Origin: a virus
Lineage: Duplodnaviria > Heunggongvirae > Uroviricota > Caudoviricetes
Length of the DNA stretch: 6,296 nucleotides
Reading direction: 5' to 3' (one strand)
Virus record (IMG/VR): IMGVR_UViG_2663762839_000014
The notes under the pieces were generated by a model. That model made no database searches. It was given only the letters and a program-made list of their open reading frames with translations, and had not been told where the DNA came from. Shown one piece after another: positions 1 through 6,296 of the stretch. Both the position numbers and the translations under genes were made by a program. How positions within the stretch are numbered: the stretch's first letter is position 1; each line of letters starts with the position of its first letter.

Positions 1-624
<624 letters not shown>

Positions 625-670
625 TTATTCAGTCGATAGTAACCCGCCCTTCGGGGATAGCAAGCATTTT

Positions 671-720
671 TTGCAAAAAGGGGTAGATGCAATCGGTTAC
701 GCTCTGTATAATGCCGCGGC
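671..720 (+). promoter_or_regulatory. guaB promoter region: A/T-rich upstream tract, -10 TATAAT at 706..711, GC-rich discriminator GCCGCGGC at 712..719
   Basis: Perfect TATAAT hexamer 45 bp upstream of the guaB ATG, followed by a GC-rich discriminator typical of growth-rate-controlled promoters. The -35 is not confidently assignable by eye. GCAATCGGTTACGC (689..702) between the -35 and -10 positions is a weak candidate for the PurR operator described for guaBA; the match is imperfect. Confidence 0.6.
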
Positions 721-755
721 AATATTTATTAACCACTCTGGTCGAGATATTGCCC

Positions 756-2222
756 ATGCTACGTATCGCTAAAGAAGCTCTGACGTTTGACGACGTTCTC
801 CTCGTTCCTGCTCATTCTACCGTTCTGCCGAATACTGCTGACCTCAGCACCCAGCTGACGAAAACTATTCGTCTGAATATCCCTATGCTTTCCGCAGCAA
901 TGGATACCGTAACGGAAGCGCGCCTGGCTATTGCTCTGGCTCAGGAAGGCGGTATCGGCTTTATCCACAAAAACATGTCCATTGAACGCCAGGCAGAAGA
1001 AGTTCGCCGTGTGAAAAAACACGAATCTGGTGTGGTAACTGATCCGCAGACTGTTCTGCCAACCACGACGCTGCGCGAAGTGAAAGAACTGACCGAGCGT
1101 AACGGTTTTGCGGGCTATCCGGTCGTTACCGAAGAAAACGAACTGGTGGGTATTATCACCGGTCGTGACGTGCGTTTTGTTACCGACCTGAACCAGCCGG
1201 TTAGCGTTTACATGACGCCGAAAGAGCGTCTGGTCACCGTGCGTGAAGGTGAAGCCCGTGAAGTGGTGCTGGCAAAAATGCACGAAAAACGCGTTGAAAA
1301 AGCGCTGGTGGTTGATGACGAATTCCACCTGATCGGCATGATCACCGTGAAAGATTTCCAGAAAGCGGAACGTAAACCGAACGCCTGTAAAGACGAGCAA
1401 GGCCGTCTGCGTGTTGGTGCTGCAGTTGGCGCAGGTGCGGGTAACGAAGAGCGTGTTGACGCGCTGGTTGCCGCTGGCGTTGACGTTCTGCTGATCGACT
1501 CCTCCCACGGTCACTCAGAAGGCGTTTTGCAGCGTATCCGTGAAACCCGTGCTAAATATCCGGATCTGCAAATCATCGGCGGCAACGTGGCAACAGCTGC
1601 AGGTGCACGCGCTCTGGCAGAAGCTGGTTGCAGCGCGGTTAAAGTCGGTATCGGCCCTGGCTCTATCTGTACGACTCGTATCGTGACTGGCGTAGGTGTT
1701 CCGCAGATCACTGCCGTTGCTGACGCAGTTGAAGCGCTGGAAGGCACCGGCATTCCGGTTATCGCTGACGGCGGTATCCGTTTCTCTGGCGACATCGCCA
1801 AAGCTATCGCCGCTGGCGCAAGCGCGGTAATGGTGGGTTCCATGCTGGCAGGTACTGAAGAATCTCCGGGTGAAATTGAACTCTACCAGGGCCGTTCTTA
1901 CAAATCTTACCGTGGGATGGGCTCTCTGGGCGCGATGTCCAAAGGTTCCTCTGACCGTTATTTCCAGAGCGATAACGCTGCCGACAAACTGGTGCCGGAA
2001 GGTATCGAAGGTCGCGTAGCTTATAAAGGTCGCCTGAAAGAGATCATTCACCAGCAGATGGGCGGCCTGCGCTCCTGTATGGGTTTGACCGGCTGTGGTA
2101 CTATCGACGAACTGCGTACTAAAGCGGAGTTTGTACGTATCAGCAGTGCGGGCATTCAGGAAAGCCACGTTCACGACGTGACCATTACTAAAGAGTCCCC
2201 GAACTACCGTCTGGGCTCCTGA
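756..2222 (+). CDS. guaB: IMP dehydrogenase (488 aa)
   Basis: The six-frame ORF 687..2222 contains [23 protein letters not shown]... from the internal ATG at 756, matching E. coli GuaB as I recall it, including the catalytic-loop region [11 protein letters not shown] and the CBS-domain insert. The 23 codons upstream of 756 overlap the promoter and are rejected as the start. Confidence 0.97.
961..969 (+). promoter_or_regulatory. Consensus DnaA box (TTATCCACA) inside the guaB coding region
   Basis: Exact 9-mer TTATCCACA about 200 bp downstream of the guaB start. I recall literature on DnaA-dependent regulation of gua transcription through such a box, but a single 9-mer can also occur by chance. 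Confidence 0.5.
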
Positions 2223-2229
2223 TTCTCTT

Positions 2230-2250
2230 CGCCCGACTTCATGTCGGGCG
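2230..2250 (+). other. guaB-guaA intergenic stem-loop (CGCCCGAC-ttcat-GTCGGGCG)
   Basis: Perfect 8-bp inverted repeat with a 5-nt loop directly after the guaB stop, followed by an A/T-rich stretch rather than a clean U-run. Likely an intra-operon RNA structure (mRNA stability or partial termination). Confidence 0.5.
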
Positions 2251-2290
2251 ATTTATATTATCTGTTTCACTTGCCTCGGAATAAGCGTCA

Positions 2291-3868
2291 ATGACGGAAA
2301 ACATTCATAAGCATCGCATCCTCATTCTGGACTTCGGTTCTCAGTACACTCAACTGGTTGCGCGCCGCGTGCGTGAGCTGGGTGTTTACTGCGAACTGTG
2401 GGCGTGGGATGTGACAGAAGCACAAATTCGTGACTTCAATCCAAGCGGCATTATTCTTTCCGGCGGCCCGGAAAGTACTACTGAAGAAAACAGCCCGCGT
2501 GCGCCGCAGTATGTCTTTGAAGCAGGCGTACCGGTATTCGGCGTTTGCTATGGCATGCAGACCATGGCAATGCAGTTGGGCGGTCACGTTGAAGCCTCTA
2601 ACGAACGTGAATTTGGCTACGCGCAGGTTGAAGTCGTAAACGACAGCGCACTGGTTCGCGGTATCGAAGATGCGCTGACCGCAGACGGTAAACCGCTGCT
2701 CGATGTCTGGATGAGCCACGGCGATAAAGTTACCGCTATCCCGTCCGACTTCATCACCGTAGCCAGCACCGAAAGCTGCCCGTTTGCCATTATGGCTAAC
2801 GAAGAAAAACGCTTCTATGGCGTACAGTTCCACCCGGAAGTGACTCACACCCGCCAGGGTATGCGCATGCTGGAGCGTTTTGTGCGTGATATCTGCCAGT
2901 GTGAAGCCCTGTGGACGCCAGCGAAAATTATCGACGATGCTGTAGCTCGCATCCGCGAGCAGGTAGGCGACGATAAAGTCATCCTCGGCCTCTCTGGTGG
3001 TGTGGATTCCTCCGTAACCGCAATGCTGCTGCACCGCGCTATCGGTAAAAACCTGACTTGCGTATTCGTCGACAACGGCCTGCTGCGTCTCAACGAAGCA
3101 GAGCAGGTTCTGGATATGTTTGGCGATCACTTTGGTCTGAACATTGTTCACGTTCCGGCAGAAGATCGCTTCCTGTCAGCGCTGGCTGGCGAAAACGATC
3201 CGGAAGCAAAACGTAAAATCATCGGTCGCGTTTTCGTTGAAGTATTCGATGAAGAAGCGCTGAAACTGGAAGACGTGAAGTGGCTGGCACAGGGCACCAT
3301 CTACCCTGACGTTATCGAATCTGCGGCGTCTGCAACCGGTAAAGCACACGTCATCAAATCTCACCACAACGTGGGCGGCCTGCCGAAAGAGATGAAGATG
3401 GGCCTGGTTGAACCGCTGAAAGAGCTGTTCAAAGACGAAGTGCGTAAGATTGGTCTGGAGCTGGGCCTGCCATACGACATGCTCTACCGTCACCCGTTCC
3501 CGGGACCGGGCCTCGGCGTTCGTGTACTGGGCGAAGTGAAGAAAGAGTACTGTGACCTGCTGCGCCGTGCTGATGCCATCTTCATTGAAGAGCTGCGTAA
3601 AGCGGATCTGTACGACAAAGTCAGCCAGGCGTTCACTGTCTTCCTGCCGGTACGTTCTGTTGGCGTAATGGGCGATGGTCGTAAATACGACTGGGTTGTC
3701 TCTCTGCGTGCTGTCGAAACCATCGACTTCATGACCGCACACTGGGCGCACCTGCCGTACGATTTCCTCGGTCGCGTTTCCAACCGCATTATCAATGAAG
3801 TGAACGGTATTTCCCGCGTGGTGTATGACATCAGCGGCAAGCCGCCAGCTACCATTGAGTGGGAATGA
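2291..3868 (+). CDS. guaA: GMP synthase, glutamine-hydrolysing (525 aa)
   Basis: ORF 2291..3868 translates to [41 protein letters not shown]..., ending ...[10 protein letters not shown], matching E. coli GuaA. It contains the glutamine amidotransferase region (GVCYGMQ) and the ATP pyrophosphatase P-loop SGGVDSS. Confidence 0.97.
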
Positions 3869-3916
3869 TTAACAGCTAACTCATAGCAAATCATTCCTAT
3901 TCAGATGCCAACTCAA

Positions 3917-3947
3917 CCCTCTGTTTTTGCAGGGGGTTTTTGTTTTT
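3917..3947 (+). terminator. Rho-independent terminator of the guaBA operon
   Basis: CCCTCTG-tttttg-CAGGGGG forms a 7-bp stem with one G-U pair (3917..3936), followed immediately by TTTTTGTTTTT (3937..3947), about 50 bp after the guaA stop. Confidence 0.75.
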
Positions 3948-4003
3948 ATGTATTCATTTCTATTCACTCTATACCATATTTTTCGGCGGTACAGGTGACG
4001 GTA

Positions 4004-4018
4004 TTACCTTAAAGGTAT
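4004..4018 (+). promoter_or_regulatory. Dyad motif copy a: TTACC-ttAAA-GGTAt, upstream of the integrase stub
   Basis: One of three same-orientation copies of TTACC-nnAAA-GGTA(A); the others are at 4960..4974 and 5340..5354. It lies about 45 bp upstream of the integrase GTG start and overlaps a TATACT -10-like hexamer at 4016..4021. Confidence 0.4.
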
Positions 4019-4060
4019 ACTCTCATGCCGTCATGAAAATGGTTTCTATACGGGTGAATT

Positions 4061-4210
4061 GTGCTTACCGATACAAAATTAAAAAACCTCAAGCCGCAGG
4101 ACAAACTGTACAAAGTCTCCGATCGTGACGGGCTGTATGTGGCTGTGCTTACGTCAGGTACGGTCTCGTTTCGCTATGACTACCGTATCAACGGTCGCCG
4201 CGAAACACTG
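4061..4210 (+). pseudogene. Tyrosine recombinase (P4-family integrase) N-terminal stub, about 50 codons
   Basis: From the GTG at 4061 the translation is LTDTKLKNLKPQDKLYKVSDRDGLYVAVLTSGTVSFRYDYRINGRRETL, the conserved N-terminal arm-binding region of P4-like integrases. After about codon 50 the frame continues as unrelated sequence to a stop at 4276, and no catalytic domain is present in any frame. Confidence 0.7.
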
Positions 4211-4690
4211 GTAGCCGGGCTTCAGCGGGGCACTGTAGGTTTTGTTCTCTATCTTCATTGCCTGCATCACTGCTGACGCCGTGGCGTTGGCTACTTGGTC
4301 GGCAACCATCTTTATGCGTTCTTCCTGCGGGAGCGAGTTTTTAATGTAACTTCCGGTGCGGCGGATCTGAGGAAGAACCTCACCTGTAACCCATTTACGA
4401 AAGCGGTAGGGGATAGTGCCTGGTGTTACTGCATCGCGGCAGCGGAGGATCAGTGTGTAGAGGCCTGACTCGGAGATGATGATCGATTCTTGCTCACCGC
4501 CAGGGGTGTCGGTTGAAGCGACGCCCTTCTCATCATCATCAAGTTTTCGAACAGTATCTCGATGGTTTGCTATGCCTATAGCCCGACAAACATCTGAAGC
4601 GATAAACCATGGCTCACCATTAATGACGATTACTCGTATATCGGCTTGGGATTCGAAAGAAAAAATGGACGTGCTTTTTGTAGCTGTCAT
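4154..4690 (-). CDS. Bro-N domain protein (phage antirepressor-like), 178 aa; C-terminal ~19 codons read antisense through the integrase stub
   Basis: Residues about 10-115 (FSFESQADIRVIVINGEPWFIASDVCRAIGIANHRDTVRKLDDDEKG...IISESGLYTLILRCRDAV...FRKWVTGEVLPQIRRTGSY) match the Bro-N signature. RBS AAGG lies 8 nt upstream of the ATG at 4690. Confidence 0.75.
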   Translation of the reverse strand: MTATKSTSIFSFESQADIRVIVINGEPWFIASDVCRAIGIANHRDTVRKLDDDEKGVASTDTPGGEQESIIISESGLYTLILRCRDAVTPGTIPYRFRKWVTGEVLPQIRRTGSYIKNSLPQEERIKMVADQVANATASAVMQAMKIENKTYSAPLKPGYQCFAATVDTVVIAKRDRT

Positions 4691-4723
4691 AGTGGTTACC
4701 TTTTAGTCTGGTTAATCACCACT

Positions 4724-4739
4724 ACCGACGCCAATCGGT
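4724..4739 (-). other. Stem-loop ACCGA-cgccaa-TCGGT (plus-strand reading), sharing its loop with the hairpin at 4887..4904
   Basis: 5-bp perfect stem with a 6-nt loop. The 10-mer GACGCCAATC (4727..4736) is repeated exactly at 4891..4900. Lies in the presumed leader of the Bro-N gene. Confidence 0.3.
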
Positions 4740-4847
4740 TGGTGGTGAACTGCGCAGGGTTGGCGTAACCGGCTAAAAGGACCCGGCGCACCTTTCGGTG
4801 CCCCCACACAGCCCACCATAATACGAATGTGACCGTGCTATACGCAT

Positions 4848-4867
4848 AAAAAAACCGCTTGCGCGGT
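4848..4867 (-). terminator. Rho-independent terminator on the minus strand
   Basis: On the minus strand, ACCGC-gcaa-GCGGU (5-bp stem, GNRA-type loop; plus 4854..4867) is followed by seven U (plus A-run 4848..4854). Positioned to terminate transcripts coming from the 85-codon ORF or the candidate small RNA. Confidence 0.6.
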
Positions 4868-4886
4868 GAATGCGCCTTTTAGTAAT

Positions 4887-4904
4887 CCGGGACGCCAATC
4901 CCGG
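4887..4904 (-). other. Stem-loop CCGGGA-cgccaa-TCCCGG (plus-strand reading), sharing its loop with the hairpin at 4724..4739
   Basis: 6-bp perfect stem with the identical CGCCAA loop. Lies inside the candidate small RNA. Confidence 0.3.
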
Positions 4905-4959
4905 CACTGGCAAAATCCAGTGCCCGATTACTATGGCACAAGAGGAGTGCGATGTAAAT

Positions 4960-4974
4960 TTACCGCAAAGGTAA
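4960..4974 (+). promoter_or_regulatory. Dyad motif copy b: TTACC-gcAAA-GGTAA, overlapping the -10/+1 of the putative minus-strand promoter
   Basis: Perfect 7-bp arms with flanks (ATTTACC / GGTAAAT, 4958..4976). Same core and orientation as the copies at 4004 and 5340. Confidence 0.4.
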
Positions 4975-5002
4975 ATATAAGCACTCCACTTGGTAATTGC
5001 AA
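4974..5002 (-). promoter_or_regulatory. Putative sigma70 promoter on the minus strand (TTGCAA - 17 bp - TATATT)
   Basis: -35 at 5002..4997 and -10 at 4979..4974 with a 17-bp spacer, starting directly after the stop codon of the 85-codon ORF. Hexamer match only; a chance occurrence in AT-rich DNA is possible. Confidence 0.3.
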
Positions 5003-5005
5003 ACC

Positions 5006-5263
5006 TTATATGGTTTGTTTTCGTAATTGTTCGGCACAATAGTCGAGATGTGTTTGCAGATCCTGCATAGACATCTGTGAGCTGGTGACGTAGTTAATCA
5101 GTGCAGTCAGTTCGGCAAGTGGGCCATCGACATTAAATCCATCCTTATCGAGATCCCGGAGTAATTTCATCAAGTGCGATCCCTCCACCAGTGACCTGAC
5201 GCCTCCCGGCGTGTGAATCCTTTCGGTAAATCCGTCTTCCAGTGGATAGTGATACTGCTGCAT
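5006..5263 (-). CDS. Hypothetical 85-aa acidic protein, predicted SOS (LexA)-regulated
   Basis: ORF with ATG at 5263, SD GGAG 8 nt upstream (plus 5272..5275), and a near-consensus LexA box 20-40 bp upstream of the ATG. No family recognised from the sequence MQQYHYPLEDGFTERIHTPGG... Coding status is inferred from the RBS and box context only. Confidence 0.5.
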   Translation of the reverse strand: MQQYHYPLEDGFTERIHTPGGVRSLVEGSHLMKLLRDLDKDGFNVDGPLAELTALINYVTSSQMSMQDLQTHLDYCAEQLRKQTI

Positions 5264-5282
5264 CTTATCTTCTCCATGTAAT

Positions 5283-5302
5283 AACTGTATATTTATACAG
5301 TA
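5283..5302. promoter_or_regulatory. LexA (SOS) box AACTGTATATTTATACAGTA
   Basis: CTGT-N8-ACAG with an A/T-rich spacer; 18 of 20 positions match the E. coli consensus TACTGTATATATATACAGTA. It lies in the divergent region between the 85-codon ORF (minus) and the tailspike gene (plus), and overlaps a TATAAA -10-like hexamer in the minus orientation. Confidence 0.75.
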
Positions 5303-5303
5303 T

Positions 5304-5318
5304 CAAACAATTTGTTTG
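5304..5318. promoter_or_regulatory. 15-bp palindrome CAAACAA-t-TTGTTTG adjacent to the LexA box
   Basis: Perfect 7-bp inverted arms around a single central base, immediately next to the SOS box and over the expected -35/spacer region of the minus-strand promoter. Candidate operator for a dimeric regulator. Confidence 0.3.
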
Positions 5319-5339
5319 CTATCCAGCACGTTTTGCGAA

Positions 5340-5354
5340 TTACCTGAAAGGTAA
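5340..5354 (+). promoter_or_regulatory. Dyad motif copy c: TTACC-tgAAA-GGTAA, in the divergent regulatory region
   Basis: Perfect 6-bp arms with flanks (ATTACC / GGTAAT, 5339..5355). Same core and orientation as the copies at 4004 and 4960. Confidence 0.4.
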
Positions 5355-5458
5355 TGTCTATTCGTGTTCACAGTATTTCTATACATATATGGTTTTTAGG
5401 GTAATAGAATAACCAGATGTGCGGCGCAACGGGTGCTGCGACTATCTGGAGATTTAAC

Positions 5459-6296
5459 ATGACGGTCTCAACCGAAATTGACCACAACGAATACACCGGT
5501 AACGGTGTTACAACGATATACCCTTATACCTTTAGGATTTTCCAGAAATCTGATTTAGTAGTGCAGGTTGTTGACCTGAACGAGAACATCACAGAGCTGA
5601 TTCTTGACACTGATTACATAGTTACTGGGCTGGAGGATACAATGGTGGCAATATAATTCTGTCGAAGGCATTGGTTAGCGGTTATCAGATTTCTATATCA
5701 CGAGAGCTTCCGGTTACGCAGGAAACTGATTTGCGTAATCAGGGTAAGTTCTTTGCAGAAGTGCATGAGGATGCTTTTGATAAGCTAACGATGCTGATCC
5801 AGCAGGTTCGAAGTTGGTTTAGCTTGGCGCTGCGCAAGCCGTCAAGTATTGCTAACTGGTACGATGCACTAAATAATTACATCCGTAATCTGAGAGACCC
5901 TAGAGAACCTCAAGATGCAGCCACGAAAAATTATGTTGATACTCTGGCTGTTGGAAATTTCATTCGAACATTACGTGTACCTGAACCTGTCAGGCAGTTC
6001 CCTGATGCAGCAATACGCGCCAACAAGATTCCTGCCTTCGACAGTTCCGGCAATCCGATTGTGGTTTTGCCTCCATCTGGTTCTGCTTCTGACATTATGA
6101 TAGAACTTGCTAAACCAACAGGTGCTGACCATATTGGTACATCATCAGGTGAAACTGTGCAGCATGTAATCGACCGACTTTATCTTCCAAATGATCCCCG
6201 TGGTTATGGCGCACTAACAGAGTCAACAGATAATACCCAAGCGTTCATTCAGGCGATTTATGCTTCACCTAGTGGAATTGTCATAAGGGGAGGTAT
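5459..6296 (+). pseudogene. Phage tailspike / tail-fibre protein, 5' part, interrupted by a -1 frameshift in a G-run at 5627..5629; continues beyond the window
   Basis: From ATG 5459 (SD GGAG 8 nt upstream) the frame reads MTVSTEIDHNEYTGNGVTTIYPYTFRIF...DYIVTG and stops at 5654. The adjacent frame is open from 5614 to the window end (over 225 codons: AGGYNGGNIILSKALVSGYQISISRELPVTQETDLRNQGKFF...). The two frames join if GGG at 5627..5629 was originally GGGG. The last part (PRGYGALTESTDNTQAFIQAI) resembles the start of a pectate-lyase-fold depolymerase domain. Could be a true pseudogene or a homopolymer sequencing error. Confidence 0.7.

Follow-up and report, generated by a model that had tools for sequence, protein, structure and literature searches.

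Phages phiV10, epsilon15 and vB_EcoP_ZX5, members of the genus Uetakevirus, have their published attachment site at the 3' end of guaA, with the attP/attB core attgagtgggaatgatt (PMC9782041), and insertion in guaA has likewise been reported for phage TL-2011b (PMC3293862). The phages of the phiV10 group (phiV10, TL-2011b, vB_EcoP_ZX5 and the O157 typing phages 9 and 10) have an identical 17-bp core. The end of guaA is thus a standard non-tRNA attachment site for the P4-type integrases of epsilon15/phiV10-like phages. It is also used by the GIsul2 island, whose insertion site, GAGTGGGA (PMC9376610), falls inside the same core, so that elements of different kinds have this target in common; GIsul2 carries unrelated cargo (sul2, CR2 and transfer genes). 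Two known regulatory systems are relevant as well: the antirepressor Ant of phage SPC32H, described as being under LexA control (Kim and Ryu 2013, as cited in PMC7380047), and the immI region of P1 and P7, in which the c4 RNA controls icd-ant.

Here we analyzed a 6,296-bp stretch of Escherichia coli DNA (hereafter, the window), which is the entire draft contig CDRI01000453.1 of assembly GCA_000946855.1. The window contains the left end of a decayed prophage of the epsilon15/phiV10 group of short-tailed phages, located at the already published guaA attachment site (Table 1). Under the reading that we consider about 95% probable, judging from sequence comparisons, a Uetakevirus podophage integrated at the guaA core, lost approximately 32-33 kb between two GGTA tetranucleotides, and then lost 1 bp of the tailspike gene.

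Table 1. Features of the prophage remnant and its junction with guaA (window coordinates)
Feature	Position	Strand	Basis or detail
attL core ATTGAGTGGGAATGATT	3854..3870		17 bp; last four guaA codons (I-E-W-E), TGA and TT
Phage P' arm of attP, core to integrase start	3871..4060	+	nearly base-for-base alignment with phiV10 attP-int and UTME-3 attL
Phage-borne intrinsic terminator, now ending the guaBA transcript	3915..3948	+	10 stem pairs and T run in scan
Operator-like palindrome TTACCTTAAAGGTAT, upstream of int	4004..4018		one mismatch to TTACC-N5-GGTAA
Integrase stub, first 51 codons of P4-type tyrosine integrase, GTG start	4061..4213	+	Pfam Arm-DNA-bind_3
Bro-N family gene (phiV10 gp23 homolog), C-terminally truncated	4154..4690	-	Pfam Bro-N, E 6e-21
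Deletion junction, GGTA microhomology of int and Bro-N gene	4210..4213		both parental sequences compared
C4-type antisense RNA	4738..4823	-	Rfam RF01695; a' loop 4766-4760, b' loop 4780-4773
isrK-matching leader with a1 (4898-4892) and b1 (4882-4875) targets	4848..4936	-	Rfam
Operator-like palindrome TTACCGCAAAGGTAA	4960..4974		overlaps minus-strand promoter-like hexamers
Intact small antirepressor, 85 aa (epsilon15 gp19/phiV10 gp24 homolog)	5006..5263	-	PDB, PHROG, synteny
LexA (SOS) box AACTGTATATTTATACAGTA	5283..5302		between -35-like TTGATA and -10-like TATTAC of antirepressor gene
Operator-like palindrome TTACCTGAAAGGTAA	5340..5354		between antirepressor and tailspike genes
Tailspike gene, first ~279 codons, cut by contig end	5460..6296	+	PHROG tail families, E 8e-148

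The attachment core and the terminator

The core in the window is letter-for-letter identical to the published core of phiV10, epsilon15 and vB_EcoP_ZX5, and alignment of attB, attL and attR shows it to be the sole stretch common to the three. It occurs once in the window; a second copy, attR, adjoins yfgI in a related locus (L001, 20421-20437) and can also be aligned in E. coli UTME-3, the attR copies being known from relatives only. Window positions 3854-4075 match phiV10 26715-26945 nearly base for base (mean column identity of 94% across the three-sequence alignment as a whole), with most of the differences falling to the left of the core. The match to empty-site genomes, in contrast, ends at 3870, two bases past the guaA stop codon, and the P' arm is missing from these genomes. 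On these alignments, the element starts at 3871, directly after the core, and not at 3948, and the terminator downstream of guaA belongs to the phage. In phiV10, the corresponding feature (26781-26813) carries a terminator annotation, and the native guaA/yfgI terminator, AAAACCCTCTGTTACTACAGAGGGTTTTTT, is found by alignment at attR, beside yfgI, in occupied genomes.

In a set of 5,426 complete E. coli genomes, int lies directly 3' of guaA in 568 (about 10%), and in the occupied genomes full prophages sit between guaA and yfgI, the same position as in the phiV10 group. The three closest chromosomal relatives, with backbones at 99.8% identity, have the empty site, with yfgI located 92 bp after guaA. 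The possibility of an overlooked tRNA or tmRNA at this junction was rejected, as ARAGORN detected none in the window, nor did a permissive Rfam scan at E<=1; with the attachment core in the coding end of guaA, a tRNA is neither needed nor expected.

The sequence-only reading had described a prophage-like element inserted after the guaBA terminator, from 3948, with no tRNA at the junction. The element is real and the tRNA is indeed lacking, but the boundary has to be moved, because host homology ends upstream of the terminator. Among the three locations it had offered for the attachment site, the 3' end of guaA proved correct, whereas the terminator and the 3948-4060 interval are not. Its tentative suggestion that some temperate podophages attach at the 3' end of guaA agrees with the published sites (PMC9782041, PMC3293862), and the core, together with the phage-group matches, supports its proposal of a P4-type integrase using a non-tRNA site in a degraded temperate podophage. 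The empty-site alleles and the attR direct repeat, which it had suggested seeking, were both found in related genomes.

The internal deletion and the tailspike gene

Phage matches in megablast were TL-2011b (95.6% identity), phiV10 (91.5%) and epsilon15 (77%). Gene order and orientation follow phiV10 gp23-gp25, that is, Bro-N and the small antirepressor on the minus strand, divergent from a tailspike gene with an epsilon15-type N-terminal domain. Together with the core at the host/element junction and the homology of the adjoining arm and integrase to attP-int, this arrangement assigns the element to the Uetakevirus prophages that reside at guaA. The attP arm and the 5' end of int are nearly identical to those of the phiV10 group, from which the remnant differs in its integrase of 51 codons, its C-terminally truncated Bro-N and its frameshifted tailspike gene.

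The integrase gene starts 113 bp after the terminator hairpin, close to the 115 bp estimated from the sequence alone, and its alignment stops at 4213. Only positions 1-49 of the 83 in the Arm-DNA-bind_3 profile are matched (E 1.5e-10). The full-length homolog in UTME-3 (416 aa) additionally contains Phage_int_M and Phage_integrase domains; the catalytic Phage_integrase domain is deleted in the stub, which thus lacks the two-domain composition of P4-type integrases. On the other side of the junction, the Bro-N open reading frame consists of approximately 159 phage-derived codons followed by 19 codons antisense to the integrase stub, and it is identical to phiV10 gp23 at 159 of 163 residues (98%), diverging at the junction. 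The distance between the two GGTA copies is 33,311 bp in the UTME-3 prophage and 31,778 bp in the phiV10 genome taken as a circle. Comparison of both parental sequences with the window indicates that a single deletion within the prophage, approximately 32-33 kb long, fused the integrase gene at codon 51 to the 3' portion of the Bro-N gene. In terms of the 39,104-bp phiV10 genome, 31,778 bp (about 81%) are missing, and the repressor, replication, packaging and virion genes that make up a complete set all fall inside the 31.8-33.3 kb deletion. The element is a remnant, not a functional Uetakevirus prophage, and probably is no longer able to excise or form particles. Its degraded state, deduced earlier from the integrase stub and the tailspike frameshift, is borne out.

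Relative to three intact homologs (phiV10 and two E. coli prophages), the tailspike gene has lost 1 bp between 5628 and 5629, a frameshift also visible in three-frame translation. With the frame corrected, the N-terminal part shares 68% identity with epsilon15 gp20; a P22-like origin was ruled out, given this epsilon15-type N-terminal part and nucleotide matches to Uetakevirus phages only. The suggestion that the tailspike could stem from a guaA-using phage was correct, as searches trace both it and Bro-N to the Uetakevirus group. The distal, receptor-binding part, from about 6020, has a single match above 80% identity among the 5,426 complete E. coli genomes and is thus unlike that of all but one of them.

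The right end of the element lies past the contig, so that the full extent of the remnant and its attR are deduced from relatives; beyond the window would be the rest of the tailspike gene, any O-antigen modification genes, lysis genes and attR. As the last bases of the window still align to a tailspike homolog, no IS end is visible at the contig break. None of the 5,426 complete E. coli genomes covers at least 80% of either the window as a whole or positions 3860-6296, and a search among them for the same deleted form found none; the junction thus rests on one strain.

These data bear on three other explanations. The first, in which short-read assembly of an intact prophage produced the int/Bro-N junction and the frameshift of the tailspike gene as artefacts, would fit a short draft contig ending within that gene, and the 1-bp frameshift could indeed be an assembly error. 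However, an overlap of 4 bp is much shorter than would be needed to mislead an assembler, and both features are identical in the only two contigs returned by an exact-protein look-up, one from NCBI and one a Logan contig of run ERR738831, which may share reads; the Logan contig extends farther on the xseA side, and the two assemblies end at the same tailspike base. We regard an artefact as very improbable. An origin of the integrase stub from one element and of the Bro-N-to-tailspike block from another, in tandem or nested insertion, is about equally hard to sustain. Uetakevirus prophages are mosaic, and the best matches of the two sides differ (98.8% to UTME-3 on the guaA-int side, 95.6% to TL-2011b on the Bro-tailspike side), yet both blocks retain the order and orientation of a single prophage and meet at a clean 4-bp microhomology junction, with no second attachment core, IS element or extra DNA. 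Given this order and this junction, one deletion suffices. Least likely of all, to the point of being almost negligible, is a GIsul2-type or other non-phage island targeting the 3' end of guaA: the GIsul2 site does lie within the 17-bp core, but the core-adjacent arm and the integrase stub are those of phiV10 attP-int nearly base for base, the remaining genes are syntenic with phiV10 gp23-gp25, and the window contains neither resistance nor transfer genes.

The integrated and subsequently deleted podophage remains our preferred explanation. In the proposed sequence of events, the order of which is inferred, a temperate Uetakevirus podophage integrated in the E. coli chromosome through recombination by its P4-type tyrosine integrase at the core that spans the stop codon of guaA. 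The core copy brought in by the phage restores an identical GuaA C-terminus, and the adjoining arm supplies a terminator, with the native one displaced to attR, so that guaBA would stay properly terminated. A later illegitimate deletion between the GGTA copies removed the bulk of int together with the genes for recombination, the repressor and replication, as well as every packaging, head and tail gene in the deleted stretch, and a further loss of 1 bp shifted the tailspike reading frame.

The surviving regulatory block

The 85-aa product of the gene next to the tailspike matches chain E of PDB entry 5d50, 'Anti-repressor protein' (E 4e-47, residues 2-84), and phrog_450 (E 2e-47), and is syntenic with gp19 and gp24; the homology to 5D50 chain E is shared with the Salmonella phages epsilon15 and SPC32H, although their host species differs from that of the window. 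The LexA box, located 20 bp upstream of the start codon, agrees with the consensus at 18 of 20 positions, is the sole CTGT-N8-ACAG in the window (0.07 expected), and has conserved counterparts in phiV10, epsilon15 and two E. coli prophages. Homology to Ant combined with a LexA box in the promoter predicts LexA control of the SPC32H Ant type.

The three operator-like palindromes compare with 0.09 expected in the window, and none of 200 shuffles reached three. The epsilon15 counterpart of TTACCTGAAAGGTAA, ATTACCTGTAAGGTAAT, is annotated as a repressor binding site in AY150271, beside an IHF site; this operator, like the LexA box, is conserved between epsilon15 and the window.

The Bro-N open reading frame also matches PHROG anti-repressor families and is preceded by a c4 RNA that scores 75.7 bits against RF01695 (gathering score 45) over model positions 1-87 of 87. 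Its loops are exactly complementary to the targets a2 (4734-4728) and b2 (4706-4699), the latter 8 nt before the Bro-N ATG. The upstream leader scores 60 bits as isrK (gathering score 50) and 27.9 bits as c4-a1b1, under the gathering score of 46.7, and has its own terminator-like hairpin (4867-4854) followed by a U run. This layout, with a1/b1, c4 with a'/b' loops, and a2/b2 over the downstream ribosome-binding site, is that of P1/P7 immI, except that the downstream gene there is P1 Ant, whereas in this podophage remnant it encodes a Bro-N protein, without icd; the control is predicted from the sequence. The Bro-N/c4 insert is missing from epsilon15, which has no Bro-N gene annotated between gp18 and gp19 and is gapped in the alignment across the intergenic region between Bro-N and the antirepressor, which includes the c4 RNA and the isrK-like leader. 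Altogether, the surviving regulatory DNA spans 1.2 kb and is dense with elements matching known parts; the impression of dense regulatory content in the first inspection is upheld by the LexA box, the three palindromes, and the c4 RNA with its targets.

Implications

The finding itself is already known and ordinary, as it concerns a known phage group at its published attachment site, and has little significance beyond correct annotation. The int, Bro-N and tailspike open reading frames of this strain should be annotated as pseudogene fragments of a single deleted prophage. The terminator 3' of guaA in lysogens is phage DNA, which also matters for annotation, and the remnant is a compact natural example of a host terminator replaced by a phage-supplied one. 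In addition, it illustrates how an SOS/antirepressor block can survive the loss of the prophage that carried it.

With the cognate repressor gene gone, the surviving block, comprising the LexA box and the 85-aa Ant gene, the operators, and the c4 RNA with Bro-N, could still be expressed. Given the loss of its own repressor and the retention of an intact, predicted SOS-controlled Ant and a predicted c4-RNA-gated Bro-N with the whole domain, the remnant may, after DNA damage, act in trans on repressors of incoming or resident Uetakevirus-type phages, a tentative proposal that we consider unlikely. Domesticated antirepressor modules have been shown for the Gifsy and Fels prophages. If the proposal is true, repressor targeting would force such phages into lytic growth or block lysogeny, and the remnant would represent another module of this kind.

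A degraded prophage at the guaA locus of Escherichia coli

The window is draft contig CDRI01000453.1 (assembly GCA_000946855.1) over its entire length of 6,296 bp, and the Logan assembly of run ERR738831 contains an identical sequence, extended on the xseA side only. The backbone is that of E. coli: each of the 5,426 complete E. coli genomes matched positions 1-3870, at best with 99.8% identity. Among phage records, nucleotide matches were obtained to TL-2011b (95.6%), phiV10 (91.5%), O157 typing phages 9 and 10, and vB_EcoP_ZX5, with a more distant match to Salmonella phage epsilon15 (77%); every matched phage whose classification was checked belongs to the genus Uetakevirus. The element is a degraded Uetakevirus prophage that occupies the canonical, published attachment site of this group.

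The integrase gene of this element is located directly 3' of guaA in 568 of the 5,426 complete genomes, and in the remaining ones the match ends where the attachment core ends. Full prophages of about 39 kb are present between guaA and yfgI in CP8-3, UTME-3, and MARGA_3. In the three nearest backbones (14EC033, 100416, and CUWW06), the match to the window reaches base 3870 only; in 14EC033, guaA is followed by 92 bp and then yfgI. The relatives are not all syntenic, empty sites exist, and core repeats flank the UTME-3 prophage, so that the mobile-element interpretation proposed in the sequence-only reading stands. The terminator, integrase stub, Bro-N ORF, and tailspike frameshift described there were all found in the window, the left boundary being the part of the description that failed.

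In the longer Logan contig (L005), a 636-aa ORF is encoded on the minus strand at 7148-9058, directly after xseA and outside the window. At this position, K-12 presumably carries the small yfgJ gene followed by der. A second island may lie on the other side of guaBA, past xseA.

Features of the window, in order of position
Feature	Position	Strand	Details
xseA	5' end in window		E. coli backbone
guaB	ORF to 2222		start annotated in relatives corresponds to ~756
guaA	2291-3868
Attachment core ATTGAGTGGGAATGATT	3854-3870		I-E-W-E codons of guaA, TGA stop, and TT
Terminator-like hairpin and T run	3915-3948		counterpart annotated as terminator in phiV10 record
Operator-like palindrome	4004-4018		one mismatch; upstream of int
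Integrase stub	from GTG 4061	plus	71-codon ORF; residues 1-51 match N-terminal half of Pfam Arm-DNA-bind_3
Bro-N ORF	4690-4154	minus
Downstream c4 targets	a2 4734-4728, b2 4706-4699	minus
C4 antisense RNA	4823-4738	minus	full length; RF01695, 75.7 bits (gathering score 45)
Upstream c4 targets	a1 4898-4892, b1 4882-4875	minus
isrK-like leader	4936-4848	minus	carries a1/b1 target copies; ends in terminator-like hairpin
Operator-like palindrome TTACCGCAAAGGTAA	4960-4974		overlaps promoter-like hexamers
Small antirepressor homolog (Ant)	5263-5006	minus	intact 85-aa ORF; PDB 5D50 chain E "Anti-repressor protein", E 4e-47
LexA box AACTGTATATTTATACAGTA	5283-5302		18/20 consensus positions
Operator palindrome TTACCTGAAAGGTAA	5340-5354		epsilon15 counterpart annotated as repressor binding site, adjoining IHF site
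Tailspike-like gene	from 5460	plus	stop at 5654-5656, continues in another frame

Attachment site and left boundary

Four sequences were aligned: the BLR(DE3) empty site (L003), the window, attL of the UTME-3 prophage, and the far end of that prophage (attR). The core, ATTGAGTGGGAATGATT, is the sole sequence common to all four; to its left, the window tracks the host guaA, and to its right is phage DNA. The attP-int region of phiV10 aligns with window positions 3854-4075 almost base for base, including the hairpin, and the native guaA/yfgI terminator, AAAACCCTCTGTTACTACAGAGGGTTTTTT, comes after the core both at empty sites and at attR. Because the core lies at the guaA stop codon and the DNA to its right, terminator included, comes from the phage, insertion did not occur after the guaBA terminator, as had been proposed from the sequence alone. 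Insertion took place at the guaA stop codon, and the phage supplied a terminator of its own. The GuaA protein sequence is unaltered by the insertion.

The phage-borne terminator (window 3915-3941) was compared with those at attB in L003 (~3296-3325) and attR in L002. By manual count from the alignment, 25 of 27 positions are identical between the phage and host terminators, which share the same 7-bp stem, and the core-to-terminator spacers are unlike (47 nt in the phage-borne version vs 27 nt in the native one). The near identity of the terminators suggests that the attP arm derives from a captured guaA 3' flank.

The absence of a tRNA at the junction, noted earlier, is upheld: neither ARAGORN nor a permissive Rfam scan detected a tRNA or tmRNA in the window. 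Phages phiV10, epsilon15, and vB_EcoP_ZX5 have attgagtgggaatgatt as their published attP core, with the guaA 3' end as attB, and the attB, attL, and attR junctions of ZX5 have been sequenced (PMC9782041). TL-2011b is reportedly inserted in guaA (PMC3293862), and the genomic island GIsul2 targets GAGTGGGA, within the same core (PMC9376610). Thus, the suggestion in the sequence-only reading that some temperate podophages of enterobacteria use the guaA 3' region proved right, and the finding is not new; the proposed degraded temperate podophage at this site is supported, with the position of the crossover and the origin of the terminator corrected.

The internal deletion and the tailspike gene

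The alignment to the integrase stops at 4213 and that to Bro-N starts at 4210, the parental sequences sharing GGTA alone. The GGTA copies are 33,311 bp apart in the UTME-3 prophage and 31,778 bp apart on the 39,104-bp phiV10 circle. As in intact prophages, int is on the plus strand and Bro-N on the minus strand, so that one deletion suffices to account for this structure. Lost with it were the catalytic part of int (the 416-aa UTME-3 homolog additionally contains the Pfam domains Phage_int_M and Phage_integrase), a gene annotated as an AlpA-family regulator, recombination genes, a helix-turn-helix repressor, replication genes, and every packaging and virion gene. Of the normal at least 194 residues, the Bro-N product retains 159, with 159 of 163 residues identical to phiV10 gp23; its last 19 residues come from the antisense strand of int. 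Not one of the 5,426 complete genomes of E. coli carries this deletion.

Alignment with three intact homologs places the loss of one base in the tailspike gene between 5628 and 5629. Once the frame is corrected, the 279 N-terminal residues share 68% identity with epsilon15 gp20 and match PHROG tail families (E down to 8e-148). From ~6020 on, the sequence departs from nearly all E. coli prophages, and this divergent stretch corresponds to the part expected to bind the receptor in a serotype-specific way. Because the start of the distal part (6020-6296) was matched at >80% identity in only one of the 5,426 complete genomes, MARGA_3 (81.5%), the receptor bound is probably an unusual one. In MARGA_3, the counterpart gene encodes a beta-helix protein of 922 aa, and an acyltransferase gene, lysis genes, and yfgI come after it. 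Both the NCBI and Logan ERR738831 contigs end inside the tailspike gene, at window position 6296 (L005 position 1), with no IS end visible at the break; possible causes are reduced coverage or a second copy of the distal tailspike sequence at another place in the genome.

Regulatory content of the remnant

The regulatory content had been described as dense, and this holds: operators, a LexA box, an Ant ORF, and a c4 RNA were found, and each has a described match. None of 200 shuffles reached the three palindrome sites present in the window. Compared with phiV10, the spacer of one operator (4965-4969) reads GCAAA instead of TTTGC, and a hairpin loop (4911-4916) reads CAAAAT instead of ATTTTG, exact reverse complements in both cases. 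Such reverse-complemented palindrome centers are a putative hallmark of inversion by template switching inside hairpins.

The c4 loops, ACGCCAA and CCUUUUAG, exactly complement the two target pairs, and b2 overlies the Bro-N ribosome-binding site, 8 nt ahead of the ATG. The order of upstream targets, c4, and downstream targets is the same as in immI of phage P1; judging from this layout, the podophage remnant contains a predicted complete immI-style antisense switch.

The LexA box, conserved in phiV10, epsilon15, and two E. coli prophages, is placed between -35-like TTGATA and -10-like TATTAC. The structure matched by the 85-aa ORF, 5D50, shows Rep in complex with Ant from SPC32H, a temperate phage of Salmonella. 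The near-consensus LexA box precedes the intact ant ORF, and the cognate repressor gene is deleted from the remnant. Published accounts cite LexA control of Ant production in SPC32H (PMC7380047) and describe how Ant acts on tetrameric Rep (PMC9638917). The orphaned antirepressor, predicted to be SOS-controlled, might together with the c4/Bro-N module still affect other phages in trans.

Follow-up and report, generated by a model that had tools for sequence, protein, structure and literature searches.

The immunity systems with which the present locus can be compared are those of the temperate podoviruses epsilon15 and SPC32H and those of P1 and lambda. In P1 a single repressor, C1, acts at numerous operators dispersed upstream of late and accessory operons, and the promoter of its immI operon (c4 RNA–icd–ant) is overlapped by the C1 operator Op51. 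In the lambdoid switches of the textbooks Cro and CI use shared operators, and the Gifsy antirepressors have been described as acting in trans on other phages. The ant gene of SPC32H is reportedly under LexA control. Within the Rep–Ant switch of SPC32H (Kim & Ryu 2013; Kim et al. 2016; PDB 5D50, 5D4Z), Rep is described (PMC9638917, PMC9986798) as a tetramer that binds palindromic sites and is released by Ant, which according to PMC9638917 binds the repressor protein and not DNA. For epsilon15, the GenBank record AY150271.2 (Kropinski et al. 2007) carries seven protein_bind features labelled 'repressor, lysogeny', all of the form (A)TTACC-N5-GGTAA(T), the seven annotated sites being perfect 16–17-mers only.

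The analyses presented here concern one whole draft contig (CDRI01000453.1; 6.3 kb), hereafter the window (6296 bp), which carries three copies of the same dyad:

4004–4018, strandless dyad: copy a, TTACCTTAAAGGTAT, with one mismatch (right half GGTAT)
4960–4974, strandless dyad: copy b, TTACCGCAAAGGTAA, perfect
5340–5354, strandless dyad: copy c, TTACCTGAAAGGTAA, perfect

We consider it very likely, from comparison with related phages, that the three dyads are operators for the immunity repressor of epsilon15/phiV10/SPC32H-like temperate podoviruses, Rep, a non-cleavable protein that is inactivated by an antirepressor. The preliminary description of this DNA was right to propose an element-encoded helix-turn-helix regulator that coordinates several promoters; the new regulon that it implied falls away, since the motif is an annotated repressor site in epsilon15, and the repeats, judged by sequence, are real but known.

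All three copies are intergenic, and their coordinates and sequences proved to be exactly as first described. Copies b and c have the perfect consensus (A)TTACC-N5-GGTAA(T), and in copy a the left half is perfect. No other match to TTACC-N5-GGTAA with up to one mismatch occurs in the 6296 bp; within the window the motif is confined to the island, as had been proposed, and a scan of the xseA–guaBA part, thought by eye to be free of complete copies, found none. In dinucleotide shuffles 0.09 matches were expected against the three observed, and three or more were reached in 0 of 200. A sample of E. coli K-12 (150 kb) held one perfect and seven one-mismatch matches, a rate that gives an expectation of 0.016 perfect matches in the 2.44-kb island (P ~1e-4 for at least two).

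The island itself is identified by homology as what is left of an epsilon15/phiV10-like podovirus (genus Uetakevirus) inserted at the guaA 3' end, with the following landmarks:

3854–3870, + strand: attL core, ATTGAGTGGGAATGATT, at the 3' end of guaA, where phage-derived DNA begins
4061–4220, + strand: integrase stub, the ~53 first codons of a P4-type integrase with its Arm DNA-binding domain (Pfam Arm-DNA-bind_3, E=1.5e-10)
4210–4220, strandless: deletion junction, 11 bp of microhomology, with ~31.8 kb of prophage missing
5459–6296, + strand: tail-fibre/tailspike gene, frameshifted between ~5552 and 5628 and cut by the contig end

Homology to K-12 stops at 3870 and homology to the phage attP–int region begins at 3854, the attL 17-mer having been reported as the attP/attB of ZX5, phiV10 and epsilon15 (PMC9782041). 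Positions 3854–4220 match phiV10 26720–27086 (96% identical), and from 4210 onward the window matches phiV10 from 19750 onward. The missing ~31.8 kb comprises, by comparison with phiV10, rep, the early, replication and packaging genes and most structural genes, and a microhomology-mediated deletion fused int at codon ~53 with the Bro-N gene at codon ~159, taking out rep. The independent Logan assembly made from run ERR738831 contains an identical junction; an exact-match scan of a species-representative genome collection gave no match to it, and it was not contiguous in any complete E. coli genome searched. Further decay is seen in the tail-fibre gene, where tblastn with phiV10 p25 places aa 1–31 in one frame and aa 58–227 in another. 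No Rep- or Cro-like coding sequence was found in the window (one draft contig), and every intact relative examined encodes rep. Since the ~31.8-kb deletion removed rep, the three sites appear to be orphan operators; the earlier suggestion that the regulator is absent from the window, being encoded beyond it or lost, is in agreement with the position of rep in the deleted segment, between the integrase stub and the Bro-N gene.

In an unbiased count of all 5-N5-5 dyads, TTACC ranks first in 7 of 7 Uetakevirus genomes, with 8–11 perfect copies per ~40-kb genome against a Markov expectation of ~0.01, any other dyad being present at most twice; in each of three K-12 chunks (150 kb in total) it lies outside the four commonest dyads listed. 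Two approaches put forward in the preliminary description, a genome-wide motif search and footprinting across homologous elements, favour the motif, which is enriched in the seven relatives and rare in the K-12 sample, and whose half-sites are invariant at copies a, b and c while the spacers vary. According to the gene tables of phiV10, epsilon15 and SPC32H, 28 of 29 perfect copies are intergenic, though ~93% of each genome is coding, and the sole exception lies within the annotated terminase-small-subunit CDS of phiV10, where epsilon15 and SPC32H have intergenic DNA. The copies in these three genomes cluster around rep, which they flank, and others precede int, late operons and antirepressor modules; the same distances from the same genes recur, and the 10 perfect copies of SPC32H stand at the same genomic positions. 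Operator spacers across Uetakevirus genomes are 74% A+T. The common strand and the AAA-ending spacer singled out at the outset hold for the three window copies but are not kept in the relatives, where such a spacer occurs at just 11 of the 58 perfect sites counted in six phage genomes. A full-text literature search that combined the half-sites ATTACC and GGTAAT with phage and repressor retrieved only papers on other subjects.

Copy c (TTACC-TGAAA-GGTAA) lies in the interval that separates ant from the tail-fibre gene and is homologous in position to one of the annotated repressor sites of epsilon15, the protein_bind feature 19895–19911. Its counterparts in phiV10, epsilon15 and SPC32H lie 84 bp upstream of ant and 112–114 bp upstream of the tailspike gene. 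Its surroundings contain:

5006–5263, − strand: ant, encoding an intact 85-aa SPC32H-type antirepressor (PDB 5D50 chain E 'Anti-repressor protein', E=4.1e-47; phrog_450)
5285–5300, strandless: LexA box, CTGTATATTTATACAG, in the ant promoter region, read from the sequence
5382–5410, + strand: promoter-like element of the tail-fibre gene, TACATA-17-TAGAAT, inside a box common to the three late operator regions (alignment)

The 85-aa protein aligns almost identically with SPC32H Ant (residues 2–84), and we identify it by this homology as the SOS/LexA-controlled antirepressor Ant of the SPC32H type, the LexA box before ant being a further likeness to that phage; within the box (CTGT-N8-ACAG), CTGTAT and ACAGTA are invariant in seven phages. 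A promoter overlapping copy c was sought in the window and in SPC32H and none was predicted, the nearest predicted promoter beginning ~35 bp downstream of the site; the SPC32H homologue of the tail-fibre element reads TTCATA-17-TAGAAT. The predicted tail-fibre start lies ~70 bp, and the presumed ant start ~77 bp, from the centre of copy c, which stands upstream of both, so that promoter occlusion in its simple form is not evident. The promoter-like positions originally claimed for all three copies are borne out in part, for copy b (predicted promoters) and copy a (a -10-like hexamer), but not for copy c, which overlaps no predicted core promoter.

Copy b (TTACC-GCAAA-GGTAA) is found at the predicted promoter of an isrK/C4/Bro-N antirepressor operon, for which we recognize these features:

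4154–4690, − strand: truncated Bro-N antirepressor gene (Pfam Bro-N, E=6e-21; PHROG anti-repressor Ant families)
4738–4823, − strand: C4 antisense RNA gene (Rfam RF01695, 75.7 bits vs gathering score 45)
4848–4923, − strand: isrK-type RNA, a1/b1 region (Rfam RF01394, 60 bits vs gathering score 50)
4930–4958, − strand: predicted isrK promoter, TTTACA-17-TGnCATAGT, with copy b abutting the -35 (centre ~-44)
4974–5002, − strand: predicted upstream sigma-70 promoter, TTGCAA-17-TATATT, a consensus match only, also present in phiV10

Copy b follows the -10 of the predicted upstream promoter and would cover ~-7 to +8 of it, while the predicted TTTACA-17-CATAGT promoter fits the isrK 5' end at 4923 (Rfam model start); a terminator scan places a terminator-like hairpin in the isrK-type RNA gene at 4867–4854. 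The dyad sits within a longer palindrome, GGAGTGC...GCACTCC (4944–4987). Its half-sites are invariant in phiV10, ZX5, TL-2011b and Tyrion and its spacer varies: that of phiV10 (TTTGC) is the inverted form, and Tyrion has a sequence of its own (TGTGA). The RNA genes lie upstream of, and co-oriented with, the Bro-N gene, as an antisense-RNA-controlled antirepressor module resembling P1 immI. Considering that homology with the C4/isrK modules of other phages ends inside isrK (query position ~217), leaving the operator outside, copy b belongs to the Uetakevirus backbone and not to the RNA module. The first 159 aa of the Bro-N protein are those of the 231-aa ZX5/TL-2011b Ant bar one substitution, after which come 19 unrelated residues in place of the lost Ant-like C-terminal domain; in the ZX5 Bro-N antirepressor the last 74 aa share 42% identity with the small Ant (E=1e-19). 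On these homologies the Bro-N protein is a second antirepressor, which in its intact form combines a Bro-N domain with an Ant-like C-terminal domain. This RNA-controlled second antirepressor is added by the E. coli relatives and is missing from SPC32H, and epsilon15, which has no isrK/C4/Bro-N module, has no equivalent of copy b.

Of the three sites copy a is the least certain: the dyad is degenerate and Rep-operator-like, with a right half that deviates (GGTATA vs GGTAAT). It is centred 50 bp upstream of the int start and overlaps a -10-like TATACT (4016–4021). It is possible, although we favour an operator, that this dyad resembles one by chance and instead belongs to an attP arm or to the int leader, as would an integrase arm-type site or an RNA hairpin. 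The sequence match by itself is not significant, because a single one-mismatch match in the island has a chance probability of ~0.11; a larger inverted repeat, TGACGGTAT...ATGCCGTCA (3996–4032), encloses the dyad; and the epsilon15 record, which omits this int-proximal degenerate site from its repressor features, annotates 'integrase' (26873–26882) and 'RNaseIII' (26874–26912) there. Moreover, since the whole attP–int region is uniformly conserved (86–91%), conservation of the half-sites is weak evidence. Against this reading, the same dyad with the same GGTAT deviation stands 50 bp upstream of int in phiV10, epsilon15 and SPC32H, and the site is kept in 6 of 6 relatives compared at that position, including ZX5 and Tyrion. 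The deviation creates the -10-like hexamer, itself conserved as TATACT/TATAAT, and in Klebsiella phage BUCT711 (~49 bp from the int start) three of five spacer bases differ while half-sites and flanks are unchanged, which is the pattern of proven-type operators.

The cognate regulator of the sites is, by homology, Rep, the main immunity repressor and a homologue of the SPC32H repressor, and what ties the motif to Rep is the GenBank annotation together with the genomic distribution. The phiV10 Rep matches the SPC32H repressor (5D50_A) with E=4e-42 and 42% identity and keeps the N-terminal NLVNRW segment; in the intact relatives Rep is likewise a homologue with 42% identity. All seven genomes share both the TTACC motif and this Rep segment; a relative in which a differing recognition segment goes with a differing dyad was sought among the seven and none was found. 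It is improbable that the small Cro-like protein divergent from rep (phiV10 p41/epsilon15 gp39), rather than Rep, is the main protein to recognize the motif: p41 does fall in a PHROG family of transcriptional repressors (phrog_35), and shared operators would have the lambdoid precedent, but the epsilon15 annotators gave the sites to the repressor, the sites before late, lysis and int genes are more to be expected of a repressor that maintains lysogeny than of a Cro acting early in lytic growth, and shared use would complement Rep rather than replace it.

More improbable still is binding by a protein still encoded in the island, either of the two candidates first named, the Bro-N protein and the 85-aa protein. 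Both genes adjoin copies b and c, and DNA binding has been suggested for Bro-N domains (PMC9782041); yet the 85-aa protein is Ant (5D50 chain E), whose partner is the repressor protein according to PMC9638917, and the Bro-N protein falls in antirepressor families. Furthermore, epsilon15, SPC32H and BUCT711 have no annotated Bro-N gene and carry 9–11 perfect sites (10–11 in the first two), mostly around rep, a motif distribution that contradicts both candidates. Chance palindromes in AT-rich foreign DNA, even though 150 kb of K-12 does hold one perfect copy, are ruled out by the statistics given above and by the conservation of positions in relatives whose spacers vary.

With Rep as the regulator, we propose that in an intact prophage its N-terminal helix-turn-helix domains read (A)TTACC-N5-GGTAA(T) at ~12–15 intergenic sites, two or three on each side of rep and the outliers before the terminase operon, the gp3/portal operon, the tailspike gene, the lysis cassette, int and the antirepressor modules. 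On DNA damage LexA would leave the box at 5285–5300 and the 85-aa Ant would be made, stripping Rep from the DNA so that all Rep-controlled promoters open together. In phiV10/ZX5-type phages copy b may additionally place the P1-immI-like isrK/C4/Bro-N antirepressor operon under Rep, and in the E. coli members the Rep regulon probably includes both the int promoter and this P1-like, RNA-controlled second antirepressor operon, which is more than the database record states. We infer that Rep binds these particular copies; in the remnant, unlike epsilon15 and SPC32H, the repressor gene is gone, and the orphan sites would act only with Rep supplied in trans by a related phage.

We tentatively suggest that in phiV10/ZX5-type phages Rep directly gates the second antirepressor operon through copy b, and that the remnant may act in trans; the literature searched contained no account of copy-b gating, of feedback or of trans action by such a remnant. 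If so, the small Ant made in the SOS response would free a Rep-repressed, RNA-damped second antirepressor, a positive feedback that would commit the switch. Since the remnant keeps an intact SOS-inducible ant together with orphan operators, it could act on related resident or incoming phages, by cross-induction or by titration of Rep, in the manner of the Gifsy antirepressors; such interference by a repressor-less remnant goes beyond the database record. For annotation, the motif marks the guaA-side island as a decayed epsilon15/phiV10-type prophage with leftover immunity operators.

The likeness to epsilon15 extends to consensus, genus and guaA integration site. That to P1 immI is one of arrangement, a C4-preceded antirepressor operon with the putative operator of the primary repressor over its promoter; the C1 operator, an asymmetric 17-mer, differs from the palindromic motif described here, and C1 itself bears no relation to Rep. 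As in lambda OL/OR, palindromes of ~17 bp form clusters that flank the repressor gene and occupy the interval between rep and the divergently oriented cro-like gene. In contrast to CI, Rep is inactivated by an antirepressor and not cleaved through RecA, and it binds as a tetramer in which, according to PMC9638917, the DNA-binding domain pairs come from different dimers. The Rep system also differs from lambda in its many outlying operators and in paired sites 62 bp apart, which are present in 7 of 7 genomes; this fixed spacing, an observation beyond the database record, fits binding by a tetramer.

The analyses presented here demonstrate that the TTACC-N5-GGTAA dyad is real and statistically solid, and that the regulatory reading of the preliminary description was broadly correct, but that the motif belongs to the known phage immunity (Rep–Ant) system and not to a separate regulon. 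Re-reading of the sequence placed the three copies where they had been reported:

4004-4018, copy a: TTACCTTAAAGGTAT
4960-4974, copy b: TTACCGCAAAGGTAA
5340-5354, copy c: TTACCTGAAAGGTAA

A scan of the window allowing one mismatch or fewer returned no further match; the xseA-guaB-guaA part (to position 3870; 98.2% identity with E. coli K-12), where no complete copy had been seen by eye, gave zero. Dinucleotide shuffles of the window yielded a mean of 0.09 matches and never reached three. A 150-kb sample of the K-12 chromosome has a single perfect match and seven with one mismatch; from this, P is ~1e-4 for two perfect copies in the 2.44-kb island. Copy a, with its one mismatch, has a chance probability of ~0.11 on the same sample and is by sequence alone not significant.

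The epsilon15 GenBank record (AY150271.2) carries seven 'protein_bind: repressor, lysogeny' features, all reading (A)TTACC-N5-GGTAA(T); one of them (19895-19911, lying between gp19 and the tailspike gene) is the homologue of copy c by position. The genome-wide check suggested earlier supports enrichment in relatives and rarity in K-12: whole-genome scans of phiV10, epsilon15, SPC32H, ZX5, Tyrion, TL-2011b and Klebsiella phage BUCT711 found 8-11 perfect copies in each, against ~0.01 expected under a first-order Markov model. By unbiased count, TTACC is the top-ranked 5-N5-5 dyad in 7/7 genomes, where every other dyad has at most two copies, and it is absent from the four commonest such dyads listed for any K-12 chunk. 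Compared with the gene tables of phiV10, epsilon15 and SPC32H, 28 of 29 perfect copies are intergenic, though ~93% of the DNA is coding; the exception lies within the annotated terminase-small-subunit CDS of phiV10, at a place that is intergenic in the other two. These three genomes carry Rep sites at the same places:

Downstream of rep, ahead of the early-left operon: two or three sites
Between rep and the divergent cro-like gene: two perfect sites (one in phiV10) and a one-mismatch copy
Ahead of the gene after the replication genes: two sites
Ahead of the terminase operon: a single site
98 bp before gp3: a single site
Ahead of both the tailspike gene (112-114 bp) and ant (84 bp): a single site
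113 bp before the lysis cassette: perfect in epsilon15, one-mismatch (TCACC) in phiV10 and SPC32H
50 bp before int: a degenerate site

The distance within site pairs, both those downstream of rep and those ahead of the gene following the replication module, is 62 bp in all seven genomes (63 once), about six helical turns, which fits one tetramer on two operators.

The gene that the site clusters flank is rep. The phiV10 protein, of 194 aa, matches the crystallised repressor of SPC32H (5D50_A; E=4e-42, 42% identity), and an N-terminal segment including NLVNRW is kept between them. According to secondary literature, SPC32H Rep is a tetramer on palindromic DNA, in which DNA-binding domains pair from different dimers, and tetrameric Ant takes it apart (PMC9638917; PMC9986798; bioRxiv 2025.11.27.690993). 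The earlier candidates for the regulator, the Bro-N protein and the 85-aa protein, do not survive: the 85-aa protein matches Ant (5D50_E, E=4.1e-47) and the Bro-N protein is placed in antirepressor families, therefore neither remaining island protein binds the sites; moreover, the full site set is present in epsilon15, SPC32H and BUCT711, all without an annotated Bro-N gene. The fallback that the regulator had been lost proves correct; no Rep- or Cro-like sequence is detectable in the window. The full-length Bro-N antirepressor (231 aa, ZX5/TL-2011b; 1078-1773 (-) in ZX5) has a C-terminal 74-aa domain that shares 42% identity with the small, LexA-controlled Ant (E=1e-19) and is therefore a Bro-N::Ant fusion.

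From 3854 on, the window is DNA of an epsilon15/phiV10-group phage (genus Uetakevirus). Positions 3854-4220 share 96% identity with the attP-int region of phiV10, ZX5 and TL-2011b, and 4210 onward matches the phage stretch that starts within the Bro-N antirepressor gene and reaches the tail-fibre gene. The two blocks share 11 bp at 4210-4220 and are separated in the phage by ~31.8 kb, so a microhomology-mediated deletion has taken int codon ~53 through Bro-N codon ~159; the Ant-like domain of the Bro-N protein is thereby removed, almost exactly at the domain boundary. The window is the whole draft contig CDRI01000453.1 of GCA_000946855.1. An independent assembly of run ERR738831 (Logan) shows the junction too. 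The att core and the features remaining in the island are:

3854-3870: 17-bp att core ATTGAGTGGGAATGATT, at the 3' end of guaA
Integrase stub: Arm DNA-binding domain
4154-4690 (-): truncated Bro-N antirepressor
RNA genes C4 and isrK: both above the Rfam gathering score
5006-5263 (-): intact 85-aa gene
5285-5300: LexA box
Tail-fibre gene: frameshifted (5552-5628) and interrupted by the contig end (6296)

The same core has been published as the attP/attB used by ZX5, phiV10 and epsilon15 at the guaA 3' end (PMC9782041).

Phylogenetic footprinting shows that the half-sites of all three copies are conserved in relatives (one base varies at copy c) while the spacers vary. Copy a is the weakest site: its right half reads GGTATA, against GGTAAT expected, and the deviation makes the -10-like TATACT/TATAAT whose overlap had been pointed out. 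The region is 86-91% conserved throughout, with integrase and RNase III features annotated by the epsilon15 authors. Position and deviation are unchanged in every relative compared there, and BUCT711 has changes at three of the five spacer bases, with identical half-sites and flanks. On balance we favour copy a as a real, probably weak, Rep site. It sits within an outer inverted repeat (TGACGGTAT...ATGCCGTCA, 3996-4032) that overlaps the integrase-binding and RNase III sites annotated in epsilon15.

Copy b is perfect, with half-sites invariant in phiV10, ZX5, TL-2011b and Tyrion; its spacer among these and the window is GCAAA, TTTGC (inverted) or TGTGA. Two predicted promoters match the promoter-like position claimed for it. 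It directly follows the -10 of a predicted promoter, TTGCAA-17-TATATT, found in phiV10 too, of which a bound protein would span about -7 to +8, and it adjoins the -35 of a second, whose start fits the isrK 5' end (4923). Similarity of the RNA module to APSE, SW-37 and Stx phages ends within isrK, short of the operator, which is therefore part of the Uetakevirus backbone and not of that module. Copy b lies within a longer palindrome, GGAGTGC...TTTACC-N5-GGTAAA...GCACTCC (window 4944-4987; phiV10 20484-20529), nearly perfect in phiV10, where the middle segment has the opposite orientation to that in the window; this suggests palindrome-mediated inversion. In BUCT711, a distant relative, perfect sites flank ant (16965 and 17377) although a DUF2335 protein gene downstream of ant replaces the isrK/C4/Bro-N module; the operator after ant thus seems to be a fixed slot controlling exchangeable cargo.

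Copy c is perfect; its variation among the seven phages is confined to the spacer and a single half-site base (TTACC/TCACC). Here the supposed promoter-like position is not confirmed: no predicted core promoter overlaps the copy. The nearest is a tail-fibre promoter-like element, TACATA-17-TAGAAT (5382-5410), whose SPC32H homologue scores too; copy c lies near -70 of this predicted promoter and at roughly -77 relative to the presumed ant start. Upstream contact and looping to copy b (at a distance of 380 bp) are among the ways in which it may act.

A shared orientation and AAA-ending spacer hold for the window's three copies but are not a property of the motif. Among 58 perfect sites in six related phage genomes, only 11 spacers end in AAA and four begin with TTT, and the shared ending is a coincidence of three sites; spacers are 74% A/T, with A or T at the central base in 57.

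We propose that in an intact prophage Rep at these sites would keep early, late, int and antirepressor promoters shut. LexA reportedly controls ant in SPC32H; on SOS induction LexA would leave the ant promoter, and Ant would then pull Rep off the DNA, opening the entire promoter set. The window's sites are orphaned because rep is lost, and would be occupied only if a related phage provided Rep in trans. Both the motif with its repressor assignment and the Rep–Ant switch are already known from the database record and literature. Absent from the epsilon15 annotation, and with no description that we could find, are the degenerate site near int, the operator at the isrK/C4/Bro-N operon, the Ant-like C-terminal domain that the Bro-N antirepressor carries, and the constant 62-bp pairing. 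It is plausible that a Rep-gated second antirepressor could provide positive feedback, and that the remnant's intact ant could act in trans on related phages.

Finally, a conserved box recurs in the three 'late' operator regions (those preceding gp3, tailspike and lysis genes), located ~30-50 bp downstream of the Rep site: C(C/A)ATAT(A/G)TGGTT followed, 6-7 nt on, by GTAATA or TGTATAAT. Part of the box is palindromic (CCATATATGG). It resembles a shared late-promoter element, possibly an activator site, and occurs at:

Window: 5383-5410
phiV10: ~3300, 20930, 24740
epsilon15: ~2980, 19950, 24760

The NCBI contig and the Logan assembly both stop at the same tail-fibre point (6296), and a repeat may be what breaks the assembly there, such as another related tail-fibre gene or prophage in the rest of the genome. 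The tail-fibre leader (5416-5452) contains a conserved hairpin for which RNAalifold predicts 11 pairs, three with compensatory changes between E. coli and Salmonella/Enterobacter phages.

Follow-up and report, generated by a model that had tools for sequence, protein, structure and literature searches.

A very probable short-homology deletion underlies an integrase-antirepressor fusion in a Uetakevirus prophage remnant at guaA of Escherichia coli

The closest described counterparts of the element analysed here are the phages phiV10, TL-2011b and vB_EcoP_ZX5 (ZX5), together with their relative epsilon15. For phiV10, epsilon15 and ZX5 an identical 17-mer attachment core and an identical 190-bp spacing have been published, and overexpression of the full-length ORF4 of ZX5, an antirepressor, has been found to promote the lytic cycle (PMC9782041). 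Both phiV10 and ZX5 are assigned to the genus Uetakevirus.

Antirepressor genes that are preceded by regulatory RNAs are also known from other elements. In the immI region of phage P1 the C4 RNA blocks synthesis of the antirepressor, and the icd gene sits between the C4 region and ant. In the isrK-orf45-anrP region of Gifsy-1 the antirepressor gene lies downstream in the same transcription unit, which is transcribed (280 units) and remains untranslated (4 units) unless the short IsrK RNA accumulates (PMC4825925).

The DNA examined in the present work, referred to below as the window, is a stretch of 6296 bases that constitutes the entire contig CDRI01000453.1, reversed, of the NCBI draft assembly GCA_000946855.1. 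A first-pass annotation made from the sequence had proposed that this element carries an integrase gene cut short by an internal deletion, with a Bro-N gene running into it on the opposite strand. The window was compared with intact relatives so that the breakpoint could be placed at the level of single bases and the competing explanations of the junction could be weighed.

The prophage and its attachment site

The first 3868 bases of the window contain xseA'-guaB-guaA, with 99.8% identity to several E. coli chromosomes. In the closest strains yfgI follows directly after guaA, so that the prophage site is empty there. The features at the boundary between host and phage DNA are as follows.

2291..3868, plus strand: guaA (GMP synthase), 99.8% identity to E. 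coli guaBA, with its last codons rebuilt by the att core
3854..3870, plus strand: attL core ATTGAGTGGGAATGATT, 17 bp, common to the guaA 3' end and the phage attP
3915..3938, plus strand: phage-borne terminator-like hairpin (CCCTCTG...CAGGGGG) with a T-run

When the empty site, the window and the phiV10 attP are compared, the 17-bp core is seen to overlap the guaA stop codon, and the start of int lies 190 bp downstream. The hairpin comes from the phage arm beside the core and substitutes for the native guaA terminator hairpin of the empty site.

On the evidence of the attachment site, nucleotide identity and gene order, the element is a prophage of the phiV10/epsilon15 type (Uetakevirus) at the 3' end of guaA. 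It resembles phiV10, TL-2011b and ZX5 in the att core, the spacing of int and the use of guaA. Positions 4210-5700, which take in bro, the gp19-like gene and the N-terminal part of the tailspike, share 93-97% nucleotide identity with these three phages, and the DNA to the right of the junction is identical to the same degree (93-97%) to O157 typing phages 9 and 10. The order int / ... / bro / gp19-like / tailspike agrees with that of the type phages. The window differs from these phages in that it has lost the interior, carries truncated forms of the integrase and Bro joined tail-to-tail, and has a frameshifted tailspike gene whose distal part is of a different serotype-specific type. In place of a complete Uetakevirus genome of about 39 kb, the window lacks 31.8-33.9 kb between positions 4213 and 4214. 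Prophages of this type occur in about 10% of complete E. coli genomes (545-555 of 5426).

The window sequence is also included in a 9129-base Logan contig from run ERR738831. The NCBI and Logan contigs mismatch at window positions 54, 58 and 168 alone and are identical across the junction region, so that the junction is supported by two assemblies that seemingly derive from the data of one isolate, a link which we infer from the occurrence of only three mismatches in 6296 bases. The three mismatched positions lie in xseA, near the end of the NCBI contig, and are probably low-quality end bases.

The integrase-antirepressor junction

Both open reading frames at the junction have the coordinates given in the first-pass annotation; they are convergent and overlap by 123 bp. 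The features of this region are listed below.

4061..4276, plus strand: integrase open reading frame, GTG start, 71 aa; the integrase-derived part is 4061..4213, followed by foreign DNA
4154..4690, minus strand: Bro-N antirepressor open reading frame, 178 aa; residues 1-160 (4690..4211) are native, and residues 161-178 are encoded by antisense integrase DNA
4210..4220, no strand: deletion junction, with GGTA (4210-4213) present in both parental sites
5006..5263, minus strand: 85-aa gene, epsilon15 gp19-like, phrog_450 (function unknown), a paralogue of the Bro C-terminal domain

The proposal that the integrase is cut after about 50 codons is borne out by alignment with the 418-aa integrases of KC-Dl-1 and phiV10, to which codons 1-51 are identical and beyond which the sequences are unrelated; 51 of the 418 codons are thus kept. 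Only profile positions 1-49 of the 83 in the Pfam model Arm-DNA-bind_3 are matched, which leaves the arm-type DNA-binding domain incomplete. A tblastn search of the window in all six frames with the 418-aa orthologue detected no integrase homology past the N-terminus, and no catalytic domain with the R-H-R-Y residues, as had been anticipated. These alignments identify the open reading frame as a gene fragment of a P4-type tyrosine integrase and not as a functional member of that family. The DNA to the right of 4213 is instead bro in antisense, with 95% identity to relatives. Integrase codon 51 (GTA) and bro codon 160 (TAC) are the same bases, 4211-4213, read on opposite strands.

On the other side of the junction, the Bro-N domain (PF02498) is complete, as the earlier reading had held: the profile is matched over positions 1-96 of 96 with 75.3 bits against a cut-off of 25.6, at residues 17-107 of the protein. 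The protein matches phrog_130 'anti-repressor Ant' with E = 9e-56, and its native part is identical to the ZX5 ORF4 antirepressor at 159 of 160 residues. The earlier description of the product as a truncated DNA-binding protein is accurate with respect to the truncation, but the relatives' annotation of this protein is antirepressor rather than plain DNA-binding protein.

The loss of the native C-terminus, which had been presumed, is apparent from the comparison with full-length relatives, all of which Bro matches up to Y160 before diverging, while the relatives run on for 71 more residues. Intact Bro proteins have 231 aa in KC-Dl-1, ETEC4068 and ZX5, 228 and 236 aa in two diverged alleles, and 194 aa in phiV10. 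In this alignment of six relatives, with lengths of 194-236 aa, 178 aa was rejected as the natural length of Bro. In place of residues 161-231 the protein ends in 18 unrelated residues; the C-terminal domain is not present, and the phrog_450/15539-type region (residues 148-231) is gone. It had been stated that the last 19 or so codons of Bro are derived from the integrase. This holds for the DNA (4213..4157), but the protein carries 18 foreign residues and not 19, because Y160, encoded within the microhomology, keeps its native identity.

The gp19-like neighbour shares 41% identity over 74 residues (E = 3e-19) with the Bro C-terminal domain of the KC-Dl-1 prophage (L002 37681-38373). Since this neighbour is a paralogue, the domain lost from Bro persists as a stand-alone gene.

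The breakpoint was located by BLASTN comparison with the intact prophage of E. coli KC-Dl-1 (locus L002), which lies between guaA and the next host gene. Two collinear segments on the same strand are obtained: window positions 181-4220 correspond to L002 1-4040, and window positions 4210-5629 to L002 37893-39312. At the base level, identity with the left parent is perfect up to 4213 and identity with the right parent is perfect from 4210, which places the crossover in GGTA (4210-4213). The left parental site is GGTAATCGGGC, which comprises integrase codons 50-54, and the right parental site is GGTAGCCGGGC, which comprises bro codons 157-160; they share 9 of 11 bases and are direct repeats on the same strand. 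The sequence around the breakpoint is ...ACACTGGTAATCGGGCAG... in the left parent, ...GCTGCGGTAGCCGGGCTTCAG... in the right parent and ...ACACTGGTAGCCGGGCTTCAG... in the window. The parental site sequences are conserved in phiV10, KC-Dl-1, ZX5 and MINF_2E. A single hybrid copy of the repeat is retained, no foreign DNA has been inserted, and the flanks overlap by 4-11 bases. Microhomology of at least 4 bp is expected at about 1.6% of random junctions by a simple calculation, and a perfect match of 4 bp lends modest support to any particular mechanism.

The missing interval amounts to 33,863 bp in KC-Dl-1 (L002 4034-37896), to 31,778 of 39,104 bp in phiV10 coordinates, and to about 31.6-32.3 kb in two other lysogens. 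Besides the remainder of int and the 3' end of bro, it takes in the repressor and a second antirepressor, an AlpA-family regulator (in phiV10), the genes for recombination, replication, the terminase, the portal, the capsid and ejection, and a tRNA-Arg gene. At the position of the AlpA-family gene of phiV10, which we take to be a possible excisionase gene from its family, a short helix-turn-helix regulator is annotated in KC-Dl-1.

The distribution of the junction was assessed in 5426 complete E. coli genomes. When positions 3869-5100 were used as a megablast query, 555 genomes were matched, the best matches all started at query base 342 (position 4210), and there were no places in these genomes at which the int'-'bro junction was contained in a match covering at least 80% of the query. 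With positions 3869-4260 as the left query, matches to 'tyrosine-type recombinase/integrase' were obtained in 545 genomes and always ended at query base 352 (position 4220). Exact patterns of a 30-mer and a 24-mer spanning the junction had no matches in 185,579 species-representative genomes of GTDB, nor in the collections of metagenome contigs and of viral contigs. An exact-protein look-up found the fused protein on record for the source assembly and the Logan ERR738831 assembly only. The junction appears, from these searches, to be private to the isolate.

The RNA leader of bro and the tailspike gene

The region upstream of bro contains a C4/IsrK leader with the following elements.

4738..4823, minus strand: C4 antisense RNA (Rfam RF01695), 75.7 bits, gathering threshold 45
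4848..4923, minus strand: IsrK-type leader (RF01394), 60 bits, gathering threshold 50, with an intrinsic terminator 4867->4854 and a U-run
4898->4892 and 4882->4875, minus strand: a1 (TTGGCGT) and b1 (CTAAAAGG), respectively, within the IsrK-type leader
4780->4773, minus strand: C4 loop b' (CCTTTTAG), complementary to b1 and b2
4728..4734, minus strand: a2 (TTGGCGT), complementary to C4 a' (ACGCCAA, 4766->4760)
4699..4706, minus strand: b2 (CTAAAAGG), forming the Shine-Dalgarno region of bro 8 nt ahead of the ATG; complement of the C4 loop b'
4930..4958, minus strand: TG-extended promoter-like site TTTACA-17-CATAGT, recognised by consensus match only; it stops 7 nt short of the IsrK 5' end

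The order a1 b1 - C4(b' a') - a2 b2 is present, and b2 covers the ribosome-binding site. The module of C4 and isrK occupies the same place in ZX5, ETEC4068, MINF_2E and EM06-18-14. The stretch at window positions 4699-4958 (minus strand) corresponds to positions 1768-2023, 4289-4545 and 4286-4545 of three relatives (L009, L004 and L005). The b', b1 and b2 segments co-vary in an alignment of seven relatives, which contains three variants of the loop and its targets: CCTTTTAG/CTAAAAGG; CCTTTGTAG/CTACAAAGG, in which b1 pairs with one G.U; and CCACTTAG/CTAAGTGG. As read from this alignment, the changes are compensatory covariation for antisense pairing.

The arrangement resembles that of P1/P7 immI (c4, icd-ant) and Gifsy-1 isrK-orf45-anrP in that C4/isrK lies directly upstream of an antirepressor gene. 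It differs from that of P1 in lacking an icd-like gene at this place: b2 forms the Shine-Dalgarno sequence of the Bro-N gene directly, and the sole open reading frame that intervenes before bro is a 37-codon frame largely within C4. This frame (4696-4809, minus strand) starts with GTG, and its counterpart in ZX5 (L009 1779-1892) is annotated 'ash family protein'; this may reflect a spurious call on top of an RNA gene, or the frame may be an analogue of Gifsy-1 orf45.

The earlier remark that bro has a good ribosome-binding site and may still be expressed must be qualified accordingly: expression is possible, but the ribosome-binding site is the b2 target of C4 and is probably repressed by default. 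Considering both the sequence and the precedents of P1 and Gifsy-1, the Bro fragment probably goes untranslated by default through the pairing of C4 with the Shine-Dalgarno sequence. All promoter-like sites on the bro strand are upstream of the IsrK leader and are no more numerous than in shuffled sequence; a consensus scan of the region found no promoter for int' and no separate promoter for bro.

In the first hairpin of IsrK (4905-4922), the loop at 4911-4916 is inverted with respect to six of six relatives, so that the window has CACTGG-ATTTTG-CCAGTG and the relatives have CACTGG-CAAAAT-CCAGTG. To judge from the sequence, template switching at an inverted repeat seems to have flipped the hairpin loop. 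Owing to the inverted loop, the score of the isrK model falls from about 78 to 60 bits.

The final gene of the window is also altered.

5459..6296, plus strand: tailspike gene, frameshifted and running off the contig end

One G has been lost from a run of four, leaving GGG at 5627-5629 where four relatives have GGGG. The N-terminal adaptor part of the tailspike is conserved; the distal part is of a divergent right-handed beta-helix type and has only one relative, 83% identical, among complete E. coli genomes. The tailspike frameshift and the inversion of the IsrK loop fit a remnant that is drifting without selection. The NCBI and Logan assemblies terminate at the same base, position 6296, which lies inside the tailspike gene (position 1 of locus L007), and homologous tailspike sequence goes on in a relative. 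The possibility of an IS element or a repeat at this end of the contig was considered and rejected, the last 247 bases matching a beta-helix tailspike of MARGA_3 at 83% up to the end of the window. The shared stop suggests the presence of a repeat or of a second related prophage in the isolate.

Origin of the junction and state of the remnant

The junction has very probably been produced by a single short-homology deletion that removed the interior of a prophage at guaA and left the int'-'bro fusion. The proposal of an internal deletion is upheld by the flanks, which match intact prophages in both order and orientation, as a simple deletion requires. In the course of events that is envisaged, a prophage resident at the guaA 3' end would have lost its interior in one event of illegitimate recombination that joined the direct repeats GGTAATCGGGC and GGTAGCCGGGC, with the crossover falling within the shared GGTA. 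Some 32-34 kb, or roughly 81% of the phage, would have been removed, leaving attL, integrase codons 1-51, bro codons 1-160 with the IsrK/C4 leader, the gp19-like gene and the frameshifted tailspike gene. The joining may have proceeded by replication slippage or by another RecA-independent short-homology route, since repeats on the same strand, one retained hybrid copy and the lack of an insert together form the signature of short-homology illegitimate recombination, of which slipped mispairing is an example.

Three other origins of the junction must be weighed against this deletion. If the short integrase frame were the result of a frameshift or nonsense mutation, then the rest of the gene should lie downstream. 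Apart from the short frame itself nothing speaks for this, and its probability is negligible, because the six-frame tblastn search finds the integrase N-terminus alone, with no significant match past it in any frame, and the DNA to the right of 4213 is bro antisense. The junction could also be a chimera of the assembly, in which case the isolate would harbour an intact prophage. Such an error would be in keeping with a 6.3-kb sequence that is a whole contig of a fragmented draft, that ends abruptly in the tailspike gene, and whose junction is found in no other genome searched. However, the independent Logan assembly gives the same junction as the NCBI assembly, the flanks stand in the order and orientation of a real deletion, and the parental sites share only 4 bases (9 of 11 over the repeat). 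Assemblers based on k-mers misjoin only over tens of identical bases, and a chimera is considered very unlikely. A deletion driven by site-specific recombination at a secondary att site, or an adjacent deletion mediated by an IS element, is also improbable. Events of both kinds do delete prophage DNA, and the mechanism cannot be observed directly; but by eye the junction does not resemble the att core ATTGAGTGGGAATGATT, no IS sequence is left between the overlapping flanks, and both parental sites hold the same short direct repeat, of which one copy is retained, as short-homology deletion predicts.

A different kind of alternative concerns not how the fusion arose but why it persists, namely that int'-'bro is a selected mini-element, or a domesticated module, that modulates superinfecting Uetakeviruses. 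The promoter-like site, IsrK, C4, the a and b sites and the Bro-N domain are all intact, and RNAs of the C4 type from P1 act in trans. The RNAs of Gifsy-1 likewise act in trans (PMC4825925). Against a selected module stand the confinement of the junction to one isolate, which gives no sign of spread or selection, and the frameshifted tailspike gene and inverted IsrK hairpin loop (78 to 60 bits), which are typical of neutral decay, so that this explanation is very unlikely. There is similarly only a slight chance that the RNAs of the remnant, and possibly a protein consisting of Bro-N only, act in trans on those superinfecting Uetakeviruses that share its b' specificity. If they did, then the consequence would be a bias of the lysis-lysogeny decision or a block of antirepressor-driven induction, and the locus would be a domesticated immunity fragment.

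The gene content of the deleted interval implies that the remnant cannot excise, replicate or form particles by itself. The earlier view that the element is unable to excise agrees with this, since integrase residues 52-418 and the AlpA-family gene both lie in the deleted stretch. The Bro fragment, if it is made, would be without its C-terminal domain and also without its cognate repressor target, the repressor gene having been deleted. In annotation, the first open reading frame is best called a fragment of the integrase and the second a truncated antirepressor, while the locus as a whole should be labelled a defective remnant of a Uetakevirus that is locked at guaA.

Each component, from the phage family and its att site to the integrase, antirepressor and RNA leader, belongs to a known kind, and what is seen here is ordinary prophage decay. 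The locus provides a clean, base-resolved case of decay through short-homology deletion and has little import beyond annotation. The covariation of the C4 loop with the bro Shine-Dalgarno sequence in three specificity classes extends a known mechanism and may help studies of antirepressors of the phiV10/epsilon15 type.

Decay of a prophage of this family at the same locus is also found in E. coli ETEC4068, where the annotation lists the genes for the portal and the major capsid protein as partial pseudogenes. That prophage differs from the window in having other breakpoints and an intact bro (231 aa), and its locus (L001 1123-2774) is an independently decayed copy.

Follow-up and report, generated by a model that had tools for sequence, protein, structure and literature searches.

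Two short hairpins with an identical hexaloop, located upstream of a Bro-N-type antirepressor gene in a viral DNA stretch of 6,296 nt (IMG/VR record IMGVR_UViG_2663762839_000014, Caudoviricetes; hereafter, the window), most likely serve as the two targets, a1 and a2, of an antisense RNA of the C4 type. We put the probability of this reading at roughly 0.87. It assigns the hairpins to an immI-like module of a defective epsilon15/phiV10-type prophage, in which C4 represses the antirepressor. Such a hairpin system is already known: it is an RNA switch of the P1 and Gifsy-1 style, which keeps an antirepressor gene silent. The parts of the module could be identified, they are complementary to each other, and they covary in a three-way manner; this comparative covariation indicates that the feature is under selection.

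Organization of the module

The Rfam scan of the whole window gave three matches, all on the minus strand and all within the hairpin stretch; no other Rfam family matched in the window. C4 (RF01695) was found at 4823..4738 over model positions 1-87, its score being 75.7 bits (E = 5.5e-14) where the gathering score of the family is 45. The isrK model (RF01394) matched in its full length (positions 1-77) at 4923..4848, with 60 bits against a gathering score of 50, while c4-a1b1 (RF03163) matched at 4936..4884 with 27.9 bits, under its gathering score of 46.7.

Read 5' to 3' along the minus strand, the module consists of a promoter-like site, IsrK hairpin 1, the a1 hairpin, b1, a terminator, C4, the a2 hairpin, b2 and the Bro-N AUG (Table 1). 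The names of the a and b boxes follow the annotated P1 record. The a' box of C4 is exactly complementary to both a1 and a2 over 7 nt, and the b' box to both b1 and b2 over 8 nt; a1 is separated from b1 by 9 nt, and a2 from b2 by 21 nt. The predicted promoter would place the transcription start near 4923, which is the first base of the isrK match.

Much of this layout had been noticed in a preliminary description of the window. Both hairpins with their shared 10-mer, as well as the minus-strand terminator between them, are indeed present, and the claim that a small terminated RNA contains one hairpin, while the other belongs to the Bro-N leader, agrees with the position of a1 within IsrK and of a2 before Bro-N. 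A nearby GC-rich hairpin with a GNRA loop, also pointed out there, turned out to be C4 hairpin 1. Finally, the segment TTGGCGT, which had been proposed to pair with the hairpin loops, is the a' box of C4. Such pairing, complete in all cells of the alignment of 38 distinct close relatives (see below), would be the mechanism itself.

Table 1. Features of the putative antirepressor control module (window coordinates)
Feature	Position	Strand	Remarks
Promoter-like site TTTACA-17-tgCATAGT	4930..4958	minus	9/12 matches with TG extension; putative function
IsrK-like leader RNA	4848..4923	minus	Three hairpins, the last being a Rho-independent terminator; homologous to the P1 c4 a1-b1 leader
IsrK hairpin 1, GCACUGG-AUUUUG-CCAGUGC	4904..4923	minus	100% of cells paired in the alignment
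a1 hairpin, CCGGGA-UUGGCG-UCCCGG	4887..4904	minus	DNA CCGGGA-cgccaa-TCCCGG
a1 box UUGGCGU	4898..4892	minus
b1 box CUAAAAGG	4875..4882	minus	Complementary to the C4 b' loop
Intrinsic terminator, ACCGC-GCAA-GCGGU + U7 (ACCGCGCAAGCGGT+T7)	4867..4848	minus	Part of the isrK model; also in the fold
C4-type antisense RNA	4738..4823	minus	RF01695 match and fold
C4 outer stem	4818..4802 with 4759..4743	minus
C4 hairpin 1, GCACC-GAAA-GGUGC	4801..4788	minus	GNRA loop
C4 hairpin 2	4787..4768	minus	Large loop holding b'
b' box CCUUUUAG	4773..4780	minus	In the C4 hairpin-2 loop
a' box ACGCCAA	4760..4766	minus	Plus-strand TTGGCGT; single-stranded in the C4 internal loop, followed by CCC
a2 hairpin, ACCGA-UUGGCG-UCGGU	4724..4739	minus	DNA ACCGA-cgccaa-TCGGT; inner stem covaries
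a2 box UUGGCGU	4734..4728	minus
b2 box CUAAAAGG	4706..4699	minus	Covers the Shine-Dalgarno sequence AAGG(U), 7 nt before AUG 4690
Bro-N-type antirepressor, regulated gene	4154..4690	minus	PF02498, 75 bits; PHROG 'anti-repressor Ant', 9e-56

The predicted fold of C4 (-45.2 kcal/mol, z = -4.6) consists of a long closing stem around the tetraloop hairpin, the second hairpin and the single-stranded a' stretch. Hairpin 1, with its GAAA loop, and a' belong to one structured RNA of 86 nt. This structure is specific to the minus-strand reading, as the stem of C4 includes G-U pairs. By analogy with the annotated P1 C4, which is 77 nt long, the mature RNA probably spans about 4814..4741. A GGU motif is found at 4814..4812, inside the conserved UAUGGUGGG.

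In the RNA folds, an extra U-G pair closes the hexaloops of both the a1 and a2 hairpins, leaving a UGGC tetraloop. The full a2 hairpin is larger than its core, UCACCAC..ACCGA-UUGGCG-UCGGU..GUGGUGA (4748..4716; -17 kcal/mol, z = -3.6). Its outer stem, which joins 4748..4742 with 4722..4716 in the unprocessed transcript, competes with the closing stem of C4. The outer-stem complementarity was present in 19 of the 21 loci described below, the exceptions being APSE-7 and P1.

Considered as repeats within the window, the two sets of boxes differ in strength. The 10-mer GACGCCAATC has exactly two copies (4727..4736 and 4891..4900) and is weak statistically, since at least 2 matches, allowing up to one mismatch, were reached in 16 of 200 shuffles. 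A second repeat pair is formed by CCTTTTAGT at 4699..4707 and 4875..4883, and CTAAAAGG at 4773..4780 is its complement; against 0.15 matches expected for this set, 3 were observed, a number reached in only 1 of 200 shuffles. The b1/b2/b' boxes are absent from the preliminary description.

The predicted energies of isolated box duplexes are -15.2 and -10.3 kcal/mol for the a boxes and -9.7 and -9.2 kcal/mol for the b boxes. Cofolding of C4 with IsrK or with the leader (RNAcofold/duplexfold) showed no advantage over shuffles (ddG of -1.8 and -0.6 kcal/mol), with an algorithm that cannot score loop-loop pseudoknot docking. This null result carries little weight because loop-loop docking onto folded partners lies outside the method.

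Covariation among close relatives

The region is of the type found in phiV10/TL-2011b (Uetakevirus) prophages. Among 5426 complete E. coli genomes, 540 contain it, and many phages do as well. We collected 80 viral contigs with Bro-N relatives, which yielded 40 distinct regulatory regions (78-97% identity); together with the window and one Klebsiella phage, these composed an alignment of 42 rows, 38 of them distinct.

Standard pairs were found in 100% of 586 cells for a1:a' and b1:b' taken together, and 7 of the pairs had changed on both sides. For a1:a' alone, pairing was likewise complete among the 38 distinct relatives, with both sides changed at 5 of 7 pairs. The downstream site behaved in the same way, a':a2 being paired in 100% of 266 cells and changed on both sides at 5 of 7 pairs. 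One class of relatives carries an extra G in b', matched by an extra C in both b1 and b2. The outer stem of C4 was 100% paired as well, and 3 of its pairs showed compensatory changes. For four of five covariation measures, the observed values were reached by none of 500 shuffles, and when the partner was slid by 1-3 columns as a control, pairing was only 17-46%.

Such evidence leaves a vanishingly small probability for a chance 10-mer repeat with fortuitous flanking palindromes. The repeat by itself is only marginally unusual within the window, which a chance origin would allow, but the Rfam matches above the gathering score, the three-way covariation and the occurrence in hundreds of E. coli genomes and many phages speak against coincidence. 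We therefore regard the chance repeat as refuted by the comparative data.

Distant relatives and diversity of the boxes

A wider comparison comprised 21 loci from Uetakevirus-type prophages, Stx/lambdoid phages, SfV, cdtI, APSE-7, a Klebsiella phage, a Salmonella houtenae prophage and P1. isrK followed by C4 in tandem was found in all 19 other loci scanned with Rfam, as well as in Gifsy-1. At each of these loci, complementarity to one upstream and one downstream pair of boxes resides in the same two segments of C4. A search for the 14-mer CGGGATTGGCGTCC across genome contigs gave, among the matches listed, only chance ones in unrelated phyla.

The sequences of the boxes are diverse. There are 10 different a' 7-mers across the 21 loci, at least 10 types of a boxes and at least 15 types of b boxes, the loop variants including UUGGCGU, UUUGCAC, UUGGUCU, UUGAGAC, UUAGCAC, UUCGCAG, UUGCUAC, UUCGAAC and UUGACAG. 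The a box changes in concert in a1, a' and a2, and the b boxes do likewise. On average, a' matches 6.9 of 7 positions in its own a1 and a2, versus 3.6 of 7 in the boxes of loci with a different a'. Of the two stems, that of a1 is conserved, while that of a2 differs widely and yet is still paired. Hence, it is the display of an a box in a loop that is conserved, and not any particular loop sequence.

These observations divide the earlier proposal that the hairpins are loop-recognized elements under selection, identifiable in relatives by compensatory stems around an invariant loop. Recognition elements they are, as the covariation indicates, and the a2 stem does stay paired; the loop, by contrast, is not invariant, being represented by at least 10 different 7-mers that vary with a'. 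Since the loop varies in concert with a', it appears to be read by RNA rather than by protein. Thus, we consider it very unlikely that the hairpins serve a protein that controls terminator read-through or processing, be it an N-like antiterminator, a repressor resembling a coat protein or a nuclease. The same loop on different stems at both sides of a terminator would suit such a protein, and read-through of the IsrK terminator is known in Gifsy-1 (PMC4825925), but the loop differs among relatives and always matches the co-resident a', while the b boxes are unstructured, with b2 lying on the Shine-Dalgarno site. In addition, nothing resembling boxA was found up to 1 kb from the hairpins, and the window contains neither an N-like nor a coat-like gene. 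The likening of the hairpins to boxB or to coat-protein and nuclease recognition sites is therefore rejected, and so is the idea of an antitermination signal, the known action of such modules being translational repression at the ribosome-binding site.

Another possibility would be that the hairpins work as DNA operators or cruciforms bound by a protein such as LexA or the product of ORF85. As DNA, each hairpin forms a perfect inverted repeat, and there is a true LexA box at 5285..5300, at a distance of 385 bp. Still, this seems extremely unlikely: the stems change with pairing kept, G-U pairs arise on the minus-strand reading only, and the arms differ between the two copies, so there is no common half-site, the conserved part being an asymmetric loop.

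Proposed mechanism

Taking the layout of the module together with what is known of P1 and Gifsy-1, we propose the following scenario. One minus-strand transcript starting near 4923 would carry a1, b1, the terminator, C4, a2, b2 and the antirepressor gene. C4 lies downstream of the IsrK terminator, and therefore its synthesis would need read-through past that terminator. C4 would then be cut out of the read-through transcript, probably by RNase P at the conserved GGU, if processing follows the P1 example. Docking of a', exposed in the C4 internal loop, on the a2 loop and pairing of b', in the hairpin-2 loop, with b2 would block ribosome binding, so that no antirepressor is made and lysogeny or immunity is kept. 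The a1 and b1 boxes would bind the same two C4 boxes in cis within the long transcript, and the short terminated IsrK RNA would act in trans as a competitor, freeing a2 and b2 and turning antirepressor translation on. We lean slightly towards this decoy role of a1 and b1 in the short IsrK.

An experimental counterpart is Gifsy-1, where both a1:a' pairing and trans activation by IsrK have been demonstrated (PMC4825925). IsrK supplied in trans raised anrP translation ~139-fold, while IsrK with G28A or G31A was inactive, and the compensatory mutants G28A/C162U and G31A/C159U affect precisely the base pairs of a1:a' (PMC4825925). Hfq binding, the coexistence of short and read-through isoforms of IsrK and the activation in trans are known for Gifsy-1 only (PMC4825925). 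It is also important to note that basal expression increases when a1 is mutated in cis (PMC4825925, Table 1D). This is not expected of a pure decoy, and so a1 and b1 probably have an additional role in cis, in folding or processing. With G28A+C162U and G31A+C159U, the double mutants, 224 and 327 units were measured versus a basal 4 (PMC4825925); judging from Table 1D, such values above basal would fit a need for a':a2 pairing.

The same locus can be interpreted differently. In the structural switch with a leader ORF (Hershko-Shalev et al. 2016), pairing of a1-b1 with a'-b' in cis ('structure A') locks the mRNA in an untranslatable state; IsrK in trans displaces the lock, and a leader ORF starting from the AUG of the C4 5' arm is translated, coupling into the antirepressor, so that free antisense C4 is not the main actor. 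In the minimum-free-energy fold of the 256-nt read-through RNA, a1-b1 are indeed paired in cis with a'-b', the window does contain an ORF of 35 codons (AUG 4816 to TAA 4714..4712), and the switch is backed in Gifsy-1 by genetics and native gels (PMC4825925). The leader ORF, however, is inconstant. In 4 of the 5 closest box classes, and also in the Klebsiella phage, APSE-7 and P1, a stop codon inside C4 limits it to 14-17 codons; others have 31-64 codons, and in SfV-type loci the ORF forms an in-frame fusion with the next gene. In the window, 21 nt separate its end from the Bro-N AUG, whereas the leader ORF of Gifsy-1, with 45 codons, overlaps the anrP AUG. Moreover, the structural switch leaves the covariation of a2 and b2 with a' and b' unexplained, and the Gifsy-1 double mutants did not come back to basal, as is expected if a':a2 represses. 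Overall, we consider the structural switch unlikely as a replacement for antisense control by C4, with which it is not mutually exclusive. We also considered the leader ORF as a conserved protein and rejected this: it has no Pfam match, and neither its length nor its frame is conserved.

Antirepressor gene and prophage context

The Bro-N gene has lost its 3' end and is joined, at about 4210, to the remnant of an integrase gene, the Bro-N product having 178 aa here versus 194 aa in phiV10 and 231 aa in one E. coli prophage. On the other side of the junction, guaA ends at 3868 and the integrase gene starts at 4061. Homology to the guaA-integrase region of E. coli ends near 4220, ~53 codons into the integrase, and phage homology starts at 4210. 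The exact integrase/Bro-N junction was present in no complete E. coli genome searched with the right half of the window. Neither repressor nor structural genes were found in the window, and no icd-like ORF lies between C4 and the antirepressor. The window is a decayed prophage next to guaA, in which the RNA module itself is intact. Given the truncated Bro-N gene and the absence of repressor and structural genes from the window, the switch may be a relic.

Implications

In practical terms, the stretch can be annotated as isrK and C4 with a1/b1 and a2/b2 targets before an antirepressor gene. Such an annotation explains its dense RNA structure, and no new system of protein-RNA recognition is needed. 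The comparison also brings out that the isrK and c4-a1b1 families of Rfam overlap on one leader, that orf45/STnc1160 of Gifsy-1 is a C4 RNA, and that the boxes diversify in three places at once. Taken together, this supplies a natural set of orthogonal RNA-RNA specificity pairs as well as a testable link between the P1 and Gifsy-1 models.

It is tempting to go further and to equate IsrK with the a1-b1 leader of P1, both being anti-antisense decoys of C4 in one three-part circuit, with the a and b boxes as an immunity code and the relic acting in trans. We offer this generalization tentatively and would not bet on it at even odds. If it is true, the P1 immI operon and the Gifsy-1 IsrK switch are one widespread decoy/antisense/target circuit, the freely recombining a and b boxes represent an RNA immunity code among temperate enterobacterial phages, and the relic described here could still emit C4 and IsrK against incoming phages of the same box class.

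Comparison with known systems

The immI operon of P1 and P7, with its c4 antisense RNA, the a1-b1 and a2-b2 targets, icd and ant, was reportedly described by Citron and Schuster in 1990. Heteroimmunity of P1 and P7 rests on covarying antisense and target boxes. The annotated P1 record contains a1 UUGACAG, b1 GUUAGUGC, C4, a2 UUGACAG, b2 GUUAGUGA and icd. The order and positions of a1, b1, c4, a2 and b2 are as in the window, and the a-to-b spacing is similar (7 and 22 nt versus 9 and 21 nt here). In both cases, a' lies in an internal loop before CCC and b' in the loop of hairpin 2, an a box is held in the loop of a small hairpin, b2 lies on the ribosome-binding site, an antirepressor gene follows downstream, and a terminator-like hairpin separates b1 from C4. 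When compared with the isrK model, the P1 leader matched over its full length, the terminator-like hairpin included, at 35 bits, under the gathering score of 50. From this full-length match we conclude that the isrK and c4-a1b1 models describe overlapping parts of one leader. The two loci differ in their boxes (UUGACAG and GUUAGUGA in P1 versus UUGGCGU and CUAAAAGG here) and in icd, which is present in P1, while here no icd-like ORF intervenes and b2 lies directly on the Bro-N Shine-Dalgarno site. Furthermore, P1 is a plasmid prophage with a C1 operator, and the window holds a remnant of a Uetakevirus podovirus-type phage with a LexA box and ORF85.

The Gifsy-1 locus has the same a box (UUGGCGU) and the same a' (ACGCCAA) as the window. 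Its isrK match is above the gathering score, and even the numbering and bases agree, with G28/G31 in a1 and C159/C162 in a', ~130 nt apart. The a2 hairpin core, CCGA-UUGGCG-UCGG, is shared too, an antirepressor gene lies downstream, and a promoter, TTGACA-17-TATATT, occupies the position equivalent to the promoter-like site of the window. isrK and C4 are found there between antQ and anrP. In terms of sequence, C4 coincides with orf45/STnc1160 of Gifsy-1, the AUG of orf45 at nt 107 being that contained in UAUGGUGGG, the conserved sequence of the C4 5' arm. Apart from the leader ORF (see above), the differences concern the b boxes (AUCACCG in Gifsy-1) and the neighbours, antQ upstream and isrJ downstream. 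The papers cited here keep these elements apart. The Gifsy-1 paper likens the locus to the P4 CI RNA and leaves P1 C4 unmentioned (PMC4825925), IsrK and c4 have an entry each in a review of 2025 (PMC12197685), and a paper on APSE gives both Rfam matches beside a Bro-N gene without relating them to each other (PMC7313666).

Likeness to other phage systems is more partial. The P4 CI RNA (seqA, seqB, seqC) is also a small RNA, processed from the leader of its own operon and pairing with complementary sites on either side of itself, upstream and downstream, but it acts via premature transcription termination, and its sequence and fold are unrelated as far as tested. The lambda nut site (boxA-boxB, recognized by N) and MS2-type operators share with our hairpins their small size, a specificity borne by the loop and a location near a terminator; in contrast to them, the loop described here varies and is apparently read by RNA, and the output would be translational repression. 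Finally, the sar RNA of P22 is likewise an antisense RNA that blocks translation of an antirepressor (ant) at the ribosome-binding site. It is, however, encoded on the opposite strand and fully complementary to its target, whereas C4 comes from the same strand, upstream of the gene, and would recognize its target through two short boxes.

Alternative Pairing and Gene Calls in the C4 Region

The segment UCACCAC[C], which forms the 3' arm of the closing stem of the C4 antisense RNA, is complementary to GGUGGUGA, directly downstream of the a2 hairpin, and this complementarity was found in 19 of the 21 loci of our comparison set. The unprocessed transcript thereby has a second, conserved way to fold that competes with C4, and this might influence 3' processing or serve as a folding switch.

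The 35-codon ORF starting at the C4 AUG occupies the same position as 'orf45' of Gifsy-1. Neither the length nor the frame of this ORF is conserved among relatives, and in most close classes, as well as in P1, it comprises 14–17 codons. In Ayreon, SfV, cdtI and two Stx phages (L088, L089, L092, L094 and L096), the C4 AUG is in frame with the downstream gene, and long deposited CDSs, labelled 'immunity region', 'transcriptional regulator' or 'antirepressor', span the C4 match and, in all but one case, also cross the isrK match. These CDSs are probably over-extended gene calls.

Coordinates of features in and around the isrK-C4-ant module
Feature	Coordinates	Strand	Remarks
Integrase/Bro-N deletion junction	3868..4220 and 4154..4690		integrase remnant joined to Bro-N near 4210
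35-codon ORF	4816..4712	minus	AUG within C4 5' arm
Alternative stem	4748..4742 with 4722..4716		complementarity; C4 closing-stem 3' arm with segment past a2
Second promoter-like site	5002..4974	minus	TTGCAA-17-TATATT
ORF85 (85 aa)	5263..5006	minus	phrog_450 (unknown function)
LexA/SOS box	5285..5300		CTGTATATTTATACAG; one mismatch to CTGT(AT)4ACAG
Tail-fibre or tailspike region	5417..6296	plus	gene start near 5456 by phiV10 homology

Surroundings of the Module

A near-consensus LexA/SOS box, for which the chance expectation at one mismatch is 0.01, lies immediately upstream of ORF85, whose product also shows a weak match to an 'anti-repressor' PHROG. Moreover, 47 of the 80 related viral loci carry a CTGT-N8-ACAG box ahead of their Bro-N gene; therefore, the minus-strand unit may be under SOS control exerted upstream of isrK-C4-ant.

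On the other side of the module, the prophage has suffered a deletion. A remnant (~53 codons; plus strand, start at 4061) of a tyrosine integrase gene that normally adjoins guaA in ~545 E. coli genomes is fused to the 3'-truncated Bro-N gene in opposite orientation, and this exact junction was found in no complete E. coli genome. The reading frame of the tail-fibre or tailspike gene is broken around 5614..5656, and nothing in complete E. coli genomes matches the sequence past ~5985; the region is a pseudogene, or else a novel receptor-binding domain running off the window.

Comparison with Phage P1

The a1-b1 leader of P1 (L003 3230..3311) matched the isrK model of Rfam from end to end, with 35 bits and E = 5e-6, below the gathering score, and the match takes in a terminator-like hairpin ahead of c4. 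This points to P1 as another possible source of a short IsrK-like RNA. Finally, the second promoter-like site precedes that of IsrK by ~45 nt and recalls the tandem promoters P1c4 and P2c4 of P1.

Follow-up and report, generated by a model that had tools for sequence, protein, structure and literature searches.

The viral DNA analysed here (the window, 6,296 nucleotides) carries at 4848-5002 an interval that most likely represents the IsrK element of an antisense-RNA immunity module of the P1 immI type, residing in a mostly deleted phiV10-like prophage. Judged by its sequence, the element at 4848-4923 is an IsrK-family RNA and the counterpart of a1/b1 of phage P1 and of seqA of P4. The evidence comprises family membership, anatomy, a three-way complementarity that co-varies among relatives, and the conservation of promoter, operator and terminator. 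A preliminary description of the interval as a candidate small RNA is partly supported. The structured non-coding unit that it proposed is confirmed, as the promoter-like site, the intrinsic terminator and the helices are all present in the sequence; it is no new candidate, as the element is Rfam isrK, a real but ordinary copy of a known, already described family. The features are listed below, with the site names a and b following the P1 convention (record NC_005856); homologues were compared across 17 related loci.

4154-4690, minus strand: Bro-N antirepressor gene, truncated (Pfam Bro-N, 6.1e-21; PHROG anti-repressor Ant)
4699-4706, minus strand: target b2, CUAAAAGG, spanning the Bro-N Shine-Dalgarno; same as b1, complementary to b'
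4728-4734, minus strand: target a2, UUGGCGU, in the antirepressor leader; same as a1, complementary to a'
4738-4823, minus strand: C4 antisense RNA (Rfam RF01695, 75.7 bits against a gathering score of 45, E 5.5e-14)
4760-4766, minus strand: C4 a', ACGCCAA, in the junction of C4
4773-4780, minus strand: C4 b', CCUUUUAG, in the hairpin-2 loop of C4
4848-4923, minus strand: IsrK core (Rfam RF01394), consisting of hairpin 1, hairpin 2, single-stranded b1 and intrinsic terminator
4848-4867, minus strand: intrinsic terminator ACCGC-GCAA-GCGGU followed by U7, from a sequence scan
4875-4882, minus strand: target copy b1, CUAAAAGG, in the single strand that links hairpin 2 to the terminator; complementary to C4 b'
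4888-4903, minus strand: hairpin 2, CGGGA/UCCCG (stem 4899-4903 with 4888-4892), with a1 in its loop
4892-4898, minus strand: target copy a1, UUGGCGU, in the hairpin-2 loop; complementary to C4 a'
4904-4923, minus strand: hairpin 1, GCACUGG/AUUUUG/CCAGUGC (stem 4917-4923 with 4904-4910)
4926-4932 with 4881-4887, minus strand: outer 7-bp helix AGUAAUC/GAUUACU, from base pairing in the sequence
4930-4958, minus strand: predicted proximal promoter TTTACA-17-(TG)CATAGT, predicted start near 4923
4960-4974, unstranded: putative operator dyad TTACC-GCAAA-GGTAA, between both promoters
4974-5002, minus strand: distal promoter-like site TTGCAA-17-TATATT, predicted start near 4967
5006-5263, minus strand: 85-aa gene under SOS control, encoding a small antirepressor of the type of SPC32H Ant (phrog_450; PDB 5D50 chain E, 'Anti-repressor protein', E 4.1e-47)
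5285-5300, unstranded: LexA box CTGTATATTTATACAG ahead of the 85-aa gene, conserved in six Uetakevirus loci

The minus-strand sequence at 4848-4923 matches Rfam isrK with 60.0 bits (gathering score 50, E = 2.4e-11), and the match spans the full model (positions 1-77, window 4923 to 4848). The phages phiV10 and ZX5 score 76-78 bits on the same model, and the lower score of the window is due to an inverted loop in hairpin 1: it reads AUUUUG, whereas the eight closest loci have the reverse complement, CAAAAU, and all 16 other loci have an A-rich loop. The same inversion mainly explains why RF03163 (c4-a1b1) reaches 27.9 bits at 4884-4936, under its gathering score of 46.7, as compared with 43-44 bits in phiV10 and ZX5, 48.1 in Gifsy-1 and 51.0 in P1. 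The isrK match is followed, 24 nt away, by C4 and then by the Bro-N gene, both on the minus strand like isrK itself, and this tandem lies 5' of an antirepressor gene in 16 of the 17 loci, Gifsy-1 among them. The isrK and C4 Rfam profiles also detect relatives of P4 seqA and CI. The absence of a credible ORF, noted previously, holds: Pfam and PHROG give no match for the overlapping ORFs, which encode 88 aa on the minus strand and 58 and 34 aa on the plus strand, and NCBIfam gives none for any ORF of the region.

Covariation among homologues, which the preliminary description had named as a check on its proposal, is seen in hairpin 1, where five of the seven pairs have changed on both sides and 97.5% of the cells are paired. 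The stem of hairpin 2 is nearly invariant, with 95.3% of the cells paired. The terminator was found as described, at 4867 to 4848, and a G+C-rich terminal hairpin followed by a U-run is present in 16/17 loci, the fold being irregular in cdtI. Eleven distinct terminator stem strings were extracted, one of which is a 2-bp artefact (cdtI); the terminators were folded individually, as the columns of the MAFFT alignment (A1) were rejected for pair counts with the stems out of register. Fold prediction also bore out the structured character of the interval. The minimum-free-energy fold of 4848-4970 has -52.6 kcal/mol (z = -5.67, none of 200 shuffles as good) and contains the outer helix together with both hairpins, while the 76-nt core stands out less when folded by itself (z = -2.41, 4/200 shuffles as good). 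The nested arrangement proposed earlier, in which the outer helix encloses two stem-loops, is thus present in all its parts, but the inner hairpins of 8 bp and 6 bp shown there have bases in common and cannot both reach these lengths, and the outer helix, which overlaps the proximal -10, is paired in 68% of the cells and conserved only in the Uetakevirus-type clade.

The preliminary description had overlooked both C4 (4738-4823) and its actual targets at the ribosome-binding site of the Bro-N gene. The 3' end of C4 reads CACCACCA, in agreement with the family consensus. RNase P reportedly frees C4 from its precursor in P1 and P7, a result attributed to Hartmann et al. 1995. The exposed b' segment is complementary to the ribosome-binding region of the Bro-N gene, where an AAGG within b2 lies 8 nt ahead of the AUG (4690). 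As for a1 and b1 in P1, IsrK holds two short sites that are identical to a2 and b2 and complementary to the exposed C4 segments. Both segments match their own IsrK and their own antirepressor leader in 17/17 loci, over which 13 distinct C4 loops and 7 distinct junctions occur. The loop forms on average 8.4 contiguous pairs with its own IsrK and 8.8 with its own leader, and the junction 6.9 and 7.1, respectively; non-cognate combinations reach 4.9-5.8. Whole-RNA duplex energies of C4 with IsrK or with the leader showed no clear difference from shuffles (-57.7 kcal/mol against -50.9 ± 5.2, and -42.2 against -33.1 ± 4.9). As these energies fail to discriminate, the case is built on the short sites and the way they co-vary.

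The host element is a decayed, mostly deleted phiV10-like (Uetakevirus) prophage behind guaA, with a P4-type integrase. Between 4210 and 5990, identity with phiV10 and ZX5, both Uetakevirus phages, is 93-97%, and the P4-type integrase belongs to phiV10 itself. The earlier suggestion of a P4-family element with RNA-based immunity therefore stands as to the immunity system, to which the locus belongs, and not as to the element, which is a phiV10-like prophage remnant and no P4 satellite. The IsrK-C4 region is matched in 556 of 5,426 complete E. coli genomes, and the segment at 5900-6296 has no near match among E. coli genomes.

The decay of this prophage makes it quite possible, if somewhat short of probable, that the interval is a relic devoid of present function, i.e., RNA genes that stayed behind when the prophage lost the repressor, the bulk of its genome and the 3' end of the antirepressor gene; they may be transcribed but would regulate nothing in this host. 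A deletion at ~4210-4213 joins the integrase fragment to the Bro-N gene, of which ~4213-4690 is native and the remainder comes from read-through onto the antisense strand of the integrase fragment. The Bro-N protein shares 98% identity with the antirepressor of ZX5 as far as residue ~161 of 231, where it is truncated, the tail fibre gene is frameshifted past residue ~57, the hairpin-1 loop is inverted, and the window holds no repressor gene. The deletion junction occurs in none of the 5,426 complete E. coli genomes, and an exact 37-nt search for the IsrK variant of the window found it in none of 185,579 species-representative genomes. Against loss of function, the promoters, the operator, both hairpin stems, a1, b1, the terminator and C4 are all intact, the truncated protein retains the entire Bro-N domain, and C4 and IsrK could act in trans on a related phage that shares a and b, such as phiV10 or ZX5. 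The truncated antirepressor, the inverted loop and the missing repressor gene all count against the reading as an immunity module, as does the P1 record, which annotates the role of a1/b1 as 'putative' only. On that reading, the copy in the window would be expressed and still act.

A working module of the P1 immI type would operate from a single minus-strand transcription unit that contains IsrK, C4 and then the Bro-N leader and coding region. Transcription would start at two tandem promoters flanking the operator of the repressor (a Rep homologue), and further transcripts may enter from the LexA-controlled antirepressor gene upstream. Transcripts stopping at the intrinsic terminator would give the IsrK RNA (4923 to 4848, or ~4967 to 4848 from the second promoter), and read-through would yield C4 (4823 to 4738) followed by the leader and the antirepressor coding region. 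C4 would bind the leader with its junction segment a' on a2 and its hairpin-2 loop b' on b2, and this pairing is expected to block antirepressor translation because b2 covers the Shine-Dalgarno. Since IsrK has exact copies of both target sites, it may pair with C4 both in cis and in trans. Cis pairing within the read-through RNA would produce a translationally silent fold, and the predicted fold of the RNA from 4923 to 4685 does pair a1/b1 with a'/b' in cis, corresponding to the silent structure A of Gifsy-1. In trans, the short IsrK would displace or titrate the C4 segment so that the antirepressor is made. By analogy, Gifsy-1 supplies the evidence for the a1:a' pairing and for activation by the short IsrK, and P1 that for the repression of ant by C4.

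In Gifsy-1, the a1:a' pairing was demonstrated with the compensatory mutants G28A/C162U and G31A/C159U, and anrP translation rose 139-fold when the short IsrK was provided in trans (Hershko-Shalev et al. 2016, PMC4825925). Binding of IsrK to Hfq and the trans activation of antirepressor translation are known from Gifsy-1 only (Hershko-Shalev et al. 2016, PMC4825925). The mutated positions fall exactly in a1:a', where the pairing is identical in the window (a1 UUGGCGU, a' ACGCCAA). Gifsy-1 IsrK (RF01394) likewise has two 5' hairpins, a single-stranded stretch and a terminator, has its promoter at the position of the predicted proximal one, and is followed in the same order by C4 (STnc1160, overlapping 'orf45') and the antirepressor gene. 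The two loci differ in the b site (UCACCG in Gifsy-1, CUAAAAGG in the window), in the upstream neighbour (antQ as opposed to the LexA-controlled antirepressor gene), and in the second upstream promoter and Rep-type operator, which are predicted for the window; the window also has an inverted hairpin-1 loop, a truncated antirepressor and an orf45 frame that is uncoupled from the antirepressor start. The authors of the Gifsy-1 study explained activation via orf45, a small ORF overlapping C4 (PMC4825925). The equivalent frame in the window ends 22 nt ahead of the Bro-N AUG, so this coupling step is not conserved.

The likeness to P1 extends over the whole leader. In the P1 record, the order is operator, two promoters, a1, b1, C4, a2, b2 and gene, the same as in the window. 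Citron and Schuster are said to have described, in 1990, the immI leader of P1 and P7 as Oc4, P2c4/P1c4, a1, b1, C4 RNA, a2, b2, icd and ant. Both systems have tandem promoters, those of the window being predicted ones, with a repressor operator (40 bp apart in P1, 44 bp in the window), a1 in the second hairpin loop, b2 on a ribosome-binding site, and a hairpin with a U-run before C4. In contrast to P1, the window is without an icd-like gene, so that b2 covers the ribosome-binding site of the antirepressor itself; its antirepressor is of the Bro-N type, its operator is a Rep-type dyad rather than an asymmetric C1 site, and its terminator is stronger, P1 scoring only 35 bits on the isrK model.

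The seqA-CI RNA-seqC arrangement of P4 is similar in that an antisense RNA processed from the leader is flanked by two copies of its target, and it suggests a different mode of action, in which C4 pairs with the nascent a1/b1 and alters termination at the IsrK terminator or downstream, IsrK serving mainly as a sensor and not as a trans decoy. This is consistent with the detection of P4 seqA and CI relatives by both profiles and with the 3' end of b1 lying just 7 nt from the terminator stem, and the Gifsy-1 authors raised the idea for STnc1160 (PMC4825925), which Rfam identifies here as C4. However, constitutive downstream RNA strengthened, rather than reduced, the IsrK effect in Gifsy-1 (PMC4825925), and the position of b2 on the ribosome-binding site points to translational control, making a termination loop unlikely. 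P4 uses premature termination to control its replication operon, whereas the module in the window would control an antirepressor, and it lies in a Uetakevirus prophage of which only the integrase is P4-type. A parallel to the decoy is provided by the prophage anti-sRNAs AgvB and AsxR of E. coli O157, which reportedly mimic the targets of host sRNAs (Tree et al. 2014). There too the short RNA reproduces an mRNA target site and thereby competes for a regulatory RNA, but sequence and structure are unrelated, and what IsrK imitates is the target of the RNA next to it on its own transcript.

The proximal site TTTACA-17-CATAGT is predicted to be the family-wide promoter. In Salmonella, IsrK is a primary transcript with a sigma-70 promoter of its own immediately ahead of hairpin 1. 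Its -10 hexamer ends 6 nt ahead of hairpin 1 in 17/17 loci, its position equals that of Gifsy-1 PisrK (TTGACA-18-TATATT) and P1 P1c4/P51b, and the numbering of the Gifsy-1 mutants agrees with a start near 4923. The promoter named in the preliminary description, TTGCAA-17-TATATT, does lie at 5002 to 4974, directly after the stop codon of the 85-codon ORF (TAA, 5008-5006), but it appears to be an additional, clade-specific promoter 44 bp upstream, kept only in the Uetakevirus-type clade. Its equivalent is retained in Tyrion, a Klebsiella phage and EC.W1-9 despite diverged flanks, it resembles P1 P2c4/P51a in position, and Gifsy-1 has no equivalent. The dyad, which contacts the -10 and spans the +1 of this distal promoter, is very probably the operator of the phage repressor, a putative Rep homologue, in line with the repressor control suggested earlier. 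There are three copies in the window (0.09 expected) and 14 in phiV10 (0.58 expected), the latter all intergenic, including two in the stretch from rep (gp40) to the cro-like gene. In phiV10, gp40 is homologous to the Rep repressor of SPC32H (PDB 5D50_A, E 4e-42). Among relatives, the half-sites of the dyad are conserved and the centre is variable. An extended palindrome at 4944-4987 (GGAGUGC...GCACUCC) was considered as a terminator of the upstream gene and rejected, being without a U-run and missing in several relatives.

A minus-strand terminator scan of 4600-5500 found only the IsrK terminator and none between the 85-aa gene and IsrK. As no terminator occurs from the stop codon (5006) to 4867, transcripts of the 85-aa gene must end at or pass the IsrK terminator, and the interval could be regarded as the mere 3' UTR and terminator of that LexA-controlled gene, with no RNA of its own. 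This is very unlikely: phages of the Epsilon15/SPC32H type carry the 85-aa gene without isrK, C4 and Bro-N, while the Gifsy-1, Stx, APSE and P1 elements carry isrK/C4 without the 85-aa gene, which makes the two separate modules, and the -10 hexamer keeps a fixed distance from hairpin 1 in every locus compared.

Most improbable is the earlier proposal of an independent, trans-acting ~120-nt sRNA that starts at TTGCAA-17-TATATT and targets mRNAs of host or phage through a CU-rich 5' segment, ACUCCUCUU, acting as an anti-Shine-Dalgarno seed, since, although the distal site is retained in three diverged relatives, the 123-nt RNA folds well and the family was originally found as an Hfq-bound RNA (according to its Rfam name), the CU-rich run is the -35/-10 spacer of the promoter common to all loci, a1 and b1 are the single-stranded segments that are conserved and match C4 and no ribosome-binding site, and the outer helix that frames the proposed RNA is poorly conserved. 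The run, at 4940-4948 rather than 4941-4949, reads CACTCCTC, CATAATTC or CATTTCCC in close relatives and is missing from other clades.

In phiV10-like phages, the lack of a terminator between the LexA-controlled gene and IsrK means that SOS induction could send transcripts through IsrK. A burst of a1/b1 decoys might then overcome C4 and release a second, RNA-gated antirepressor after the first, and the IsrK and C4 left in the remnant might work in trans on any phiV10-like phage that enters with identical a and b sequences. This extension is distinctly doubtful; if true, a prophage remnant would sway the choice between lysis and lysogeny of related phages.

The locus opens no new question of RNA biology, and its practical value lies in annotation. 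IsrK of Gifsy-1, a1/b1 of P1 and seqA of P4 represent a single element, and STnc1160, the stable RNA beside IsrK, is a C4 RNA, which brings the Gifsy-1 mechanism within the classical antisense immunity scheme. The IsrK-C4 pair is unannotated in phiV10, ZX5 and related prophages, and some records call ORFs over the C4 RNA gene, namely an 'ash family protein' in ZX5, phrog_20442 and orf45 in Gifsy-1.

An Rfam scan of the window returned adjacent minus-strand matches to isrK (RF01394; 4923..4848, 60.0 bits against a threshold of 50, E 2.4e-11, full length) and to the C4 antisense RNA (RF01695; 4823..4738, 75.7 bits against a threshold of 45), the window's two matches above curated Rfam thresholds. 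The c4-a1b1 family (RF03163) overlaps isrK at 4936..4884 with 27.9 bits, below its threshold. Since the isrK match exceeds its curated threshold, the structured small RNA of the preliminary description, whose promoter-like site, terminator and helices are all present, belongs to an already described family; C4, the functional partner of IsrK, lies just beyond the interval then delineated (4848-5002). The IsrK family and its connections with C4 and with P4 seqA/CI are already published or in databases (Rfam; the Gifsy-1 study, PMC4825925; APSE phage records; work on phage satellites), and in APSE phages both RNAs and the C4 sites ahead of the Bro-N gene are annotated. The window's own IsrK-C4 copy has no annotation so far, and neither do the related copies in phages of the phiV10 type and in prophages of E. 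coli. In the E. coli Z1323CEC0003 prophage locus (L019), the 315-bp gap at 1982-2296 holds IsrK and C4 and is featureless in the RefSeq annotation of intact prophages.

Features of the isrK-C4 locus, in window coordinates.
5002..4974, minus: distal promoter-like site, TTGCAA-17-TATATT
4960-4974: dyad TTACC-N5-GGTAA, between the two promoters
4958..4930, minus: predicted proximal promoter, TTTACA-17-CATAGT with an upstream TG
4926-4932/4881-4887, minus: outer helix, 7 bp, of the preliminary description
4917-4923/4904-4910, minus: hairpin 1 stem
4899-4903/4888-4892, minus: hairpin 2 stem
4892-4898, minus: a1, UUGGCGU, in the loop of IsrK hairpin 2
4875-4882, minus: b1, CUAAAAGG, single-stranded, 7 nt ahead of the terminator stem
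4867..4848, minus: terminator, ACCGC-GCAA-GCGGU + U7
4773-4780, minus: b', CCUUUUAG, loop of the second C4 hairpin
4760-4766, minus: a', ACGCCAA, C4 junction past the second hairpin
4728-4734, minus: a2, UUGGCGU, antirepressor leader
4699-4706, minus: b2, CUAAAAGG, antirepressor leader

The site names follow the P1 convention, taken from the annotated P1 record. The two segments a' and b' are exposed in C4; their complements occur twice each (a1 and a2; b1 and b2), and b2 includes AAGG, 8 nt upstream of the Bro-N AUG at 4690. As a1 equals a2 and b1 equals b2, IsrK duplicates each of the two sites in the antirepressor leader that C4 targets. Sixteen loci were added to the window: Gifsy-1, six Stx or other lambdoid phages, two Klebsiella phages, the Enterobacter phage Tyrion, two APSE phages from Hamiltonella and four E. 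coli phages. All 16 carry the isrK-C4 tandem ahead of an antirepressor gene, and the three-way complementarity is kept in 17 of 17 loci although their sequences differ, with 13 different b' loops and 7 different a' junctions. Across these 17, b' pairs with its cognate b1 and b2 over a mean of 8.4 and 8.8 contiguous positions and a' with a1 and a2 over 6.9 and 7.1, against 4.9-5.8 for non-cognate combinations. Protein genes have been called across the C4 gene, namely an 'ash family protein' in ZX5 (L002, 1779-1892), ORF57 in Nil2 and orf45 in Gifsy-1 (L003), and phrog_20442 matches the window's 35-aa frame over C4 (4696-4819, minus). In these cases an RNA gene was probably mistaken for a coding one; at best, the calls correspond to the poorly conserved orf45.

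In P1, synthesis of the Ant proteins is repressed by C4 RNA, and the P1 record lists a2 and b2 as sites for C4 repression of icd-ant translation; its entries for a1 and b1 are marked putative. In Gifsy-1, some isrK transcripts pass the terminator to give a silent mRNA in which the middle of IsrK is paired with a stretch ~130 nt downstream, and short IsrK supplied in trans raises antirepressor translation 139-fold (PMC4825925). The compensatory pairs of that silent fold, G28/C162 and G31/C159, are exactly a1:a', both sequences being identical in the window, and STnc1160, a stable RNA of the same study (PMC4825925), is C4 by Rfam. Folding of the window's read-through RNA likewise predicts a1/b1 paired with a'/b' in cis; this pairing is a prediction only, because the minimum-energy structure accounts for little of the ensemble. 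On the favoured reading, C4 blocks the Bro-N ribosome-binding site and IsrK is the matching decoy, retaining C4 in cis and vying for it in trans; the outcome would depend on how many transcripts terminate relative to those that read through. A P4-like alternative, in which C4 affects termination at the IsrK terminator, is possible. The orf45 coupling step proposed for Gifsy-1 is not conserved in the window, as the equivalent frame ends 22 nt ahead of the Bro-N AUG.

The three-helix shape proposed earlier was recovered on folding RNA 4970->4848 (-52.6 kcal/mol, z = -5.67 against dinucleotide shuffles); the 76-nt IsrK core by itself stands out less (z = -2.41). ORFs crossing the interval have no family match, in line with the earlier view that it holds no credible ORF. 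Over the 17 loci, hairpin 1 has 97.5% of cells paired and both-side changes at five of seven pairs; hairpin 2 is 95.3% paired with an almost invariant stem. The outer 7-bp helix is present in the window but is only 68% paired across the 17 loci, with its outermost pair broken in 9 of them, and its 5' strand is the -10 hexamer plus discriminator of the shared promoter. At the terminator, 16 of 17 loci fold into a terminal G+C-rich hairpin with a U-run behind it, cdtI being irregular. Hairpin 1 of the window (4904-4923, minus) is inverted as a 20-bp unit and reads GCACUGG-AUUUUG-CCAGUGC, versus GCACUGG-CAAAAU-CCAGUGC or near variants in the eight closest phage loci, phiV10 and ZX5 among them; the loop is A-rich in all 16 other loci. 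From its sequence, this looks like a loop flip via the stem's perfect inverted repeat. The inversion accounts for the lower Rfam scores of the window copy, at a cost of ~16 bits.

A -10 hexamer (CATAGT, TATATT, TATAGT or TACACT) ends 6 nt upstream of hairpin 1 in 17 of 17 loci; the Gifsy-1 counterpart of the proximal promoter is TTGACA-18-TATATT. The numbering of the Gifsy-1 mutants (C18, G28 and G31 in IsrK; A107, C159, C162 and G173 downstream) agrees with the Gifsy-1 sequence only when hairpin 1 begins at +1, which places the homologous predicted start in the window at ~4923. The promoter-like site assigned in the preliminary description, TTGCAA-17-TATATT, does lie just past the 85-codon ORF, which stops with TAA at 5008-5006, but the predicted promoter shared by the family is TTTACA-17-CATAGT, 44 bp downstream. 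No equivalent of the distal site is present in Gifsy-1; a similar one is kept in Tyrion, one Klebsiella phage and EC.W1-9 despite diverged flanks. It is probably a second promoter of the Uetakevirus-type clade. A comparable pair is found in P1, where P2c4/P51a and P1c4/P51b are spaced 40 bp apart and a C1 operator adjoins them. The CU-rich stretch once taken for a seed is the proximal-promoter spacer, lies at 4940-4948, one base from its reported position, and varies among relatives.

The dyad between the promoters has conserved half-sites and a variable centre among relatives. It occurs three times in the window (4004-4018, 4960-4974, 5340-5354; 0.09 expected) and 14 times in phiV10 (L018; 0.58 expected), confined to regulatory stretches between genes, a dispersal resembling that of the C1 operators of P1. 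Two phiV10 dyads lie between a divergent cro-like gene and the repressor gene gp40, whose product is homologous to Rep of SPC32H (PDB 5D50_A, E 4e-42). The dyad is probably the operator of a Rep-type repressor, through which Rep would shut both promoters. In phiV10 (L001, ~3258-3298) the operator at PisrK centres a perfect 18+5+18 palindrome, GGAGTGCTTATATTTACC-GCAAA-GGTAAATATAAGCACTCC (window counterpart 4944-4987), whose 5-nt centre has the opposite orientation in the window, ZX5 and phiv142-3; one Klebsiella phage keeps the outer arms with other sequence (ATGGGTT/AACCCAT).

Salmonella phage SPC32H encodes a close homologue of the upstream 85-aa ORF (5006-5263, minus), the small antirepressor Ant (PDB 5D50 chain E, E 4.1e-47), and the structure of Ant in complex with its repressor has been solved (PDB 5D50). 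The locus therefore has two successive antirepressor genes, one LexA-gated and one C4-RNA-gated. The LexA box of the 85-aa gene (5285-5300) is conserved in six Uetakevirus loci, and a review counts the SPC32H-type small antirepressor among LexA-controlled antirepressors. No terminator of this SOS-controlled gene was found ahead of IsrK; the gene may feed transcripts into IsrK and thereby couple the RNA switch to LexA cleavage. One Salmonella phage of the epsilon15 kind carries the 85-aa gene only, with no isrK-C4. Klebsiella phage ST512-KPC3phi13.3 (L013) has two adjacent annotated CDS of 85-86 codons (1281-1538 and 1629-1889) versus a single gene in other phages, perhaps the result of a tandem duplication.

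Across 4210-5990 the window shares 93-97% identity with temperate podoviruses of the genus Uetakevirus (phiV10, vB_EcoP_ZX5 and O157 typing phages), and the P4-type integrase, which had suggested a P4-family island, is the phiV10 integrase. In those phages the tail fibre gene occupies one strand and the 85-aa gene, an unannotated gap and the Bro-N antirepressor gene the other. The window is a remnant: it has guaA followed by the first ~50 codons of a phiV10-type integrase, which a deletion junction at ~4210-4213 fuses to the 3' portion of Bro-N (4061-4213 / 4154-4690), with a loss of roughly 31-34 kb of prophage DNA. Intact prophages with the same integrase lie behind guaA in 568 complete E. 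coli genomes; the junction was found in 0 of 5,426, and 5900-6296 has no near match among complete E. coli genomes. The Bro-N product matches the ZX5 protein at 98% identity as far as ~residue 161 of 231, beyond which the two diverge, and the tail fibre gene (5459-6296) is frameshifted past ~residue 57. The module itself is intact in sequence (promoters, operator, stems, a1, b1, terminator, C4); the controlled Bro-N gene is truncated, and the window contains no repressor gene. The IsrK-C4 element of the window may be a relic; action in trans on related phages would still be possible.

Follow-up and report, generated by a model that had tools for sequence, protein, structure and literature searches.

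A probable LexA-controlled ant gene of the SPC32H type, orphaned in a phiV10-like prophage remnant at guaA

The stretch of DNA analysed here (the window) is the entire 6,296-bp contig CDRI01000453.1 of assembly GCA_000946855.1. It holds a short minus-strand open reading frame (ORF) preceded by a palindrome that resembles a LexA (SOS) box, within what appeared to be the remains of a prophage. The locus raises the question of what the small protein is, whether the palindrome is the operator that controls it, and what such a gene can do in an element from which much of the phage is missing.

Identity of the 85-residue product

The ORF (5006..5263 on the minus strand, including the stop codon) is read without interruption from an ATG at 5263 down to 5006 and encodes 85 amino acids; a Shine-Dalgarno sequence, GGAG at 5272-5275, lies 8 nt before the start codon. 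The product is both small and acidic, as first described, with 12 Asp/Glu residues versus 7 Lys/Arg. A tblastn search of phage genomes located the protein in 35 records, all of them epsilon15-like podoviruses (Uetakevirus) or near relatives. Residues 1-84 are 100% identical to the copies in E. coli phages EC.W1-9, vB_EcoP_ZX5 and TL-2011b, and identity to the phiV10 copy is 97.6% by the same method. The orthologues in phiV10 (PhiV10p24), epsilon15 (gp19) and TL-2011b, which carry the label "hypothetical protein", range from 84 to 100% identity to the window protein and have the identical local gene order.

The function of the family is indicated by two further relatives. Over 98% of the ORF (residues 2-84), the product is 88% identical to proteins of Salmonella phages SPC32H and SPC32N that GenBank describes as "ant: anti-repressor protein". 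A phmmer search of PDB sequences returned one match, again to residues 2-84, which is the 86-residue chain E of entry 5D50 ("Anti-repressor protein", E = 4.1e-47), the SPC32H Ant whose crystals also contain the repressor that it targets. The initial view that the product belongs to no recognisable family is refuted by this resemblance to a crystallised protein. The profile search that had been proposed for the 85-residue product placed it in phrog_450 with an E value of 2e-47. This PHROG is labelled "unknown function", and no Pfam or NCBIfam model covers Ant, which explains why the ORF looks unrecognised both to a reader of the sequence and to RefSeq. Pfam matches of the ORF to DUF724 and AbiEi_1 were dismissed as sub-threshold noise.

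Other properties of the gene agree with the assignment by homology. Its length of 85 residues compares with 85-86 residues in nine phage copies and is within one residue of SPC32H Ant. It lies where the virion gene cluster ends and is oriented divergently from the tailspike or tail-fibre gene, an arrangement found also in SPC32H, phiV10, epsilon15, Tyrion, BUCT554 and Klebsiella phages. Pairwise Nei-Gojobori estimates across ten phage copies give dN/dS values of 0.04-0.19, with dS near or at saturation between genera, indicating that ant is a genuine coding sequence on which purifying selection is strong; the concern that the ORF might not be conserved as a coding sequence is thereby answered. 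Taking together full-length homology, size, purifying selection, map position and a LexA box placed as in SPC32H, the last judged at the sequence level, the ORF belongs to the SPC32H-type Ant family by all the features that can be judged from sequence, and it is referred to below as ant, a gene of the SPC32H/epsilon15 antirepressor type.

The first-pass annotation held a LexA-controlled small antirepressor, tying induction to DNA damage, to be the leading idea, and considered an SOS-induced toxin, a host-takeover factor or an anti-defence protein equally possible. The leading idea is supported by the homology to SPC32H Ant. The other roles are now much less likely than an antirepressor and can be regarded as very improbable: they would suit a small, acidic product that is SOS-controlled as far as its box indicates, that has no Pfam or NCBIfam family and that RefSeq labels "hypothetical protein", but they do not account for 88% identity to an annotated antirepressor crystallised with its repressor target, for a fixed epsilon15-like map position shared with the characterised gene, or for the presence of the Ant domain at the C-terminus of Bro-N antirepressors, described below.

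The SPC32H Ant system was reportedly solved structurally by Kim et al. in 2016 (PNAS 113:E2480; PDB 5D50), and Kim & Ryu (2013, J Virol 87:11775) reportedly found its target, the repressor Rep, to be refractory to RecA-mediated cleavage. Passages of PMC7380047 describe Ant as being made after SOS induction and LexA self-cleavage and as blocking the lytic repressor by protein-protein interaction. An excerpt of PMC9638917 has an Ant tetramer binding two Rep dimers and breaking the Rep tetramer, and a passage of PMC9986798 equates the domain of Rep that contacts Ant with its tetramerisation domain. In an intact phage of this kind, LexA bound to the box overlapping the ant promoter would silence ant. 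DNA damage would activate RecA, LexA would then cleave itself, and Ant would be made; Ant would bind the RecA-uncleavable Rep and split its DNA-binding tetramer into dimers, and with the tetramer taken apart the lytic genes would be turned on. For the window allele, which differs from SPC32H Ant by 10 substitutions, or 12% of residues, we infer from the homologue that LexA binds the box, that the SOS response induces ant and that Ant binds Rep. The system of LexA box, Ant and Rep is already known, so the guess made from the sequence was correct but is not new.

The antirepressors Tum of phage 186 and GfoA/GfhA of Gifsy-1 and Gifsy-3 work along similar lines, in that a LexA-repressed small protein directly binds and inactivates a RecA-uncleavable repressor, according to passages of PMC7380047 and PMC3121763. 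PHROG and Pfam scans of Ant returned none of the Tum or GfoA/GfhA families, and since no sequence relationship surfaced, Ant is best described as a functional analogue from another family. SPC32H Ant was also reportedly described by Kim & Ryu 2013 as structurally distinct from Tum and from the Gifsy antirepressors.

The LexA box and its surroundings

The palindrome upstream of ant lies at 5283..5302 and is assigned to the minus strand; it reads AACTGTATATTTATACAGTA, or TACTGTATAAATATACAGTT on the ant strand, and agrees with the LexA consensus TACTGTATATATATACAGTA at 18 of 20 positions, leaving two mismatches. No other site in the whole window comes within three mismatches of the consensus, and such sites appeared in none of 200 dinucleotide-preserving shuffles. 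The core pattern CTGT-N8-ACAG is present once in the window, at this box, versus an expectation of 0.07. A heterology index (HI) was calculated from a matrix of 21 E. coli LexA operators based on Lewis 1994 and Fernandez de Henestrosa 2000, and all values are approximate. On this approximate scale the box has an HI of 1.81 and outperforms all 21 of the sites from which the matrix was built (umuDC, 2.29; dinD, 2.52; recA, 5.29), whereas the runner-up among the 20-mers of the window has an HI of 16.1. The description of a near-consensus LexA box is thus borne out by the match count, by the shuffles and by the HI scoring that had been recommended, as is its location close upstream of a minus-strand ORF with a good Shine-Dalgarno sequence, the end of the box being 19 nt from the ant ATG.

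A candidate ant promoter can be read from the sequence at 5277..5305 on the minus strand, with TTGATA at 5305-5300 and TATTAC at 5282-5277 separated by a 17-nt spacer that the LexA box occupies. The motif TTGnTA is nearly invariant in an alignment of the regions upstream of ten ant copies, namely those of the window, TL-2011b, phiV10, SPC32H, epsilon15, Tyrion, BUCT554 and three Klebsiella phages. The -10 hexamer TATTAC is weak and unconserved, and a scan for sigma-70 consensus promoters called none at the LexA box; for these reasons the assignment of the hexamers is provisional.

In the same alignment, a LexA box stands at the equivalent position before the Shine-Dalgarno sequence and ATG of every ant copy. 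Its ACAG arm is unchanged throughout, and its CTGT arm is retained in all seven copies from Escherichia, Salmonella and Enterobacter phages and is replaced by ATGT in the three Klebsiella phages (approximate HI 8-9). By its position in the alignment the window box is the homologue of the LexA site of SPC32H ant. Phages SPC32H and SPC32N differ at two positions in the 3.2 kb around ant, and one of these changes ACAG to AAAG in the right arm of the box, lifting the approximate HI of the SPC32H-type box from 3.65 to 8.09. Kim & Ryu 2013 reportedly found the two phages to be two nucleotides apart, one of the changes lying in the LexA site that overlaps the ant promoter and making Ant constitutive. 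The location of the SPC32H/SPC32N difference inside the box fits that account.

The intergenic region is shared with the divergent tail-fibre gene and holds another conserved palindrome, and it can be asked whether the box instead regulates the tail-fibre gene or is an operator of the phage repressor, its resemblance to a LexA site being incidental. This explanation has a negligible probability in our judgement. The distance from the box to the ant start codon is 19 nt, compared with 157 nt to the tail-fibre ATG; the HI of the box is better than those of the E. coli operators that built the approximate matrix, and the SPC32H/SPC32N change falls exactly in the conserved CAG. Moreover, the palindrome of the phage repressor type differs in sequence, having the form TTACC-N5-GGTAA.

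Three copies of TTACC-N5-GGTAA are found in the window versus 0.09 expected, one of them with one mismatch (4004-4018), and SPC32H has 18 copies where 0.52 would be expected, grouped to either side of rep. One window copy, at 5340..5354, is the conserved palindrome between ant and the tail-fibre gene; it is preserved in the alignment of ant upstream regions, and the epsilon15 record annotates the homologous palindrome upstream of ant as a "repressor" protein_bind feature. A second, TTACCGCAAAGGTAA at 4960..4974, lies just upstream of an isrK-like promoter considered below, and the third, imperfect site, TTACCTTAAAGGTAT at 4004-4018, is located upstream of int and has exactly the sequence of the site that precedes int in SPC32H. 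The motif is most likely the Rep operator, judging from its sequence and distribution, and the copy at 5340..5354, as a candidate Rep operator, suggests that the region between ant and the tail-fibre gene is a further site of Rep action in intact lysogens.

A deletion derivative of a phiV10-like prophage

The left 4 kb of the window consist of xseA-guaB-guaA and match every complete E. coli genome, the best at 98.9%. The attL-side sequence begins at 3854, and from here the window is collinear with phiV10 in two blocks. Positions 3854-4220 correspond to phiV10 26720-27086 (95.9% identity, blastn) and comprise attP-side sequence and the first 160 nt of int. Positions 4210-6101 correspond to phiV10 19750-21639 (88.8%, blastn) and comprise most of a Bro-N gene, intergenic RNAs, ant and the N-terminal part of the tail-fibre gene. 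The sequence identifies the element as a phiV10-like prophage inserted at the attachment site of guaA. A P22-like element, considered in view of a tailspike gene beside an immI-like region, was dropped since all phage matches are to epsilon15-like Uetakevirus members and the window is collinear with phiV10. An intact-looking relative occupies the equivalent chromosomal site in E. coli CE10.

The two blocks overlap by 11 bp at 4210..4220, which marks a deletion junction. In prophage order, the arrangement corresponds to one internal deletion of ~31.8 kb from int codon ~53 to Bro-N codon ~161, and the junction joins these two points, with int in antisense, to create a chimeric ORF of 178 amino acids. 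The remaining int fragment (4061..4220, plus strand, approximately the first 53 codons) matches Pfam Arm-DNA-bind_3 with an E value of 1.5e-10; an origin from an unrelated P4-type integrase was rejected because the fragment, 95.9% identical to phiV10 int and attP-side sequence, is the phage's own int. On the far side, the tail-fibre or tailspike gene (5459..6296, plus strand; PHROG tail families, E ~1e-31) is represented by its N-terminal part and runs off the contig, which ends inside it. Alignment and three-frame translation reveal a 1-nt deletion near 5628 relative to phiV10p25 that shifts the reading frame, with the later frame open to the contig end; this lesion may be a sequencing error of the draft assembly. 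The earlier description of the element as a prophage remnant is confirmed by the large deletion and the frameshift relative to phiV10. Whereas phiV10, TL-2011b and epsilon15 are complete phages, the window represents a deletion derivative in which the Bro-N and int genes are truncated and the tail-fibre gene is frameshifted.

The deletion takes rep (PhiV10p40), the replication genes, the terminase and nearly all virion genes. A cognate rep is consequently missing from the element, the region equivalent to PhiV10p40 lying inside the deletion, and in this respect the window prophage differs from SPC32H. It also differs in carrying an E. coli allele of the phiV10/TL-2011b type and in the module downstream of ant. 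We conclude with high confidence that the ORF is the ant gene of epsilon15-like (Uetakevirus) temperate phages, that the palindrome is its LexA operator, and that the pair has been orphaned in a rep-less phiV10-like prophage. The window ant is most likely still SOS-inducible but would lack a target of its own. Since rep is deleted and Ant is an orphan, any present effect would have to be exerted in trans, through the Rep of a different epsilon15-like phage in the same cell.

Retention of ant in this element was initially taken to suggest a retained function. A stronger form of this idea is that the orphan gene has been domesticated as a trans-acting factor, which, once SOS-induced, would disable Rep made by incoming phages or by further epsilon15-like prophages in the same cell and would alter induction or lysogenisation to the benefit of the host or of the remnant. 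The ORF, its Shine-Dalgarno sequence and its LexA box show no damage, whereas the phage genes on either side are both disrupted, and trans-acting antirepressor crosstalk, of the kind shown by the Gifsy antirepressors, is documented in Salmonella in passages of PMC3121763 and PMC7380047. In addition, the 305-nt segment containing ant and the box (5006-5310) was detected in ~10% of complete E. coli genomes (529 of 5426), nearly all at ≥95% identity, so that compatible Rep targets should be common. Nevertheless, the ant ORFs of the window and TL-2011b differ by 3 nt, and one deletion and one frameshift suffice to explain the state of the element. With two lesions and this closeness to TL-2011b there has been no time for decay, and intactness is expected by default; the argument from survival in a decayed element is thus unsupported. 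The exact deletion junction was found in none of the 5426 complete E. coli genomes, and a protein search with the chimeric 178-residue ORF detected it in two contigs only, possibly from one sample, so there is no sign of a lineage that keeps it. A domesticated role is accordingly considered unlikely, and an ant gene stranded by a deletion is the reading adopted here.

The isrK-C4-Bro-N module downstream of ant

Three elements follow ant on the minus strand. The first is an isrK-like small RNA at 4848..4923 (Rfam RF01394, 60.0 bits versus a gathering threshold of 50, E = 2.4e-11) with an intrinsic terminator at its end, a terminator-like hairpin being located at 4867-4854 and followed by a T run; a promoter-like sequence, TTTACA-17-CATAGT, extends from 4958 to 4930. 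A match to RF03163 (C4 target a1/b1) at 4936-4884 overlaps this small RNA and, at 27.9 bits, is below the gathering threshold. The second element is a C4-type antisense RNA of the P1/P7 immI type at 4738..4823 (RF01695, 75.7 bits versus a gathering threshold of 45, E = 5.5e-14). The third is a Bro-N antirepressor gene at 4154..4690 (Pfam Bro-N, E = 6e-21; phrog_130, "anti-repressor Ant", E = 9e-56), which is truncated at its 3' end by the deletion. As far as residue ~161 its product shares 98% identity with PhiV10p23, and the remainder is unrelated; the gene is phage-derived down to 4210, and its final ~18 codons come from the antisense of the int fragment.

The pair of isrK and C4 RNAs also follows ant in phiV10, TL-2011b, Tyrion, ST512-KPC3phi13.3 and Kp4865-1, and phiV10 and TL-2011b share the module including Bro-N with the window. 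The pair had no match after ant in SPC32H, epsilon15, BUCT554 or BUCT711, and SPC32H has no isrK-C4-Bro-N module there. Presence in some relatives and absence from others indicate that the module is an optional accessory. A terminator scan of the interval from the ant stop codon to isrK revealed no intrinsic terminator, and transcripts started under LexA control may therefore extend into the module.

The order of isrK-like small RNA with terminator, C4-type RNA and antirepressor-like Bro-N gene matches that of isrK-orf45-anrP in Gifsy-1. There, the short IsrK acts in trans on a read-through transcript to switch on its translation into an antirepressor-like protein, and a processed RNA, STnc1160, occurs at the position equivalent to the window C4 (PMC4825925). 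The window module differs from the Gifsy-1 locus and the P1/P7 immI (c4-icd-ant) operon by its location directly downstream of a gene predicted to be LexA-controlled, by the lack of an icd homologue and by the truncation of the Bro-N gene.

Two short minus-strand ORFs overlap the C4 region, one of 35 amino acids starting with ATG (4819->4712) and one of 37 starting with GTG (4809->4696), and both stop a short distance before the Bro-N gene begins. In Gifsy-1, orf45 is translationally coupled to anrP, and it is possible that the two short ORFs are its counterparts.

Sequence comparison connects the product of ant with that of the Bro-N gene. Residues 2-79 of the window Ant align with residues 153-230 of Tyrion gp20 at 38% identity over 78 amino acids (E = 2e-19), Tyrion's own Ant matches gp20 with an E value of 1e-21, and phrog_1760 ("anti-repressor") aligns with Ant through its C-terminus. 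By these alignments, full-length Bro-N antirepressors carry the Ant fold again as their C-terminal domain. PhiV10p23 (phiV10 19646-20230) retains the first ~31 residues of the Ant domain and no more, and in the window copy the deletion cuts inside the Ant domain. A speculative and rather doubtful extension is that the phiV10-type tandem of a LexA-controlled free Ant and a Bro-N-Ant protein gated by isrK and C4 forms a two-input induction switch, the LexA half of which would be orphaned here and able to act in trans. Such a switch, if real, would combine DNA damage, sensed via LexA, with a physiological signal, sensed by a small RNA, that acts on a second Rep-binding protein.

The window adds little new biology in itself, because the system was described in 2013 and its structure in 2016, and what the broken prophage carries here is a near-identical allele. 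Its practical value is in annotation. Among the matches listed from complete E. coli genomes, ant is labelled "hypothetical protein" in all; together with the missing Pfam and NCBIfam models, these labels mean that an experimentally defined member of the SOS regulon goes unnamed in ~10% of E. coli genomes. The finding points to an annotation gap for a prophage-induction switch, and to a possible tandem of two antirepressors that carry an Ant domain and are placed under different controls.

Follow-up and report, generated by a model that had tools for sequence, protein, structure and literature searches.

Programmed or mutational breaks in reading frames have been described in several systems that resemble the locus analyzed here. 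The lambda G/GT tail assembly chaperones depend on a programmed -1 frameshift, and homopolymer contingency loci undergo phase variation by slipped-strand events. A third comparison is offered by the cryptic prophages of Escherichia coli, which we take to include the K-12 remnants Rac, e14, DLP12 and CPZ-55. With respect to chromosomal position, the closest systems are epsilon15, phiV10 and ZX5, for which both the att core and integration at the 3' end of guaA are known (PMC9782041).

Here, we analyzed a stretch of 6,296 nucleotides (hereafter the window), which is the entire contig CDRI01000453.1 of the E. coli draft assembly GCA_000946855.1 (at least 453 contigs). Along this contig, the order is xseA', guaB, guaA, att core, int', 'bro, orf85 and a tailspike gene.

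The tailspike gene and its reading frames

As read from the sequence, the tailspike ATG at position 5459 (plus strand) opens a frame of 65 codons that closes with TAA at 5654-5656 (frame A, 5459-5656). A Shine-Dalgarno sequence, GGAG (5448-5451, plus strand), is located 7 nt 5' of this ATG and is the same in homologs. The second frame (frame B) is open from 5614, directly 3' of a TGA at 5611-5613, through the window end at 6296 (227 codons), and overlaps frame A by 43 nt. An earlier note on this DNA had reported two frames overlapping by about 40 nt, the GGG at 5627-5629 and a Shine-Dalgarno sequence belonging to the gene itself, all of which were found in the sequence as described.

Positions 5440-5760 of the window were aligned with the corresponding regions of the intact E. 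coli MINF_2E prophage, phage TL-2011b and the E. coli EM06-18-14 prophage. The sole gap against these three intact homologs was one base in the G-run, where the window has GGG (5627-5629, plus strand) and close homologs have GGGG. The window reads ACTGGGCTGGAGG, compared with ACTGGGGCTGGAGG in the two closest homologs and in a 99%-identical metagenome contig (L007); the third homolog, EM06, has GGTG at this position. The one-base gap was therefore seen against four homologs (the three intact ones and L007), and the suspected 1-bp deletion in the G-run was confirmed by alignment to intact homologs. Once the base is restored, the two frames join as seamlessly as the earlier note had proposed: the repaired 279 residues are collinear with an intact beta-helix tailspike of 922 amino acids (P0152), with 82% identity and no gaps. 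The probability that the 221 codons 3' of the shift would be open by chance is (61/64)^221, or approximately 2e-5. Judged from these comparisons, frames A and B are the two halves of one tailspike gene. The 5' fragment (5459-5656, plus strand) comprises codons 1-57, which are authentic, followed by eight out-of-frame codons (LEDTMVAI) and the TAA, whereas codons 58-279 lie in the -1 frame at 5630-6296 (plus strand), from which the gene runs off the contig with about 643 further codons expected.

We give almost no credence to the idea that these are two unrelated or deliberately split genes, encoding a small N-terminal protein and a separate receptor-binding protein. Splits between anchor and receptor-binding domains are known in some phages, for example the Kayfunavirus CLB_P1 (as cited in PMC10408124). 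However, every homolog has one continuous protein to which both frames align, which disposes of the case of two unrelated genes that the earlier note had considered, and at the junction frame B offers no start codon preceded by a ribosome-binding site, so that the gene caller resorted to a TTG at 5731. A functional separation of anchor and receptor-binding parts was also rejected, as the break falls at residue 57, inside the anchor domain, which ends at about residue 160-200.

With regard to identity, the repaired 279 residues belong to PHROG 1640 ('tail protein'), with a single matching stretch over residues 1-238 (E = 8e-148), and residues 1-165 align as one unit with domain 1 of Dpo31, a tailspike of solved structure. 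A Pfam search of the same 279 residues matched no family, the anchor domain being recognized by PHROGs only; in P0152, the Pfam Beta_helix domain occupies residues 626-698. In DNA comparisons, identity over the first ~540 nt of the gene was 93% with TL-2011b, 82% with phiV10 and 78% with epsilon15. On the basis of these matches, the gene can be assigned to the tailspikes of epsilon15/phiV10-type podoviruses (genus Uetakevirus). The frameshift at codon 57 lies within the N-terminal particle-binding (anchor) domain and away from any domain boundary. Compared with Uetakevirus tailspikes, the homologous anchor domain is present and the upstream position is the same (divergent orf85 and bro, in a prophage at guaA), but the single uninterrupted frame of ~650-1060 codons is absent (relatives have 650-1061 codons). 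Since the frame is broken at codon 57, the window gene would be a pseudogene of the Uetakevirus tailspike family rather than a functional member of it.

The window holds approximately 30% of the gene, the contig ending at codon 279 in the lead-in to the receptor-binding domain. The last 99 residues are 47.5% identical to the beta-helix tailspike of Uetakevirus BUCT554. P0152, which shares 79% identity with the last 100 residues, was the only intact relative of the receptor-binding part and could be recovered solely by an exhaustive HMMER search; a word-indexed protein search with the same 100 residues gave a single match of 98 amino acids. An exact 26-mer of the receptor-binding part had no match in IMG/VR, and genome and metagenome collections scanned with a degenerate pattern yielded none either. 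Thus, as far as sequence similarity indicates, this type of receptor-binding part is rare, with almost nothing close to it apart from P0152.

The earlier note had also considered the placement of the gene, beside an SOS box rather than inside a tail operon, as unusual for a structural gene. This view did not hold, as the layout beside the LexA-type box is the rule in epsilon15/phiV10-like phages. A conserved small gene, orf85 (5006-5263, minus strand; PHROG 450, E = 2e-47), is divergent from the tailspike gene, and its homolog was found divergently upstream of the tailspike in 72 of the 77 IMG/VR relatives, with a median start-to-start distance of 199 bp (196 bp in the window). All three annotated relatives (3/3) have the order bro (minus), orf85 (minus), tailspike (plus), two holins, endolysin and Rz, and the surroundings of P0152 show the same bro-orf85-tailspike-lysis layout. 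The box itself, a LexA-box-like palindrome CTGTATATTTATACAG at 5285-5300 in the orf85-tailspike intergenic region (one match versus 0.07 expected), is perfect and precedes the divergent orf85-bro genes by 22 nt. It is kept at the same place in the close relatives L001-L003 and L007 and is present in 33 of 57 Uetakevirus-like loci in IMG/VR, which suggests an SOS-controlled route of antirepressor induction in epsilon15/phiV10-like phages. In the ZX5 paper on the repressor and antirepressor, LexA is not mentioned.

Two further observations concern the neighborhood of the gene. Orf85 and bro are 316 bp apart, and at 4854-4875 this interval contains a GC-rich hairpin with flanking T-runs that resembles a bidirectional terminator; should it terminate transcription, the two genes may be separate transcription units. 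In addition, in L097 (8808-9857), L098 and L099, an Acyl_transf_3 gene of opposite orientation separates the P0152 gene from the lysis cassette. This gene probably encodes an O-antigen acetylase for serotype conversion, and by analogy an acyl transferase gene may lie beyond the window end in this isolate too.

A gutted prophage at guaA

The region upstream of the tailspike gene begins with an attL core, ATTGAGTGGGAATGATT (3854-3870, plus strand), located at the guaA 3' end; the match is exact, with none expected by chance. It is followed by an integrase remnant (4061-4220, plus strand) consisting of the first ~53 codons, that is, the Arm DNA-binding domain (Pfam Arm-DNA-bind_3, E = 1.5e-10), of a P4-type integrase of ~416 amino acids whose intact gene has 1251 nt. 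Positions 3801-4220 are 96.4% identical to the guaA-int region of strain UTME-3, after which the alignment stops. A Bro-N antirepressor gene (4154-4690, minus strand; Pfam Bro-N, E = 6e-21; PHROG 130, anti-repressor) has lost ~72 C-terminal codons and continues into antisense integrase sequence, giving a fusion ORF of 178 amino acids. The bro remnant is 97.8% identical to TL-2011b bro from position 1979 of L002, the last 215 nt being gone. Hence int' and 'bro are joined tail-to-tail, at a junction (4210-4220) where the integrase alignment ends at 4220 and bro begins at 4210, with an imperfect microhomology, GGTA...GGGC.

In the intact MINF_2E prophage, the two junction points are ~33.8 kb apart, and the interval holds recombination, immunity and replication genes as well as those for terminase, portal, capsid and ejection proteins. 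Comparison with this prophage thus indicates that ~34 kb, including all head and tail genes, is gone from the isolate. The att site is kept and the essential excision, replication and virion genes are gone or truncated, as in a defective prophage. With the virion genes deleted, the tailspike gene would therefore be an orphan under no selection. The suggestion in the earlier note that the gene belongs to a rearranged remnant is borne out by the upstream int-bro fusion and the ~34-kb loss, rather than by the placement of the gene, from which it had been argued.

We also considered why the contig ends where it does. Both the NCBI contig and the contig of an independent Logan assembly (L004/L008) stop at the same base, 6296, inside the tailspike gene. 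An IS element at this end was rejected, as the last codons before 6296 still match intact P0152 and the last 170 bases of the window had no match in complete E. coli genomes, and an inverted-repeat junction was rejected because the tip is not palindromic. No foreign sequence is present at the tip. A gap in coverage at 6296 seems the likelier cause, since a repeat or IS boundary would normally give assembler-dependent ends and foreign bases at the tip.

Mutation, sequencing error or switch

The GGG deletion allele was absent from 5426 complete E. coli genomes and had no exact match in IMG/VR, GTDB representatives or JGI metagenomes, while the intact version of the same 35-mer occurred five times in IMG/VR. 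Exact look-up among ~15 billion proteins retrieved the 65-residue tailspike product only from the two assemblies of this isolate, and the same was true for the 178-residue int-bro fusion protein. Other lesions were observed in related genes. L007 (ENA ERZ27232824 k141_239313), which is 99% identical and keeps GGGG, has CAG changed to TAG at residue 180 (1565-1567, corresponding to window positions 5996-5998), apparently a second, independent knock-out of the same tailspike allele. Short tailspike ORFs were found in about 6 of 79 IMG/VR relatives. Two Logan contigs (P0084 and P0135) are frameshifted elsewhere, ...DPSTP being followed by KMQPLKIML..., with a 1-bp loss in CCT CAA GAT; lesions in prophage tailspikes, or assembly errors, therefore recur. 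Taken together, the L007 nonsense codon, these other frameshifts and the short ORFs suggest that independent tailspike knock-outs recur.

In our opinion, the frameshift is probably a real mutation that inactivated an orphan gene in a prophage undergoing decay, and we infer that one G is indeed missing from the DNA. It is unlikely, if still worth weighing, that the isolate has GGGG and an intact frame, and that one G was lost from the consensus by a sequencing or assembly error. Homopolymer length errors are the commonest indel artifact, the draft is fragmented (at least 453 contigs) with two Ns in the contig, so that local quality may be modest, the nearest allele (L007) has GGGG, and the deletion allele is a singleton in all collections searched. 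Frame B is moreover fully open over the 221 codons 3' of the shift, and therefore the lesion should be either very recent or an artifact. However, run ERR738831 was also assembled in Logan, with another assembler although probably from the same reads as the deposited assembly, and the result contains both the GGG and the int-bro junction. In the same Logan contig, 274 homopolymer runs of at least three bases in 6.4 kb of housekeeping coding sequence contain no frameshift; as the tailspike gene contains 29 such runs, a random miscall would strike it only ~9% of the time. The difference between G3 and G4 also concerns a short run for systematic miscalls, assuming Illumina reads, and the lesion lies in a gene already useless after the ~34-kb deletion, which is where real mutations accumulate.

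It should be noted that the Logan contig agrees with the window at every base of the tailspike gene, the only three differences lying near the opposite contig end. At positions 54 and 168, the deposited contig has N (A in the window) and the Logan contig has C; the third difference is at 58. These Ns and mismatches indicate lower quality near that contig end.

Functional roles for the G-run, either as a -1 slippery site or as a phase-variable contingency tract, were also raised by the earlier note, and we consider them very improbable. The shift required is indeed -1, within overlapping frames, and near-identical alleles do have G3 (the window) and G4 (L007). But the overlap (5614-5656) reads ACU GGG CUG GAG and offers no X XXY YYZ heptamer, and the RNA at 5620-5720 folds at -21.1 kcal/mol, compared with a shuffle mean of -22.4 (z = +0.38), so neither a slippery heptamer nor RNA structure speaks for recoding. 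The two-frame layout is not conserved, nearly all relatives having a single frame of 650-1061 amino acids, and the virion that a recoded product would join is absent. As for phase variation, known contingency loci have tracts of ~7 or more bases, much longer than the 3-4 bases found here, and the homopolymer itself is not conserved: among the 57 scorable IMG/VR relatives, the G-run has a length of 2 in 23 relatives, 3 in 15, 4 in 11 and 5 in 8. The peptide T/S-G-A-G-G is kept across these 57 relatives, with the G-run synonymously interrupted in most of them. A variable G-run together with a kept peptide implies that it is the protein, rather than the homopolymer, which is under selection.

We also thought of a domesticated module under SOS control, consisting of the LexA box, orf85-bro', the tailspike gene and perhaps the lysis genes, in which the G-run would act as a switch or allow low-level -1 recoding. 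If this were true, the G-run would set the output of free O-antigen depolymerase upon DNA damage. The chance that it is true appears to be extremely small.

Prophage decay and comparison with known systems

Overall, the locus is best explained as an ordinary, recent pseudogene of prophage decay, which is a known kind of thing, and not as a regulatory device. In the order of events that we infer, an epsilon15/phiV10-type (Uetakevirus) prophage would have integrated at the guaA 3' end, and short stretches of microhomology in int and bro would then have undergone illegitimate recombination, which eliminated ~34 kb with the genes for immunity, replication, packaging, head and tail and spared attL, int', 'bro, orf85, the tailspike gene and possibly genes 3' of it. 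As no virion could be built, the tailspike gene would have been left without selection, and a replication slip in ACT GGG GCT may have dropped one G. Translation from 5459 would now yield 57 authentic and eight out-of-frame residues before the stop at 5654-5656, the remainder no longer being translated as tailspike, and presumably no residual function is left.

For annotation, the ORFs at 5459-5656 and 5731-6294 should be regarded as one tailspike pseudogene, and the sequence between guaA and the last base of the contig as a defective Uetakevirus prophage that lacks ~34 kb internally. Although the case matters little outside annotation, it may serve as a small, clean example of prophage decay, in which a large microhomology-mediated deletion is followed by point lesions in orphaned late genes. 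In addition, anyone who mines prophage tailspikes for receptor-binding domains, whether to predict serotypes or to discover enzymes, should check them for such lesions.

Among known systems, lambda G/GT would be resembled by the window in that a tail-related gene has overlapping frames joined by a -1 shift near a G-run. However, the window has no slippery heptamer, no conserved two-frame layout and no stimulatory structure, and its gene is a tailspike, not a chaperone, from a podovirus without that system. Homopolymer contingency loci are similar to the window in that a surface-recognition gene is turned on or off by a change in G-tract length, whereas the window tract has 3-4 bases and is unconserved, and other copies of the gene are knocked out by unrelated lesions.

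The resemblance to Uetakevirus tailspikes (epsilon15 gp20, the phiV10 tail fiber/tailspike, TL-2011b, PAS61 and BUCT554) is closer: the anchor-domain DNA is 78-93% identical, the start context and the divergent orf85 neighbor are the same, and the prophage lies at the guaA 3' end with an identical att core. The window differs from them in the frame broken at codon 57, the deletion of the remaining phage and the rare receptor-binding type. Finally, compared with the K-12 cryptic prophages, the window remnant stems from an epsilon15-like podovirus at guaA, and its deletion and frameshift are private to one isolate and therefore recent. Like those cryptic E. coli prophages, it is fixed in the chromosome by deletion, with a truncated integrase and leftover late genes that accumulate point lesions.
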